From the IMG/VR virus record IMGVR_UViG_3300030451_004287, positions 95,660 to 159,659 of that record: a stretch of 64,000 nt of DNA; one strand, written 5' to 3'. The notes beneath the pieces were generated by a model. That model saw nothing but the letters and a program-made list of their open reading frames with translations, was not told where the DNA came from and ran no database searches. Of the stretch, positions 1-64,000 are shown piece by piece. Every line of letters starts with the position of its first letter. The stretch's first letter is position 1. The position numbers and the translations under genes are program-made. Origin of the DNA: a virus.

Positions 1-1
1 T

Positions 2-316
2 ATTGGTGATCATGATTACTTAGATGATGATAGTAATCCAAAACTTAATGATCCAGATGATACGAAACTTATGGCAGAAAAAATTATTTACAGTGATGGT
101 AGAGAAGCTTTTTATGTTAAGGTCGGAACATACGGTAAATTGTTTAATCCTATAGGTATGTTTTCAGAAGGTCGTATTAAAAAGTACATGGCTAAGTTTG
201 GTAAAAAAGAATGGACACTTAAAAAAGTAAACCCAAAAGTATTCTCGTATTATGTATCATTTTTAAGAACAAAAAATTTAGCGTGGTTTAATAACGCAGA
301 AAGGGAAATGGAATGA
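2..316 (+). CDS. Hypothetical phage protein, 5'-truncated by the window edge
   Basis: The frame of the 71..316 ORF is open back to position 2 (IGDHDYLDDDSNPKLNDPDDTKL-MAEK...). Its stop overlaps the next start (ATGA). Confidence 0.7.
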   Translation: MGDHDYLDDDSNPKLNDPDDTKLMAEKIIYSDGREAFYVKVGTYGKLFNPIGMFSEGRIKKYMAKFGKKEWTLKKVNPKVFSYYVSFLRTKNLAWFNNAEREME

Positions 317-639
317 AAAAGCTATCTCGTGTCAAAGAATATGCAGCTAGATATTTATTTAGTGAAGTAAAGATGGATTGTAAAGCTATAGCTAAAGAGC
401 TGGGTGTAACCGAAGAAACCATAAGAAATACTTTAGAATTACCTAAAGAAGAGTCTCCATTAAAAACAGTGACATCTAAGACCTCAGATTTTATTAACGA
501 AACGTCTATGAAGGGTACTCAAAATGTTATGATTATGACAGAAGGAGCATCTCAAAGATTAGACGGTATTGCAGAACAACAACGATCACAAGGGCCAAAC
601 CCTAAATATACCAATGTCATCAGAAAAGCCCGCGAATAA
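313..639 (+). CDS. Small HTH DNA-binding protein
   Basis: CKAIAKELGVTEETIRNTL helix-turn-helix pattern; coupled to the upstream gene. Confidence 0.65.
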   Translation: MKKLSRVKEYAARYLFSEVKMDCKAIAKELGVTEETIRNTLELPKEESPLKTVTSKTSDFINETSMKGTQNVMIMTEGASQRLDGIAEQQRSQGPNPKYTNVIRKARE

Positions 640-1048
640 ATATCTCTCTAAATACTCGAACGGCAAAGAGGTGTCTGCTGCTCAATATATTACAGAGATA
701 ATATGTGAAAATAAAGCTCGTATTGAAAAAAAAGATTTACACTATAGGTTTTGGCAAAGTAAAGAATGGGCACAGTTTTATAGAAATCAAATATCATCTT
801 CACATAAATTACTAAAGAAGCATAGTGATAAGGCTATTATAGCAGCATTAAAAGATAATAAAGCTAGGCGAATATTTTCGTTAAGAGCGCCTTCATTAGT
901 AGCCTTAATTAAAAAACATGAAGCTATTATAGAATCGCAAAACACAGAATTAAAAATAAAAATAGACAGAAAGCAAGATTCAACTTATCAGAAGAATAAC
1001 AAGAAAGGTATACTCTCTAAATTAGAGGAATTAGATAATGAGCATTAA
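614..1048 (+). CDS. Hypothetical basic protein upstream of recA (probable start ATG 614)
   Basis: ORF track 569..1048 starts at TTG. The ATG at 614 gives a much shorter overlap with the previous gene. The stop overlaps the recA start. Confidence 0.65.
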   Translation: MSSEKPANKYLSKYSNGKEVSAAQYITEIICENKARIEKKDLHYRFWQSKEWAQFYRNQISSSHKLLKKHSDKAIIAALKDNKARRIFSLRAPSLVALIKKHEAIIESQNTELKIKIDRKQDSTYQKNNKKGILSKLEELDNEH

Positions 1049-2051
1049 GGAAGAAGTTAATAAAAGTTTTGGTGATGATATTGTATTGTCAGCAAATTCG
1101 GTTCTAGATACAAAAGTAATAAACATTCCTATTAGTCCTTCTTTGGATATTATCTTAAACGGCGGAGTACCAGAAGGTAGTTTTGTTATCTTCACTGGAC
1201 AACCTAAGTGTGGTAAGACAACAACATCATTATATCTTGCTGGTAATGCTCAACAACCAGAGTATGGATACGGATCGTTTAAAGATGGTAGAGAGGTTTA
1301 CTATTTAAACATTGAAGGACGCTTAAAGAAAAGAGATTTAGAAGGTATCCCCCACATTAATAAAGATAAGTTTCACATCATTGGTTCTCAACAGGGTAAA
1401 ATTTTACATGCTGAAGAGTACTTACAAATTGCTGAAAAAATTATTAATCAAGTTCCCGGATCTGTTGTTATTATTGATTCGTATTCAGCACTTTGCACAG
1501 AAGCAGAAATTACATCAGATATGGGTAAAATGCAAAGAGCAGACGGTGCAAAACTACTAGCTAAATTTTGCAGAAAAGTTGCTAATGTTATTCCTGTTAA
1601 TAAGAATATAGTGATTGGTATTACTCATCTTATGGGTAATCCTACAGGGTACGGTGCTGAATTTAAAGAAAAGTCTGGACAGGCGGTAGCTTATCAAACA
1701 GATATTAAATTACGAGCAAAAAGATTTAGTCCTTGGAAGGTAGGTAAGGAAGATACTCAAATAGGACAAGAAGTAGAATGGCAAGTAGTAACATCGGCAC
1801 TTGGTTCTCCCGGTGGAAACATTGTTAGCCATCTAAGATATGGCGAAGGTATTGACAAGCATATGGAGTTATTTAGTCTTGCTGTAGATATTGGTTTAAT
1901 TAATAAAGGTGGAGCATGGTATACCTTTTCTTCTTTGCCAGATAGTCCAAAATTTCAAGGAGCAGAAAAAGCTAGAGACTTTTTAGTATCTAAGCCTGAA
2001 GTATATAAAGATTTATGGCATCAAATTAAAGATACAATGGGTCTTAAATGA
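1038..2051 (+). CDS. recA: RecA/UvsX-like recombinase
   Basis: SPSLDIILNGGVP, Walker A GQPKCGKTT, Walker B VIIDS, C-terminal GLINKGGAWY...KFQG. Confidence 0.93.
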   Translation: MSIKEEVNKSFGDDIVLSANSVLDTKVINIPISPSLDIILNGGVPEGSFVIFTGQPKCGKTTTSLYLAGNAQQPEYGYGSFKDGREVYYLNIEGRLKKRDLEGIPHINKDKFHIIGSQQGKILHAEEYLQIAEKIINQVPGSVVIIDSYSALCTEAEITSDMGKMQRADGAKLLAKFCRKVANVIPVNKNIVIGITHLMGNPTGYGAEFKEKSGQAVAYQTDIKLRAKRFSPWKVGKEDTQIGQEVEWQVVTSALGSPGGNIVSHLRYGEGIDKHMELFSLAVDIGLINKGGAWYTFSSLPDSPKFQGAEKARDFLVSKPEVYKDLWHQIKDTMGLK

Positions 2052-2455
2052 ATGTTAAGGACTTAGATGGAAACATTAGTAAGTGGCATTTAACAGGCTA
2101 TATAGCTAAAGGTGCTGTAACAAAAAAATCTAGCTTGCATCTTAAGGCTAGACAGCTTATTAAAGAATGTAATCCAACATTACAGATTTTAGAAGAAGTT
2201 CCAATTAATCCTAGAAGATCCGAAACATTATATTTAGACTTTTATTTACCTCTTACTAAAACTTGTATAGAAGTACACGGTGAACAACACTATAAATTTG
2301 TTCCTTTTTATCATACAACAAAATTAGGATTTTTTAAACATAAAAAAAGAGATCAGGATAAAAAAGATTGGTGTGAAACAAACGGAATAAAGATTGTAGA
2401 ATTGTCATATGCTGAATCACAAGAAGAATGGTTAAAGAAAATTAAAGATGAATAA
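2048..2455 (+). CDS. Vsr/DUF559-like PD-(D/E)XK endonuclease
   Basis: LEEVP...YLDFYLP...IEVHGEQHY...RDQDKKDWCETNGIKIVEL motif string. Confidence 0.75.
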   Translation: MNVKDLDGNISKWHLTGYIAKGAVTKKSSLHLKARQLIKECNPTLQILEEVPINPRRSETLYLDFYLPLTKTCIEVHGEQHYKFVPFYHTTKLGFFKHKKRDQDKKDWCETNGIKIVELSYAESQEEWLKKIKDE

Positions 2456-2942
2456 TCAAACTGCTAAAGAAGAACTTGCACATTGGGATAAATTATTAGA
2501 CGAATATGAGTCTAGTATTGGCCTGCCTGTATATCAAGCAGATGGTTTACAAGAATCACAATTACAAAGCTATTTGCAAATGAGCAGAGATAAGCTAGAA
2601 AAGCTTGGACCTCAAGAGTGTGCTGAAGTAGCATACATTCTTGGTCAATTTTCATTTCACACACAAAGAACAGCTAACAGAGAAACAGCTAGACTTAATT
2701 GGGCAGATGAAACTATTAAGGAAGTTATTGCTGATGAAATCAATAATTATAAAGGATATGGATATATAGAAAAATCTATGCAGGCAATCAAGCATAATGA
2801 AAAAGCTAGTAAACTTAATAGAATTAAAAGATACGCTAAACAAAGAGTAGATAGACTTTGCTATCTGTCTAACAGTATCAAAAATTTATCAGATATTTTA
2901 CTTTCAATTCAAAGGGCGAAAATGGTGAAGCAAAATGGATGA
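2448..2942 (+). CDS. Helical coiled-coil protein, possible UvsY-like recombination mediator
   Basis: All-helical 164 aa protein between recA and the helicase. The function is inferred from context only. Confidence 0.45.
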   Translation: MNNQTAKEELAHWDKLLDEYESSIGLPVYQADGLQESQLQSYLQMSRDKLEKLGPQECAEVAYILGQFSFHTQRTANRETARLNWADETIKEVIADEINNYKGYGYIEKSMQAIKHNEKASKLNRIKRYAKQRVDRLCYLSNSIKNLSDILLSIQRAKMVKQNG

Positions 2943-3264
2943 TCTAAATAATCTGTCTAATGAGCAGTTGAGTTTAATGATTCAAATGCTGCAAAAAACT
3001 TTAGAAGATAGACAACCTAAAGAAACAGACAAAGACACTCGACCAAACAAATTTTTAGATATGCCAGAGTTTTCTATGCACAAGCAAGACTCTATTATAG
3101 ATAAACAACTTAATGTAAGACCACCAACACCTAGAACGAGACAGTTTAAACCTATAGCCGTTCAGTGTAGAGTCTGTGGCAAAAAAGAAACAATAAATCC
3201 AGCACTACTTTCGACAGAACCTAATAGATATAAGTGTAATTCGTGTTCATCAATTCCGGGATAA
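2935..3264 (+). CDS. Zn-ribbon protein
   Basis: C-terminal CRVC...CNSC. Confidence 0.7.
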   Translation: MDDLNNLSNEQLSLMIQMLQKTLEDRQPKETDKDTRPNKFLDMPEFSMHKQDSIIDKQLNVRPPTPRTRQFKPIAVQCRVCGKKETINPALLSTEPNRYKCNSCSSIPG

Positions 3265-3265
3265 T

Positions 3266-4726
3266 ATGAAACTTTCAGACAGTGCTGCCGAACGAGCAAT
3301 CTTGTCAGGTATCTTTAATTATGGTGAAGATGCGTACTTTGACATTTGTGATCTCATACAAGAACAATCTTTTACTATAGATAGTAATATCTATATTTAC
3401 AAATGTTTTAAGCACATTTTTACCAATCATCAAAATCCTAAAATAGATTTAGCCTTAATATTTTCAGCGGCAGAAGAACTTTCTCTTTCTAAAATACTAA
3501 CTAAGAAAGATGAAGTACAACACATTAATGCGATAATTAACTTTCCTGTAGATAAAGATAATCTACGAAAGTTTGCTGCAAAGATAAAGAAATTAGAAAT
3601 AGCTAGACTGTTGCAACAGCAGTTGGAAGAAGCTAAAAACAAAGTTGTTAAAATTAGTGGTAATGAATCTGTTGGTAATATTGTAGGTATTGCTGAAGAT
3701 ATTATATTTAATTTTACATCAATGTTGAATGATGGTGAGGATGCGCCTGCTACGCTAGGTTCAGAAATTGATTCTTATCTAGAAGATATTATTAATAATC
3801 CTATAGATCAAATTGGAATACCAACAGGGTTTCCAGTGTATGATAAAGCTATCGGTGGAGGATTAAGAAAGAATACCGTAAACGTAATTGCCGCTAGACC
3901 TAAAACTGGAAAAACTCTTTTATCTGATAACATGAGTTTTAATATTGCTAACAACTGTGAAGTTCCTGTATTAAATATGGATACAGAAATGACAAGAGAA
4001 GACCATATACACAGAACCTTGGCTATGATGACAGATGTAGAGATCAATGAAATCGAAACTGGTCAATTCGCTAAGTCTCCATCTAAAAAAGAAAAGGTTA
4101 CAAAAGCAGCTAATAAACTAAAAAGCCTTAAAATTTTCCATAAATCTATAGCGGGTAAACCATTTGAAGATCAATTATCATTAATTCGTAGATGGTTAAT
4201 AAAAGATGTTGGATTAAATGAAGACGGAACAGCTAAAGATTGCGTGATATTTTATGACTACCTAAAACTTATGGATAGTCAAGGTGTAAGTCAAGACATG
4301 AAAGAATATCAAGTTCTTGGTTTTATGATGACCCAATTACACAACTTTGCTACAAAATATAAAGTACCAATCGTAGCTTTTGTTCAGTTGAACAGAGATG
4401 GTATTACTAAAGAAAGCACAGATACCGCTAGTGGTTCTGATAGAATTATTTGGTTATGTAGTAATTTTACTATATTTAAAAGAAAGTCTGATGAAGAAAT
4501 TGCTGAAGACGGACCAAATGCTGGTAACAGAAAACTCTTACCTGTAATTAGTAGACATGGTGGAGGTTTAGATGATAATGATTACATTAACTGTCACATG
4601 GAAGGACAGTTTGCAAAAATTAAAGAAGGTAAAACTAGATTAGAACTAATGAATAATATTAACTCAGACTCTGACATACAGGAGTATATTGGTGAAAACG
4701 ATGACCAAGAAATCCCATTCAACTGA
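3266..4726 (+). CDS. dnaB: Replicative DNA helicase (DnaB family)
   Basis: AERAILS N-domain, GIPTGF..YD..IGGG, ARPKTGKT, DTEM, FYDYLKLM, VQLNR, SGSDRI. Confidence 0.95.
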   Translation: MKLSDSAAERAILSGIFNYGEDAYFDICDLIQEQSFTIDSNIYIYKCFKHIFTNHQNPKIDLALIFSAAEELSLSKILTKKDEVQHINAIINFPVDKDNLRKFAAKIKKLEIARLLQQQLEEAKNKVVKISGNESVGNIVGIAEDIIFNFTSMLNDGEDAPATLGSEIDSYLEDIINNPIDQIGIPTGFPVYDKAIGGGLRKNTVNVIAARPKTGKTLLSDNMSFNIANNCEVPVLNMDTEMTREDHIHRTLAMMTDVEINEIETGQFAKSPSKKEKVTKAANKLKSLKIFHKSIAGKPFEDQLSLIRRWLIKDVGLNEDGTAKDCVIFYDYLKLMDSQGVSQDMKEYQVLGFMMTQLHNFATKYKVPIVAFVQLNRDGITKESTDTASGSDRIIWLCSNFTIFKRKSDEEIAEDGPNAGNRKLLPVISRHGGGLDDNDYINCHMEGQFAKIKEGKTRLELMNNINSDSDIQEYIGENDDQEIPFN

Positions 4727-5849
4727 TCAAAACAAACTTAAAGTTTTGTGTGATCTAATGTGTGATAATATTTTTGACTTATTAGATTACTTTGATATTG
4801 ACTATAAAGAAAATGGCAAGATGATTAGCATGCCATGTCCTATTCATGATGGAGATAATAAATCTGCACTTAATATATATCATGAGGGTGACAGCTATAG
4901 AGGTAATTGGAAATGTAGAACTCATGGTTGCGAAGAATGTTTTAAAGGATCTATCATAGGTTTTGTTAGAGGTGTTTTATCTAACAGAAAAAAGAACTGG
5001 ATAAAAAATGGAGATGATGTTGTATCATTTAAAGAAGCTTTAGATTTTTGCACCAAGTTTGTAAATAAAGATCTTGGTGATATCAAAATTTGTGAAGACA
5101 CTAAAAATAAAAAGAATTTTACTAATGTTATTAATAATATATCATCAGATAAACAAAACAATGTACCCACAATTAGTAGAAATAGTATTAGGTCATTACT
5201 AGAAATACCATCACAGTATTATATTAATAGGGGATATTCGACAGATATTTTAAATAAATACGATGTAGGTCTATGTAGTAGACCAAATAAAGAAATGTCG
5301 GGCAGGGTGGTAGTACCTATATACGATGCTAATTATAAAAGTATGATTGGATGTTCAGGTAGAAGTATTTATGATAAATGTAATAAATGCGGAGGGTTTC
5401 ACAATCCAGCAGATGCTTGTCCATCTTCTGAAAATTTGTGGAAATATTCTAAATGGAAACATAATTCTGGATTTAAAGCACAGGATCACCTGTATAACTT
5501 TTGGTTTGCTAAAGAGCATATGGCAAAATCGTCTTTTGCTATAATCTTAGAGAGTCCGGGTAATGTATGGAAGTTAGAAGAAAACGGTATACATAATAGT
5601 GTTGCTATTTTTGGAACAAATTTAAGCGCAAAACAAAAATTGTTATTAGATAGTTCTGGAGCTATGAGTCTTATTGTTATGATGGATAATGATGAAGCTG
5701 GTCATAAAGCAGCACAGGCTATTATAGAAAAATGTAATAGAACATATAATACATATTCTTTAACAGTTGAAAAAAATGATATTGGTGAAATGTCAAAAGA
5801 TGAAATACAAAATCAAATTGTTAATAAAATTAAGGAATTACCATTATGA
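4689..5849 (+). CDS. dnaG: DNA primase (DnaG-like; start may be GTG 4692 or ATG 4701)
   Basis: CPIH...WKCRTHGC Zn domain, GRVVVPI...GCSGR, LYN, Toprim ILESPGNV and MDNDEAG. Confidence 0.9.
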   Translation: MVKTMTKKSHSTDQNKLKVLCDLMCDNIFDLLDYFDIDYKENGKMISMPCPIHDGDNKSALNIYHEGDSYRGNWKCRTHGCEECFKGSIIGFVRGVLSNRKKNWIKNGDDVVSFKEALDFCTKFVNKDLGDIKICEDTKNKKNFTNVINNISSDKQNNVPTISRNSIRSLLEIPSQYYINRGYSTDILNKYDVGLCSRPNKEMSGRVVVPIYDANYKSMIGCSGRSIYDKCNKCGGFHNPADACPSSENLWKYSKWKHNSGFKAQDHLYNFWFAKEHMAKSSFAIILESPGNVWKLEENGIHNSVAIFGTNLSAKQKLLLDSSGAMSLIVMMDNDEAGHKAAQAIIEKCNRTYNTYSLTVEKNDIGEMSKDEIQNQIVNKIKELPL

Positions 5850-6436
5850 TAATAGCATTTGCAGGAAGAAAGCAGTCTGGTAAAGATACATCAGCAGAGT
5901 TTGTGTGCAAATTGTTTGAAACTAGCTTACAAGGCTCGTGTCGTATTTATCACTTTGCTGATCCTCTCAAAAAAAATATATGCATGGATGTTTTAGGTTT
6001 AACATATCATCAATGTTATGGATCTGACGAATCTAAAAATGAATTAGTAGATTGTTGCTGGCCAGATACAAATGAAAAAATGACAGCAAGAGAAGTTATG
6101 CAATATGTTGGGACTGATATTTTCAGAAAAATGCAACACAATGTATGGGCTAGTGCTACTATTAATAAAATTAAGAACGATAATTTTGATCTATCACTAA
6201 TAGCAGATTGTCGTTTTCCAAACGAAGTTGAGGCTGTCAAACAAGCTGGAGGCTTAGTAATTAAATTAAATAGAAATAACTATCACTCTACACATTCTAG
6301 TGAGACAGCATTGGATTCCGCCAACTACGATCAGTCGTGTTTTGATTTGGTTGTTGATAATATAGATTTAACATTAACACAAAAAAATCAAGTCATTTAC
6401 GATTTTTTACAGAATAAGGGAATATTACCATCATAA
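5846..6436 (+). CDS. Deoxynucleoside monophosphate kinase (T4 gp1-like)
   Basis: IIAFAGRKQSGKDT, FADPLK, REVMQYVGTDIFR, DCRFPNE, HSSE. Confidence 0.9.
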   Translation: MIIAFAGRKQSGKDTSAEFVCKLFETSLQGSCRIYHFADPLKKNICMDVLGLTYHQCYGSDESKNELVDCCWPDTNEKMTAREVMQYVGTDIFRKMQHNVWASATINKIKNDNFDLSLIADCRFPNEVEAVKQAGGLVIKLNRNNYHSTHSSETALDSANYDQSCFDLVVDNIDLTLTQKNQVIYDFLQNKGILPS

Positions 6437-7461
6437 TTACATACTTTCGTAGCTCATCATATAATACGCATAATATGTGTGAGCAACAATACTTTTTTGA
6501 TTATGTCTTAGGCTATAAACAGCCATCAAACAAAAAAGCAGATAAAGGAACGATTGTTCACAAAGCTTTAGAAATTTTAGCTTTTATTAAGTATACTGAA
6601 CAACAAGATAAAAAAACGTTTATAGATGATATTATTGGTGAAGTTAATATCAATAATTATAATTTAGATAATATTATTAAACAGGTTTATGACTTTTATT
6701 CAAGTAATTTTACACATCATGAATGGAAACCAATAGATTTTAAAGATTGTTATAAATGGACATACAAAGCTATTAATTATGCTAATGGTATGTTTGATCC
6801 GAGAAATAGAAACATACTATATCCTGAACAAAGATTTGATATAACTATAGATAAACCTTGGGCAAAATATGATTATGGAGATTTAAAAGGTGAACTTGCT
6901 ATTAAAGGCACTATAGATTTAATCACTAGACCTAGCGAAGACACATTAGAAATTATTGATTGGAAAACTGGTCGTAGATTAGATTGGGCCACAGGACAAG
7001 AGAAAACACAGGAGAAATTAGAAAAAGATCCACAGCTTATGATCTATTTCTACGCAGCTAAAAAACTATATCCAGAAATTAAAAATTGTATAGTTACAAT
7101 ATTCTTTATTAATGATGGTGGTCCTTTTAGCGTAAGTTTTCATAATAATGATTTATTAGCCACAGAAGATTTATTAAGAGAAAAATTTAATAGAATAAAA
7201 CAATGTAAGTTACCTAGACTAAGCAAAAGTTGGAAATGCACTAAATTGTGTATGTACGGTAAAAAAACTTTTGAAGATACACATATACCAGTAATTACGG
7301 AATATAGAGATAATCAAATCTGTAATGTTGGAGAGTCAATGACTATGTGCGAACAAGTTAAACACGATATCCAACTAAAAGGCATGAAGGAAGTGGTTGA
7401 CGAATACACAGTTCCCGGTTATAATGTAGGACATTACAAAGCACCCGGAAGTACGGAATGA
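6433..7461 (+). CDS. PD-(D/E)XK exonuclease, AddB/RecB/Cas4-like (first ATG 6475; probable non-AUG start near 6424-6436)
   Basis: SSSYN...C...Y N-motif, GTIVHKALE, EQRF, GTIDL, IIDWKTG, QLMIY, C-terminal Cys cluster. Confidence 0.85.
   Translation: MITYFRSSSYNTHNMCEQQYFFDYVLGYKQPSNKKADKGTIVHKALEILAFIKYTEQQDKKTFIDDIIGEVNINNYNLDNIIKQVYDFYSSNFTHHEWKPIDFKDCYKWTYKAINYANGMFDPRNRNILYPEQRFDITIDKPWAKYDYGDLKGELAIKGTIDLITRPSEDTLEIIDWKTGRRLDWATGQEKTQEKLEKDPQLMIYFYAAKKLYPEIKNCIVTIFFINDGGPFSVSFHNNDLLATEDLLREKFNRIKQCKLPRLSKSWKCTKLCMYGKKTFEDTHIPVITEYRDNQICNVGESMTMCEQVKHDIQLKGMKEVVDEYTVPGYNVGHYKAPGSTE
7397..7425 (+). promoter_or_regulatory. sigma70-type promoter inside the exonuclease 3' end, upstream of dnaE-N
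   Basis: TTGACG-17 nt-TATAAT, ending 32 nt before the dnaE-N ATG. Confidence 0.65.
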
Positions 7462-9314
7462 AGAAATATATACCTTTGCATGTGCATACGCACTACTCTT
7501 TGTTAGATGGTCTCAGTAAACCTATAGATATTGCTAATAGATGTGAAAAAATAGGCGTTCCTAGTTGCGCTATCACAGATCATGGCAATATATCTGGATG
7601 TATTCAGTTCTATTCGACAATGAAAAGTCGTGGAATCAAACCGATACTAGGTACAGAATTATATCTATGCGACCAATCACCAGAGGTCAAAGATAATTCT
7701 AATAAAAAACTTTCTCATATAGTTCTGCTTGCTAAAAATTTGCAAGGATGGAAAGATCTAATCAATATAGTCTCTGCTTCAAATAAACCAGAACACTATT
7801 ATTACAAACCTAGACTTGATCTTAATAGTTTATATGAATTAGTAAATGGAAATATTATATGTTTGTGTGGACATCCCGGATCTTACTTAGCTAATCAAAT
7901 TTATTCAGAGGGTAAGTTCGTAGACGATAAAACTATTGAGTCTAAAATAAAAGAATTACAAGATGTGTTTGGACAAGATAATACTTTTGTAGAAATACAA
8001 ACAATGGATCAAACAAATGAGTATCAACAAAACATAGGATTGAAATTAAGAGACTTTTGTAAATCTAGACACATTAAAACCGTAGCTAGTTTAGACGCTC
8101 ATTACTGCGAATCTGAGGATAGTGCTGATCAAAGAATTTTATTATGTAGTAATCTTAAACTAACACTACCCCAAGTAGCATCAAAAATAACTAATGACGA
8201 AGAGTTTGGATTAAGTAGTTTTTTTAAGTCTGATCAATATCATATTCTATCTCATGAAGAAATCAACGCTGTAAATACAGAGGAAGAAATAGAAAACACT
8301 AACGTTATAAACGAAATGTGTGAAGAATATGAAATACTTAACAAACCTATTTTACCTAACTTTAATTGTCCAGAAGGATTTGCACCAGATGAATATTTAA
8401 GACAATTATGTAGAGATGGCTGGAAAGATAAAATACAAGATAGTATACCAAAAGAAAATCATGGCGAATATGTAGATAGAGTAAAGTATGAACTAGATGT
8501 TTTACAGTCGGCTAACCTATCTAGTTATTTTTTAATTGTTCAAGATATTGTGAACTATCTTCATAAGAAAGATTGGTTACCGGGTCCGGGTAGAGGTAGT
8601 GCTGCTGGTTGTTTAGTATCATACTTAATCGGCATAACTTCAATCGACCCTATTAAATACAATCTAATTTTTGAAAGATTCTATAATGCAGGGCGAAATA
8701 CTAAGGATAGAATTTCTATGCCTGATATTGATGTAGACGTACCAATCAATCATAGAGAAGAAATTATTAATTATATTAAAGATACTTACGGATCTAACAA
8801 AGTATCTCAAATGATTACATATAATACACTAAAAGGTAGAGGCGCACTGAAAGAAGTATTGAGAGTATATGGTAATATATCTTTTGAAGAAATGAATCAG
8901 ATTACTAAATGCTTACCTGATGAAGCTAAGATCGCTGATGAACTTCAAGAAATGAAAGATGAAAATGGAGAAGCGTCAATTATCCAATGGGCATTGGAAA
9001 ATAATTCTAAAAAGTTAAAAGATTGGTGTTATCTTAAAGATGATAAATTAGAAGGGCCTCTTGCCAAACGTTTTGAACAAGCTATTAGATTAGAAGGAAC
9101 TAAATACAATCAATCTAAACATGCTGCTGGAATTGCTATATCTAGACATGATCTGTCAACAGTATGTCCTATGATTTATGATACTAAAACAAAACAAAAT
9201 ATTGCTGGATTAGAAATGAATGATTTGGAATCATTAGGCATTGTAAAATTTGATATTCTTGGTATTGCTTTACTAGATAAAATGATGCAAATTAAACAAT
9301 ATCTGAAAGGTTAA
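7458..9314 (+). CDS. dnaE: DNA polymerase III alpha, N-terminal part (PHP + palm/thumb)
   Basis: LHVHTHYSLLDG, TDHG, YYKPR, DAHY, GPGRGSAAG, FERF, PDIDVD, HAAG, KFDILG; the gene ends shortly after the third catalytic Asp. Confidence 0.95.
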   Translation: MKKYIPLHVHTHYSLLDGLSKPIDIANRCEKIGVPSCAITDHGNISGCIQFYSTMKSRGIKPILGTELYLCDQSPEVKDNSNKKLSHIVLLAKNLQGWKDLINIVSASNKPEHYYYKPRLDLNSLYELVNGNIICLCGHPGSYLANQIYSEGKFVDDKTIESKIKELQDVFGQDNTFVEIQTMDQTNEYQQNIGLKLRDFCKSRHIKTVASLDAHYCESEDSADQRILLCSNLKLTLPQVASKITNDEEFGLSSFFKSDQYHILSHEEINAVNTEEEIENTNVINEMCEEYEILNKPILPNFNCPEGFAPDEYLRQLCRDGWKDKIQDSIPKENHGEYVDRVKYELDVLQSANLSSYFLIVQDIVNYLHKKDWLPGPGRGSAAGCLVSYLIGITSIDPIKYNLIFERFYNAGRNTKDRISMPDIDVDVPINHREEIINYIKDTYGSNKVSQMITYNTLKGRGALKEVLRVYGNISFEEMNQITKCLPDEAKIADELQEMKDENGEASIIQWALENNSKKLKDWCYLKDDKLEGPLAKRFEQAIRLEGTKYNQSKHAAGIAISRHDLSTVCPMIYDTKTKQNIAGLEMNDLESLGIVKFDILGIALLDKMMQIKQYLKG

Positions 9315-9317
9315 ATT

Positions 9318-9506
9318 ATGGTACAGTTTTATGTTATGCCTGAAGGCGATCCGTTTACCTTTAATGGTAAAAGATACAAGAAGATAAAAGAGGAAAGAGT
9401 TAGTTGTTGTAAAATTAAACATAATGCTTTAGACATTGATACTAATGAAAAGATAGCTATACAGCCTAAACAAGAAGTTACACCGGTGAGAAGTCATGAC
9501 GAATAA
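9318..9506 (+). CDS. Small hypothetical protein (CC motif) between the dnaE halves
   Basis: 62 aa; fills the gap exactly and overlaps the next start. Confidence 0.7.
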   Translation: MVQFYVMPEGDPFTFNGKRYKKIKEERVSCCKIKHNALDIDTNEKIAIQPKQEVTPVRSHDE

Positions 9507-10206
9507 TAAAATTTGTGTTTTTGATTTTGAGACTGACGGTTCTGATCCAACAGAATGCAGTCCTGTTCAATTATCTTCAGTTATAGTAGATCCTATTAAG
9601 TTAGAAATAGTAAAAGATTCAGAATTTAATATTTACTTAAAGCCAGAAAAGCTATGCAAGGCTAAGGCTGTATCTATAAATAATCACCCGTATATGGATT
9701 CTGATATATTAGAATGGCACGGTAAGGTAAAAGGTGTAGATAAAGCCGAAATATTGGAGAGTTGGCTAACCTACCCGGATGCAAAACATTCTTGGAAACA
9801 ATTTATGGAGTATCTAGAGTCTTACCATCTGTTTAGAAGCGGCGGTAAAAAGACAAAGTTTTCTGCGCCTATAGCTTCAGGTTATAATATAATTAGTTTT
9901 GATATGAAGATTGTAGATCGCTTTGCCAAAAAATACGGAGGGTACGATAAAAAAGAAAAAGGTAATTCTATATTTCATCCTAGAGACAAAATTGATATCA
10001 TGAGTCTTGTATATATTTGGTTTAGATATATACCAGAAATTAAATCAATATCATTGGATAATATTAGAAACTATTTAGGTATTGACGCAACTAATGCTCA
10101 CGATGCCGTTAAAGATGTAACTGACTGTGCAGAAATACTTATCAGATTTTTGAAACTTCATAAAAATTTTGTTAGTAAGATAAAGTTTAAAGACTCATTT
10201 AAATGA
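9496..10206 (+). CDS. dnaQ: DEDDh 3'-5' exonuclease (DnaQ/epsilon-like)
   Basis: VFDFETDG (ExoI), GYNIISFD (ExoII), AHDAVKDV (ExoIII). Confidence 0.88.
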   Translation: MTNNKICVFDFETDGSDPTECSPVQLSSVIVDPIKLEIVKDSEFNIYLKPEKLCKAKAVSINNHPYMDSDILEWHGKVKGVDKAEILESWLTYPDAKHSWKQFMEYLESYHLFRSGGKKTKFSAPIASGYNIISFDMKIVDRFAKKYGGYDKKEKGNSIFHPRDKIDIMSLVYIWFRYIPEIKSISLDNIRNYLGIDATNAHDAVKDVTDCAEILIRFLKLHKNFVSKIKFKDSFK

Positions 10207-11795
10207 AAAAAATAAAATTTAAATCTTGTGGTTGTGTTTTCCCATCTCACAACAATCATATAGAATATAACATTGACATATCAAATCTAGATTTAGAATG
10301 TAAATCTACATGGGATATCATAGGTAGTGGTAATACTAAAGGATGTTTCCAGCTAGAGTCTAGATTAGGGCAAATGATGTCCAAAAAACTCAAGCCAGAA
10401 AACATAGAACAGTTAGCAGCTTTAATTAGTATTATGCGTCCCGGCTGTTTGGAGGCGTACAGAGATGGTAAAAGCGTTAGTGATCACTACATAGACAAAA
10501 AAAATGGTATTGAATCTATAGATTATTTTCACCCATCTCTAGAACCTGTATTAAAAACAACCTATGGAGAAATGATTTATCAAGAACAGGCGATGGAAAT
10601 AGCAAAAGTTATTGCTGGTTTTGGATTAGAAGAAGCGGATGTTCTTAGAAAAGCTATTGGTAAGAAAAAAGTAGATCTTATGAATAGCGTTAAAAAATCT
10701 TTTATACTAGGAGCACAAAAAACTAATGTAGTTTCTAAAGAAATCGCTGAAGAAATATTTGGATGGATCGAAAAAAGTCAAAGATATAGTTTTAATAAAT
10801 CTCATGCTATTAGTTATGCCTTGAATGCATACTTATCAGCATACTCTAAAGCACATTTTCCTGCTCATTTTTTTGCGTCTTATTTAAAGTTTGCGCAAGA
10901 CAAGATTGATCCAATGAAAGAGATTTATGAACTTATAAATAATTGCAGAGAAATGGATATTGATGTATACAAACCAGATTTTAGAAAGCTCTCAAGATCT
11001 TTTACTATAGATGATGATAAGAATATATATTTCGGTTTAACAAATATTAAAGGTGTTGGAGAATCAGTATGTAACAAAATAGAAATTTTAGTGAAAGATA
11101 TGGACTTGGAAAATATGTCATATCTAGAAACACTATTTAAAATTTTAGATAAAATCAATCAAACCGCTAGTAAAGCTATGATTAGTGTGGGTTGTTTTGA
11201 TTATTTAAATGTTGGTAGAAGAGAGATGTTATTTCATTTTAGTCTTATAAATGATCTGACAAAAAAAGAAAAAGATACTATATCAGCAAATCTTGAGTCA
11301 TTAGCTTCTTTAGAAGATTGTTTACATTTCCTTGACGATAAAGTAAACATAAGAAGAAAACAAAAAGTATTAGCTGTATTACATACTCTTAAAAATCCTC
11401 CATATAAACTTGAAGACAGTTGTCTGTGGATAGCAGATCAAGAAAATCAACTACTGGGCATAAGTATTACATGCTCAAAAATAGATGAATACAGTTTAGA
11501 AAATGTTAACTCAACATGTAGAGATTTAAATAATGATAAATGTATTTATAAGAATATTATTCTAGGAATAGAAATTAAAGAAGTTAATGTAATTAAAACA
11601 AAACGCGGAGCAAATCCGGGTCAAGAAATGTGTTTTGCTAAAGTGTCAGATAATACTGGAGGCGTAGATATTGTTGTATTTCCAGAACAATACGCTAAAT
11701 ATAAAGACGTACTACAAACTGACACAACAGCTATCCTAAGCCTAGAAAAATCTAAAAATGACAGTCTTATAGTTAAAAAAATTTGGCAGTTATAA
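10203..11795 (+). CDS. dnaE: DNA polymerase III alpha, C-terminal part (fingers, HhH, OB)
   Basis: GCFQLES, RPG, TYGEMIYQEQ, ADVLRKAIGKK, YSFNKSHA.SY, FGLTNIKGVG, OB-fold MCFAKVSDNTG..DIVVFP. Confidence 0.95.
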   Translation: MKKIKFKSCGCVFPSHNNHIEYNIDISNLDLECKSTWDIIGSGNTKGCFQLESRLGQMMSKKLKPENIEQLAALISIMRPGCLEAYRDGKSVSDHYIDKKNGIESIDYFHPSLEPVLKTTYGEMIYQEQAMEIAKVIAGFGLEEADVLRKAIGKKKVDLMNSVKKSFILGAQKTNVVSKEIAEEIFGWIEKSQRYSFNKSHAISYALNAYLSAYSKAHFPAHFFASYLKFAQDKIDPMKEIYELINNCREMDIDVYKPDFRKLSRSFTIDDDKNIYFGLTNIKGVGESVCNKIEILVKDMDLENMSYLETLFKILDKINQTASKAMISVGCFDYLNVGRREMLFHFSLINDLTKKEKDTISANLESLASLEDCLHFLDDKVNIRRKQKVLAVLHTLKNPPYKLEDSCLWIADQENQLLGISITCSKIDEYSLENVNSTCRDLNNDKCIYKNIILGIEIKEVNVIKTKRGANPGQEMCFAKVSDNTGGVDIVVFPEQYAKYKDVLQTDTTAILSLEKSKNDSLIVKKIWQL

Positions 11796-11796
11796 C

Positions 11797-11824
11797 TTGA
11801 CATATTGATAGCTAATTGTACTAT
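11797..11824 (+). promoter_or_regulatory. sigma70-like promoter for ssb and downstream genes
   Basis: Intergenic TTGACA-16 nt-TACTAT, followed by an AAGGAG RBS before ssb. Confidence 0.55.
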
Positions 11825-11870
11825 AGAAGGTATTGAAAACTATTCGTTTTGAACTTTAAAAGGAGATGAT

Positions 11871-12245
11871 ATGAATCTTATTGTATTAAAGGGTAATCTT
11901 GCTCGTGATCCAGACCTGCGATCAATCACCACAGGTAACAGGGATACTTCTGTTGTAAATTTTACGGTAGCTGTTTCTAGGGAATATAGGAAATCAGACG
12001 GTACTACTGATAAGAATACAACATTTGTAAATTGCGAAGCATGGGACAGTGGAGCAGAGGCTATTGCATCTACTTTTAAAAAGGGCGATCTAGTTATGCT
12101 AGAAGGTTCTTTGCGTAATGATAACTGGGAAAAAGATGGTGTTAAGCATTCATCTATGAAAGTTCGTGTCAGCAATTTTGGTAAAATTCAAAAAACTAAA
12201 AAGTCTTCCGCAAAGACAGAAGATGAAGCTGTAACAGCATTCTAG
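11871..12245 (+). CDS. ssb: Single-stranded DNA-binding protein
   Basis: MNLIVLKGNLARDPDLR, FTVAVSR, FVNCEAW, KKGDLVMLEGSLRNDNWEKDG; strong RBS. Confidence 0.95.
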   Translation: MNLIVLKGNLARDPDLRSITTGNRDTSVVNFTVAVSREYRKSDGTTDKNTTFVNCEAWDSGAEAIASTFKKGDLVMLEGSLRNDNWEKDGVKHSSMKVRVSNFGKIQKTKKSSAKTEDEAVTAF

Positions 12246-12253
12246 GATTTTAT

Positions 12254-13879
12254 ATGAAAAAAAGAATTATGATGCTAACCGAATCTGGGCATATTATGTC
12301 TGGATTCGGTAATTATACTAGAAATGTTCTTTCTAGATTACACAATACAGGGAAGTATGAAATAGCAGAACTGTCTTGTTATAGAGATAAAAACGTCCCT
12401 AAAACAGAGGCATGGAAGGTATACCCTAATGTTCCAACAGGTGAAGAATCTGAAAAAAAATATAGAGGTATTACATCATCAGTTTTTGGTGCTTGGGGTT
12501 TTGAAACCGCCTGTTTAGATTTTAAACCAGATATTGTATTTGATATTAGAGATTACTGGATGCTAAACTTTCCAGAGTATTCTCCGTTTAGGCCATTTTT
12601 CCATTGGGTATTAGCACCAACCATCGACTCTGCACCACAAAGAAAAGAATGGTTACAAACATATTCTAACGCTGATTTAGTTTCTGGTCATACTCAATGG
12701 GGTATTGATTACCTAAAACAATTTTCAAATATAAATACAACATTTCCAGTTAATGATTCTGTAGATGTAAATAATTTTAAGCCTGTGTCTATAGATAAAA
12801 AAGCTCACAAAGCTAATCATTTTTTAGATCCTAATGATTTTATTGTTGGTAGTGTTATGCGTAATCAAAAACGCAAATTAATTCCTAATCTTATTAAAGT
12901 TATTAAACAACTCAATAAGAAATATCCAAGAATTAAATTACATTTACACACTAGTTATCCAGACAACGCTGGATGGCCAATACCTGAACTAATGTTAGAG
13001 CATGATGCTGCCGATATAGTTTACTTTACTTACAAGTGTGCTCACTGTGGAAAATATTCTGTAATGAGTTTCAAGGAAGGACTTGCTATATGTCCACATT
13101 GTAAAAATCAATCAGCTAATATATGTAATGTATCTCAAGGTTTAAATGATAGTGAATTATGTTCAGTATATAATTTATTTGATACATATGTTCAGTATGC
13201 TATATGTGAAGGTTTTGGTATACCTCCTGTAGAAGCAGCAGCGTGTGGCTTGTCTTTGATTACTGTAGATCATGGTGCTATGCGAGAAATTGGAGATAAT
13301 CTTAACGGAAGAATTGTTAAGTTAGCATCAACATTTAGAGAATTAGAAACTAACGCTGAAAGAGTCAGTCCAGACGATGAAGATTTATATAATCAAATAG
13401 AACAGGAATATTTAAAACAAGAACAACAAAGTTGGCTACAGTCTTTAAAGTCTATAGAAGAAAACAGAAACACTCTGTTAGAAAACTACAGCTGGGATAA
13501 AACCGCTAAAGATTATGAAAAAATGTTTGATAACATTGAATTAACTGGATTGCAAGGCAAATGGGATTCTCCACCTCAACCAATTAGTGAGGATACCAAC
13601 GTAGACACACAAAATGTTCGAAGTAATAGGGAACTAATTGATAAAGTAGTTTGCGAAATTATTAAATCTCCATATTTATTACGAACTGCTATGGTACAAA
13701 CGGCAATTAGAAATTTAGATGCAGGATTTGTAAACGATGGCGGAACCATTAAACCTTATACCATGAAAGAAGCTAGTGGGTTTTTGGATCAATTATATAA
13801 CTCTAAAAAAACATGGGATGCTATTCGTACAGGCTCTATGGAATTACCTGATCAGTTTAAAGAAATTATAGAATACTAA
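12254..13879 (+). CDS. GT-B (GT4-like) glycosyltransferase with a Zn-ribbon insertion
   Basis: SGFG N-loop, VMRNQKRK, EGFGIPPVEAAACG, YSWDKTA; CAHC...CPHC insert. Confidence 0.88.
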   Translation: MKKRIMMLTESGHIMSGFGNYTRNVLSRLHNTGKYEIAELSCYRDKNVPKTEAWKVYPNVPTGEESEKKYRGITSSVFGAWGFETACLDFKPDIVFDIRDYWMLNFPEYSPFRPFFHWVLAPTIDSAPQRKEWLQTYSNADLVSGHTQWGIDYLKQFSNINTTFPVNDSVDVNNFKPVSIDKKAHKANHFLDPNDFIVGSVMRNQKRKLIPNLIKVIKQLNKKYPRIKLHLHTSYPDNAGWPIPELMLEHDAADIVYFTYKCAHCGKYSVMSFKEGLAICPHCKNQSANICNVSQGLNDSELCSVYNLFDTYVQYAICEGFGIPPVEAAACGLSLITVDHGAMREIGDNLNGRIVKLASTFRELETNAERVSPDDEDLYNQIEQEYLKQEQQSWLQSLKSIEENRNTLLENYSWDKTAKDYEKMFDNIELTGLQGKWDSPPQPISEDTNVDTQNVRSNRELIDKVVCEIIKSPYLLRTAMVQTAIRNLDAGFVNDGGTIKPYTMKEASGFLDQLYNSKKTWDAIRTGSMELPDQFKEIIEY

Positions 13880-13884
13880 ACTAA

Positions 13885-14943
13885 ATGAATGCTCTTTATT
13901 TGGGTCATTATAGGGAAGACACGGATGCAGGTAGTTCTTCTCGTAGATTTATACATGGTTTACTAAAAAAGGGCATCAATGTTGCTGTAAGACCATTGTA
14001 TCATTTTCGCAACAAAACGTTTAGACTAACAGATCAAGAAATTCTTAAAGTAGAAAATGCTGAATATAGCAATTATGATTGTGTGTTTCAGCACACGGTT
14101 CCTATAAACTTCTGTTATAATAAAAATTTGGGACAAAATATAGGAGTATTAGATCTACAAACTTTTAATACTCAATATGGATCTACGATAGATCACATAA
14201 GCTTAATGGATAAGATTTACATTAGATCTTCTTATGGTATTAAAGATTTAAAAAAACATATAAAAAATACATCTATAGATATAGTACCAGAGCCTTTTGA
14301 TAAAATAGATAATACTTATGTTAAAAATGATGATGAGTATAGATTTTACGCTAGAGGTAGCACAGATAATCGCTATAACTTATTTAAGATTGTAGTAGCG
14401 TTTTTGTCTGAGTTTGCTAACGAAAATATACCTCAATTAATTTTATACATGAATGAGGACGAATCTAAAATAACTAGCATGTTAAATAAAGCATATAAAA
14501 AATTAAATGTAAAAGCTAACACTTCTGAAAAAATTGTTGTTGTAAATAACAAATATAATGAAGAAGAAGAAAACAACATTATTAAAAATATACATTGCGC
14601 AATTAATATAGATAAAGCAGATAGTTCAGCTGTGTTTACTATTAGAAATTTACTTTATAAAAATATTGTTATTACACAAAAAAACTCTGCCTCTTGTTAC
14701 TATGTCAATGATAATAATGGTATACTTGCAGAAAGTTATCCAACTAATATAGATGATATGGAAAATTGTTATGATAATAGTATACAGTCTATATATGAAA
14801 AATGGTACGACACAGATATCAATTCTCTAAAAGCATGTATGAGAAACGCTTATTGTTTATCTGAAAATGAAACACAAAGTAAAAAAATTAATATTGATAC
14901 AAGTCTATTTTCCTATAACAAATTTTGTGAAACTATATTATGA
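13885..14943 (+). CDS. Divergent GT4-like protein, probably catalytically eroded
   Basis: GT-B-like N-terminus and layout, but the E-x7-E loop position reads KADSSAVFTIRN. Confidence 0.6.
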   Translation: MNALYLGHYREDTDAGSSSRRFIHGLLKKGINVAVRPLYHFRNKTFRLTDQEILKVENAEYSNYDCVFQHTVPINFCYNKNLGQNIGVLDLQTFNTQYGSTIDHISLMDKIYIRSSYGIKDLKKHIKNTSIDIVPEPFDKIDNTYVKNDDEYRFYARGSTDNRYNLFKIVVAFLSEFANENIPQLILYMNEDESKITSMLNKAYKKLNVKANTSEKIVVVNNKYNEEEENNIIKNIHCAINIDKADSSAVFTIRNLLYKNIVITQKNSASCYYVNDNNGILAESYPTNIDDMENCYDNSIQSIYEKWYDTDINSLKACMRNAYCLSENETQSKKINIDTSLFSYNKFCETIL

Positions 14944-15386
14944 TTGATAGCCTAATAAAAAAAGAACTAAATGAAATTAATATTGTATGGATACCATCAA
15001 ACAATAAAAATTTTGAAAATCTGTTTGATAGTTTAGGTTTTAATTATTTCCATTTGACAGATTTCTTTTTAGGTCTATGCTCTCCAAATTTAGTTATCAC
15101 TAATAATAGATTTAGTAAATTTGATACAGCTATTAATTTATGCTTAACTCATCATTGTAATTTAATTATAATTGACCACGACGAAAAACCAGATATAATA
15201 TCTACTGACAAAATCATATCCAAAATGAAGTTAGTTCCTAACGTACTTCAAATAGCTGCGACTCCAAATGTATATCACTCTTGGGGTAACATACACGATA
15301 TTGTGCTAGATACAGGTATTATACAAGAAGATTTTAGTAAAATATTAACATCGTTTTATAAGAAAATATTTAAAGTACATGAATAA
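14940..15386 (+). CDS. Hypothetical protein, possible GT N-terminal-domain remnant
   Basis: Alpha/beta pattern (PNLVITNNR...IIIDH); coupled at both ends. Confidence 0.45.
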   Translation: MIDSLIKKELNEINIVWIPSNNKNFENLFDSLGFNYFHLTDFFLGLCSPNLVITNNRFSKFDTAINLCLTHHCNLIIIDHDEKPDIISTDKIISKMKLVPNVLQIAATPNVYHSWGNIHDIVLDTGIIQEDFSKILTSFYKKIFKVHE

Positions 15387-15795
15387 AATACATTTACATA
15401 ATACAGAAAATCCTATTGATATACCTAAATATCACTCTTTGAACTTTGATCAAATGATTAAATTAGAAGATAATTCTGTTGAGTCTGTGTTTATGTTAGA
15501 TATTCTAGATTATCATAATAAAACGCAAGCGTCTACAATACTAGAAACTATACACAATAAATTAATTAAAGATGGGGAACTGATCGTTCAATCGCCTGAT
15601 TTAAAACAATTAATTATTTGTATGAATTTTAATAAAATTGATTTTAATCAAGGTAAAGCTGTACTATATGATCAACGGGTTACTATGCACCAAATGGAAG
15701 ACTTAATAAATAAAGTATGTGAACATAATTTTAAATGTAAAGTAAAAAAATATATTAACACATTTGAGTGTTTTTTAGAATTTAATAAAATATGA
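15379..15795 (+). CDS. Class I SAM methyltransferase-like protein lacking motif I
   Basis: DNSVESVFMLDILDY...LIKDGELIVQSPD; no Gly-rich motif I. Confidence 0.6.
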   Translation: MNKIHLHNTENPIDIPKYHSLNFDQMIKLEDNSVESVFMLDILDYHNKTQASTILETIHNKLIKDGELIVQSPDLKQLIICMNFNKIDFNQGKAVLYDQRVTMHQMEDLINKVCEHNFKCKVKKYINTFECFLEFNKI

Positions 15796-16478
15796 AAAAC
15801 TTATCAGTACTTATACTATGCACTAATACAGCTAAAGGAACTAAATCCTTGGGTAGTATAGGCTTGTTAAAACTAAACAATAAAAAGAATATAATAGATT
15901 ATCACATTAATAACATTAAACTTTGCTGGCCTGACTGTAATATTTCTATTATTGCTAGACATGATGACATTAAATTAAACAAATATATTACCAACGAAAA
16001 ACCAGATATTAATTATATCGATTATGAATTAGATAAAATGTCAAACGAGTGCGAGAGTTTACTAAGAGGAATTAACTCCGATAATGTTAATGATAATTTT
16101 TTAATCATTGATATTAATTGTCTTTTAGATAAAAACATATTTAAAAAGTTTTCAACATATGACATGTCTAAATCATTTATTATTCACAATAGGGATATTT
16201 CGTATGAGTCAAAATTAGGATGTATCCATGATTACAAATCTGATAAGATACAGAATATCTTTTTCGATTTACCTGTAAAAATTTTAAAATACTATTATAT
16301 ATGTAATGATCAATTACTAGAAATTTTAAAATCTAAGCCTACTAGATCTAAATTTTTGTTCGAAATTTTGAATCACACAAATAATGATATAAATATGTAT
16401 AATATAAAAACAAAAAAATGTATTAATATAAATTCTATTAAAGATTATAAAATAGCTAAGGAGACTAATTTTGTATAA
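15792..16478 (+). CDS. Sugar nucleotidyltransferase (GT-A, LicC/MobA-like) fold, degenerate
   Basis: SVLIL...TKSLG..GLLKL..K.IIDYHI, NECESLLRG, FLIID, ININS.KD; the LAAGxGxR/PK signature is altered. Confidence 0.65.
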   Translation: MKNLSVLILCTNTAKGTKSLGSIGLLKLNNKKNIIDYHINNIKLCWPDCNISIIARHDDIKLNKYITNEKPDINYIDYELDKMSNECESLLRGINSDNVNDNFLIIDINCLLDKNIFKKFSTYDMSKSFIIHNRDISYESKLGCIHDYKSDKIQNIFFDLPVKILKYYYICNDQLLEILKSKPTRSKFLFEILNHTNNDINMYNIKTKKCININSIKDYKIAKETNFV

Positions 16479-16848
16479 TATAAGTGTATTTTTACAAAGA
16501 ATAGCTGCAGAAAGCCATGTATTAAAAATAATGTCATTAACTAATCCTAAAAAGATCTACATAAAAGAGATGTTTTGTGATACAAACCAGATGGCTAATT
16601 ATCATAATCCATTTTTCCATTCTTGGATGTTGATGGCAGAAAATAAATTGTTACTATCTGATGCAAGTTGCTACAATATAGCAGCAATTTTTGATACTAA
16701 TAAATTTATTGCTATAGATGATCCTAAATTTAAACAAGATATGGATAATGTAGAGTTTGTAGATATCAATATATTTAATCAAGGTAACACCGAAGAAAAA
16801 CTGTTAGAAATCTTAGGACAAGATAAATATGCAAAATATAAAGTATGA
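16471..16848 (+). CDS. Hypothetical protein (TTG start)
   Basis: Fills the gap and overlaps both neighbours; preceded by AAGGAG. Confidence 0.6.
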   Translation: MYNISVFLQRIAAESHVLKIMSLTNPKKIYIKEMFCDTNQMANYHNPFFHSWMLMAENKLLLSDASCYNIAAIFDTNKFIAIDDPKFKQDMDNVEFVDINIFNQGNTEEKLLEILGQDKYAKYKV

Positions 16849-17629
16849 TCAACTTTCTGATACTGAAAAATGTAATATTATTAAAAAACTTTATACAAAA
16901 GAAAAACTAAGCTTTGCTGGTATAGCAAAACAGCTTGGTACATATTCTAATAAAGTTAGAAGAGATGCTAATAAGTTTAATATTAAAATTAGAGATAGAA
17001 GCCAAGCGCAAAAAAATGCTTTACAAACGGGAGCAGTTAAACATCCAACACAAGGTAAAAATAGAAGCGAAGAAGAAAAACAAAAAATCAGCATGTCTCA
17101 ACATGAAAGCTGGAAAAATCAAGACGAGAATACTAAAAAACAAAGATCAAAAAAAGCAAAGTTAAGATGGCAGTCTATGTCAGAATCACAAAAAGAAAAT
17201 TTAAGAGTTGCTGCTCATCAAGCTATTAGAGAAACTAGCAAAACAGGGTCTAAGCTAGAAAAATTTTTACTAACTAAACTCATAGAAAAAGGCTACAAAC
17301 CTGAGTTTCACAAAGAACAAATTTTATCGAATACAAAATTACATATTGACCTCTTTATTGCAAAACTTAATACAGCTATAGAGATCGACGGTCCATCTCA
17401 TTACATTTCTGTTTGGGGAGAAGAGTCTTTAGCCAGAAACCAAAAATATGACCAAAAAAAGAATGGTTTAATTATTGGCAAAGGAATGAGACTAATTAGA
17501 ATCAAACAGTTAAATGACTATTCAAAAGCTAGGGCAGAAATAGTATTTTCTAAACTAGATAATTTATTACAACAAATTAAAACAAATTCGTTAGATTCAT
17601 CTCAAAAAATTTTATATATAGAGGATTAA
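16829..17629 (+). CDS. Homing-endonuclease-like protein: HTH + NUMOD3-like repeats + Vsr/DUF559 nuclease
   Basis: LSFAGIAKQLG HTH, GKNRSEEEKQKIS, SKLE...IDLF...AIEIDGPSHY. Confidence 0.75.
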   Translation: MQNIKYDQLSDTEKCNIIKKLYTKEKLSFAGIAKQLGTYSNKVRRDANKFNIKIRDRSQAQKNALQTGAVKHPTQGKNRSEEEKQKISMSQHESWKNQDENTKKQRSKKAKLRWQSMSESQKENLRVAAHQAIRETSKTGSKLEKFLLTKLIEKGYKPEFHKEQILSNTKLHIDLFIAKLNTAIEIDGPSHYISVWGEESLARNQKYDQKKNGLIIGKGMRLIRIKQLNDYSKARAEIVFSKLDNLLQQIKTNSLDSSQKILYIED

Positions 17630-17632
17630 ATA

Positions 17633-18325
17633 ATGGCTAAGGCAAAAACTAAGACAGAAGAAAAAATCAACCCAAATGATATTAATTGGACAGATAATGT
17701 ATTGAAACTGTTGTCTGATGACGAAAAGATCAAAGGTAATCCAACTACAGATGGGTTAAGAAGGATTTTTGAAATTGCTTTAGACTGTGTTGTTATTGAC
17801 TCGTCCTCTTCTGTATTACAAAGTCCTAGCCCAGAAAATGAAAAGAGGGCTACTGTGGTCCATTCTCTGACGTATGTTTTAAATAATCCTGATCTAGCAC
17901 CAGAATTTAAAACCAGAACTGTAAATGGAGCAGCGGATGTATATTGGGGTAATTGTGATAAGATTTTTAGAAATCATCCAGTAGCAGTTGCAGAAACAAG
18001 AGCAGAAGGAAGGGCTTTACGAAGAGGATTAAAATTACGCAAAGTTGTAGCAGCAGAAGAAATTGCTGATACTATTGAAGATAATCCTGATATGGACTCT
18101 GTAACCAAGATTACAAATAATCAAATTGGTTTTATGGATGTATTGTGTAAACGTCTAAATGTTAATCCTATTAGTTTGATGGAATATTTAAAGTTTGAAG
18201 TTAATGATTTTAGAAACTTGACACATAATGATGCTGTGTCTATTATAAGACAACTATCTGGATATCAACAAAATGTAGATAGTATTCCACAAGACGTTAT
18301 GGGTTACACAGAGGAGTGGCGATGA
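17633..18325 (+). CDS. Rad52/Sak-like single-strand annealing protein (putative)
   Basis: GAAD...HPVAVAETRAEGRALRRGL motif; C-terminal IT..QI.F...L...LT..DA..II helical domain. Confidence 0.6.
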   Translation: MAKAKTKTEEKINPNDINWTDNVLKLLSDDEKIKGNPTTDGLRRIFEIALDCVVIDSSSSVLQSPSPENEKRATVVHSLTYVLNNPDLAPEFKTRTVNGAADVYWGNCDKIFRNHPVAVAETRAEGRALRRGLKLRKVVAAEEIADTIEDNPDMDSVTKITNNQIGFMDVLCKRLNVNPISLMEYLKFEVNDFRNLTHNDAVSIIRQLSGYQQNVDSIPQDVMGYTEEWR

Positions 18326-18645
18326 TTGAAGGCGAAATTAAAGTTAATGATAAATTAACTCTTAAAATTAGTGCAGAAGGACAGAAAGAATTATTTAAAG
18401 ATCTGTCTACTGTACAAGAAATTTTTGGAGAAAACAGCTGTGGTATGTGTGGTAGCACTGATATTAAATATGTTGTTCGCACTGTTGACGGTAATGATTA
18501 TTTTGAGTTAAGATGCAATAAATGTGGGGCTATACTTTCTTTTGGTCAACATAAAAAAGGTGGAACAATCTTTCCTAAACGAAAAGACTCTAATGGTAAA
18601 TGGTTAGAGAATCGTGGTTGGCACAAGTATGTTCCTAAAAAATAA
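18322..18645 (+). CDS. Zn-finger protein
   Basis: CGMC...CNKC; GAGGAG RBS; ATGA overlap with the annealase stop. Confidence 0.75.
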   Translation: MIEGEIKVNDKLTLKISAEGQKELFKDLSTVQEIFGENSCGMCGSTDIKYVVRTVDGNDYFELRCNKCGAILSFGQHKKGGTIFPKRKDSNGKWLENRGWHKYVPKK

Positions 18646-19170
18646 TTAACTTTTTTCTTCTAATTGTTTTTTCCATGCTGCTGTTTGTTTAGCTGATATT
18701 TCTCTTTCTCTTTCAGCTTCTTCTTTTTGTGCCTTACGAGAATTAGCAACAGCTTTCTTAATAAGAATACGACCTGCTGTTTTTAAAAACGGCAAACCTC
18801 TTTTATTTGCTTCTTCTTGTAACCAACCTACAACAGTTTCTACATTATTTTCTACCCAATCATTACCATTATGATCCATAGCGTGTGCTCTTTTATTACA
18901 GCTACAGTTTGCTTTAGAGTGTATACCAAACTTTGCTAGTAGTTTTTTTAATTGAGTGCCGGGGCCAGAACTCATAGAATCTGGTCTAAATTGATCAGGG
19001 TCATCTTTTAAAAGTTTTACTATATCATCTTTTACACTCCATATTTCATTAATTTCAGGCTCAGTTAATCCTCCAGTATTAAAACTTATTGTATTTGTTT
19101 GTTCATGATACATTACCTGTATATTTTTAGATTGTAATATTTTTAATATTTTATAAGCCTTAGTTTGCAT
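18646..19170 (-). CDS. Two-domain protein: TubC_N-like docking domain + GPGT..KKLL..CSC domain
   Basis: AGGAG RBS. The N-terminus resembles the TubC N-terminal docking domain; the C-terminus reads GPGTQLKKLL..GI..CSC..RA..MD..G..W...VGWL.EEA.KR.LPF. Confidence 0.7.
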   Translation of the reverse strand: MQTKAYKILKILQSKNIQVMYHEQTNTISFNTGGLTEPEINEIWSVKDDIVKLLKDDPDQFRPDSMSSGPGTQLKKLLAKFGIHSKANCSCNKRAHAMDHNGNDWVENNVETVVGWLQEEANKRGLPFLKTAGRILIKKAVANSRKAQKEEAEREREISAKQTAAWKKQLEEKS

Positions 19171-19185
19171 TATAGTTTTTCTCCT

Positions 19186-22100
19186 TTAAAATCCACCATC
19201 TTTAGTATATGGATCACCATCTGGTCCGTATACACTTGGTCCAGTATCTTCCTCACATTCGCCACTATCAACATTTTTTAAACAACTTTGCTCAATTCCA
19301 TCTTTCGCAAGAGGAATCGTTACATTTTTATAATTTCTTCTACCATGAGGGTCAAGGAAATCCGCTGTAGTATGAACATAACAATCTCCTTTACAACTTG
19401 GTTTAACTTTATATATAAAACCTACATTACTAGCTCCACCTCTTGGTTGAGCAGGCCAAGTACCATCATACTCTTCTGGAGTATTAGGCCATCTGCCATT
19501 CCAACAAATTCGTCTATCAGGAAATTTTGTTCCAAATGTACCTTCTTGCCATTTGTAACCAGCATTGTTACCTCCCAGATAGCCGGGCAAATTGGTATTG
19601 GTTCCGGGGAAATTTGGTAGTTTACCTTGAAGCCAAGGGAAGTTTTCTATAGCTTCGCCGCCACCAAATTGACCTTCAAGCATAGCCTGTACTACCGCTT
19701 GAACCTCTTCAGCCGTAATAGTTTCTCCCTCATTTTGTGCAATTATAAGTATTTGTTGAGTATATAATTGTTGATACAGATAATGATGTATATATTCCTG
19801 TTTGGGTTCAAAAAATAATTCTTCTGCATCCCAATTAACAGTAATTGAACCACCATTAGCTCCCTCTGCGGTAAAACCCCAGCTACCGGGATCTGCACAC
19901 TCAACAAAACCTGTGCCATAATAACTATTTTCACAACCTTTACAACTCGCTAAGTAATCATCTCTAACCTGCCACCACCACTGTTCACAATACGGAGCAT
20001 AGTTTCTTGGAAAGGTTATGCCTTGATCTGCAAGAGCTGCTGCTTTTTGTTTTTGAAATTCGTCAAGTGCTGAACCTACATACCACTGTTCTGATTTTAG
20101 CACTGTTCCATCGTCCTGAAAACCAAAAGTCCCAGTCATATACGACTCATCAGGAACACTAGTTACTCCAGTTAGTGTCCATTTCCATCGACCTCCACCT
20201 CCTGTAGCTTGCATACATTCTAATGTTAATGTAGCTGACGTACCACCATCAATGTCGTTATCATTCCAAGTGCTTTGATCTGTTGGGTCTCCATCACCCC
20301 AAGGATTTGTCGAACCTAGCAGACAATGAGATCCTCCAAAATTTATTGTTACTACAGGACATCCTGAAGATTTAGGTCTGTCACAACAATTCATAACAAC
20401 TGCGCCAGTATCAGGATCAGTATATCTCCCTCCAAAATCTATACTCGTAGTATTCACAGAAAATCTATAATCACCGTGAATCATATTAGAATGAACATAT
20501 TCTGCTGCAGGACCGGGTTGAACTTCACAATCATCATTAATCCCAACAATCATACCAAAGTCTGATTGTGGTCCAGCAGTGTCAAACTGAGCTTCTGCAG
20601 TATCTGGATCCCACATGCTTGGAAGACAACCTCCACCACCTGTTGTTCCTCCGGGACTAATTGACATATATATAGCTGTGCGTCTACTCCATACTTGTTG
20701 ACCAAAATCTTGATGGTCAAATATGCCTACTTTTTTAAGTATATCACGGTCACCTGCCTGAACAACTTGACCAAAAGAACTAGCTACACCAACTGGTACT
20801 CCACCGCCCATATTAGCCAATCTACTCGCAGAAAATGGACTACAAGCACAATTACTACAACAATAGTAAGGATCGTTATCACCACAAACATCGGCTGTGC
20901 TTTGTCTAGCATAATTTAAAGGCATATTTTCATAAGGCTTACCACCGCCCTCATTTGTACAATAAGGTCCCGGACCACCCTTGCTTCCTCTAATATCTAT
21001 AAACTCACCTTCATCATTAAATACCGGATACCTAATTAAAAAACCGGTAGAGCTGTCATAGTAAGGCTCTTTCCAATCTACATTAAAATCTTCTTGTCTT
21101 TTAAAATTAAAATCACCAGCTAATACTGCTCCATAACAAGGGTTATATCCACCAAAATGATCAAAATCTGGTCTTATTTCTTTCATTTGACTAGTAATAA
21201 GCAATCCACTACAACCATATTTTAGAGGTAAATCTAAATCATAATACTTATTTCTATCTAAATTATGAACATGAAGACTATCATCGTCACCAGTTTTTTC
21301 TTCTCCATCAATAGTTAGCCCTGCTCTCGACCCAATAATATTAGCATGTTGATAACAAGTACTAGAAGCACCATTATCTATCATAATAGTACCAGTGCCT
21401 AAAGGTTTTATTTTATTAATGTGTCTATTATCCAAGAAAAGACTAACTTCAGGAGTAAGTGTTAATGCTCCTTCACCTATCAACTTATCTCCATCAGGGT
21501 CTATAATACCTGTTATAACTCCTTCACATGTAACTAATAACTGCGCGTATCCTCCTTTACCATAGTAATAACCTTGACAAGCATCATCGAATGGGAAATT
21601 ATAAGGATAAAAATTAGTTGTATTTGCGTCACCAACAGGATTAAATTTTAATGATTGAGGACTATATGGTAACTCTCCACCAGCTCCATCGTCTTTATTT
21701 GTTCTTACAAATTGAAAATATCTAGGATCATAAGGATAATCTTTTAACATTGCAGAATATGGAGTAATAGGCAAATGATCTCTTGACTCTTCTTCACGCA
21801 TTTGCTTATTACTAACTCCTAAATAAGCTCCGTATAATCTACTATATGTATTATCATGACCATGCCTAGTAATATAGTCTGGTCTATGAGTAGGTACTAT
21901 AGTATGACACTCTCCAAAAACAGCACTTTCACCTCTAAATCCTTGAACATAAGCATGATAATCATGAGTGCATTGAGTGAAAGGAAATGGCACCAAAGAA
22001 GCATTAGGACCTTCTGCTATAGCTTTAGCTTGATCTGCAAGATCATTAGTAAACTTTTTATAAAAAGGCAAAGTTTCTGCATGTACAGACGCTGGGACTA

Positions 22101-24612
22101 TATTGTATACTGAACCGTAATTCGGAATATAATACATTTGCATGTACCCTTGACAACCACCGGGTACTGGTAGAAATAAAGGTAGATCAAGCGGCCCAAC
22201 AGCAGTTTTAGTACTATCTGTTACGTTAGCAGAAAGAGGTAGTCTTTGCATAGTATTAATATAAAAAGAATTTGTCCAAAGAGGTCTGTTAGATCTTAAA
22301 GCACAACTCATATAAACTTCGTTATCAGATACTTTGGTAACTCCATCTCCTCCTCGTATATTCTGCATATCACCAAAAAATACCATTTCATAAAAAGGCA
22401 TATCATTACCCGGCAAACCTCGTGGACTTGGAGGAGCCTGATCACCATTAAAATGAGTTGTTAAAGGATTACCATCTCTGTCTTTAACTTGACACACTAC
22501 AGAACCGGGAACTTTCGTACCGGCATCTCTTTGCGCTTGATAATCTCCATTAGCAGGTAAATAATAACCGTCAGTCTCACTAAAAGGCACAACATGTAGT
22601 ACCTTACTACCTTCTGGAACAAAAGGACCAAATACAGGCATACCAGCATATAAATTTGATACATCATCAATACTACTTAATTCAAATAAACCATTAGCTC
22701 TAGCATTAGCTGGACTTCCCATAAACTGCCCACCAGCAAATATAAACTGAGTTAAATAATTAGGATGAACGCACCATTTAGCAAAATCTGTTCTTCCTTT
22801 AATAAAGCCAGTAGTCATTTTGGTTTCATCAGCAATTTTTGAATTAGAACCTGCACTACTATCAATGCCATGAAAAGCTAAATCTGTTAAATTTGTTACA
22901 TCTATAATTTTATCAGGACCATTTGTTTTAATTCTTAAATTAAATGTAGCATGACCGGCATTTTCAAGATCACCCAAATTCATAACTTCAACAATATATT
23001 GCCTAACATGCATACTATCGTTATGGTTAAATCTCCAATTATTAAAATTATTTACATCTTCTAATTTATAACAGTGTGGGTGTTGACGGTCTCCTCTAGC
23101 TTCTAAATTGTGTGAAAAATAATTTGGACCACCTGTACTTATATATGGTTTAGCTGTTCCATCTACACTTGCTCTAAATCGTCCGGGAGGGGTATCTACT
23201 TGTGCCTCTGGTTCTTGGTAAGCAGCAGGCCAGTTCCTTCTGTGAACATAATAAAGATTTAAATGAATATCTGTATTACTAACATTTTGCCATTCTACTT
23301 CTTCACTTGAAGTTAACTGTATACGATTAGTTACATCATTAAGTGCTTTTTCTTCATCACTTGCATCTTCTGGAAAATCTCTTACTTGTCCGAATTGGTC
23401 CACTCGTGGCTTGCTGTATAAATAATGAATACCTCTTTCTGATGGTACAAAAAATGGCGTATTGTCAAAATAGTTTAACATTCTAAACTTATATTTACCG
23501 GGCCATTTAGTGCTTTTTAGAAAAGGGTTTGCGTCAGCTATACCACTTATAATTATTGACTTTTGTTCATCATCTGTAAATTGTAATGTAGGAACACCAA
23601 TTTCCATTCTTAAGTCTTGCAGAAATGGTATAAGATTTGCTGCATCTTCAAGACCCCCATCAATATCACCTTGGCGACGTCTAAGGTAACTATTAAATAA
23701 ATGAAATTGATCACTATTAAAATCAGTAGCATCTCCCATTTCACCTAATACAATTTTATCGTAACCAACATCTCCAGCAAGAGCTATATATGGATTATCA
23801 ATAATATTTCCATTACCCATATCCCATGTTGTGTTCCAAGGATTAACTCTAGGATCTCTCATAGCATTCCAAAGATTTCTACCAAATACTTCTTTGCCTA
23901 ATAATTGAGCATGATCTAAACCTATGTTTTCGACACCGTTAAACTTAAAACTTCTATCGTAATCAATTCCTTCATCAGTTTCTGCTGGTACAATAATCTC
24001 ATCGCCATCAAAAGTTACACTAATAGAATCAATAGGCTTTCTGATAAATTTTTCACCCAAAATAGGATGATCATATTTTGCATGATTTCCTTGAACGTCT
24101 TCTATATCAGCAGTAAATAAAGTAGGAACATTAAATAAAGTTGTAGAAACATTTACATCATTTGGGTTATCTTTATCTTCGGAAAAAACTGGTGTAGAAG
24201 TCACAGTACTAATACAAGTACCACGATCTTGGGTGGGTTTTTCAAATTTTTTATAAAAACCTGATTCTGCATGTTTAGCTAAAGCTAATGGCCCAAATGT
24301 AGCATCATCCTTTAATATTGATTTATCTTCGTCAACAAGACCTAAAGTTTTTAATAAATGTCCACAATATTTATTAATAATATTAAAAGTTTCTAATTTA
24401 TCTTGTTGATTTAATTCTTTTAAAGACCCATTAATTTCGTGAGTATCTAAATTTATAAAAGTTACTTCAAATTGTGGGTCGTAATTTTTTAATATTATAC
24501 TAGATAATGTCCTAGCACTATCTGAAACTAGTAAATCCTTATCATCTCGAATCCTTAAAAGAGTTAATAATAACTTCTCATCTGAAATTTCATCATATTT
24601 TATATTATACAT
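19186..24612 (-). CDS. Giant Gly/Cys/aromatic-rich virion protein, probably tail tip or adsorption
   Basis: 1808 aa at the distal end of the tail module; beta-rich, with Cys clusters. Confidence 0.6.
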   Translation of the reverse strand: MYNIKYDEISDEKLLLTLLRIRDDKDLLVSDSARTLSSIILKNYDPQFEVTFINLDTHEINGSLKELNQQDKLETFNIINKYCGHLLKTLGLVDEDKSILKDDATFGPLALAKHAESGFYKKFEKPTQDRGTCISTVTSTPVFSEDKDNPNDVNVSTTLFNVPTLFTADIEDVQGNHAKYDHPILGEKFIRKPIDSISVTFDGDEIIVPAETDEGIDYDRSFKFNGVENIGLDHAQLLGKEVFGRNLWNAMRDPRVNPWNTTWDMGNGNIIDNPYIALAGDVGYDKIVLGEMGDATDFNSDQFHLFNSYLRRRQGDIDGGLEDAANLIPFLQDLRMEIGVPTLQFTDDEQKSIIISGIADANPFLKSTKWPGKYKFRMLNYFDNTPFFVPSERGIHYLYSKPRVDQFGQVRDFPEDASDEEKALNDVTNRIQLTSSEEVEWQNVSNTDIHLNLYYVHRRNWPAAYQEPEAQVDTPPGRFRASVDGTAKPYISTGGPNYFSHNLEARGDRQHPHCYKLEDVNNFNNWRFNHNDSMHVRQYIVEVMNLGDLENAGHATFNLRIKTNGPDKIIDVTNLTDLAFHGIDSSAGSNSKIADETKMTTGFIKGRTDFAKWCVHPNYLTQFIFAGGQFMGSPANARANGLFELSSIDDVSNLYAGMPVFGPFVPEGSKVLHVVPFSETDGYYLPANGDYQAQRDAGTKVPGSVVCQVKDRDGNPLTTHFNGDQAPPSPRGLPGNDMPFYEMVFFGDMQNIRGGDGVTKVSDNEVYMSCALRSNRPLWTNSFYINTMQRLPLSANVTDSTKTAVGPLDLPLFLPVPGGCQGYMQMYYIPNYGSVYNIVPASVHAETLPFYKKFTNDLADQAKAIAEGPNASLVPFPFTQCTHDYHAYVQGFRGESAVFGECHTIVPTHRPDYITRHGHDNTYSRLYGAYLGVSNKQMREEESRDHLPITPYSAMLKDYPYDPRYFQFVRTNKDDGAGGELPYSPQSLKFNPVGDANTTNFYPYNFPFDDACQGYYYGKGGYAQLLVTCEGVITGIIDPDGDKLIGEGALTLTPEVSLFLDNRHINKIKPLGTGTIMIDNGASSTCYQHANIIGSRAGLTIDGEEKTGDDDSLHVHNLDRNKYYDLDLPLKYGCSGLLITSQMKEIRPDFDHFGGYNPCYGAVLAGDFNFKRQEDFNVDWKEPYYDSSTGFLIRYPVFNDEGEFIDIRGSKGGPGPYCTNEGGGKPYENMPLNYARQSTADVCGDNDPYYCCSNCACSPFSASRLANMGGGVPVGVASSFGQVVQAGDRDILKKVGIFDHQDFGQQVWSRRTAIYMSISPGGTTGGGGCLPSMWDPDTAEAQFDTAGPQSDFGMIVGINDDCEVQPGPAAEYVHSNMIHGDYRFSVNTTSIDFGGRYTDPDTGAVVMNCCDRPKSSGCPVVTINFGGSHCLLGSTNPWGDGDPTDQSTWNDNDIDGGTSATLTLECMQATGGGGRWKWTLTGVTSVPDESYMTGTFGFQDDGTVLKSEQWYVGSALDEFQKQKAAALADQGITFPRNYAPYCEQWWWQVRDDYLASCKGCENSYYGTGFVECADPGSWGFTAEGANGGSITVNWDAEELFFEPKQEYIHHYLYQQLYTQQILIIAQNEGETITAEEVQAVVQAMLEGQFGGGEAIENFPWLQGKLPNFPGTNTNLPGYLGGNNAGYKWQEGTFGTKFPDRRICWNGRWPNTPEEYDGTWPAQPRGGASNVGFIYKVKPSCKGDCYVHTTADFLDPHGRRNYKNVTIPLAKDGIEQSCLKNVDSGECEEDTGPSVYGPDGDPYTKDGGF

Positions 24613-24619
24613 ATATTTA

Positions 24620-27600
24620 TTATATTATTTGAGAGCATGTTCCTACGCCTCTATATCTCACTAAATTAGTTCCTTGTATTCCAAGAAAGAATGTTGGAAC
24701 CTCACCAACTTCTGGAACATAGTTTGAATTAAAATCAAATCCAGCTACACTACTAGCATGTCCTACAGCAGATGAATGTTTTCCTATACTAACTAAACAA
24801 GGGTTAGCTTCATTAATACCTGCTATAATAATAGGAGTATCATCAGGAATAGTTACAGGAATAATATTCATATAGTCTGTTACTGTAATCTGATTAGCAG
24901 TATCATTAGTTTGTTCAAACTGATTAGCACCATCACAAATTTGAGCTACAAAAGTACCGCCTGTACTAACAGAACCACAAGTTCTAGCAGGAGTTAATGT
25001 TGCGCTACCACCACCAGCAGACTTTTGATTCATAACAATATATTTTCCATCATCATAATACACATATAATAAATCATCTACAGCTCCTGTCATACCAAGA
25101 TAATCATATACGTCTATTTCAGCATTTCTTACATCAGCAGAAAGATCTTCACCTTCTGGACCCCACATAGAAATTCCATCATAATACGCTTTTTTACCGG
25201 GACTTTTAAATGTTATAGTTGTATTAGCAGCTAGTTCACCTGACGTAATACAAGGTGAAATTTCGATAGTATTACTACCAACTGATACAATAGTGGCATC
25301 GGAGGGAATGTTTGAACCTTCCACAGTCATGCCCGGAGATAAATCACTTACATCTTCAAATTCAATAGTTGTTGAAGAACAATCTTCAAACCCAAATACT
25401 CTTGTAACTACAGTTTTAGTAATTTCAATCTCACCTGTTCCACCAGCCGCCATATTTACTAGTTCAGCTTTAGCTTGTCCAAAAGCATTTAATGTTTCTT
25501 TAAGTCTTACTAGTAAAACTTTATTTTGAGTAGGAGCTACCCAAACACCTCTATGTCTATCAAATCTTAAATCTATTGGTCCTACGGGCCAAGTCTTTGG
25601 ATTGCTCATCCAATTTTTCATAAATTTATCTGTTAAGCCAGTATCTCTAAACCTACCTATAACAGTATCTTCAGCACAATCATTTGAGTTAGGTATAGGC
25701 TTGCCATTTGTGTCATATCCCCAACCTTGTAAAACTAAAGGTCCTCTAAAAGCATTAAATCTCTGGTCTGTAAAAGTTTGTCTATCTTGAAGAGTAACTT
25801 CTCTTTCAGTACTACCTTGCATATCAAGAACTTTAATATAGTCGCCTTTAGTAAAGTTTCTAACACTTTGACCAACGGTATTATACTCAACAACGTAACC
25901 TGATATTGAACCATTATATCTATTATTATCTACATTATTTATTCCAGTTCCTTTCCACATTAAAGGGAAATTGCCAGTTGATGTCCAAGGATGTAAAAAT
26001 GTTCTGTTTATTCTTAAATCAAATATAAGTTCAGGTCTAATTGATGGAACTTGTAAAGGAGGAATACTAGAATATGATCTAGAAAGCATACCCTGTCTAG
26101 GATCAGCGGTAAAAACATTAGAAGATCCTGTAAAAGTCAAAGCTAAGTCTACTGCTAGTGTTGTATCTTCTGTGATAGCAGGTGTAAAAGTTACGCTATT
26201 CTCACCAACTGAAGAAATAACAGCGCCTTGAGGAATACCCTCACCACTAATTACCATTCCGGGTTCAAGATTATCTACACTACCTATTTCAACAGTAGTA
26301 GATGTAGCTTCTGCGGTTCCAACTACCTCAGTAGTTACAGTTGTTGCAAAAGTTACTGCAGCATTAGTGTTTATAACATATCTTGGCAACATTCTAGTAC
26401 CATCAGCAGATAATCCATTAGCATCTAGAGGAACTCCTCCACTTAATGATACAGGAAGAAAGAAAGAATCTAAACTGTTTATTGCGATTCTGCTATAATA
26501 CGGTGTTTGATAATGATCAAGTGATGCTGATTTTATTTCAGCTCTAGGTCTTTTCTTATTAGTGTTACCTAGTGTATTAGGTTCAGGCTTAAGACTTGCT
26601 ATCGGAGTAACACTATCGCTAGAACTACTATTGCTGTCATGAACTAAATTTTTACGAACTATATTTTCACCACCACAAGCATTAGCTTTTCCATCATTTA
26701 AAGTGTAAGCACTATATATTAATTTACCGCTAGTTGCATCAACACTTCTGCTAGACCTTTCATTAGGATTCTTAGAGTGTCCTTCGCCTGCACTGTTTTT
26801 CTTTCCTCCTTTACCTTTACCTCTATAATGATCTCTGTTTTCAGCGACAGAAATTCTTTCGTCTTCTAAAGCTACTTTATTTCTAAAAGCAATTTCTTTT
26901 CTTCTTTTCTTTTCATCTCTAACTTTAAGATTCATATCTCTTTTTACAGCAACTAAATCCTTAATAGCATCTCGTACATATTTATCTACTTTTCCAAATT
27001 CTTTAGAGTATGTTTGAAAACTTAGCGATGTAGTTGCTCCATTAGATCCATAGTTTAAATTCATGTTACTAAGCAACGGACCTAAATTAGTTTGACCTAA
27101 TTGTAAATCTCTACCAAAATCAATATGTGTAATCATAGGTACAGTTAAGCTAGCTTTTTCTTCAAACAATCTAGTTTTTAATCCATCTAGCGCTATTTTT
27201 TGACCGTTATTAACCATATCGCTCCAAGTTTTTGGCACAATATTAGCAGCTTTTAAATTGTTAACAAATTGCCAAGGAGCTAAATCGGTATCTACAATTT
27301 CTGTTCCACCACTAACATTACCGATTACTGAAAAAGGACCATATATTTGTGTTTGACTTTCAAAAGGTATATGAACATCACGAGGTATAAGACACATTGG
27401 ATTCATGTCCATAAACTCTTTAGCACTAATATTTACAATAGCACCATCTTTTTTATTTGGGTCAGGAGGATCGTCAGGTACTTCATTGTTTCCTCTAAAA
27501 GTCGCATTTGCTTCTTGTGCTTCTGTTTTAGTTAAATTAGTGTCTTCTCCATTGAGCCTAGCTATCTGTACATCAAGTGCATCACCTGTAATTTCTTCAT

Positions 27601-30502
27601 CTACCGCATCAATAAATAAAAATTCATTTCTAATATCTATTTTAGGAACACTAAATCTAACAAAAATAGCATCTCCACCGTCAGGCCAAAGTTTAGGATC
27701 AGTAACAGCGCCACCATCGAATTTACTATAAAATAAATTATTATCAAATGTTACTTTACCATAAACACCATTAACTCTTTGACCGGGAATATGTTTACCG
27801 GCTAAATTTTCTTTAATAATAATACTATTAAAATCTATACTAGCTAAATTAGGCAAAAGACGAAAGTAAGAAGTACCAACTCTTCTACACTGAGTATCCA
27901 TATCTCCTAAATAACAAAAACCAGCAATAGTACCATCACCATTTTGAAAATGCTCCAAATCATCCATACCTAAATCTCCAATTTTTACATCATCAGGTCC
28001 AGAAAACCATGCTCCTTCACTAATTTTGTCGCTTAATTCAAGATTAGGTTCATCACCATTAACTTTGTATCCGTATATATAGCCTAGATCTAATCTAGAT
28101 TCAGGAGTAGTTGGAGGAGGAAGTCTATAATCTGAGCCAATAGTATTAAATTTATAACTATTAGAAACACAAATATCATGAGTAGCTAAACGAATATTAG
28201 TTTCAGCACCTGCAACTTCATTAGCAACACCAGCAGGAACATCCCAATCCGGTTCTGTGTTCAATATCGGGTCTAAAGCTCCGATCTCTCTACGATCTAA
28301 TAATACAGCATACTCTTTACCATAATAATCATCATACATTTTCTTAAAAAATTGTTGAACAAATTCAAATTGTTTCTTTTGTATTTCTGACATTTTATAA
28401 AGTCGAATTGGTTCTGCGTCTTTATCTCCATCTCTTTCTTTTTGTATTTGATATTCTATGTCTAAAGAATCTATAGCCATGTCTCTAAATGCTTCAATTC
28501 CACAAATAATTTCTCCCATTAAATAACCAACACTTCGTTCTAGTCTTTCAGTAATAGGAACATCGTTTCCATCAATATCTTTTTTAGTTTCACCAACTCT
28601 TTCATTTGTAGCTCTTAAAGCAAATACTTTGTATAAATCATAATTGGCGCTCATTAATAACTCTTCTTGAGTTATTGTAAATTCATAATCATTAGCAACT
28701 AAATCTAAATATGCAAGATTGGCTCCAAACCCGGGATTTGTTTCTTCATCTAATTCTAATGAATCTAGTAAATTTTTAACATTAAATTTAACTTGAAATT
28801 TACCACCACCTCCTTCACCGCCGGGATTATCGAACCCAGTAAAATTAGTTAAATATAATTTATGAATAACAGGTTGTTCTTGAGTAGTACCGGGCACAGT
28901 TTTTGTGTAAAGTTCTTCACCTAAAACTTGAAAAATTCTATGAGCAACCATAGGCTCACAGTTTCCTCTGTTGCTATTTACTCCCTTTTGAGGGTTTTTA
29001 ACAATTCTATTAACCCCATCAGGTTCACCATTTGGTGCAGGTGGAAAAGTTTTTGATACAGTATTGATAAATGCAGGTAATAAATCTGTTGCACTAGTTT
29101 GTAGATTGCTATTATATCCTTGTGAGCTAAGAATACCAGACGTTCTTAAATAGTCAGTGAAATCTATAGCAGGATCGACAGGAAATCCTATACTTGGTCC
29201 TCCTCTAGTTATAGGAACGTCAGATCCCGGAGCAGTAGTAGGTTCCTGTCCAAGAACACCGGTAATAGGAGAAGGATCATCTGGTATAGTTTGAATTCTA
29301 TCACTACTAACAGTTTGATAACCAAATCCATTATTCCAGTTTGTTATAAACGGTGCTCTTTGAAAGTGTTCGTATAGTGCATGATTATCTTCCACCGCAT
29401 TCGGATCTATTATATTTGACTTTTCTGCCATGATACTTAAAAAATACCTATAATGATCACCAAAAACAACTCTTTTAGTATCATTATTTGTGGCTTCTTG
29501 CCCATAACTAAAATTAGTAGTAAGTTCAGTATTTACAAAAGTATCTCTTATAAAATCTCGTAACGCAAAATCTGCTGGCGGATTACGTTGATCTATCATA
29601 TCAATAGAAATTTCATAATTTCCATTACCAGTATAATCATTCATTCTAACGCTAAAATCTGCACCTAAATCTTCAGCAACCCTTTCAATAAATCCTAGTA
29701 TACTTATTGAATCTTCATTAATTACAGAGTATTGAGCTCTAGCTTGAGTCGATGTAACTACACCACCCTCAGTTAATTCTTCTTGTGTTAACATATATGT
29801 TGCTAAATCAGTAAAATTAACTCTAATAGTTTGGCTGTTAAGAGGTGTGTAAACTTTAGATCCTGTTATTCCTAATGTTCTTAGTATACTAATACTAGGC
29901 ATGCCATCTTTATCTCTACCAGATGCCATGTGTCCTTGAGTTTCATCACATTTTTTAACATTATAATTTCCGCATGTAATCCCGCCTTGATCTACAAGAG
30001 CGCCATTATGAGTTGAGTTAGCAAATTGGCTAGAAGATCCGGGCTCTAATTCTCTAAAAACACTTATAGCATTAAAATTATTATTACAATCAAGATAAAC
30101 ACCATCTGTACCATAATATTTACCTATAACAATTACAGCATTCTCTAAAAGTTCTCGACCATCTGTTAAAGTAACACTAACTCTTCGTCCATCAGAACCT
30201 ATTTTTATTTCGTGATTAGTAAGAAGTCCGTGAAAAGTTACACCTCCAGAACCCAATGATGTTGTATTATTATCAGTGCTAGGGAAATTAATAGTATAAA
30301 CTCTTCCTAATTGCCCATTATATCCATTAAATGTTGCAAAAGTTTGATCATCTGCATTAGTCGTAAAACTAGCATCTTCTACTAAATCTAAACTTAAAGT
30401 AGTTGGTGCTGAATTAAGACCTACAGTTAGATTAGCTCCTACTATTGCACAATTAAATGCTGAAGCTTGTCCTAATGTTTGTGGATTTGGTAGTTGAGCC
30501 AT
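24620..30502 (-). CDS. Large tail-tip/hub protein (central tail protein)
   Basis: 1960 aa downstream of the tape measure gene; hub-like N-terminus (TLSLDLVED...FHGLL...SVTLTDGRELL); a coiled coil follows the hub region. Confidence 0.65.
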   Translation of the reverse strand: MAQLPNPQTLGQASAFNCAIVGANLTVGLNSAPTTLSLDLVEDASFTTNADDQTFATFNGYNGQLGRVYTINFPSTDNNTTSLGSGGVTFHGLLTNHEIKIGSDGRRVSVTLTDGRELLENAVIVIGKYYGTDGVYLDCNNNFNAISVFRELEPGSSSQFANSTHNGALVDQGGITCGNYNVKKCDETQGHMASGRDKDGMPSISILRTLGITGSKVYTPLNSQTIRVNFTDLATYMLTQEELTEGGVVTSTQARAQYSVINEDSISILGFIERVAEDLGADFSVRMNDYTGNGNYEISIDMIDQRNPPADFALRDFIRDTFVNTELTTNFSYGQEATNNDTKRVVFGDHYRYFLSIMAEKSNIIDPNAVEDNHALYEHFQRAPFITNWNNGFGYQTVSSDRIQTIPDDPSPITGVLGQEPTTAPGSDVPITRGGPSIGFPVDPAIDFTDYLRTSGILSSQGYNSNLQTSATDLLPAFINTVSKTFPPAPNGEPDGVNRIVKNPQKGVNSNRGNCEPMVAHRIFQVLGEELYTKTVPGTTQEQPVIHKLYLTNFTGFDNPGGEGGGGKFQVKFNVKNLLDSLELDEETNPGFGANLAYLDLVANDYEFTITQEELLMSANYDLYKVFALRATNERVGETKKDIDGNDVPITERLERSVGYLMGEIICGIEAFRDMAIDSLDIEYQIQKERDGDKDAEPIRLYKMSEIQKKQFEFVQQFFKKMYDDYYGKEYAVLLDRREIGALDPILNTEPDWDVPAGVANEVAGAETNIRLATHDICVSNSYKFNTIGSDYRLPPPTTPESRLDLGYIYGYKVNGDEPNLELSDKISEGAWFSGPDDVKIGDLGMDDLEHFQNGDGTIAGFCYLGDMDTQCRRVGTSYFRLLPNLASIDFNSIIIKENLAGKHIPGQRVNGVYGKVTFDNNLFYSKFDGGAVTDPKLWPDGGDAIFVRFSVPKIDIRNEFLFIDAVDEEITGDALDVQIARLNGEDTNLTKTEAQEANATFRGNNEVPDDPPDPNKKDGAIVNISAKEFMDMNPMCLIPRDVHIPFESQTQIYGPFSVIGNVSGGTEIVDTDLAPWQFVNNLKAANIVPKTWSDMVNNGQKIALDGLKTRLFEEKASLTVPMITHIDFGRDLQLGQTNLGPLLSNMNLNYGSNGATTSLSFQTYSKEFGKVDKYVRDAIKDLVAVKRDMNLKVRDEKKRRKEIAFRNKVALEDERISVAENRDHYRGKGKGGKKNSAGEGHSKNPNERSSRSVDATSGKLIYSAYTLNDGKANACGGENIVRKNLVHDSNSSSSDSVTPIASLKPEPNTLGNTNKKRPRAEIKSASLDHYQTPYYSRIAINSLDSFFLPVSLSGGVPLDANGLSADGTRMLPRYVINTNAAVTFATTVTTEVVGTAEATSTTVEIGSVDNLEPGMVISGEGIPQGAVISSVGENSVTFTPAITEDTTLAVDLALTFTGSSNVFTADPRQGMLSRSYSSIPPLQVPSIRPELIFDLRINRTFLHPWTSTGNFPLMWKGTGINNVDNNRYNGSISGYVVEYNTVGQSVRNFTKGDYIKVLDMQGSTEREVTLQDRQTFTDQRFNAFRGPLVLQGWGYDTNGKPIPNSNDCAEDTVIGRFRDTGLTDKFMKNWMSNPKTWPVGPIDLRFDRHRGVWVAPTQNKVLLVRLKETLNAFGQAKAELVNMAAGGTGEIEITKTVVTRVFGFEDCSSTTIEFEDVSDLSPGMTVEGSNIPSDATIVSVGSNTIEISPCITSGELAANTTITFKSPGKKAYYDGISMWGPEGEDLSADVRNAEIDVYDYLGMTGAVDDLLYVYYDDGKYIVMNQKSAGGGSATLTPARTCGSVSTGGTFVAQICDGANQFEQTNDTANQITVTDYMNIIPVTIPDDTPIIIAGINEANPCLVSIGKHSSAVGHASSVAGFDFNSNYVPEVGEVPTFFLGIQGTNLVRYRGVGTCSQII

Positions 30503-30514
30503 TAGTATTTCCTA

Positions 30515-31414
30515 CTACATATTTTTTAAAGCTTGTGACAAAACAGGTATTTTTGGTTCTATAGTTTTAGGATCTTCAAAATCTTCAATGTGTTGAGGTT
30601 TTGTTAAGTCTAAAATTAAATCCTCCTCCAAAAACTCTAAACCATTAACAGTTTTAATGGCAGTATTATCCTGATCAATAATTTTAAGCGAATACTTTCT
30701 TTTTTGTAAACCAGATTCTAAATGTGATTTTAGAATATTCTTTTCCTTTACAATATTATACACTAAATCTGTAAGTATCATTTTATATTGTTTAACACCA
30801 TCAATAACAAAAGGATTACCACTATCAATATTTATCCATAATTTTAAATTTAATGGGTGCTTTAGTTTAGAAACAGGCTGAATTAAAATATTATCATTAG
30901 CATTTATAAAATTTTGAACCTCGTCATTATCACCATAGCCTATTTCGATAGTAGGATTTGGAAAAGTATATTGTTTGTTTGTGCTAACAAATGTAGATTC
31001 AAAATTAAGAATATTACTAATATTACTATCATCACTAATTAATCTAAATAAGTTTTGTTCATAAAACATCATCATTGAACCAACACTAGGAATTATAATA
31101 GACCCTACTGTAATTTGATTATCAACATCTGAAAGATCATACGTTGTATTATCAATTTCTACAACGTAACTATGTATATCAGATATATCGTCTACAGAAG
31201 GACCGAAAAATATTTTTCCATCATCTACTCTACTAATAGTTTTATCATAGACTAATGAACTATCAGTCTTATGTTTTAGTTTAAATAACTGTTCAATTTC
31301 AACTTCAGGATTAAAATCTTTTAATATTAAACAATTATATGATTTTTTACATTGTATCGGATCGTAAAAGACATTTCTTCTACAACTATCTGCTATATCA
31401 TAATGAATATTCAT
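30515..31414 (-). CDS. Hypothetical tail-region protein
   Basis: 299 aa ORF tightly packed in the operon. Confidence 0.6.
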   Translation of the reverse strand: MNIHYDIADSCRRNVFYDPIQCKKSYNCLILKDFNPEVEIEQLFKLKHKTDSSLVYDKTISRVDDGKIFFGPSVDDISDIHSYVVEIDNTTYDLSDVDNQITVGSIIIPSVGSMMMFYEQNLFRLISDDSNISNILNFESTFVSTNKQYTFPNPTIEIGYGDNDEVQNFINANDNILIQPVSKLKHPLNLKLWINIDSGNPFVIDGVKQYKMILTDLVYNIVKEKNILKSHLESGLQKRKYSLKIIDQDNTAIKTVNGLEFLEEDLILDLTKPQHIEDFEDPKTIEPKIPVLSQALKNM

Positions 31415-31416
31415 AA

Positions 31417-33141
31417 TTAAAGAGAGTCCGTGTTATCCACTGCGAGAGGGAAAGGTCTTGTGTACTTTTTAGTTCTCCTATAACTTCCATTATTTCCAAG
31501 TGTCTCACTATCTGTAACAACTACCCAAGTCTGACAACCTAGATTAGTAGCTGTTGCATCCATCAAATCTTTAACATTAGCCTGATTTTCTAAACTGTGA
31601 GGATTTGCTCTAGGTTCAAATTGTGCAGTAATTGTTATATTATAACTTTCCATATTTTTACATCTTACATTCTGTATAATAGGATATCCTCTACCCGGGG
31701 CAACATGTTCTACTAATTTATTAGCAGGTCTTTCATGATCAATATTAACATCTGCCCAGTAAGCATTTGCAAGTTTAAATCTATTATTAGCATATTTTAT
31801 ATTAAAATCAATAGAATGATCATTATAATTTCTTGATAAAGTTTTACTAACTAATCTGTATTTATTTAATACCTGATCTAAACTATTAGCGTTGTGATTA
31901 CCATCAGCATCTGCTTGTGAATGATTTAATTGTGGTACATTATTAAAATCAAGTTCTCCAACACCTAAAAGACTATTCATAAAATCTTTATTTTTTACTT
32001 TATTAATAAGTGTTGCAGAAAATCGATTTTGAGTATTGAACATATTGTTTAAGGCATTTTCCGCATTTTGCATAGCTTGATCTTGAAAATCATTAAAACT
32101 ATTTAAAATACCGTTATCTTGACCTGTAGTAACACTTACAAAATCATCATCAGGAAATCCTTTAATACTACCTTGAACAGTAAATGAGTTGTCTGCTGAT
32201 TCTATATTAGTGTCATGATTAATATCATAAGTTACTAAAGCATTACTAGCTAGGTTGCTATTAGCAAAGAAAACAATTTCTCCATCTATTCCAGCAGTAT
32301 TATTTAATTCATCAAAACTGTAATTTAATTGTCTAAGTTTACCGTTGCTTGCATCAAAAGTAGCAGGTAGATTTATGCTTGTGTTCTGATCATTTAAAAG
32401 ACTACTAAAACCATCATGAGCATAAGCGTTTAATCTTTTTGTTAATACTTTATTTAATCCTGCTAATCCATATGTGCTATGAAATGATGTCATAGAACTA
32501 GTTCCAGTAACACGCAAACTAAAACCAACAACAACATGTTTATTACTAAAACCAGCGACCTCTTCTATGTAATACATAGTATCATCAAGATTAATATCAA
32601 AATTTTCAGATAAACTTCTTATACCAGAAGATTTGTCAGTTGAAACCTGTCCAGTTCTTAAACCATATTTTGTTGCTAATGTTGTGTGAGCAGGAACGAC
32701 GGGAACTGAAAGTGTACCATCTTTTTTATGTTCATGTATTTCTAATTGTATATTGTAAGGAATTACATTCATCCAATTTCTTTGAGGACCTTCATCAAAG
32801 TTTGCAGAAATAAGTGTGCCTATACCGTCTTTAATAATAAATGTATTTCCACATTTTATATTAATATTCTGAAAAAATCCACTAGTAGAATGAGTATCTA
32901 ATAGATTTGTAAGATTATTTAATGCTGTTACTGTTGCGTCAAAGCTGTCTCCATATATCATTCCTTGTAATGTAACAACAAATACGCCACCTATAGAAAA
33001 CGAACCTGATTTATATTCTTCTCGTCTTATACTCACAAAAGGTATAGGGCTTAAAGATGTACCATTAATACTAACCTCAGAAGCTTCTGGAATAGCTTGA
33101 GTTGTAAAAACTGGTTCGGTTTGTTGTGCTTGTATATACAT
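31417..33141 (-). CDS. Distal tail/baseplate-like protein
   Basis: Immediately downstream of the tape measure gene; repeated beta-strand pattern (VTLQGMI, FTVQGSIKG). Confidence 0.55.
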   Translation of the reverse strand: MYIQAQQTEPVFTTQAIPEASEVSINGTSLSPIPFVSIRREEYKSGSFSIGGVFVVTLQGMIYGDSFDATVTALNNLTNLLDTHSTSGFFQNINIKCGNTFIIKDGIGTLISANFDEGPQRNWMNVIPYNIQLEIHEHKKDGTLSVPVVPAHTTLATKYGLRTGQVSTDKSSGIRSLSENFDINLDDTMYYIEEVAGFSNKHVVVGFSLRVTGTSSMTSFHSTYGLAGLNKVLTKRLNAYAHDGFSSLLNDQNTSINLPATFDASNGKLRQLNYSFDELNNTAGIDGEIVFFANSNLASNALVTYDINHDTNIESADNSFTVQGSIKGFPDDDFVSVTTGQDNGILNSFNDFQDQAMQNAENALNNMFNTQNRFSATLINKVKNKDFMNSLLGVGELDFNNVPQLNHSQADADGNHNANSLDQVLNKYRLVSKTLSRNYNDHSIDFNIKYANNRFKLANAYWADVNIDHERPANKLVEHVAPGRGYPIIQNVRCKNMESYNITITAQFEPRANPHSLENQANVKDLMDATATNLGCQTWVVVTDSETLGNNGSYRRTKKYTRPFPLAVDNTDSL

Positions 33142-33147
33142 AGTTAT

Positions 33148-36100
33148 TTATGCTCGTACTATTTTAATGTTTCCGTTAGTAGCTTCATCGATTGAAAATG
33201 CAACAGCATCAAACGTATTGTTTTGAATAACTGTAGCTAACTCATCAATTTGACCAACAAATTGTGTACCATCAACAACTACTCGATTAGTTAGATCGCC
33301 CTCTAATTTAACAGTTTGACCTGCGGTTCCTCCACCTCTTTGTTGACCGCCTCCTTCTCCACCACCGCCTTTATTTCCTCCTCTACGACCGCCTTGATTT
33401 GCTCCGCTAGTAGGTGGAGATGAACCAGCAGGAGGAGCTTTAGTTTGGTCTGATCCAGCACCTCCGTTACCATTACCGTTACCATTATTACCAGCTTCTC
33501 TTTCATCAACAAATGTTTTCATTTTTTCATTGAATTTATCAAACAACTCAGCTGACTCAGTCATAGCTGCATGTAATTTACTTCTAGTAAGATCTAAAAT
33601 TTCTTGAGCAGCTTTTCTTCTTAGCTCTAATTCTTTCTCTTGAACTGCTTTAAGTTCATCAAACATCGCAAGTCTTTTTTCTTTTTCTGCCTTAGCTTCT
33701 TCTTCAAGCTCTTTTGCTCTTGCATCTTTTTCTACATCTCTTTCTCTAACCGCACGCGCAAGCTTAGCACCTCTTCCTCCTGCTCGTTCATTAGCAGTAA
33801 GAGCTCGTTCTCGTTCTTCATCATATGTTTTTTGGCTAATCAAACCAGCCTCAAGTTGAGCATCAAGATCTCGTAAGAAGTGGGCTAAAGGTTCTGCTCC
33901 TCCACGACCTGCTAGAGCTTCTTGACGATTAAATGCTCTTTCTTTAGTTCCTTCAGGATCTAAAACAGCATCAATTAAAGACTCCTGTTGAGCTTTTAGC
34001 ATTTTTGTTCGTTCTGCAAGAGCTTCAACAGCAGCATCAAATTTAGCCGTTGAGTTTACCATACCTTCTAGTGCTGCTTTTGCTTCGGCTGATTGATTAC
34101 CTAGTTCACCAATCCTTTCATTAGTTTTGATGATCTCGTTATCTATTGCTTTAGTATCTGCTCCCATTGGCATCGCATCACGCTGCCTCATTAAACTGTC
34201 TCGTTTTGCGGTTGCAGCGTCTATTTCGTTGGGTAAGTCTTCAGTTAATCTGTTTCTAAGAGCTCTAGCCATTTGTGCGTCATCCATCCTAGATACTGAG
34301 TCTCTGCGTTCCTTGAGAGTTTCACCCTCACCAAGACCAGCTTGGAGAGCTCGCATTTCTGCATCAGACCTCGCCTGTCTAGCTCTGTCAGCAGCAGTTA
34401 CTCTTTCACCTCTAGCTTCTTGTATAGCAAAATCAGATTCAAATCTGGCTTCATTTTGACGCCTAGTAATATCATTTAGTTTTCCTAAAGCTTGAGCAGT
34501 TTGATTAGCAATAGTACTTAACTGTTTTAATGATTCAAATTTAATTTGTGCAATACCTTGTAATATTTTATCTGCTTCTGCTGCTGTTTTGTTAAATTCT
34601 TCAAGAGCTTCATCATCACCAGTAGCTATAGCAGTAGCAGCAGATTGTGCTAAGTTATCTTTAATTTTATCAAAATCTTCACCTAAGCCTGTACCTATAT
34701 TTTCAAAACGTTTTTCAAGTTCTTGTGCGAGAAATTCTGGATCAGCGTCTGGACCAGCAACACGATCAATATCATCTATAGCCTTTTTAAGTTGTACCAT
34801 AGCTGCTGCTTGTTGTAACTGAAGAGTGTTACCACCAGCTTGAGCAAGACCTCCAGTAACTGAAGCAAATCTGTCAGCACTAAATGCAGCAGGATTGTTT
34901 AAAACTTCTGAGTTTGTATCTCTAAGACTTTTTGTTGCGTCAAATTGTCCATTTAATACATCTACATAACTTTGATTTACAGCTACAATTTCTTTTAAAT
35001 CATTATTTAATATTTTAAAAACTTGTGTCATGCGAGCGGCCGTGGCTGTCATGCTAGCCATTTCTTGATTTAATGTTTTTATAGTCTGTGCAGTAAGTAA
35101 ATTTTGTCTAGCTTCTCGTTCTCTATTAGCGACAAAAGATTTAAACTGCTTTTCCAAATCCGCATCAAAACCGTCATCAATTTGAGCTTGAGCCTCTGTT
35201 CCTGTAATTCCTCGTTGACTTAAAAATTCTGTTCTTAAACTATCTTCTAATTCTTCTGTGCTCATGCCAAGATTTTGTGCAGCTGTAGCTAAAAGACTGG
35301 TACTACTGCTTAAGTCTGAAAGTAATGCTTTTTGCTCCTCTCCTCTTTGCATATTTAATTCTTCAATAGCTTTGTTAAATACATCTGGGTCATCAAATGC
35401 TCCAACAGTTAATCCTTCTTCTTCTGCTAATGTTACGTTCGATAACATGCCGGGAAGCTCTTGACTAAAAGTTTTAGTATAGTTCAAAAGCTCTTTAGCG
35501 TTTTGAGCACGAGCCCTAGATTCAGCAGCTATAGCTTCTTCACTTTTAAAGAATAAATTTGAGACAGTCTGAAAACCACCATACAAAAGAGTTCCAGCAT
35601 ATATCAGATTGTTAAACATACCCGCGGTTTGCTGCACAGGACCTGTCGAACTCTGACCCGGTATGCTTCCCGGACTACCCATAGGAGTATTTCTTCTAGG
35701 ACCCCGGTGTCCTTGAGTTGATCCGCTAGTTGTAGGACGAGAACTCGCGGTAGGAGCTTGGGTTCTGTTATGAGTCATAGGTCTACTAACAGGAGGTCTA
35801 ACAGCAGTTGCTGTATTTATTGGAGCATTTTTAAGCTGACCTGTTGCTCTTAAACCTAAACGCTGTGCTTGAATTAGCGCAGCTTTACCAAAAGTTCTAA
35901 TTGAAGTTAAAGCTGTAGCTACTACACCACTAAGACTAGTAAAAGCTGTAGTAAGAGTAGGAATAATAGCTACTAATCCTGCTCCTATAGCACCAGCAGT
36001 AGCACCAGCAGCAACAGCCAAGGAAGCTTGACCTCCAACTCTAAGTCCTTTAGCTATACCATCACCCTTTTCTGTTAACTCCTTATATTCTTCGCTACCA

Positions 36101-39100
36101 CTAACATAAAAAGCTGACAACATATCCATAAATGTTCTATGCTCACTAAACAATTCATTGAAAAAACTAGTACTTTCAACATCTCCTTTATATTGAGAAT
36201 TTGTTGGTCTTGTAGTGCTACGACCACCACTCCGACCGCCCTGCCTAAGATATTGAGGAATCATTCCTCCTTGTTGACGATTAATAGCTTCTAAAATACC
36301 TCTATGTTTTTTAGTTGATCTTGCATTTACAACAAACTCACCCGGAGTTAACATAGCAGGAACAGTATCAGTTCCTCTAGGTTGAAAATTAATTAACTTG
36401 CCACCGCTAGCATAAACTGTACCACCAGTAGACATTCTTCTTGGGCCCATCCCTCTCGCAAAAGCCAATGTACCCAAAAGACTAAAAAGAATACTTAATC
36501 CACTAGCTAATGAGTCAAACAATCTACCCGTTCTAGCTGTCAAAGTATCTGCTTCTGCCGCTGCATCTTTATTAGCCTGTATTGTAGCTTTAACTGTTTG
36601 AGTATATTCTGCAAAAGCTTGGATACTTTCTCTTGTATTACGAGCAGCTTCTAAATCTTCTAAAGCTTCTTTCTGATCTTGTTGTGCAGCTAACAACATC
36701 TTTTCTGACGCTGCTTTAGCGGCATCAGCAAATCCTTTAAACACTCCTGCAAGACCTTGAACCGCACCACCAGCAGCTCCAGCAATCATAGCTCCTCTTC
36801 TACCACCAATTTGAGCTCCAGCAAACGCTCCACTTTGAATACCGCTACCAAGACCTTGTAATCCTTGTACCGCCCCTTGAAATGCAGCTGAAGTTTCAGA
36901 TGCTTCACCTGTTAAATCTTGAAATACACCTCCTAATTTTTCTGCTTGTGATCCTACAATCGTTGCGCCAACACCTAATGCTTGAGTAAAACCACCTACT
37001 GGAGCTAAGGCGTCATCAACTTTACCAACAAATCTACCTACAGTTGATGTACCTGTTTTAACATCTTTGTTAAATATTCTAAACGAACTTGTTACCTGAC
37101 CGACTTCTCTTTTTAAACCAGCAAAACTAAAACCACCAAATAAACTACCCTGACTTGGTTGCACAGTGTCACCATTAGCAAAACGTTGTACAGTACCGCC
37201 TTTAGCATATTTATTAATTTTTCTAAGATTACCATACCCAAATGCTTGTGCTGATCTTTTATTAATTACAAACTCACCGGGAGTAAGAAGTGACGGAACA
37301 GTGTCTGTGCCAACAGCAGAACCTCCTGTAGCCATTCTAGTGATCATTGGAATTTGTTCACTAGTTTTTCCTGAAGCTGCTAAAGCTTTTCTGTAACTGC
37401 TCCGATTACCTGACGTATCAGCATACTTTAACTCTAAAGCTTCTGCCTTACTGTTTCGACCCATAACTCTTTTAGCTACAGTTTTAGACATTATATCAGG
37501 AAAGTCCGATGGGTTTAACCCTGTCTGATACGCTCTAGCGAAATCATTTTCAAACATATATCCTTTGACTGCACCTATAGCCGTAGGAGCCAATTCAGAC
37601 TTATCTAAATCTGCATCAGTTAAAATACCTCTTGCTACGGTTACAGGTTTTTGAACAATCTGCCCTGCTCCTACATTTCCAACTGTTTTGGTAGCTCCTG
37701 TTTTTTGTCTTTTTGTTTTACCTGCATTATTATATTTATTAATTTTAGAAAGATTACCAACACCAAAAGCTTCAACTGCACTTTTCCTAATAACAAATTC
37801 ACCCGGAGTAAGCATTGCTGGAACAGTGTCTCTATTTCCACTGCCGGGAACAAAACCACCACTAGCAAAAGCTCTACGTCCTCCACCACCTCCACCAGCT
37901 CTTATTGTTGCATTAAGATTATTAACACTAGTTGTTAAGACTTTTAATGCTGCTGTGTTAGCATCTAAAGATGCTGTTTGTTGAGCGCCACCAGTACCAG
38001 TTAAAGCTCCTCCTATACCTGACCCAACTCCGCCAGCACCTCCTCCTTCTCTTAAAGCACCCATAAACCCGCCACCAAATTCTCTGATAGCGCCAATACC
38101 TTTTATAGCTGTCATAGCTGCTAATAAAGGTAATATAGGTTTAAAAGCTCCAGCAATACTTATTAAAGCACTAGCAAAGGTTAAAGCTCCTTTGGCTAAA
38201 GCTTGGAAAGTTCCGCTTTGACCAATATCTCTAATAAATGAAAGAAATTCTTCTCGAACTTTTGCGATTTGAATTGCAAGAGCAAGTTGACCTTTTGCTG
38301 CGTCTGCTGCTAAAGAACCTGAACCAGCTTGAGCAACAGCAAGAGCGTCCTGTGCTGTGGCAAATTCTTGAAGTAAAGGAATAACTTTACCAACTTGACG
38401 GAAACCACCTAACTCTTCAATAATTTTATTAAACTGTCCAGACCTTGGATCTATATTAGCAAGACCTTCACTTAATCTTCTAACAGCTTCAAAAGGACCT
38501 ACAAAGTTACCTTCTAAATCTTGTAATTCAACATTAAACTGTCTTAAGAAATTAATAGTGCTACCACGCTGAATACGGGTAAAAATAGTTCTTAAACCAG
38601 TAGCAATAGTTTCCGAACTTTCACGAGTCGTAGCACGAACACTAGTAAACAACGCAATAAATTCATTAAGAGCATCTTGACCTTCACTAATACCTCTACT
38701 AGAAGCGGCAAACACACCACCAACACGCTGTACAGCAGTAATAATATCTTGAGATCCAACAGCAAATTTAGCCGCAACAGCATTGATACTACCCAAAGCT
38801 CCTTCTAAATCATTTACTGAAAGATTAAATTGCCTCATTGCAGCAATAGCTCCTTCAGTTGTATTTTTCATATTATCAAAAGTTGGAGCAAGATCGGCTT
38901 TTGCTAAGGCTTGAAGTGCTAATCTAGTTTCTGTAGCTGATAAACCAGCTTGAGATAATGTTACACTAACCTCAGCTAGTTCGTTAGAACTAACACCAAA
39001 GCTACGAGAAACCTTACTAATTTCATTAGACAAGCTACCTATTTCTGATGCTGCTGCACCTGTAACCTGAGCAACCCTAACCATTTCTCTATCAAATTTA

Positions 39101-39573
39101 ATAAACTCAGAAGTAGCATTACTAATTGCTGTAGTAAATTGATTAACAATACTAGTAACAATAGTAAATGCAGCAAATCTTTTAACAGCTAATGCTGATT
39201 GTTTGCCAAAATCTTCCATTGCGGTAGCAGCTTGTTTGACCTGTTTTTGGGTATTTTGAAAACCTTTACCGCTACTAGCTATTTGTTTATTAAGTTTAGA
39301 TGTACTAGCAGCAAGTTTGCTATTACTAGCACTAACCTTTTGTGCTGCAGCGCCTAACTGTTGTAAATTAGTTTTAGCTCGCTGTGCTGCGGTATTAAGA
39401 TTACCTAAATTTTTGGTAAGATTCTTAATGTCTTTAGAAGCGTTTTTGTCAACCTTAAGCTGTACATCAACAGATATCCCTTTTAGTTGTTTCTTAATAT
39501 TAGAAACAACAGACTTAACATTTTTAGGGCCTTGCAGGTTAATCTGTGCGGTAAGATTAAAAGAATTAGCCAT
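33148..39573 (-). CDS. Tail tape measure protein (TP901-type core)
   Basis: 2141 aa, Ala/Gly-rich and helical; FDREMVRVAQVTG...LSQAGLS...INAVAAKFAV...IATGLRTIFTRI; hydrophobic segments. Confidence 0.92.
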   Translation of the reverse strand: MANSFNLTAQINLQGPKNVKSVVSNIKKQLKGISVDVQLKVDKNASKDIKNLTKNLGNLNTAAQRAKTNLQQLGAAAQKVSASNSKLAASTSKLNKQIASSGKGFQNTQKQVKQAATAMEDFGKQSALAVKRFAAFTIVTSIVNQFTTAISNATSEFIKFDREMVRVAQVTGAAASEIGSLSNEISKVSRSFGVSSNELAEVSVTLSQAGLSATETRLALQALAKADLAPTFDNMKNTTEGAIAAMRQFNLSVNDLEGALGSINAVAAKFAVGSQDIITAVQRVGGVFAASSRGISEGQDALNEFIALFTSVRATTRESSETIATGLRTIFTRIQRGSTINFLRQFNVELQDLEGNFVGPFEAVRRLSEGLANIDPRSGQFNKIIEELGGFRQVGKVIPLLQEFATAQDALAVAQAGSGSLAADAAKGQLALAIQIAKVREEFLSFIRDIGQSGTFQALAKGALTFASALISIAGAFKPILPLLAAMTAIKGIGAIREFGGGFMGALREGGGAGGVGSGIGGALTGTGGAQQTASLDANTAALKVLTTSVNNLNATIRAGGGGGGRRAFASGGFVPGSGNRDTVPAMLTPGEFVIRKSAVEAFGVGNLSKINKYNNAGKTKRQKTGATKTVGNVGAGQIVQKPVTVARGILTDADLDKSELAPTAIGAVKGYMFENDFARAYQTGLNPSDFPDIMSKTVAKRVMGRNSKAEALELKYADTSGNRSSYRKALAASGKTSEQIPMITRMATGGSAVGTDTVPSLLTPGEFVINKRSAQAFGYGNLRKINKYAKGGTVQRFANGDTVQPSQGSLFGGFSFAGLKREVGQVTSSFRIFNKDVKTGTSTVGRFVGKVDDALAPVGGFTQALGVGATIVGSQAEKLGGVFQDLTGEASETSAAFQGAVQGLQGLGSGIQSGAFAGAQIGGRRGAMIAGAAGGAVQGLAGVFKGFADAAKAASEKMLLAAQQDQKEALEDLEAARNTRESIQAFAEYTQTVKATIQANKDAAAEADTLTARTGRLFDSLASGLSILFSLLGTLAFARGMGPRRMSTGGTVYASGGKLINFQPRGTDTVPAMLTPGEFVVNARSTKKHRGILEAINRQQGGMIPQYLRQGGRSGGRSTTRPTNSQYKGDVESTSFFNELFSEHRTFMDMLSAFYVSGSEEYKELTEKGDGIAKGLRVGGQASLAVAAGATAGAIGAGLVAIIPTLTTAFTSLSGVVATALTSIRTFGKAALIQAQRLGLRATGQLKNAPINTATAVRPPVSRPMTHNRTQAPTASSRPTTSGSTQGHRGPRRNTPMGSPGSIPGQSSTGPVQQTAGMFNNLIYAGTLLYGGFQTVSNLFFKSEEAIAAESRARAQNAKELLNYTKTFSQELPGMLSNVTLAEEEGLTVGAFDDPDVFNKAIEELNMQRGEEQKALLSDLSSSTSLLATAAQNLGMSTEELEDSLRTEFLSQRGITGTEAQAQIDDGFDADLEKQFKSFVANREREARQNLLTAQTIKTLNQEMASMTATAARMTQVFKILNNDLKEIVAVNQSYVDVLNGQFDATKSLRDTNSEVLNNPAAFSADRFASVTGGLAQAGGNTLQLQQAAAMVQLKKAIDDIDRVAGPDADPEFLAQELEKRFENIGTGLGEDFDKIKDNLAQSAATAIATGDDEALEEFNKTAAEADKILQGIAQIKFESLKQLSTIANQTAQALGKLNDITRRQNEARFESDFAIQEARGERVTAADRARQARSDAEMRALQAGLGEGETLKERRDSVSRMDDAQMARALRNRLTEDLPNEIDAATAKRDSLMRQRDAMPMGADTKAIDNEIIKTNERIGELGNQSAEAKAALEGMVNSTAKFDAAVEALAERTKMLKAQQESLIDAVLDPEGTKERAFNRQEALAGRGGAEPLAHFLRDLDAQLEAGLISQKTYDEERERALTANERAGGRGAKLARAVRERDVEKDARAKELEEEAKAEKEKRLAMFDELKAVQEKELELRRKAAQEILDLTRSKLHAAMTESAELFDKFNEKMKTFVDEREAGNNGNGNGNGGAGSDQTKAPPAGSSPPTSGANQGGRRGGNKGGGGEGGGQQRGGGTAGQTVKLEGDLTNRVVVDGTQFVGQIDELATVIQNNTFDAVAFSIDEATNGNIKIVRA
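36315..37869 (-). repeat. Three dispersed GG...DTVP(A/S)(M/L)LTPGEFV cassettes in the tape measure gene
   Basis: Copies at about 37774-37869, 37245-37335 and 36315-36435. Confidence 0.9.
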
Positions 39574-39600
39574 TATTTTTCAACAATCAAGTAAGTGGTA

Positions 39601-40482
39601 TTAGTTTGTTTCTTGTTTTTTTCTTCTACGTCTAGGCTTTGGTTTTTCTGGTTCTTCTGGTTGTTCTTCTGTACTTTTTTCTTTATCTTTTAAAACTACA
39701 GGCTTACCTTTATCATCTAAAAATGGAGTAAATTCTGCAACATATTGTCCAGAAAAGTTTACTTTATTACCTTCTATATCAACAAAGTTACCTTCTTCAT
39801 CAATAAATCTACCATCTTTATCGATCAATCGGCCTTTAGAGTCAACTAATCGACCTTTCTTATCTATAAAATTTAAATCTTCATCAACAAAATCGTAATC
39901 TAGTAAAAACTTATTTTCTGGTAATTTAGTCTCAAAATTCTCTTCTAAACCATATATAGCATTTGCCAACTTAAATGAACCTTCAATACCAACCCTATCG
40001 GTAGACCTATTTAAATAGTCCTCATATCCACTAAAATAAGGCTTACCACTCTCTTTATACACCACACAAACAGATACTAGATAATTAAACTTAGCATTAT
40101 CAGCTTGACCTTCTGCAGTATTATTGTCTAAATTATTTTTAGTAGAAATAAGATCTTTCAAATCTGCACGAGCTTGCCTCATTTTAACCGCTATATCTTT
40201 AGCTTCTTGTAGTCCAATACCACCAGCAGCAAGAGCTTTTTCTCCATCATTTATTGTTGTTTGTAATTCTTTAAACTGCTTATCTTTTTCTTCGTCCCAC
40301 AAGCCTTGACGAGTCATAATTTCATCTAAACGAGCTCTAATAATACATCCGCTAGAAATAGCATCGCTAAAAGCTCTATTATAAACTTTTTGTGCTTCTC
40401 TTTGATCTTTAAAAGACGGGTTTTTAACTTTAAAAACTACATCCTCACCATCAATTTTAGCTGTAAATTCATTATTTTCCAT
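39601..40482 (-). CDS. Probable tail assembly chaperone with 7-aa D-x-x-G-x-x-[VI] repeats
   Basis: Directly upstream of the tape measure gene; FIDKKGRLVDSKGRLIDKDGRFIDEEGNFVDIEGNKV. Confidence 0.55.
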   Translation of the reverse strand: MENNEFTAKIDGEDVVFKVKNPSFKDQREAQKVYNRAFSDAISSGCIIRARLDEIMTRQGLWDEEKDKQFKELQTTINDGEKALAAGGIGLQEAKDIAVKMRQARADLKDLISTKNNLDNNTAEGQADNAKFNYLVSVCVVYKESGKPYFSGYEDYLNRSTDRVGIEGSFKLANAIYGLEENFETKLPENKFLLDYDFVDEDLNFIDKKGRLVDSKGRLIDKDGRFIDEEGNFVDIEGNKVNFSGQYVAEFTPFLDDKGKPVVLKDKEKSTEEQPEEPEKPKPRRRRKKQETN

Positions 40483-40486
40483 TTAA

Positions 40487-40810
40487 TTATCTCCTATAGT
40501 CTTGTTTATCATTAAAAATAAATTTGTAAGAATACCTTTCTTCCCTATCAAAATAATCTTCTATATCATCTAAACCTTCTCTTAAATGATAATTTCCATG
40601 ATTCAATATTTCATTTCTTAAATTTTCCCAAATATCAAGGTATTTTTGTTGCTCATTTGTCAATCTATCATCTGTATCATACGCCCACAAAAATCCTAAA
40701 TTATCTTCTATTTTAGCTAAACTTCCTATCATAATAGTTTTAAATCTTGTTTCTACTTTATTTAGTAAATGTCTTTTATTTTGATGAAATCTATTATTTC
40801 GTTTACTCAT
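40487..40810 (-). CDS. Hypothetical protein
   Basis: Tightly packed ORF in the tail operon. Confidence 0.65.
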   Translation of the reverse strand: MSKRNNRFHQNKRHLLNKVETRFKTIMIGSLAKIEDNLGFLWAYDTDDRLTNEQQKYLDIWENLRNEILNHGNYHLREGLDDIEDYFDREERYSYKFIFNDKQDYRR

Positions 40811-40812
40811 TA

Positions 40813-41847
40813 CTATTTTAATCCTTGTTCTTTAATTTTTTGTTGTTGTACTGCAGGAATATCTACCCAATCAATTTTTCCGTCTGGGTTATTTTTTAAT
40901 TTTTCATTCACATAATTTTCTGTTTGTTTTATAAATCTACGATTAGCAGGATCGTTTAAGTCATATATTTCCTGTTGTTCGGCTTTTGTACCTGCCATCA
41001 TATAAACTTCACCAGCATTTTTTCCCTTGCCTTCTAGACTGTCTTCTACTTGTTTAAGTTTCTTTTCTTTTTCAGCTTTCTTATTTTGATAAATTATCCA
41101 TCCTTCTGTAGCCATAGGATCTAATAAAATTTCAGAATCAGGAGCTTCCGGATGTTTATATATATTGAACAATCCTCTGCTACTATTAATAGCCATTAAT
41201 TGCTCATCATTCCAATCCTTAATAGGTGTCCGAATAATCCTACCATTACTAGCTGACCAATGATTGGACCAAATATCAGAACGAATCAGTTTGGGTATTT
41301 CATTATATATACGCTCTGAAATGTATTGATTTAAGTAATGCTCTACAATAAAATTATTTAATTTATATTTTTTAAAATATAACTTATTACCTATATACAC
41401 CGTATTTCTAAGAAGAAATATGTTTTTCATCTTATTTATAAAGTAGTCTTTGGTATATTCTTTATAAGTATCTCTTTTTCCCAATAATTCATAAATCTGT
41501 TTATTATTATCAGATATTTTTTTTTCAAACATTTTTCTATTACCAGAATGTTTATATCCTAAATATAGAGCAACTTTTAATTGTTCTTGATCTTTATCTA
41601 ATTTTTTTAATTTTTCTTCATCTTCTGGTAACCATATTTTATAAAAATTTAATATTTGAAATCTTTTTTGTTCAGAAAGAAAATCTTTAGGGTCATGAAA
41701 CTTTAGTTTATCTTTTACATACATCTCATATCTTTGTGCTCTATATTTAATAGATGCATTAGGACTTATTACTTTTAATTTTTTTTTGTTAAAATAAGAA
41801 TAATAATATCCATTTAAAATTCTATGAAATAAAAATTCGTTAGTCAT
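40813..41847 (-). CDS. Hypothetical protein, possible tail assembly chaperone
   Basis: Between the tail tube and tape measure genes; IYKHPEAPD...D...GW motif. Confidence 0.55.
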   Translation of the reverse strand: MTNEFLFHRILNGYYYSYFNKKKLKVISPNASIKYRAQRYEMYVKDKLKFHDPKDFLSEQKRFQILNFYKIWLPEDEEKLKKLDKDQEQLKVALYLGYKHSGNRKMFEKKISDNNKQIYELLGKRDTYKEYTKDYFINKMKNIFLLRNTVYIGNKLYFKKYKLNNFIVEHYLNQYISERIYNEIPKLIRSDIWSNHWSASNGRIIRTPIKDWNDEQLMAINSSRGLFNIYKHPEAPDSEILLDPMATEGWIIYQNKKAEKEKKLKQVEDSLEGKGKNAGEVYMMAGTKAEQQEIYDLNDPANRRFIKQTENYVNEKLKNNPDGKIDWVDIPAVQQQKIKEQGLK

Positions 41848-42782
41848 TATATGTCTTGAGTAAAACTTAGAGCGTTTTGTGATTTAAAATTAAGAGTTGT
41901 CGTGGCATTATCTCCGTCTACACTTCCACCACCATAATCAGTACTCATCAATATTCCTGTTCCACAATCCAAAGTATATCCTCCACATAGTTTAAAGCTA
42001 AGAGGTATTCCAGTAGTATAATTAAGAATAGTATTACCACACATATGAGTAGCACTATCATTAGGATCAATATTAAATAAATCAAACTCGCCACTACTAA
42101 GTATTTCTACTGAAATATTAGTATCTACAGGAAAAACTGCATATCTAAAAGCTCCTGTAGGATTAGACAGGTTAGAGCCAAATTCGTTTATGTTTTGTAT
42201 ATTAAAATTAGCTTGGCAACTAACTGATTGTATACGACTTCCACTCGGAATTAAACCGCTACCAATATTAGAACTTTCTACAAGTAAATGCTGTCTTTGC
42301 ATTGTTCCTGTACCACTAGCGTGCATATCTTGAAATATAGATTTATTAACTGGGCAATTATTTAATTCTTTATAGTAAGCTAAAAATCCCAGTTCCTCTG
42401 TAAAAAAGCCATCTGTACCAAAATTATAATTAACACTGTTTATACTAACACCAGTAATATAAACATTTTCAGTAGCTGTTGATTCATGTATAAAATTTTT
42501 AGTATCCTCACCTACAAATAAACAAATATAATTATTATGTTTATTAATATTTTCTAGTAAAGTACCACTATATAATGGCCCACTACCACTAGTTAAAACA
42601 CGAGTCATTGTAATATTAACAACAGGATAGTTTGGTACATTTTTATGTATCGTAAGACTACCAAATTGAGGTATGTCTACTACCTGCTGAGAGGTGTTCA
42701 AAGTTATACTCTGAACACCTTCAACTGGTTTGCCATTATAGCATACTCCTTGACAGGCATAAAATACCCGTTGATTTCCCAT
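41847..42782 (-). CDS. Tail tube protein paralog 2
   Basis: Colinear similarity to 42808..43827 (RVFYA, TDG.FTEE, IQS.S..A.F, RY..FP, GYT.D.GT, GGG). Confidence 0.7.
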   Translation of the reverse strand: MGNQRVFYACQGVCYNGKPVEGVQSITLNTSQQVVDIPQFGSLTIHKNVPNYPVVNITMTRVLTSGSGPLYSGTLLENINKHNNYICLFVGEDTKNFIHESTATENVYITGVSINSVNYNFGTDGFFTEELGFLAYYKELNNCPVNKSIFQDMHASGTGTMQRQHLLVESSNIGSGLIPSGSRIQSVSCQANFNIQNINEFGSNLSNPTGAFRYAVFPVDTNISVEILSSGEFDLFNIDPNDSATHMCGNTILNYTTGIPLSFKLCGGYTLDCGTGILMSTDYGGGSVDGDNATTTLNFKSQNALSFTQDI

Positions 42783-42807
42783 AATAGTCCTTTAATTATA
42801 TAATGAT

Positions 42808-43827
42808 CTAAGGTAGTAAAGCTCTCTCGGGATGCTCACCACTAGACCTAATATCTAAATCATTAAAAGTAACATAGCTAAACGTTAAGTTAGAATTTCC
42901 TCCACCAGTATCACCTCCTCCAAAGGCAACGCTTGTTAGCTTAAGTTTAGTTCCAAGGTCAATAGTGTAACCACTGTTACCACCACTTGGATCACAAAGT
43001 TTAAATATACCAGTACTTTCATTCAAAGTTAGCCCACTACAAGCGCCATCTGGAACATCAACAGCAAGAGTATCAAGACCTGTTGCAATAACTTCAATAT
43101 CACAACTAACTTCAAGAGGGAAGTTAACATAACGATGGAAAGTAGAAAGCCTACCAAGCTTAAACATTTCTTCACGACCAAAGTCAGCACTAATACTGAT
43201 ACTTTGAATATTTTCGCCATCTACTTCTGTTGGCAGTGTTGAATTAGTAGTATCAAGATTCTGTCGCCTAAACACTTTGTTGCCAATACCCGAAGCAGCT
43301 GGACTAAACTGACTTGTAGCAGCTGTACTAAGTGCTTTATCATTACCAACAAAACTACATTCTTCAGTAAAATTACCATCCGTGCTAAGATTATAGCTTA
43401 CAGAACTTAAGTAAATAGGATCACAAACAATCGCATTAGTGACACTAAGAGTGTTATTTGTATCAGCACCAACACCCATAACTAGTTTTGTTCTTTTGTT
43501 AGCATTGGACACAATACCACCAGAACCTACTGCTAATTCATAAATAGTAGGATGAGCGTCTAGTGTTTTACTAATTGTAACCTCAACACTAGGATCTGTT
43601 ACAACATTATCATAAAGCTCTAATTGACCAAGCTGGAAAACTTGTTCAAGATTAAAATTAGTGTTCATTGTAACGCTGTTTGCACCAGCAACAGCAATTA
43701 AACCAGTTATAGCACTATCTGCGGTGTCTGTTTGTTTATTGTATACTGGGGTAGCTAGCGATGTGTCGCCTGTTTCAAGTGCTAAAGCTACACCATGCGA
43801 AGCGTAAAATACTCTGTTATTGGCCAT
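42808..43827 (-). CDS. Major tail tube protein
   Basis: Follows the neck/terminator genes, has its own late box and GGAG RBS; beta-rich, Gly/Thr/Ser-rich. Confidence 0.72.
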   Translation of the reverse strand: MANNRVFYASHGVALALETGDTSLATPVYNKQTDTADSAITGLIAVAGANSVTMNTNFNLEQVFQLGQLELYDNVVTDPSVEVTISKTLDAHPTIYELAVGSGGIVSNANKRTKLVMGVGADTNNTLSVTNAIVCDPIYLSSVSYNLSTDGNFTEECSFVGNDKALSTAATSQFSPAASGIGNKVFRRQNLDTTNSTLPTEVDGENIQSISISADFGREEMFKLGRLSTFHRYVNFPLEVSCDIEVIATGLDTLAVDVPDGACSGLTLNESTGIFKLCDPSGGNSGYTIDLGTKLKLTSVAFGGGDTGGGNSNLTFSYVTFNDLDIRSSGEHPERALLP

Positions 43828-43885
43828 TTGAAGTCTCCGGTAATGTTGTGAAGATGGTATTTAATATAGATTACACCAAAAACGG

Positions 43886-44884
43886 TTATACAATAATAAT
43901 TTCAGCTGTAAGACGAATCGTAGATTCATATAAGTCAGGATTTACGCTTTCTACCTCTGAAACCACCATATTTTTAAGTCTACATGTATTATGCAAATAA
44001 GCATTGTTTTGAACTAAGGCTGAGTAGTCTAGCCTAGAATTGTTTAAAGTTCCATCAAAATTATATGTATATACACCACTTTTAGCTACAGTATTAATAT
44101 CATACATATTTAAAACTCTATCTTGTTGCAGTCTAATTATATCTGTGATATTGTTTCTATCGTAGTGATTTTGTGCAACAACATGTATTAAAACGTCTTG
44201 ATCTAGAACCATAGAAAGATCTCCTAGTCTATAAGGAGATGAAAAACTTCTAGGAACAGTCTCTATAACTACTGCTGGTAATTGAACTCTATGCTTAGGG
44301 TCTACAAAAAAATCGCCTTTATCTTTTCTGTTCAAGTGATCTGTATTACTATCTGTATTATATTGTATTTCTTTCCACCACTCAGCTTCAGAGTAATCAT
44401 ATACCTGAACCCATTTATAACTATAATTTAAATCTATTTTAGTGTTTGTGGGTATGCCTGTATTGAAAATAACTCTACCATTTTTATAATCAAGTTTATG
44501 AGCATAAGTTCCAGCTACTGCATCTGAATAAGTTACACTGTCAATTCTAATACCAGTAATACCTATAGGGCGACTACTTGAATGAGTTCCAGTATTATAA
44601 GGAGCGCCATATGTTGAAGGTCCACCGATATTTGACTCATGAACCCAGTTTTTCCTAGCAGTTTGCCATACTTGTCCTTGTTTGTAATTTGCGTCATTTA
44701 CAGGATATAATCTGTATTGTGACATTCCATGTACATTATTACCAGAAGCTTGTACATTTATAAAACCTCCAGCAGCAAGAAAACCATAATCTAAGAAAGA
44801 TTTTAGATTGTATTCTAGCTGATTACTAATAAAATTAATACTTGCTCTATCACCAACATGATGAAATTTTGCATTGTATGCCAT
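43886..44884 (-). CDS. Tail terminator/completion-like protein
   Basis: Position; QLPAVVIE...DVLIHVVA...RNNITDII pattern. Confidence 0.5.
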   Translation of the reverse strand: MAYNAKFHHVGDRASINFISNQLEYNLKSFLDYGFLAAGGFINVQASGNNVHGMSQYRLYPVNDANYKQGQVWQTARKNWVHESNIGGPSTYGAPYNTGTHSSSRPIGITGIRIDSVTYSDAVAGTYAHKLDYKNGRVIFNTGIPTNTKIDLNYSYKWVQVYDYSEAEWWKEIQYNTDSNTDHLNRKDKGDFFVDPKHRVQLPAVVIETVPRSFSSPYRLGDLSMVLDQDVLIHVVAQNHYDRNNITDIIRLQQDRVLNMYDINTVAKSGVYTYNFDGTLNNSRLDYSALVQNNAYLHNTCRLKNMVVSEVESVNPDLYESTIRLTAEIIIV

Positions 44885-44896
44885 AAGTCAATACCT

Positions 44897-45526
44897 TTAT
44901 TTTAATGATTCTTCAACAGTTCTTTCAATAATTGAAGATACACTATCTATAGATCTAGTTATCCAATTATTATTTGGATTACCAGCAAATGATGATGGAA
45001 CACTCCACTTACCTTTAACATTTTTTTTCATAACCTTATTACCTGCTCTACCATTTCTTTTCCCATCAACAATTTCATACTGTTTAATAATTACTTTATC
45101 TCCTTGATTTAGTAACCAATCTAACCAAGCTAAATCTTGACCTTTTTTTGTTTTTTGGAAAGCTGCTGGCAACCTCATAACATCAGAATAATCTGATCTA
45201 ATTGCATAAATAGTTATTTTACTAAAAATTTGACCGCCTTTTATAGTTGGCTTAGTATAATTTACCTCTACATTTTTCCAAACTTGTAATAATTTTTCTA
45301 CTTTAGAAGCTGCATCTGGTATACCAAACTCTTCTCTTAATCTACCACTAACTAAAGACGTATACTCTGGTTGAGAAATTATTGCGCTTTCTATAATCGG
45401 TGGTAGTTTACTTTCTAAAATTTTAGCAGATTTAGCCATAGTCTTACCAACATCACTCAATAAAGCTTTTAATATTGATTGTTCAATTTGCGCGTTTGTT
45501 TCTATAATGTCTATTGATGCTTTCAT
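44897..45526 (-). CDS. Neck/tail completion protein (HK97 gp10-like position)
   Basis: Basic; LAWLDWLL...G...NNWITR. The ATG at 45526 overlaps the upstream stop (ORF track start 45541). Confidence 0.5.
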   Translation of the reverse strand: MKASIDIIETNAQIEQSILKALLSDVGKTMAKSAKILESKLPPIIESAIISQPEYTSLVSGRLREEFGIPDAASKVEKLLQVWKNVEVNYTKPTIKGGQIFSKITIYAIRSDYSDVMRLPAAFQKTKKGQDLAWLDWLLNQGDKVIIKQYEIVDGKRNGRAGNKVMKKNVKGKWSVPSSFAGNPNNNWITRSIDSVSSIIERTVEESLK

Positions 45527-46032
45527 GCTCCCCTCTGCCAATTCGTAAAGATATAACGGTTATCACCCAAGCTAACAAACTGTGGTTCACTTACTCTTGT
45601 AAATTCATTTTGAGCATATTGTGTAACATTTCCACCTGATGGTACAATATAGTCTGCGGTTTTAATTTGTTGATAAGTATCCAACTTTGATATAGTTTGC
45701 ATATCTCCTTGAGGAACGCCAACATCTCCAAAATATAAAAAGTTTTTCTGACCAAAAACCATAGCTAAAGTAACAGTTTCTGTTTTTTGTGAATTGACAG
45801 TGCCTACACCATTACATATAGGACAAATCATACCATAACCAAAAGGATAACCACCAGTACCGTTGTATTCACCATTTGATCTACGAGCTATTGGATCCCA
45901 TTCACAATTATAACACTGCGTTCCTCTTTCTTCGTATACAAAAACACACGAGCTACCTAGACCATTAGTGCTAATTAAATTATCCATAGCACTATTGTAT
46001 ATATCTCTAACAGAATTTAAATTAATATCCAT
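45523..46032 (-). CDS. Head closure/neck protein with a CxxC...CxxC insertion
   Basis: CYNC...CPICNGVG; position after the adaptor. Confidence 0.55.
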   Translation of the reverse strand: MDINLNSVRDIYNSAMDNLISTNGLGSSCVFVYEERGTQCYNCEWDPIARRSNGEYNGTGGYPFGYGMICPICNGVGTVNSQKTETVTLAMVFGQKNFLYFGDVGVPQGDMQTISKLDTYQQIKTADYIVPSGGNVTQYAQNEFTRVSEPQFVSLGDNRYIFTNWQRGA

Positions 46033-46550
46033 TATGACATGAACTTTCGTAATCTAGAATAATGATCTGTTAAGTATCTAGGATCAAAATTATTACCTAC
46101 AAACGGACCAAGAATAGCTTCAATACCATTAGCATTACTAATTTCATATTGCATTCTTAACTTATCATACATATAGCAAGGACCTACATCTAAAATCTCT
46201 TTATAGCCCCTTAAATTACCTCTTACATCTACTTGAGCTGCTCCTAAACCTGCTCTAATTCCTTCATTAGCTGCTTTAGTTCTAAACGTACTTTGATCTA
46301 AAAAACAAGCTGCTTTTAATGTTACAAAACCGATAAAGTCTTCATCTCTAACAGCACCACAAGGATCAGGTGAAATTGTTAAATTTGTTAAGTTTACTTC
46401 ATAACTCTTAGTAAAATTAATTTCTCTATTAACATATTGTGCAGACACGACGAGAACTTGTTGCAATCTGTCATCTTCATATGTGGGTGTGTCGGACAGA
46501 TCATTAATCCAAGTCCGTACGATAATTGGTAACTCTAATTGCCATGACAT
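46032..46550 (-). CDS. Head-tail adaptor-like protein
   Basis: IVRTWIND...YEDDRL N-terminal pattern; AGGAG RBS; late box upstream. Confidence 0.55.
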   Translation of the reverse strand: MSWQLELPIIVRTWINDLSDTPTYEDDRLQQVLVVSAQYVNREINFTKSYEVNLTNLTISPDPCGAVRDEDFIGFVTLKAACFLDQSTFRTKAANEGIRAGLGAAQVDVRGNLRGYKEILDVGPCYMYDKLRMQYEISNANGIEAILGPFVGNNFDPRYLTDHYSRLRKFMS

Positions 46551-46593
46551 GCTATTTTTCTCCTAAAATGCGGTAATAATACTATTATACACC

Positions 46594-47370
46594 CTATCCC
46601 GAAGTATGTGTTAATATTACAATTCCGCTGTTTGTGATTGTAGAATTAGCACCAGACGATGCAATACTCACGTTTACATGTAGAGTTTCAGTTTGTCCAC
46701 CCAAACCTGTATTGTTAGTTGTTTCTAACCTATACTTTGAATCGTAAGCAACACCACTGGCATTACCAGTAGAACCAGAAAGTGACCAAGTATATTCTAA
46801 ATCAGTGACATTGGTTACAGGTATTGCATTATAAAATAAATCATTACCAGCAGATAAATTACTAGAACTTGGAATAAGACGAGTGCTTGTTAAATTCATA
46901 TTTCCACTATTACTAGCAGACACAATAATATTACCAAAAAAGTTACTATCACTTTCACACAAATAATGAAAAGTTCCTGTGTTTCCAATACCCGGATACC
47001 ATTTTAATGTACCACTTGCTATATCATTATTAAGTAATGTGTGATTTTTTGGAGGTATACCTGTAGTTGAAGATGTAGAAATAAATAATTTTTTTACAGG
47101 TGAGTTGGCTACAATATTTAAAACTAAAATATCACTATCATTAATATTTATAGTCGGATCTGATTCTGAAGCCTTACTACCATTTCTATCAGAACCAGTA
47201 AACACATAAGAAAACGCAGACTGAGTAACAGAAAAAGTATAAATGTTATCTATTATTGGTTTTTGAATATTAAGAATATTAGTCTTATTATTATTTCTAC
47301 TTATCCTACCTGTTGGTACAACATCCGTACCATACAAAGCTGGGTCTGTATAGACTTTTATGCTTGTCAT
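46594..47370 (-). CDS. Virion accessory protein with a degenerate cupredoxin-like domain
   Basis: YVFTG...DPTINI...GTLKW.P...TFHYLC...GNIIV. Confidence 0.55.
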   Translation of the reverse strand: MTSIKVYTDPALYGTDVVPTGRISRNNNKTNILNIQKPIIDNIYTFSVTQSAFSYVFTGSDRNGSKASESDPTININDSDILVLNIVANSPVKKLFISTSSTTGIPPKNHTLLNNDIASGTLKWYPGIGNTGTFHYLCESDSNFFGNIIVSASNSGNMNLTSTRLIPSSSNLSAGNDLFYNAIPVTNVTDLEYTWSLSGSTGNASGVAYDSKYRLETTNNTGLGGQTETLHVNVSIASSGANSTITNSGIVILTHTSG

Positions 47371-47384
47371 AATTCATAATTATC

Positions 47385-48074
47385 CTAAAACGTTGAAATA
47401 GCAACACGTTTCCAAGTGTTGTTTCCAATAGCTATATATAAATGAGTTTGATCAAATCTAATATCACCAACAGAACCAGCAGCACTTGCATTAGCTGGAG
47501 CTCCAGACATATTAGCTAAGATTTGCCCAGACGTAGCTATTTCTAATGAAACTTGTGATGCGTTGTATGTTAGATTAATACCACTAGCTGATTGTAATTT
47601 AGTATTAAGATTACCAGTGGTTAACACAGTACCATCTATATCAACAGTAGTAGCAGCGCCCGGCCTAACACCTAATCCTGTACCAGCAACAAATGTCGCT
47701 GTAGTAAATACAGAGTCATCTACATCAACAGTAGTAGCAGCACCCGGTCTAATGCCTAATCCTGTACCAGCAGTAAATGTACCAGTAGTAAATACAGAGT
47801 CATCTACGTTTACAGTAACAGCTCCTGTAGCTCCCCCACCATTTAAACCAGTGCCAGCAGTAACAGCCGTTATATCACCACCACCACCACCGCCACCTCC
47901 AGCACCAATAGAACTTAAAGAGTTCCAAGCTGTAGAACCATCACCTATTTTTAAAACACCAGAATCCCCAGCAAAAGCAGGTTCTCCACTAGCAAGTACT
48001 GGGTTAACGCTGAAGAAATTACGTCCTAAATCTCTTCTTAATTGAATTTGCATTTCACCATAAGTGTACGACAT
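47385..48074 (-). CDS. Short fibre protein with an Mtd/hyaluronidase-type N-terminal domain
   Basis: IQLRRD...NPVLASGE...LKIGDG.TAWNSL; GDITAVTAGTGL; C-terminal AP..SA.G..GDIR.D..HLYI....WKRV. Confidence 0.75.
   Translation of the reverse strand: MSYTYGEMQIQLRRDLGRNFFSVNPVLASGEPAFAGDSGVLKIGDGSTAWNSLSSIGAGGGGGGGGDITAVTAGTGLNGGGATGAVTVNVDDSVFTTGTFTAGTGLGIRPGAATTVDVDDSVFTTATFVAGTGLGVRPGAATTVDIDGTVLTTGNLNTKLQSASGINLTYNASQVSLEIATSGQILANMSGAPANASAAGSVGDIRFDQTHLYIAIGNNTWKRVAISTF
47640..47807 (-). repeat. 84-bp (28-aa) tandem duplication in the short fibre gene
   Basis: VDDSVFTT.TF.AGTGLG.RPGAATTVD twice; near-identical DNA units 47640-47723 and 47724-47807. Confidence 0.9.
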
Positions 48075-48138
48075 TTTTAACCTCTATTTGTTTTGGGGGT
48101 AATATTACATTAATATACACATATTAGACTGTTTTATA

Positions 48139-48645
48139 TTAAATCTCTGCTAAGTCTTCTATTGTAGTAGCGTTTTTTATTGCTGTTCTTTTTGTTGCAT
48201 CTTGTGAACTCAATAAAGCCCTAGCCTGACCATATTGCAACATCAAACTCGTTAGATCTGCTAGATTAAAAGCATGGGATTGTCCCGTTGTGTCTACTAC
48301 AAATACAGGGTCTGTAATTCCTAAACTTGCAGCTTCTTTAGCAAGAACGAAATTCCCATTAAGCAAGGCAACATCAGAAATATCTATTCCTAAACTCCAA
48401 CCGTAGGAGGTTTCCCAGCCAGCTTCTAATATTGTCTTCCACTCTTCATCTACTTCTTCTAGTTTTTCTAGCTTTGCTTTTTCTAGAGGCCAAGATCCTA
48501 TAATAGAATTAACTTGATCTAGTTGCTCTTGAGTTGGATCATCTATATAGTCTATCCTGTAAGTACCATCACCGTTACCAGCAACGCCATGAATAGGTAC
48601 TATGTTAGCTATTGATTTGTGTAAAATTGATAAAGTTTCTAACAT
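48139..48645 (-). CDS. Fibre assembly chaperone-like protein (DUF4376-like)
   Basis: KAKLEKLEEV...W...G...AIKNATTIEDLAEI; immediately follows the long fibre gene. Confidence 0.65.
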   Translation of the reverse strand: MLETLSILHKSIANIVPIHGVAGNGDGTYRIDYIDDPTQEQLDQVNSIIGSWPLEKAKLEKLEEVDEEWKTILEAGWETSYGWSLGIDISDVALLNGNFVLAKEAASLGITDPVFVVDTTGQSHAFNLADLTSLMLQYGQARALLSSQDATKRTAIKNATTIEDLAEI

Positions 48646-51600
48646 AGTATATGTGTCTCCATTATCATGTAATGAAAAAGACTGGTTGATCCAGCACCGT
48701 ACTGTAGAGCTTGAACATAATGGTATCCATCTGCCAAGATTTTTGCAGAAAAATACGCATGGGAATTCAAATCAGATTGGTTGCCATCTGTGGCAGCAGC
48801 ATCTCCCTCAATCGGTACTGTGGCAGAGTCGTAGGCGAAAGCGACATAGCCATATCTGAAAGATGCCATTATATCGCTCCTTGTCAGCTGATCAAGACCT
48901 ATAACAAATTCGTTTCTTGATGTACCAACGGTGGTTGAGTTATAATAAGCCCTCCAAGCTTGTGTAGTATATGAGTGGGTAGAAGTTGCAGATCCTAGTT
49001 TTGATGCCATTCTTCTGCGTGTTTGATTATAGTAATTCCAAACAAGACGTCTGTCTTCACTATCCTCGCACTGTCCTGTACTAGATGTTGTTCTTATAGT
49101 TCCAAGATATCTGCGTGTAGCAGCACCACTCTTAACATATACATTATCTTGAGTAGTAAGAGCTGTTGCTCTAGTAGTATCATTTGTCCAGACAACAGAT
49201 TCAAGAGTTAATGTACCGCTATTGTCATAAACAAAAATATCAAAGTTTTTACCAGCAGTATACCCACTAAGAGATAATTCTAATTGATTAAATGTATGTC
49301 CCTTCCAATTACTTCCATCATATAATGCTATACGATTACCTTTGTGTGGAGTAAAGTATAATTTGGTTTTTGCTGTTTGATCAGTTGTGCTAACGGTAAC
49401 TCCACTTTCTAAAGTAAGCCTACCTTCAACAGTACTTAAACTTGTATTTTGTATTTCTAAACTAGTATCAGTACTAGAATAATTTAAAGTAATTCCAGCA
49501 CCAGCCTGTAACTTTGTATTTAATGTTCCTGTTGTTAATACTGTGCCATCTATATCTATATCAACAGAACCACCTAAACTAACTGCACCTCCATTAGTTA
49601 AGCCAGTGCCAGCATTGATTGTGACAGCACTGTTTGATAGTTTAGCATTCGCAATAGATCCTGCTAACTGAGCATTAGTAATTGTGCCAACAAGACTTGA
49701 AGTAGGATATCCTGTAGCATCAACTAAGTTAAATGCAGGAGTAAGATCGCTACCACCTAATGATAAACTTATACCTCCGTAATTAACCGAACTATTTGAT
49801 AGTTTAGCGTTTGCAATAGATCCTGCCAACTGAGCGTTTGTAATTGTACCAACTAATAAAGATGTTTGAATTCCACTAACATTAAATTGTGTACCGTCTA
49901 ATGCTAATCCTGTACCAGCAGTATAGGTAGTGCCACCACTAGTTCCTGTTGCATGAATAGTTAGAGTCTTATCACCTGTGCTGTATACTAAACTAATACC
50001 ACTACCACCTTGTAGTTTAGTATTGAGTGTTCCTGTTGTTAATACTTCACCACCACTAGCAGTAATAGTACCATCAACATCTAATTTTGTTGCTGGTGCA
50101 CTTGTACCAATGCCAATTCTGTCTGTACTAGCATCAAGCCTAAAGAGATTAACATCACTAGCACCTTCCATTCTAATATCTCTATCAGAACCAGCTTCAT
50201 TAAATACAATTCCAACGCCTCCAGCTCCTACATCATGAATACGAATTTCTGCTTCAGCAGCATTTCCACCACCCCTTATAAAAACGCTCTCTCCATCTTT
50301 AGCACTAATGTAGGTATCAGAACCATCACTAACCATCATATAATCATTACTACCTGACATGTCAGTATGTTTTATACCAGCATAACCAGCATTACCACTT
50401 AAAGCACAATCCCCAAGCATAAGACCACTACCAGACGGATCAGCCAATCTGATACATTGACCATCAGGATAGGTAACATCTAATTTATGTGTAGGAGAGC
50501 TATTACCAATCCCAACACTATCTTCACTGGCATCAACAAAAAACACATAATCATTAGAATCTCCATCAATTCTAAAATCTATATTATTATTATATACATT
50601 AAACCAATTACTGGTATATCCAAAAAGAGTACGATTTTGTCCATTTGTATTAATATCAACTTGTTGTTGAAGATGGGTTGTATCAAGCCCACCGGGAGAG
50701 GTCATTGACAAAACCTGTGTTCCGTCAATATTGAATTGAATTCTATCAGCAGCAGCAACACCGCTTGCATTATCAACACTAATATGTAAATCGCTGTTAC
50801 TCAAAGCAATTCTTGCATAATCTGTATTTCCTGAGACAAAAACCAATTGTCCATCAAGATCAATATCGCCAGTCAAATGTATATTGCCTTGACCAAATAT
50901 ATTTTTATTATTTAAATCTAAATGACCGCCAAGTTGAGGACTGGTATCTTCTAAAACACTACCTATACCACTACCTCCACCTGCACCAGTAGCCACAGCA
51001 ACAGCAACACCGGTAACATGTCCATTACTATCCAAGAATAAATCTTGTATAAAAATATTACCAGAATTATCAATACTCGAAGCCGCACTGATATTTGGAT
51101 GTGCTGTAAGATATCCTGTGTCATTATTTAGAAAACTAATATTATCTCCGCTATGAATAATCCCATTTAAAACTCCTGTTACGCTACCACTATTCCTTGA
51201 TAGAACCAAAGAATGAGTTCCAGAATTATATGTAATTCCTGTAACAAAAGTATTCAGTCCTGTCTCAGTATAACCTGTTATATATCCAACATTATTATTA
51301 AGGACACTAATATTATCTCCGGTTTGTACCACACTGCTGTCTATATTAAATTGTGTACCTACTAAAACCAATCCTGTCCCATCAGTATATTCTGTGTTTG
51401 TATCTACTCCAGTTTCTGTAGCTGTAGTTACTCCTGTAATATGACCAAATTCATCTACTCTAATATCCTGAACATAAGTACGACCGCTACTATCGACACC
51501 TGTAGCGTTACTAATAGCTATATGAGAGCCACTGATGGCGTATGGGACGTTGTTATTTAAAAGACTAATATTGTTTCCACTTACTAAATAACCAGCGTCA

Positions 51601-52256
51601 TTTGTTAAAACACTAACATTATCCCCACTATGTATAACATTAGACAAAACCCCTGTTACAGTTCCAGAATGAGTAGACAATACTAGATTATGATTAGTAG
51701 AATTATAACTAACCCCTGTGACAAAAGCATCTGTAGATGAAGAGGCAACTCCTGAGACAAATTCTAATGCAGAGCCTCCTGAATTAACAGCAACAAATTT
51801 GGAGCCCTGACCGCTAAAACTAGATGGAGTATCAGTCAGATTTAAGAAAGTAGAAGAACCACCGCCAATTCCAGTACCAGTAGCATAGGCAGCAGCTAGA
51901 CCAGTTACATGTCCATATTGGTCTAATAAAACATCTTGAATAAATAAACTACCCGCATTGTTTACGGAAGATGCTGCAGAGATAGTTGGATGACTTACTA
52001 CAAAATCTGAACTTACAGTCAAATTAATCTCGTTTGCTTTTTCTATAGTTAAAGAAGAAGCATCTGCGTCACTATCTACTGATGTAGTGATTTCTATTAT
52101 ATTTTTATTGGCTTCTGCTGTTCCGTCCGTACCTTGTTGTATTTCTAAAAAAAACTTATCTTGAGATGAAGTTGCATTAAAACTGTCTGCTGTGCTGGTG
52201 TTTACATCAAGTATATACTTTTCGGAATCTGAAACCTCTACTGTGAATGTTGCCAT
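48639..52256 (-). CDS. Long fibre protein with modular repeats
   Basis: QD..LD..GH(V/I)TG x3, GDN(I/V)S.L.N..GY repeats, DTSPQLGGHLDLN, GIG.S.P..KLDV, GTITNAQLAGSIANAKLSNS x2; C-terminal GRLTLESG...RRYLGT domain. Confidence 0.8.
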   Translation of the reverse strand: MATFTVEVSDSEKYILDVNTSTADSFNATSSQDKFFLEIQQGTDGTAEANKNIIEITTSVDSDADASSLTIEKANEINLTVSSDFVVSHPTISAASSVNNAGSLFIQDVLLDQYGHVTGLAAAYATGTGIGGGSSTFLNLTDTPSSFSGQGSKFVAVNSGGSALEFVSGVASSSTDAFVTGVSYNSTNHNLVLSTHSGTVTGVLSNVIHSGDNVSVLTNDAGYLVSGNNISLLNNNVPYAISGSHIAISNATGVDSSGRTYVQDIRVDEFGHITGVTTATETGVDTNTEYTDGTGLVLVGTQFNIDSSVVQTGDNISVLNNNVGYITGYTETGLNTFVTGITYNSGTHSLVLSRNSGSVTGVLNGIIHSGDNISFLNNDTGYLTAHPNISAASSIDNSGNIFIQDLFLDSNGHVTGVAVAVATGAGGGSGIGSVLEDTSPQLGGHLDLNNKNIFGQGNIHLTGDIDLDGQLVFVSGNTDYARIALSNSDLHISVDNASGVAAADRIQFNIDGTQVLSMTSPGGLDTTHLQQQVDINTNGQNRTLFGYTSNWFNVYNNNIDFRIDGDSNDYVFFVDASEDSVGIGNSSPTHKLDVTYPDGQCIRLADPSGSGLMLGDCALSGNAGYAGIKHTDMSGSNDYMMVSDGSDTYISAKDGESVFIRGGGNAAEAEIRIHDVGAGGVGIVFNEAGSDRDIRMEGASDVNLFRLDASTDRIGIGTSAPATKLDVDGTITASGGEVLTTGTLNTKLQGGSGISLVYSTGDKTLTIHATGTSGGTTYTAGTGLALDGTQFNVSGIQTSLLVGTITNAQLAGSIANAKLSNSSVNYGGISLSLGGSDLTPAFNLVDATGYPTSSLVGTITNAQLAGSIANAKLSNSAVTINAGTGLTNGGAVSLGGSVDIDIDGTVLTTGTLNTKLQAGAGITLNYSSTDTSLEIQNTSLSTVEGRLTLESGVTVSTTDQTAKTKLYFTPHKGNRIALYDGSNWKGHTFNQLELSLSGYTAGKNFDIFVYDNSGTLTLESVVWTNDTTRATALTTQDNVYVKSGAATRRYLGTIRTTSSTGQCEDSEDRRLVWNYYNQTRRRMASKLGSATSTHSYTTQAWRAYYNSTTVGTSRNEFVIGLDQLTRSDIMASFRYGYVAFAYDSATVPIEGDAAATDGNQSDLNSHAYFSAKILADGYHYVQALQYGAGSTSLFHYMIMETHILC

Positions 52257-52263
52257 ATTATAA

Positions 52264-52665
52264 TCAACATGATAAAAGTGTGCTCGATTTACTATTTCTC
52301 TTTAAAAGGGTAACAGTCCCATATAAAATCCTTATAACATATTTACCACCACCAGTGTAATGATCAACATTAGACTCAAGCTCAAAATCATATTTAGCAT
52401 TATTAAAGTCATAAGCATTTGTTACAGAAGCTGGTAGTTCAAACTTTACTGTTCCAGAAGCATCATTAACAACGGTTACTTTATACAGAGATGCATCTGA
52501 ATTTGTAGAACTAAAAGTTTGGGTAGTATTAGTGTTTGTTTTCCAAATTATTCTAGCGCACCAATTTCTAATATCCACAGGATTATTATTGGCATCTTTA
52601 TAAACAACTGTCATCCTAAAAGAAGAACCTTGTTCTATATTAAAATCATATAAGCTGGCTGCCAT
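52264..52665 (-). CDS. Ig-like/BppU-like virion protein (probable start ATG 52665)
   Basis: DFNIEQGSSF...YKD...PVDI...AKYDFEL...RILYG.V; AGGAG RBS before MAASLY. Confidence 0.65.
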   Translation of the reverse strand: MAASLYDFNIEQGSSFRMTVVYKDANNNPVDIRNWCARIIWKTNTNTTQTFSSTNSDASLYKVTVVNDASGTVKFELPASVTNAYDFNNAKYDFELESNVDHYTGGGKYVIRILYGTVTLLKRNSKSSTLLSC

Positions 52666-52717
52666 ATTTAATCTCCTAAGTAAAGCCATTAAGCTACTAA
52701 TATATACACAATATCAT

Positions 52718-52748
52718 AAAAAAAGGGCTAGCAAACGCCAGCCCTTTT
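52718..52748 (-). terminator. Rho-independent terminator after the major capsid gene
   Basis: Minus strand GGGCTGGC-GTTT-GCTAGCCC followed by T7; an A-run/T-run on both sides makes it possibly bidirectional. Confidence 0.85.
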
Positions 52749-52773
52749 CTACTAGACAGTAGTTGTCAGACAA

Positions 52774-53787
52774 TTAAAGAGAACCGAGCAATACTCTGCG
52801 GTTGTCGAGCACAGCAAAACCCTGTTCTGCCCAACCGTAGAAACCAGCTCTTTTCTGTCTGTGAAGTGAATCGTCTTCAAAGATCTGAACTTCTTGACGA
52901 ATTGGCATCACAAAAGAGTCTCTCTTACGCAAATCAAGACCCACAACAATCTCAGTGTTATGGCCTGCTGGCTGTGTACCAGAGAGTGAGCTAGTGTAGA
53001 AAGTCTGGTATTCCTGACCTTCGCCTAGTTCGTCGATATCGTGAAGGTTGATACCGAACACTCTGTTAACACTACCATCAGCAGCGGTATAGATCTCACG
53101 ACGAGTAACCTCATCGACTTGATCAACGCCCCAGTTACGAATGTCTTCCATAGCTTCTGGAGAAACATAAAGGTCTGTTAGGGCACCTCTGTTATTTGAG
53201 GTTGAGTTACCACCACCGTTACGACGCATAACAGTTTTCATCAAGCTTACCAAACGCTTGCTGAACTGACCATTAGCAGCATCATCATCAAAGACAACGA
53301 TGTTACGGTCTACACCAGCTGCTAAAATGGTGTGCCAGCCATCGTCATTCATCTTCTTCGTGAACTGAGATTCGAGAACCTCCATTGCACGACCTACAAC
53401 GTCCCAGCGAGCATCTCTGGCATACTTCAGAAGATAGTCGATGCTAGCACCAATGTCATAGGTTGGAACCATGACATAGTCGCCTTCGACATGACGTTCT
53501 GGAATATATCCATGATTAGGGATCGTGTAAGCAACAAAGTCAGACTCTGTGCCAGGTGCTAGAAAATCCAATGGAAATTCTGGTACAGCACTATCGGCTA
53601 ATCTAACTGGTTCGAAAATACCATCTAAGATATCCCCACTAAGGACACCCTGTCGTAATGGTAACTCTAAGGCTTTAGCGAACTGAGAGCTAGCCTCTAA
53701 TGACTGAGTCTTTTCTGCGGAACCAGAGCGCATCAAAAGATCAGTTAATTCTTGACTAGGCTCAAATTTTTCTGATTTTACTGACAT
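52774..53787 (-). CDS. Major capsid protein (HK97 fold)
   Basis: 337 aa after protease and decoration genes; strong RBS; biased codon usage; followed by a terminator; C-terminal GFYGWAEQGFAVLD. Confidence 0.88.
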   Translation of the reverse strand: MSVKSEKFEPSQELTDLLMRSGSAEKTQSLEASSQFAKALELPLRQGVLSGDILDGIFEPVRLADSAVPEFPLDFLAPGTESDFVAYTIPNHGYIPERHVEGDYVMVPTYDIGASIDYLLKYARDARWDVVGRAMEVLESQFTKKMNDDGWHTILAAGVDRNIVVFDDDAANGQFSKRLVSLMKTVMRRNGGGNSTSNNRGALTDLYVSPEAMEDIRNWGVDQVDEVTRREIYTAADGSVNRVFGINLHDIDELGEGQEYQTFYTSSLSGTQPAGHNTEIVVGLDLRKRDSFVMPIRQEVQIFEDDSLHRQKRAGFYGWAEQGFAVLDNRRVLLGSL

Positions 53788-53804
53788 TTTTATTCTCCCA
53801 TTAA

Positions 53805-54260
53805 TTAAATGTTGACTGAAACTTTAGCGTAACCATCGGAATCTTTTGCACTCAGGAACTGCCCAACTGCTAATGCACCACTCAACTGAGTAGCACTAAT
53901 ATTACCACCACTATGCAAGTAAGCTGTTTGACCAGCTGCTGGCGTACCATTTAGGTTGTTAGTAACAACCTGGCCTTTTCGAAGGACTGCAACTTTGCCA
54001 CCCTTCTGGATTTCGTCTTTGTGAAAGTTGATGTGCTGTCTTGTAAGATCAAGATCAACAACATCATTCAATAAGACACCGACTGGATAAGCACCACTAG
54101 GGTTACTTGTATATGCTACAACAGCATTAGCGTCGTCCATTGCAGCGCCAACACCAGTGGATGCAGTCGAAACTGATACCACACCGCCTCTTGTTGCAGT
54201 CGTACTCATGAAAAAAGAGACGTCACTTAATAATTCGATACGATCAGGTTTTAGAGCCAT
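53805..54260 (-). CDS. Capsid decoration/cement protein
   Basis: Small Gly/Ala/Val-rich beta protein between scaffold and capsid genes (PVGVLLNDV...GTPAAGQTAYL...G). Confidence 0.7.
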   Translation of the reverse strand: MALKPDRIELLSDVSFFMSTTATRGGVVSVSTASTGVGAAMDDANAVVAYTSNPSGAYPVGVLLNDVVDLDLTRQHINFHKDEIQKGGKVAVLRKGQVVTNNLNGTPAAGQTAYLHSGGNISATQLSGALAVGQFLSAKDSDGYAKVSVNI

Positions 54261-54262
54261 TT

Positions 54263-55045
54263 TTATTCTCCCTTATTTAGTTTTTTACCGAGTCTAGAGT
54301 AAACAAATTCAATTAAAGCTGCACTAGTTGTATTCATTTCTGAATCATCTTCACCGCCAACAGTAAGATCTAGAGCTTCAGTCTCTTCAACCTCTTCTAA
54401 AATCTCTTCTGCTGTATCAAAATCTTCAGCTTTGCTTTCTTCTTCTTTCTTCTTCTTTTCTAAAGCTTCCTTCAATGCTGGTGGCATCTTACCTGCCTCA
54501 GCTTCTTTTTCCTTATCTTCATCATGCTTCTTAGCTTTTTCTTTGTCCTCATCATGCATTTTTGCCATCTTCTTCTTGTAAACAGCAACAACAGCATCAA
54601 AGGCGTCATCGTCAAGAGCATCATAAGCTGCTAAGGATTCTTCAATTTCGCTATCTTCAAAACCACACTCTGCTAAAGAAGCCATTCTCTTCTTCATCTG
54701 TTGGTCTTTCATGAGAGCTGCATATTTCTTAGTCATGTCTGCTAAGGATTCCTTATCTTTCTTCATTTCGTTCTTAAGCTTCATCATTTCAGCTTCAGCT
54801 TCATCAAGCTTCTTCTTCAGTTCAGCTTTAACTTCGTCTTCTTTATGCATTTTTGCCTCGGATTCTTGTTGACTTTCAACTTCCTCCTGTGAGGCTTCAA
54901 CTTGCTCTGTTTCTGTTACTTCAACTGCTTCTTCTGTAGCATTTTCAGTTGCAACAGCCTCTACAGCAGTTTCAGCTTCAGTTTCAGTTTCAGAAGCAAC
55001 TACTAATTCTTCTTTTGTTTCGGTTTCTAACTCTTCTTTGCTCAT
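54263..55045 (-). CDS. Nested in-frame scaffold protein (internal start, 260 aa)
   Basis: GGAGG-8 nt-ATG at 55045, in frame; GGTGTA late box at 55091-55096. Confidence 0.65.
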   Translation of the reverse strand: MSKEELETETKEELVVASETETEAETAVEAVATENATEEAVEVTETEQVEASQEEVESQQESEAKMHKEDEVKAELKKKLDEAEAEMMKLKNEMKKDKESLADMTKKYAALMKDQQMKKRMASLAECGFEDSEIEESLAAYDALDDDAFDAVVAVYKKKMAKMHDEDKEKAKKHDEDKEKEAEAGKMPPALKEALEKKKKEEESKAEDFDTAEEILEEVEETEALDLTVGGEDDSEMNTTSAALIEFVYSRLGKKLNKGE

Positions 55046-55879
55046 TATACAAGCCTCCACAGTATTATGGGTTTCTACGTATTCTAGTGATACACCTTTA
55101 TTTTCTAAATCTTCATTTTTTAAATCTTCTTTTTTTAAGTCATCAAATTTTTCTATCTTATCTTTTAAAATAACACTATTAACATTGGCAGGCTTATCAA
55201 CATAACCCTTACCACTAAAAGTGATATTTCTTAATACTCTACCAATTTTATAATCATCCTTCTCCCCAGTACCACCATATGCCCTTAAATATTTAGTTAA
55301 ATATGCGCTAGCATTATCTCTAGGTACTACTTTATAAGATCCATCAACCTTATTAATCAGGCCGTAATCAAAATTATTAAAATAACATTCCATGCTGACA
55401 TATTTGGTACCATCCTCAATAGAAGCTATTAGATCCCTAGTTCTTTCTTTTAGTTCTGGATCTGTATAAGCCTTATAGATTACAGCACCTGTTAAAATAT
55501 GAAAATTTTCAGGAAGATTATCTACAGGAGTTTCTTTGTCTATTAACATACCCTCATTTGTAATAGGGTAGTTAGAAATAATATGTCCTACAATAGTATG
55601 TTCATCATGATTAAGATTTGTAGGTTTATGTTCGGGTGTTTCTTTAGCTTTCCAGATTTCATCAGGCTGGAAAATATCGTCATTTTTATTCCAGTTAGAA
55701 GTAACCAAAATAGATTGCACGTAATACATATCAGCATCCTGCACAGAAGCAAGTGCCTTCATTTGCGTAGAAACAGATTCTACATGTAATGGTTCAACAG
55801 CAGAAGCAAAAGACACACTTTTGTCATTAGCAACTGCCATTCCAATACCGTCATCATATTCTTGTTGAAATACTCTCAT
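54263..55879 (-). CDS. Prohead protease-scaffold fusion
   Basis: NKNDDIF, N.NHD..IVGH, VSMEC, FSGKGYVDKPAN protease motifs; Glu/Lys/Ala-rich coiled-coil C-terminus. Confidence 0.82.
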   Translation of the reverse strand: MRVFQQEYDDGIGMAVANDKSVSFASAVEPLHVESVSTQMKALASVQDADMYYVQSILVTSNWNKNDDIFQPDEIWKAKETPEHKPTNLNHDEHTIVGHIISNYPITNEGMLIDKETPVDNLPENFHILTGAVIYKAYTDPELKERTRDLIASIEDGTKYVSMECYFNNFDYGLINKVDGSYKVVPRDNASAYLTKYLRAYGGTGEKDDYKIGRVLRNITFSGKGYVDKPANVNSVILKDKIEKFDDLKKEDLKNEDLENKGVSLEYVETHNTVEACIMSKEELETETKEELVVASETETEAETAVEAVATENATEEAVEVTETEQVEASQEEVESQQESEAKMHKEDEVKAELKKKLDEAEAEMMKLKNEMKKDKESLADMTKKYAALMKDQQMKKRMASLAECGFEDSEIEESLAAYDALDDDAFDAVVAVYKKKMAKMHDEDKEKAKKHDEDKEKEAEAGKMPPALKEALEKKKKEEESKAEDFDTAEEILEEVEETEALDLTVGGEDDSEMNTTSAALIEFVYSRLGKKLNKGE

Positions 55880-55894
55880 TTTTTACCTCCAGAA

Positions 55895-58021
55895 TCAACC
55901 ATACACCATAGAATAAAAATAAGATTTTAATTGCTTATGGTCATCTGTAGTTAAGTCTTTATTTACAGTAGATTTTACTTGTTTGATGAAATTACCATAT
56001 TGTGATACAGCATTAGATTTCTGAGAAACTGCAATCTTGTTCTTGACTAGTTCTTCAGTTAAAATTTCAGAAGGACTAATAGAAAACAATACCGAAGTTT
56101 TAACTTTATCTGTTTCGTTATATTCTGCTTGAGATAAACTCCTCATATTCTTTTTATTAAAATATTCTAAAAATACAGGATTTACTATATCAGCAATCTT
56201 TTCCTGTAGCCCCAAGCTATGCATCATTAGGGAAGCACCAGTTTGAGGGGCAAATTCTTTTTCTTTTCTTTTTTCAGAATCTTTAGAATTACGAGGTCTG
56301 CCTTCTCCGGGAGCTCCTTTATCTTTAGTTTTAGGAGCAAACTTGTTTTTTAGCTCTAATAATGTTTCTTCTGTATCTAGCTTATCATTTAGAGGAAGAC
56401 CTACTTGATTAGGAGTAGCGATACCTAACTGTAAAGCGACTCTCTTCAAATTGTCATTAGTTGATGTATATGGACCAAGCTTGTCAGTCATTCTGCTTGA
56501 ACTTCTTGCCTTGTCTTCTCGATTAATTCTAACGTTTTCTAGATCAGGATCAGCACCAAATCTCTTCTGTACAAACTCATTGGATATAATATTTCTATCA
56601 GCTAATTGTATGATAAGAGCTTTTTCTGCTTCCTCATTACTCAAGTCCATTCTATCAAATTCTATTTTTGCAGAGTATCTGAAACCCATGGCTTTTTGTA
56701 TCATGTCTAGCTCTGCCTGCCAAAATTTTTGCAATACATCTCTGCCATACTGTAGTCTCTGAGTAAGAGTTTTCAAGCTAATAAAATTGTTCGTAGTTCC
56801 TGCTGCTCCGTAAGTTCCGGTAAGCGTAGGAGGAATTCCCAAACCTGCATAAACATTGTTAAGATGTGGTGTATACTTAGCTTCACCTAAGAATTGATGA
56901 ACATTTGTATTAGATTCTAGAAGCTCTATATCTGGACCCCATACAACATCCATCGTGCCTCCACCAACGTTATTTTGTAAAATAGATGCTAATTTAGAAG
57001 CAGCAGCTTTCGTAGGAGCAATCTTGTGATCTAAATTTCCTAATTTGAAGATTCTAATATTGGATATAGCCCCATCTAAAGCCGCCATGTCTGCAAGTTT
57101 AAGTTTTTCCAAAACGGTAATATCGTCCATAATTGAATAAATCATTGGATAAGCCCAAGTCTGCCAATCATCTTTTTTGTAATGATTAACAATAATTTTA
57201 TTTGGGTCAAGGTAATAAGGCTTACGAGTCTTGGCTGCTTCAATAACTTCTGGTGGCAGTTTTGCTACCATAAATTTTTCAGCATCATTCTTGGGAGAAT
57301 TAATAATCTTTCTAAGGTGTGCTGGCAACTTCAACCCATAAGCCTTTTTACCACCCACAAAAGAAGCTAACGGCCCTGCTGCAATTTCAATGTAGACAGG
57401 GTCGATAAACGTGTATTTCCAAGGGATTTCTTTTTTGCCCAATGCTAAAGTCTCATTCCTAACATCCGTATCTGAAAAATCTGCTGCGTTGGCTTTATAC
57501 ATGTTTTGGATAGACTTATTAGAAAGTTTGGCTGTTTGTCTGCTTACGACAATATTGCCAGAACGATATAGATTATTTAAAAATCTTTCGCTTCTATCCT
57601 TTCCATTTGCTTTTTTAAACCAATTTCTATAAAATCTTTCTATTCTTTTATTTGGATGAGAGACCGTAATACCTTGACTAGCAAAGTCTCCCATAAGATC
57701 GATTACATTTTTAACTAAACCTACTCTTTGATATATGTCATCTGCTCTACGGAGTATTGCTTTGATTTCCTCTGGAACAGATTCTTGAGGTCTAAAATAA
57801 TCATAGTCAGATCTAGATAATCCAGGCTTACCAGAAATATTAGGCAACACATTGGAAAAATCTGTCCTATTTGTCATCCTTCCAGCGCCTGCTTTGGCGT
57901 GTTGAATACCAGTATATTCCTCTAAAGAACCAGCAGCAGCATCTAAAGCTTCTTTCTTGCTCTCTTCACTGTCTCCCCAGAAACAGAAAGCTTCGTCAGG
58001 TTTGTTTGTTTTGTCTTTCAT
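55895..58021 (-). CDS. Portal protein
   Basis: Follows the terminase; GLVKNVIDLM, YRSGN, VYAGLGIPP.L, IEFD..DL pattern; GRP-containing tail. Confidence 0.85.
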   Translation of the reverse strand: MKDKTNKPDEAFCFWGDSEESKKEALDAAAGSLEEYTGIQHAKAGAGRMTNRTDFSNVLPNISGKPGLSRSDYDYFRPQESVPEEIKAILRRADDIYQRVGLVKNVIDLMGDFASQGITVSHPNKRIERFYRNWFKKANGKDRSERFLNNLYRSGNIVVSRQTAKLSNKSIQNMYKANAADFSDTDVRNETLALGKKEIPWKYTFIDPVYIEIAAGPLASFVGGKKAYGLKLPAHLRKIINSPKNDAEKFMVAKLPPEVIEAAKTRKPYYLDPNKIIVNHYKKDDWQTWAYPMIYSIMDDITVLEKLKLADMAALDGAISNIRIFKLGNLDHKIAPTKAAASKLASILQNNVGGGTMDVVWGPDIELLESNTNVHQFLGEAKYTPHLNNVYAGLGIPPTLTGTYGAAGTTNNFISLKTLTQRLQYGRDVLQKFWQAELDMIQKAMGFRYSAKIEFDRMDLSNEEAEKALIIQLADRNIISNEFVQKRFGADPDLENVRINREDKARSSSRMTDKLGPYTSTNDNLKRVALQLGIATPNQVGLPLNDKLDTEETLLELKNKFAPKTKDKGAPGEGRPRNSKDSEKRKEKEFAPQTGASLMMHSLGLQEKIADIVNPVFLEYFNKKNMRSLSQAEYNETDKVKTSVLFSISPSEILTEELVKNKIAVSQKSNAVSQYGNFIKQVKSTVNKDLTTDDHKQLKSYFYSMVYG

Positions 58022-58072
58022 ATGTTTTTTTCTAATAGAATTGCAATAGTATTGTTATATTTTAGATACACC

Positions 58073-60106
58073 TTATTTATTGATTCCCCGATAAATATCA
58101 TCATTTGCACTGTTGGTAAACCATTCTGGACCTTCGTACATTTCATCATTATTAGGTTTTACAATGTCTCTAGTTGATCCACCTATTACATTATACTTAA
58201 TATCTTCTAGCTGTAAATCTAGTTTTCTAGCTATCATATTAGATATTAATAATGAACTATACCTATCTTTTCTTAACTTGCCCTTCTTACCATGAGCACC
58301 TTTAGTATCAGGAGTATCCCATTTATCTCTAGCATAAGCTCCTGTGCTAGTCTGACTCATGACTATAGTAGTCAACTCATTTTTTAGTTCTTCAATCTCT
58401 ACAATGCATTCACTTAAACTGTCATATAAAGGATTCAGATCTGCTTCCAGAATATTTTTACCCTCATTTTCTAAAGCAAGGCCTATGCTGAGAGAATCGA
58501 ATCTAGGAAAAATTAACTTCTTATCTTCTAAATCCTTTCTTAAACCATGATTAGCCTGAGAAACCCAATCTGCCTTTGCAAATTGTACTAGCTCTAAAAT
58601 ATGTAAGCCTACTTGATTATCTGTTGGTTTGCTTTTATCATAATCAATAATTGGCCATATCAACTCTTCTCCGTCTTGCAAGTTTTTTGGATCATGTAAT
58701 GCTTCCTCAATAGCTACCCCTCCTCCTTGAGCATCCACACCAATAATTTTGACATTATAACTTTTCATTAAGTTTCTAATTTTTCTTGCACAGAAACTAT
58801 AGAAATCATGATCGTCTACTAATCCTGTTTTTTGTCTGTCTCTAAAATTACCTCTATTCGTTGTCCAACAATATACTAGTCTACGATGGTCTTTATTAAG
58901 CTCTATCACGGTAATACTAAAATTATCTTTTTCACTAGCCGGATCGACCCCAATAATGTATTCCTTATTAGGATCTCCCTTAATGCTAGGGTCAAAAGAT
59001 ATGACTCCGTCTATTCCTTGAATTGGTTTTTTATCTGAACAAGTACAAGATTCAATTAGACTTCTTTTAAAGAAACCCTCGCTGTCACTTGTGAAACATG
59101 CTGCGTACTCCATTTGATAGATACCGCTGTGTATAGTAGCTTTAGCTCGGGCTACTTGTTTATCGTCCATGAATCCTTTGGGTATAAGTTCATAAGGAAT
59201 TCTGATAACACTGTAATCTCTCCAATTGAAATTTTCTGGAACTGGTCCACCAAATATATCTTCTAGAATTTGTGGATCTCCCTCACTCTCAACTATTTTT
59301 TTATACCTACGCCAATACTGTGCAAAATGTTTAAAACTATAATCAGCAGTTCCACTAATAATAGCCTGATTACTTTTCTTCACCATCAACTCATCCATTT
59401 CAGGAGTCCAAATACCAGCTTCCTTCATAGCTTTCTTCTTAGCTTCTGCTTTAACGTTTTGAATAGGACTAGCACTAACAGCAGCAAAACCAGAAACAAC
59501 AGTCTCGTAGATATCTGGACTAATAGACGCAAATTCGTCAGCTATAATAATATGAGCACGTAGACCTCTAATCTTATCTCCTGTTCCTAATGGAATAGCG
59601 ACCGCCCAGCTTTCTCCCAATCTCATAGTACAACGATCTACATCTCGTCTTGGCCCATCACTAGCAGCCCCAAAAATACTTCTTAGGATATCACTATTAC
59701 GCCACAAATTTTCCATATACTCAAATATAATTTTACTCTGCCTAAATGCACTACCCACAATAACAATCTTGCTACCAGGAACAAACATACATTTTAACAT
59801 AGCATACATAGCCAGTATAAAAGATTTACCAAAACCACGACTAGCTATAAACATAGGAAATGGTCTCTGCCAAAATTCTTGTAAGATAGCAATCTGTATA
59901 GGATGTAGTTCTATTCCAAATAGTGACCTAACAGTAAATCCAAAATATTTAGGATCTGTCATAATTTTTAATAAGTGAGCGTCAGGATGTTCAATATCAT
60001 ATTTACTTCGACCGATCATACAATTATGGTCGATAGATATATTGCTAGTATCTCCTAGACCTAGCCACGCTTCTTCAAATTTTTTAGGTTCTATTGTGTT
60101 TTTCAT
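58073..60106 (-). CDS. terL: Terminase large subunit
   Basis: LHPIQ, Walker A ASRGFGKS, IRGLR, Walker B IIADEF, nuclease GVDPAS and KDRYSS; no intein. Confidence 0.93.
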   Translation of the reverse strand: MKNTIEPKKFEEAWLGLGDTSNISIDHNCMIGRSKYDIEHPDAHLLKIMTDPKYFGFTVRSLFGIELHPIQIAILQEFWQRPFPMFIASRGFGKSFILAMYAMLKCMFVPGSKIVIVGSAFRQSKIIFEYMENLWRNSDILRSIFGAASDGPRRDVDRCTMRLGESWAVAIPLGTGDKIRGLRAHIIIADEFASISPDIYETVVSGFAAVSASPIQNVKAEAKKKAMKEAGIWTPEMDELMVKKSNQAIISGTADYSFKHFAQYWRRYKKIVESEGDPQILEDIFGGPVPENFNWRDYSVIRIPYELIPKGFMDDKQVARAKATIHSGIYQMEYAACFTSDSEGFFKRSLIESCTCSDKKPIQGIDGVISFDPSIKGDPNKEYIIGVDPASEKDNFSITVIELNKDHRRLVYCWTTNRGNFRDRQKTGLVDDHDFYSFCARKIRNLMKSYNVKIIGVDAQGGGVAIEEALHDPKNLQDGEELIWPIIDYDKSKPTDNQVGLHILELVQFAKADWVSQANHGLRKDLEDKKLIFPRFDSLSIGLALENEGKNILEADLNPLYDSLSECIVEIEELKNELTTIVMSQTSTGAYARDKWDTPDTKGAHGKKGKLRKDRYSSLLISNMIARKLDLQLEDIKYNVIGGSTRDIVKPNNDEMYEGPEWFTNSANDDIYRGINK

Positions 60107-60551
60107 TTACTCGCTTCATGATACTAATGGCAATAGCTTGTGCATTTTCTCTATTACCACAAAAATGTGTGTGTATACCATATATTGTGTTTATTTCGGT
60201 TATATATTTTAGCAGGAATAAGGGAGATATACGAAGGTTTTTCCATAAACGTTGAGGGATTCCACTATTATGTGGGAAGTTTAATATATCATGTAGATCA
60301 AATTCAAATAGTATATGGGGATGGGGAAATCCTGCCATACGATCTAAGACGTCTTTAAACCTCTTTTCGGTAATATTATTACTAACTTCATTTACGCTAC
60401 TTTTTCGTTCTATACATACCAAGTGTTCTAGTCCTTCTATACTATAATCTCCAGTATCTAATTTAGCTTTAGTTATATTAAAACTATCATTAAAGTCCCA
60501 AGGTTTTTGTTCCCTGGTATCTACTACTATATTGAAATATTTATTTTTCAT
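60084..60551 (-). CDS. ERCC4-domain (XPF/Mus81-like) nuclease
   Basis: VVDTREQKPW...LDTGDYS...IERKS. Confidence 0.88.
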   Translation of the reverse strand: MKNKYFNIVVDTREQKPWDFNDSFNITKAKLDTGDYSIEGLEHLVCIERKSSVNEVSNNITEKRFKDVLDRMAGFPHPHILFEFDLHDILNFPHNSGIPQRLWKNLRISPLFLLKYITEINTIYGIHTHFCGNRENAQAIAISIMKRVNEKHNRT

Positions 60552-60810
60552 TGTTCTTGCTGGCTACTATCTTAAAAAATAAGGGAGCATAGCCATCTTC
60601 ATTTCCGTGGATAAATTTATGGTGTCTACTGCAGAGGGTGATTCCATTATTAATATTAAATCTTAACGTAGGATAATCACTCCATCTTTTTATATGGTGT
60701 GCGTTTAATCGTCTTCTTATATTACATTTGGGCCATTGACAACAATATTTGTCTCTCTTATATACTTCGTTCCTCCATTTTTTATAATTCTCATCAACTG
60801 GTCGATTCAT
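60541..60810 (-). CDS. HNH endonuclease
   Basis: WR..VYKRD.Y.CQ..C...LNAHHI...NGITLC..HH..IH. Confidence 0.88.
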   Translation of the reverse strand: MNRPVDENYKKWRNEVYKRDKYCCQWPKCNIRRRLNAHHIKRWSDYPTLRFNINNGITLCSRHHKFIHGNEDGYAPLFFKIVASKNNEK

Positions 60811-61615
60811 CTTGTTCTACGCTTTCAGGAGTAAGGAAAGGACTGTCTGCTGTTTTATCTTGGTATACATGAATAGTCTCTAATTCTTTTAAATGTTTAT
60901 TTACACTCATACTCATGATTTCCATTTGTCTTCCTTCGCTCTCCCTAATCTTCTCATCTTCTAGCATCCGTAGTAATCCTGTCCAGCTACTCTTGCCATC
61001 TTCGATTCTTTTGATTCTCTGTTCTCTAGTGGCTTTAAGGTCTTTACTTATTTTTTGTTGTTCAGCCAATAGTTTAGTATATTCATTTGTATAGCTGGTT
61101 ATGCTATTACGGGCAAATGATAGTTGGGTTTCTAAATTAGTAAGATAAGCATTATCACGGCTTTCTTCAGGTTTTAAATATTCATCGTCTACCATTTTTT
61201 GAATACGTTCGGTATCTGTAATATGTCTCTTACGTTCTTTCATACTACGATTAATAAGAATGTCGATGGTGATAAATTGTTTGATTTGTAATTCTTCAGC
61301 AGGAAGTACGTCTTCTCTAAATTGTTTTATAAGACCTACCCATGTATTTTCAAAATATTCTAACTCTCCACTGTCCTTATCGAATTGACGTTCTATTTCG
61401 CTCCAGAAAGTTTTTTTATGTAATTTATGTTTGAGATAGTCGGTATCATCATCAGGATCATCAGGGACCATTAAATGATTATCATTAATATATCGTTTTA
61501 CGGGAGCAGGGTTACGATTTAAAAATTCTGCTATCTCTTCTATGGTACTAGTATTAAAATTGTCTTTGATATACTGTTGTTCTTCCAGACTAAGCTGGCC
61601 TCTTTTTCTACTCAT
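60794..61615 (-). CDS. Probable terminase small subunit (HTH + coiled coil)
   Basis: N-terminal IEEIAEFLNR HTH, long helical body, position upstream of terL. Confidence 0.5.
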   Translation of the reverse strand: MSRKRGQLSLEEQQYIKDNFNTSTIEEIAEFLNRNPAPVKRYINDNHLMVPDDPDDDTDYLKHKLHKKTFWSEIERQFDKDSGELEYFENTWVGLIKQFREDVLPAEELQIKQFITIDILINRSMKERKRHITDTERIQKMVDDEYLKPEESRDNAYLTNLETQLSFARNSITSYTNEYTKLLAEQQKISKDLKATREQRIKRIEDGKSSWTGLLRMLEDEKIRESEGRQMEIMSMSVNKHLKELETIHVYQDKTADSPFLTPESVEQDESTS

Positions 61616-62204
61616 GATTTAAAATCTCTTGTATGTTTTGCAGAAGAAGATTGCTATATTTTTTCGGGATTTTTTGTCCATATAAAAACATAAGATAATA
61701 TTTACGTAAGGATACTTTAATCTTGGGGTCTATTTGTTTGATGATTTCTTTATTAGATATACCTTCTAGGAGATCTTTTTGTTTGCTCTGTATGGATTCT
61801 GCTTTTTCAGTGTGGGATATTTGCATCAAATTTTTCTTATTGTTATTTTTAATGTACCAACTATTATAAAGAGTGCAATTTACTTTGCAACTATATAATA
61901 AACACTGGCTGCGACTCTGGGTATAATCTTTGTCATAGTGTTCGCAAGTGTTACAAGGTTTATCTGGCCTTTGGTATTTGTCTCTTTTAAAATTAAAAAG
62001 ACGATTACGAATGTGGGTCCATAAGAAATTCTCTAGTGGTTTGCTGGGGTCATAGTTTTCTAATCCTTGCAAGGCAAAAATGTATGCCTGTTGTTTCATG
62101 TCCTCTATGTCGTGGTATCCGAATCTGAATTTATGTAAAAGCTTATAGCAGATCTTGTCTATTGTCTCAAGAAAGTGTTTCTCTGTCACTTTGTTGAGGA
62201 TCAT
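61608..62204 (-). CDS. Phage sigma-like factor (region 2) with a Cys-rich insertion (probable start ATG 62204)
   Basis: DIEDMKQQAYIFALQGLENYDPSKPLENFLWTHIRNRLFNFKR is sigma region 2; followed by CNTCEH...C...C...C. Confidence 0.75.
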   Translation of the reverse strand: MILNKVTEKHFLETIDKICYKLLHKFRFGYHDIEDMKQQAYIFALQGLENYDPSKPLENFLWTHIRNRLFNFKRDKYQRPDKPCNTCEHYDKDYTQSRSQCLLYSCKVNCTLYNSWYIKNNNKKNLMQISHTEKAESIQSKQKDLLEGISNKEIIKQIDPKIKVSLRKYYLMFLYGQKIPKKYSNLLLQNIQEILNHE

Positions 62205-62349
62205 CTTTTCCTTGGTTTTCTGTTTCTGTTTCATTTAATAATAGCTCCGCGATGCTCATGCCATCTGGCAGAGACAACTCTTCCTGTGTTGGTTGATTCT
62301 CTGGGTTTCCTGTCACAGACAGGGACGAAGATGCAAAAATATGTTTCAT
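62167..62349 (-). CDS. Small acidic protein heading the late arm
   Basis: 60 aa, downstream of the GGTGTA box at 62404-62409; overlaps the sigma start. Confidence 0.45.
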   Translation of the reverse strand: MKHIFASSSLSVTGNPENQPTQEELSLPDGMSIAELLLNETETENQGKDDPQQSDRETLS

Positions 62350-62489
62350 GGCTATAAAGTACCTAATAGTATTGTAATGGTATTATTTCTATAATAGAAA
62401 CTATACACCAATAGTCAAGGAAGAATCATAATGTTAATCCTTATAGTTTAGGTATTACATATTGATTTTATGGTGGCAATTTTGTCTAT

Positions 62490-62556
62490 ACCCCCCGCGA
62501 CGGTTACCCCCTACGCCGTGGGGGTCTGTCAAAACAGAAAAACCCCCCTATGGGGT
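62490..62556. other. GC-tract cluster with overlapping inverted repeats at the divergent late/early junction
   Basis: C6, C5, G5, C6 and G4 runs in AT-rich intergenic DNA, able to form alternative hairpins. Confidence 0.6.
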
Positions 62557-62595
62557 GGTGGTAGTATGTACAGCGTATCTGGTAAAATTTTATGA

Positions 62596-62660
62596 TCGTT
62601 TGGCATGGTATTATATTGCAGAAAAATAAATTTTGTTCTCGTTTGGCATGAAACTATATT
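62596..62660 (+). repeat. Direct repeat TCGTTTGGCATG-N4-TATATT, two copies with a 43-bp period
   Basis: Copies at 62596-62617 and 62639-62660. Confidence 0.8.
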
Positions 62661-62681
62661 TGGATTTTCTCAAGATTTCTC

Positions 62682-62709
62682 TTGCAATCGACGATAATGT
62701 ATGTATAAT
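62682..62709 (+). promoter_or_regulatory. Early sigma70-like promoter
   Basis: TTGCAA-16 nt (containing CGATAAT)-TATAAT. Confidence 0.65.
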
Positions 62710-62715
62710 CGGGAT

Positions 62716-62934
62716 ATGGAAAACAAGATTACTAAAAAAAAGGAAACTAAAATGCAAAATAATAATTTTGAAATTTGCTACACTTCAGATTGCTGCGGTG
62801 CTTATGTTCACTCCGATGCTGAAATTTGCCCTACCTGTTTAGAGCATTGTGAAGTGATTGAGGATTGCACGGTTTATGATGATTCGGAAGCAGTAGCTTT
62901 TCAGTCACAACTAGATTTTTATGGGGCGGGCTAA
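62716..62934 (+). CDS. Small Cys-rich Zn-ribbon early protein
   Basis: SDCCGA...ICPTCLEHC; start is either leaderless ATG 62716 or ATG 62752 after AAGGA. Confidence 0.7.
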   Translation: MENKITKKKETKMQNNNFEICYTSDCCGAYVHSDAEICPTCLEHCEVIEDCTVYDDSEAVAFQSQLDFYGAG

Positions 62935-62942
62935 ACTCCCGC

Positions 62943-62971
62943 TTGCAATTTGTCGATAATTATTTTAGACT
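62943..62971 (+). promoter_or_regulatory. Early sigma70-like promoter
   Basis: TTGCAA-17 nt (containing CGATAAT)-TAGACT; preceded by a GCGGG/CCCGC hairpin. Confidence 0.6.
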
Positions 62972-63002
62972 CTAATAATCACACCAACACAGGAACCCTA
63001 AA

Positions 63003-63545
63003 ATGTTTTCAACTCTCGACCTTCAGATCGCAAAAAACAAGTTAGCACAGTCCCGCAACGGTTGCCGATACAGTCTACAAAATAACGAACTGAGCTACGA
63101 ACTGTATACCATGTCGTCACATGATCAGGGTGTCGCATGTGAATTGATGGTAATTGACCACATGAAAAAATTCGGTGTCGATGTCGAGCATACTGGCGGC
63201 CATACAAGTCACGACATATCGCTGTACGTTGGCGGATGCCACAAAAAAGCCGAAGTCAAATCAGCAGTATTCGGAATAACAAACAATCAATTTTATTTTC
63301 GCGGCATCAAAAAAGATCGTTTCGACATTCTGTTTCTATGCTTCATTCATCCAGAGCGTGGCGTTATAGTCAAAACAGTTTCACACCGCGACATTATGGA
63401 GGCTTGCAAGAACAAAAAATACAAGATCGATAAGACTGGACGTGAACACGGTTATGATATATACTTCAATGAGTCAATGACACGCAAGGACATGCTAACA
63501 GTAGAATGGAATCCAGAACAAACAAGAATGGAGGTGACAGTATGA
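63003..63545 (+). CDS. PD-(D/E)XK restriction-endonuclease-fold protein
   Basis: GVACE...HDI...AEVKSA...FDILFLCF. Confidence 0.7.
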   Translation: MFSTLDLQIAKNKLAQSRNGCRYSLQNNELSYELYTMSSHDQGVACELMVIDHMKKFGVDVEHTGGHTSHDISLYVGGCHKKAEVKSAVFGITNNQFYFRGIKKDRFDILFLCFIHPERGVIVKTVSHRDIMEACKNKKYKIDKTGREHGYDIYFNESMTRKDMLTVEWNPEQTRMEVTV

Positions 63546-63712
63546 GTCACAATAATTGTGTTATGCCAGAAGTCAGAAAAAATGTTTGGGTAGTCTATGA
63601 CCTGGACGGTCGCAAGATAGGAGAAGTGGCGGCCATGTCAGAATCAGAGGCGAGAATAAAGGTTAGTCAACACGTTATGATACCGTTCAAACTTTCACAT
63701 ATTGAGGAGTAG
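63542..63712 (+). CDS. Small hypothetical early protein
   Basis: GGAGG RBS before ATG 63542, which overlaps the previous stop. Confidence 0.65.
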   Translation: MSHNNCVMPEVRKNVWVVYDLDGRKIGEVAAMSESEARIKVSQHVMIPFKLSHIEE

Positions 63713-63716
63713 TAAA

Positions 63717-64000
63717 TTGAAAACTTGCAAAGTAAATCCACTGAAACTAAATGAGACACGATTCCTAGCAGACGTTCACAATAAGGAGGGACGATATGTT
63801 AAACGCTACTTTTTTAGCAACGGACTTGGCGCTAGTGTCGTCTGTCATGATGGTAGCTATGGTGGTCATTCAGGCTTTTTTGAGTTGGCGGTTATGAAGT
63901 ATAAGCTCGGGACAGACCCGGAACTAACAAGCAAGATTATTTACGACACACAAATAAATAAAGATCTTGGCTGCGTAGATGTTCTTGCATGGCTTGACTT
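63717..64000 (+). CDS. Phage early-type protein, 3'-truncated; not in the ORF track
   Basis: GAGGAG RBS then TTG 63717; reads ...YFFSNGLGASVVCHDGSYGGHSGFFELAVM...IIYDT...DVLAWLD and is open to the window end. Confidence 0.7.
   Translation, partial: MKTCKVNPLKLNETRFLADVHNKEGRYVKRYFFSNGLGASVVCHDGSYGGHSGFFELAVMKYKLGTDPELTSKIIYDTQINKDLGCVDVLAWLD

Follow-up and report, generated by a model that had tools for sequence, protein, structure and literature searches.

Pol III α is the textbook single-chain bacterial replicase, and to our knowledge the only well-known natural DnaE made from two genes is the one rejoined by an intein. The genome of an uncultured marine phage (159,659 bp, rated 100% complete) carries dnaE in two pieces with other genes between them, which raises the question of how a polymerase is obtained from them. 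We addressed it in a 64,000-nucleotide stretch of that genome, here called the window, starting from a sequence-only reading which had proposed an intein-free, non-covalent heterodimer.

Organisation of the dnaE locus

The ORF list agreed that dnaE is encoded as two genes (618 aa and 530 aa), lying within a replication module (Table 1). The packing of the four central genes is as tight as had been described: dnaE_N and orf62 are separated by 3 nt, orf62 and exo overlap by 11 nt, and the exo stop and the dnaE_C start share an ATGA overlap. The 888 nt between dnaE_N and dnaE_C are coding throughout. The SSB gene is followed by a gene for a 541-aa glycosyltransferase, and this order is conserved in all relatives.

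Table 1. Features of the split dnaE locus and its neighbourhood, in window coordinates
Feature	Coordinates	Strand	Description
Replication module, upstream part	3266..7461	+	DnaB to PD-(D/E)XK nuclease
DnaB helicase	3266-4726	+	upstream replication module
Toprim primase	4689-5849	+	upstream replication module
dNMP kinase	5846-6436	+	upstream replication module
PD-(D/E)XK nuclease	6475-7461	+	overlaps dnaE_N start
dnaE N-half (dnaE_N)	7458..9314	+	618 aa: PHP, palm, thumb
62-aa ORF (orf62)	9318..9506	+	SCCK, invariant CC
Exonuclease (exo)	9496..10206	+	236 aa, DEDDh 3'-5' type
dnaE C-half (dnaE_C)	10203..11795	+	530 aa: fingers, HhH, OB
C-half N-terminal extension	10203..10265	+	~21 residues, F-x-C-G-C-x-F, split forms only
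SSB	11871..12245	+	downstream end of replication module

The N-half matched the Pfam families PHP (PF02811, 3.8e-38) and DNA_pol3_alpha (PF07733, 6.7e-72), and the C-half matched DNA_pol3_finger (PF17657, 9e-46) and HHH_6 (PF14579, 8.9e-10), its HhH domain being of the β-binding type. The OB match of the C-half (PF01336, 23.6 bits) fell under its cut-off; strands are present at residues 451-529 of the predicted model of the isolated C-half, which is confident (pLDDT 88.5) except for the first 20 residues. The catalytic motifs PDIDVD and KFD were both found in the N-half, where they had been placed, and across 36 relatives D423, D425 and D599 show no or almost no variation. The PHP domain has each of its nine metal-ligand positions filled (H8, H10, D17, H42, E67, H87, H139, D213 and H215), bearing out the suggestion that the ligands are retained. 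What marks a DnaE-type polymerase, the PHP domain with a three-Asp palm and the fingers, HhH and OB domains, is thus present on two ORFs instead of one polypeptide, an arrangement kept in relatives. The C-half ends at about E. coli α residue 1060 and hence has no τ-binding domain.

When the halves were aligned to E. coli DnaE they mapped end to end with nothing missing, the N-half to α residues 5-562 and the C-half to 582-1056. The two also abut on the phrog_405 profile (41-615 and 618-1072) and on NCBIfam PRK05673 (5-573 and 580-1050). The break lies at about E. coli α residue 570 (linker ~563-581), at the palm/fingers boundary, and the N-half stops 16 residues past KFDILG, as first read. Against E. 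coli α, 12 residues at the end of the N-half and 21 at the start of the C-half are unaligned. The cyanobacterial split does lie further downstream, by ~175-200 residues, at C-half residue ~197.

Conservation, one-piece relatives and the genes in the gap

Both the split point and the gene order proved to be conserved in related phage contigs, since the order N-half, exo, C-half was found at 19/19 fetched viral loci that extend beyond the N-half, down to 48% identity; it is also that of loci L037 and L038. The best 120 N-half clusters (64-97% identity) all encode 579-636 aa, mostly 610-636 aa, and nearly all of the best 120 C-half clusters encode 507-546 aa. Down the range of 48-97% identity the catalytic and dNTP-side motifs do not vary, and the PHP and DEDDh residues are likewise constant or almost so. 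For dnaE_N, orf62, exo and dnaE_C alike, pN was 0.08-0.35 against a pS of 0.68-0.75, which marks strong purifying selection on each of the four. PF07733 matched once in the complete 159,659-bp genome, in which PolA and PolB gave no match, and the split DnaE is the sole DNA polymerase detected there; searches for a clamp and a clamp loader of the phage found neither.

New to the present analysis are close relatives with a one-piece phage dnaE (P0151-P0185; 44-57% identity), which occupy the same gene neighbourhood and have exo beside dnaE, indicating that the split is not required for function in this phage group. Their equivalent halves are joined by merely ~5 linker residues, their PHP sites are intact in some and decayed in others, and the split forms do not make up a single clade on the tree. 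The sequence-only reading had named uninterrupted relatives together with a spliced intron as grounds for abandoning the heterodimer; the former exist, but of the latter there is no sign.

The gene between the halves encodes, as claimed, a complete DEDDh exonuclease with DxE, D and Hx4D motifs. It matched RNase_T (PF00929, 6e-8, 33.8 bits against a cut-off of 24) and phrog_192 'DNA polymerase exonuclease subunit' (4e-20), and its best PDB profile matches were entries named 'exodeoxyribonuclease III' and the PolC exonuclease domain. The Exo I/II/III residues D10, E12, D136, H202 and D207 hardly vary across 50 sequences, and a KFKDSF-like C-terminal tail is conserved. In one-piece relatives the same orthologous gene stands upstream or downstream of dnaE, and the exonuclease tree mirrors the DnaE tree, as expected for a long-standing partner. 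Two proofreading activities, as had been suggested, are plausible in this phage because all PHP ligand positions are filled and all DEDDh residues are present, but the idea does not hold generally, the L037 lineage having lost most PHP ligands.

Complex prediction hinted that the exonuclease may bind the N-half, with an ipSAE of 0.39 (runs 0.00, 0.58 and 0.39) against 0.00 for the best control. Among 80 solved complexes 58 reach the mark applied, as do 2 of 110 mismatched pairs, and values of 0.60 or under were those of 7 of the 80 solved complexes and of both passing mismatches. The runs have no contacts in common (agreement of at least 0%), partner pLDDT was at least 79, and the pass may reflect memory, since α-ε complexes have already been solved.

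The proposed glue fared less well. The 62-aa protein is confidently predicted to be a small all-β, SH3/KOW-like barrel, and its dN/dS against L001 is 0.08. The ORF is confined to the window's split clade, being absent from L003, L010 and L013 and replaced by unrelated ORFs elsewhere. The N-terminal CxC motif of the C-half (KSCGC in the window), described as new, is common (91/120 C-half clusters) without being universal. It belongs to an extension found in split C-halves and not in one-piece relatives, which was modelled at low confidence as a β hairpin and lacks order when the C-half is modelled alone; a further conserved Cys stands beyond it at C-half residue 33. With the hairpin missing from 29/120 C-half clusters that are still split, and the small ORF restricted to one clade, the CGC/CC motifs and the 62-aa protein are dispensable as glue.

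How the two chains may form a replicase

No Hint or intein family matched either half in Pfam at E<=0.01; as a positive control, PF14890 was flagged at other sites in the relatives P0156, P0157, P0161 and P0163. Neither an N-intein (~100 aa, with Cys/Ser as its first residue) nor a C-intein (~35 aa, with a final HN before C/S/T) is present, and the space is too small for such pieces, in agreement with the view that neither end has intein features. The C-half of the window does contain an HN, but relatives do not conserve it. No intron or ribozyme matched Rfam at E<=1 within 7000-12500, no homing endonuclease is encoded in the gap, whose genes are the DEDDh exonuclease and the 62-aa ORF, and no recoding signal was found at the dnaE break. 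From locus to locus the spacing between the halves varies from 647 to 1067 nt and their frame relation is 0, 1 or 2, and the gap of L003, L010 and L013 holds little besides the exonuclease ORF.

Since nothing able to splice the halves is present, the most likely explanation, to which we give a probability of about 0.8, is that the replicase is a Pol III α of two chains that reassemble non-covalently, with the exonuclease as an accessory proofreader. The intein-free heterodimer of the original reading thereby stands in its main part, fitting the failure to find splicing elements, the low pN relative to pS and the failure to detect a second polymerase, and loses the glue proposed for it. One chain would contribute PHP, thumb and the palm with its three catalytic Asp, and the other the fingers, which would place dNTP and template, together with the duplex-binding HhH domain and the OB fold; neither would polymerise by itself. 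Because the break falls in the variable palm/fingers linker, the fold should be able to close like a one-piece DnaE. The DEDDh enzyme would be the regular accessory proofreader of the family, and its placement and the ATGA coupling most likely give co-ordinated, roughly equimolar output of the three proteins.

Rejoining of the halves, whether through a degenerate intein, an intron with exo as its ORF or translational bypass, draws on the existence of one-piece relatives, on the intron-like inserts that interrupt other phage dnaE genes, some with homing endonucleases, and on the known marine DnaE split inteins with an intervening gene (PMC2677866). It is largely refuted and hardly credible, for beyond the missing intein blocks and ribozymes, the lack of any non-coding stretch in the gap and the variable frame, exo behaves as an ordinary gene that evolves like its neighbours and is free-standing in relatives. 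That the pieces no longer form one polymerase, as decaying remnants in a phage replicated by the host enzyme or as proteins with separate roles, would agree with the missing clamp and clamp loader, and the one-piece relatives show that the group as a whole does not descend from a split form; we nevertheless hold it to be very unlikely, given the selection on both halves, their invariant motifs, their place in a complete conserved module with DnaB, primase, SSB and exonuclease, and the failure to detect another polymerase.

An obligate three-part core, in which the N and C chains are clasped by the exonuclease, perhaps helped by the CxC hairpin or the small ORF, is closer to the preferred two-chain reading. 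The exonuclease gene occupies the very point of the break, both split clades couple it to the C-half by an ATGA overlap or something close to one, the hairpin is restricted to split forms and disordered when the C-half is modelled by itself, and the predicted contact with the N-half points the same way. We consider it quite unlikely, as 29/120 C-half clusters are split yet have no hairpin, many loci lack the small ORF or have another in its stead, one-piece DnaE is served by this exonuclease family from elsewhere in the gene order, and no exonuclease-DnaE fusion occurs among the best 150 of 510 family clusters. In a further, unlikely scenario the split is a recurrent or reversible state and no one-off accident, gained twice or re-fused once. 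The proofreader gene would have entered the linker, possibly through tandem duplication of exo-dnaE followed by complementary deletions, and the CxC hairpin of the C-half would go back to a duplicated DnaE N-terminus, HxH dyad included, that was later remodelled. Hairpin and downstream Cys might then act as a metal-dependent clasp of the fingers chain onto the palm chain, and gene order might set the order in which an αN-ε-αC core assembles.

Comparison with known systems

Naturally split polymerases are a kind already known, and gp43A/gp43B of T4-related Aeromonas phages form an intein-free two-chain phage polymerase. Compared with single-chain DnaE (E. coli 2HNH/5FKU, T. aquaticus 2HPI), the present enzyme has the same domain order, D-D-D triad and PHP ligands, but is made of two polypeptides, with exo in the break, a CxC hairpin and no τ-binding domain. 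As in the E. coli Pol III core (α-ε-θ), a C-family polymerase is accompanied by a DEDDh exonuclease encoded as a protein of its own. The phage exonuclease is only distantly DnaQ-like, with a short tail in place of ε's long PHP-binding segment, and the PHP site has stayed intact, as it has not in E. coli. The small ORF beside exo invites comparison with θ, although its predicted fold is an SH3-like barrel whereas θ is helical.

Cyanobacterial DnaE (PRK09532, PRK07373) is likewise encoded by two genes, described as carrying a naturally split intein (Wu, Hu and Liu 1998, as cited in PMC2677866); its halves bear intein pieces, are trans-spliced and lie at separate loci, whereas here adjoining genes have no intein. 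The 'fractured genes' of marine metagenomes (Dassa et al. 2009, PMC2677866), which include three DnaE loci, resemble the present locus in being marine and phage-like, with a replication gene broken by a free-standing gene. They differ in that a split intein flanks the gap on either side and the gap encodes a homing endonuclease, where this phage has no intein and its own accessory exonuclease, and their sole intein-free case is SbcD-like, not DnaE. An intein-free split minimal Pol III α was predicted by comparative genomics in group 2.2 jumbo phages (Iyer et al. 2021, PMC7824862). It is palm-only, a break within its nucleotidyltransferase domain leaving two small proteins from distant genes, and accompanies a family-B polymerase, in contrast to the adjacent genes, palm/fingers split and full-size DnaE as only polymerase found here. 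In Bacillus phages vB_BceM_WH1 (gp235-237) and Jayan and Clostridium phage CS266P3, dnaE is also annotated in pieces, with breaks further upstream (~residues 400-450). Such intron-type breaks hold 400-700 nt non-coding gaps or an HNH endonuclease (I-HmuI-like in CS266P3), making RNA splicing likely there. We found no paper describing an adjacent-gene, intein-free split DnaE with exo in the break.

A large group of aquatic phages, abundant in the environment, appears to rely on a sole polymerase whose palm and fingers sit on different chains. The break, if confirmed, is a natural permissive split site for DnaE engineering, and the one-piece relatives, with PHP intact or decayed, offer a comparative series on what is gained from splitting, on how an accessory gene enters its partner's gene, and on the trade-off between PHP and DEDDh proofreading. 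Confirmation would also mean that a C-family active site can assemble across a protein interface, as in a family-B phage polymerase. By analogy, the best working model for the present enzyme is PhiKZ DNAP-N/DNAP-C, a stable 1:1 two-chain polymerase resolved by cryo-EM (Basu et al. 2026 preprint, PMC13648687): that enzyme is of family B, with another break point and no exo in the gap, and the one described here is of family C, but both are phage replicases on two chains without an intein, assembly being what we infer for ours.

Two genes for one DnaE

The window comes from a record of 159,659 bp (100% complete according to CheckV), in which DnaE is encoded within four tightly packed plus-strand genes (7458-11795) belonging to a replication module. 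A RecA-like protein, DnaB, a Toprim primase, a dNMP kinase and a PD-(D/E)XK nuclease are encoded upstream and an SSB downstream. Promoter and terminator scans yielded counts at the level of chance, and the terminator scan found none within the four-gene block.

Genes of the split dnaE block, with the single-chain model positions covered by each half
Gene	Coordinates	Strand	Product	phrog_405	NCBIfam PRK05673	E. coli alpha
dnaE_N	7458-9314	+	618 aa	41-615	5-573	5-562
orf62	9318-9506	+	62 aa			
exonuclease	9496-10206	+	236 aa			
dnaE_C	10203-11795	+	530 aa	618-1072	580-1050	582-1056

The product of dnaE_N (the N-half) matched the Pfam families PHP and DNA_pol3_alpha, that of dnaE_C (the C-half) matched DNA_pol3_finger, HHH_6 and, sub-threshold, OB, and the exonuclease matched RNase_T above the cut-off. 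The two halves cover consecutive positions of all three single-chain models with nothing missing, confirming the sequence-only reading that dnaE is split between palm and fingers. The break corresponds to about E. coli residues 563-581, the end of the Pfam palm model and the start of the finger model, and the C-half ends at about E. coli residue 1060, indicating that there is no tau-binding domain. By all domain and motif tests, the single-chain criterion excepted, this is a DnaE. Searches of the whole genome returned no match for PolA or PolB, nor for a beta clamp or clamp loader as a source of processivity, and DnaE itself has no tau-binding domain.

Directly after the SSB gene lies a gene for a GT1-family glycosyltransferase of about 540 aa with a weak zinc-ribbon-like insert (12254-13879). 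This order is found in all relatives, split and one-piece, and opens into a glycosyltransferase-rich region. The homologue of this conserved 541-aa glycosyltransferase in the related locus L004 (10939-13743), and also in L006, gave two separate matches, to residues 1-320 and 318-525, with about 1.2 kb between them, indicating that a second gene of the module is interrupted in that phage.

The split is conserved and widespread. Lengths of the best 120 N-half clusters, at 64-97% identity, stay within 579-636 aa (610-636 aa for nearly all), and PHP and palm are their only domains; nearly all of the best 120 C-half clusters are 507-546 aa. Marine (Tara) samples and other aquatic metagenomes are the source of many of these, with contigs reaching 225 kb, and the same replication module was found on 22 viral contigs. 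Gene order in related phage contigs, which had been proposed as a check, proved to be conserved: the exonuclease gene is next after the N-half in 19/19 contigs extending past the N-half, down to 48% identity, and the C-half follows the exonuclease in every relative contig reaching that far. Among 50,697 phage records, the best matches from named isolates are only 29-35% identical and are one-piece or intron-type.

Alternatives to a two-chain polymerase

An intein at the break was ruled out, as the sequence-only reading had claimed, since neither half matched Hint/intein families at E<=0.01 and the 12 and 21 unaligned residues at the break leave no room for one. PF14890 was readily detected in the one-piece relatives P0156, P0157 and P0163 (1394-1396 aa) and P0161 (1289 aa), at two sites away from the break, one following RPG at the equivalent of residue ~82 of the C-half and the other at ~128; judging from these sequences, the split/one-piece family hosts inteins, though not at the split point. 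Uninterrupted dnaE relatives together with a spliced intron had been named as evidence against the split; such relatives were found, but the 888-nt gap between the halves is coding throughout, and the only Rfam matches in 7000-12500 at E<=1 were a snoRNA and a miRNA model, both at chance level; an intron was rejected. Bacillus phages WH1 and Jayan and Clostridium phage CS266P3 do have dnaE annotated in pieces; unlike the coding gap at the palm/fingers boundary of the window, theirs are interrupted at more upstream positions, where non-coding gaps or an HNH endonuclease are found, an intron pattern. Read-through or bypass might be suggested by the N-half, orf62 and the C-half sharing one frame in the window, but this is not conserved: across loci the halves are 647-1067 nt apart and stand in frame relation 0, 1 or 2 to each other, excluding a conserved mechanism of either kind.

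For both halves and the exonuclease, pN was 0.08-0.35 versus a pS of 0.68-0.75 against the related loci L001, L003 and L004, the ratios being rough because dS is saturated in these comparisons. The catalytic residues D423, D425 and D599 of DnaE and the DEDDh residues of the exonuclease are invariant or nearly so among relatives. Together with the conservation of the split, these data make a decaying or idle gene very unlikely. With the aspartates on the N chain and the fingers on the C chain, both chains would be needed for a single active site, and our best reading is thus a Pol III alpha of two non-covalently assembled chains, its proofreader gene lying in the gap (probability about 0.8). 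Of the heterodimeric polymerase proposed earlier, the intein-free split, conserved and under selection, is observed directly, whereas the assembly itself is inferred.

Candidate elements for holding the halves together

The 62-aa protein, previously suggested as glue, is not required across the split forms. It has an invariant CC and a dN/dS of 0.08 against L001, but it is confined to the window's clade, and in other loci the place between dnaE_N and the exonuclease gene is empty (L003, L010, L013) or otherwise filled, by a 60-aa CxxC...CxxC zinc-ribbon-like ORF below Pfam cut-offs (L007:7860-8039, L019) or a SET-domain ORF (L018:3500-3877, L017; PF00856, 2.5e-6). Small genes at this position are thus highly variable, making it a hot spot. 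The orf62 product was modelled confidently as an SH3/KOW-like barrel with weak fold matches only, EF-P/eIF5A domain I being among them (E>=7e-3); on the predicted fold, a theta-like subunit was rejected. Constant across the split loci are the exonuclease gene and its tight coupling to the C-half start, in most loci an ATGA start/stop overlap.

Split C-halves begin with F-x-C-G/S-C-x-F, followed by another conserved Cys about 22 residues on, and one-piece forms do not have this segment. Modelled with AlphaFold, the C-half (mean pLDDT 88.5) starts with a hairpin of low confidence (residues 1-20, pLDDT ~50) that has CGC at its turn, which would suit an element ordered only upon docking. A conserved fourth metal ligand was looked for and none was found. 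The hairpin is absent from 29 of the best 120 C-half clusters, among them P0321, the C-half of locus L037, where in-frame stops lie just upstream of the start and the genes are arranged (N-half, small ORF, exonuclease, C-half) as in hairpin-bearing loci. It is therefore common yet dispensable, so that the CGC motif, earlier proposed to hold the halves together, was rejected as an obligatory clasp.

In all five loci of the second split clade, the CxC of the C-half and the PHP HxH of the N-half lie equally far from their start Met (residues 7-9 in L007, L010, L013 and L018; residues 6-8 in L020). Similarity between the two starts is otherwise weak (7458-7487 versus 10203-10235 in the window), and the coincidence may have arisen by chance or may reflect an exonuclease-dnaE duplication, an idea and not evidence.

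Complex prediction for the N-half and exonuclease, both given as alignments, lent weak support to their binding (ipSAE 0.39; runs 0.00, 0.58 and 0.39; best control 0.00), with contact agreement between runs of at least 0% and partner pLDDT of at least 79. The ipSAE pass mark is reached by 58/80 solved complexes and 2/110 mismatched pairs, and passes at 0.60 or under comprise only 7/80 solved complexes and both passing mismatches; moreover, this pass may be memory, because alpha-epsilon complexes are already solved. An exhaustive search placed the exonuclease in a family of 510 clusters, the best 150 of which are all standalone proteins of ~100-280 aa, none of them fused to a DnaE half. Its residues 226-236 form a short KFKDSF-like tail, conserved in all four clades regardless of gene position, and a role of this tail in docking is possible.

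All nine PHP metal ligands are intact in the N-half of the window and its exonuclease retains DEDDh, so that two editing activities, as proposed earlier, would be possible in this phage, but not family-wide. L037 (2254-4125), also without the hairpin, and the one-piece relative P0185 have lost most of these ligands (five or six), showing that PHP retention varies within the family.

One-piece relatives and known split polymerases

A search for longer proteins recovered DnaEs in one piece, 1102-1152 aa long and sharing 44-57% identity with the N-half, in which about 5 linker residues occupy the junction of the halves. Their neighbourhoods are syntenic (PD-(D/E)XK, dnaE, SSB, glycosyltransferase), each with an orthologous exonuclease gene (28-37% identity). 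In L032 and L036 this gene immediately precedes dnaE, in L035 it is more distant on the upstream side, and in L030, L033 and L034 it lies downstream past the SSB and glycosyltransferase genes. The DnaE tree resolved two split and two whole lineages, all four well supported, with the window's split clade and one whole clade grouping together (SH-aLRT 88); the exonuclease tree recovered these four groups as well, with a gene position particular to each. Constraining all split forms to one clade cost 21.7 log-likelihood units (AU p = 0.012, for a group named post hoc after tree inspection). Even so, the break falls at one and the same alignment column in both split clades, whose C-halves also have a derived N-terminal segment in common. 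Any of three histories fits: a single origin with one later re-fusion, compatible with the basal polytomy; two parallel insertions; or recombinational exchange between phages. In P0151 and P0153, one-piece members of the clade sister to the window's, the linker (residues ~600-625) is 8-10 residues longer than in the other one-piece clade and includes RRGCDEF...FNC, possibly a hairpin remnant after re-fusion.

In the full-text literature searched, which includes few subscription journals, no description of an intein-free split DnaE with an exonuclease in the gap was found, and two systematic surveys of the C family report intein-split or frameshifted DnaE only (PMC3919608, PMC12926913). The cyanobacterial split-intein DnaE is not the same system, its break lying ~175-200 residues further downstream, in line with the sequence-only reading. 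Nor is the locus a 'fractured gene', which combines a split intein with a homing endonuclease (PMC2677866), or the jumbo-phage form, a minimal Pol III module limited to the palm, split between distant genes and accompanied by PolB (PMC7824862). Closest in working is the two-chain family-B polymerase of PhiKZ, whose complex was demonstrated by cryo-EM (PMC13648687), whereas the assembly proposed for the window is read from its genes.
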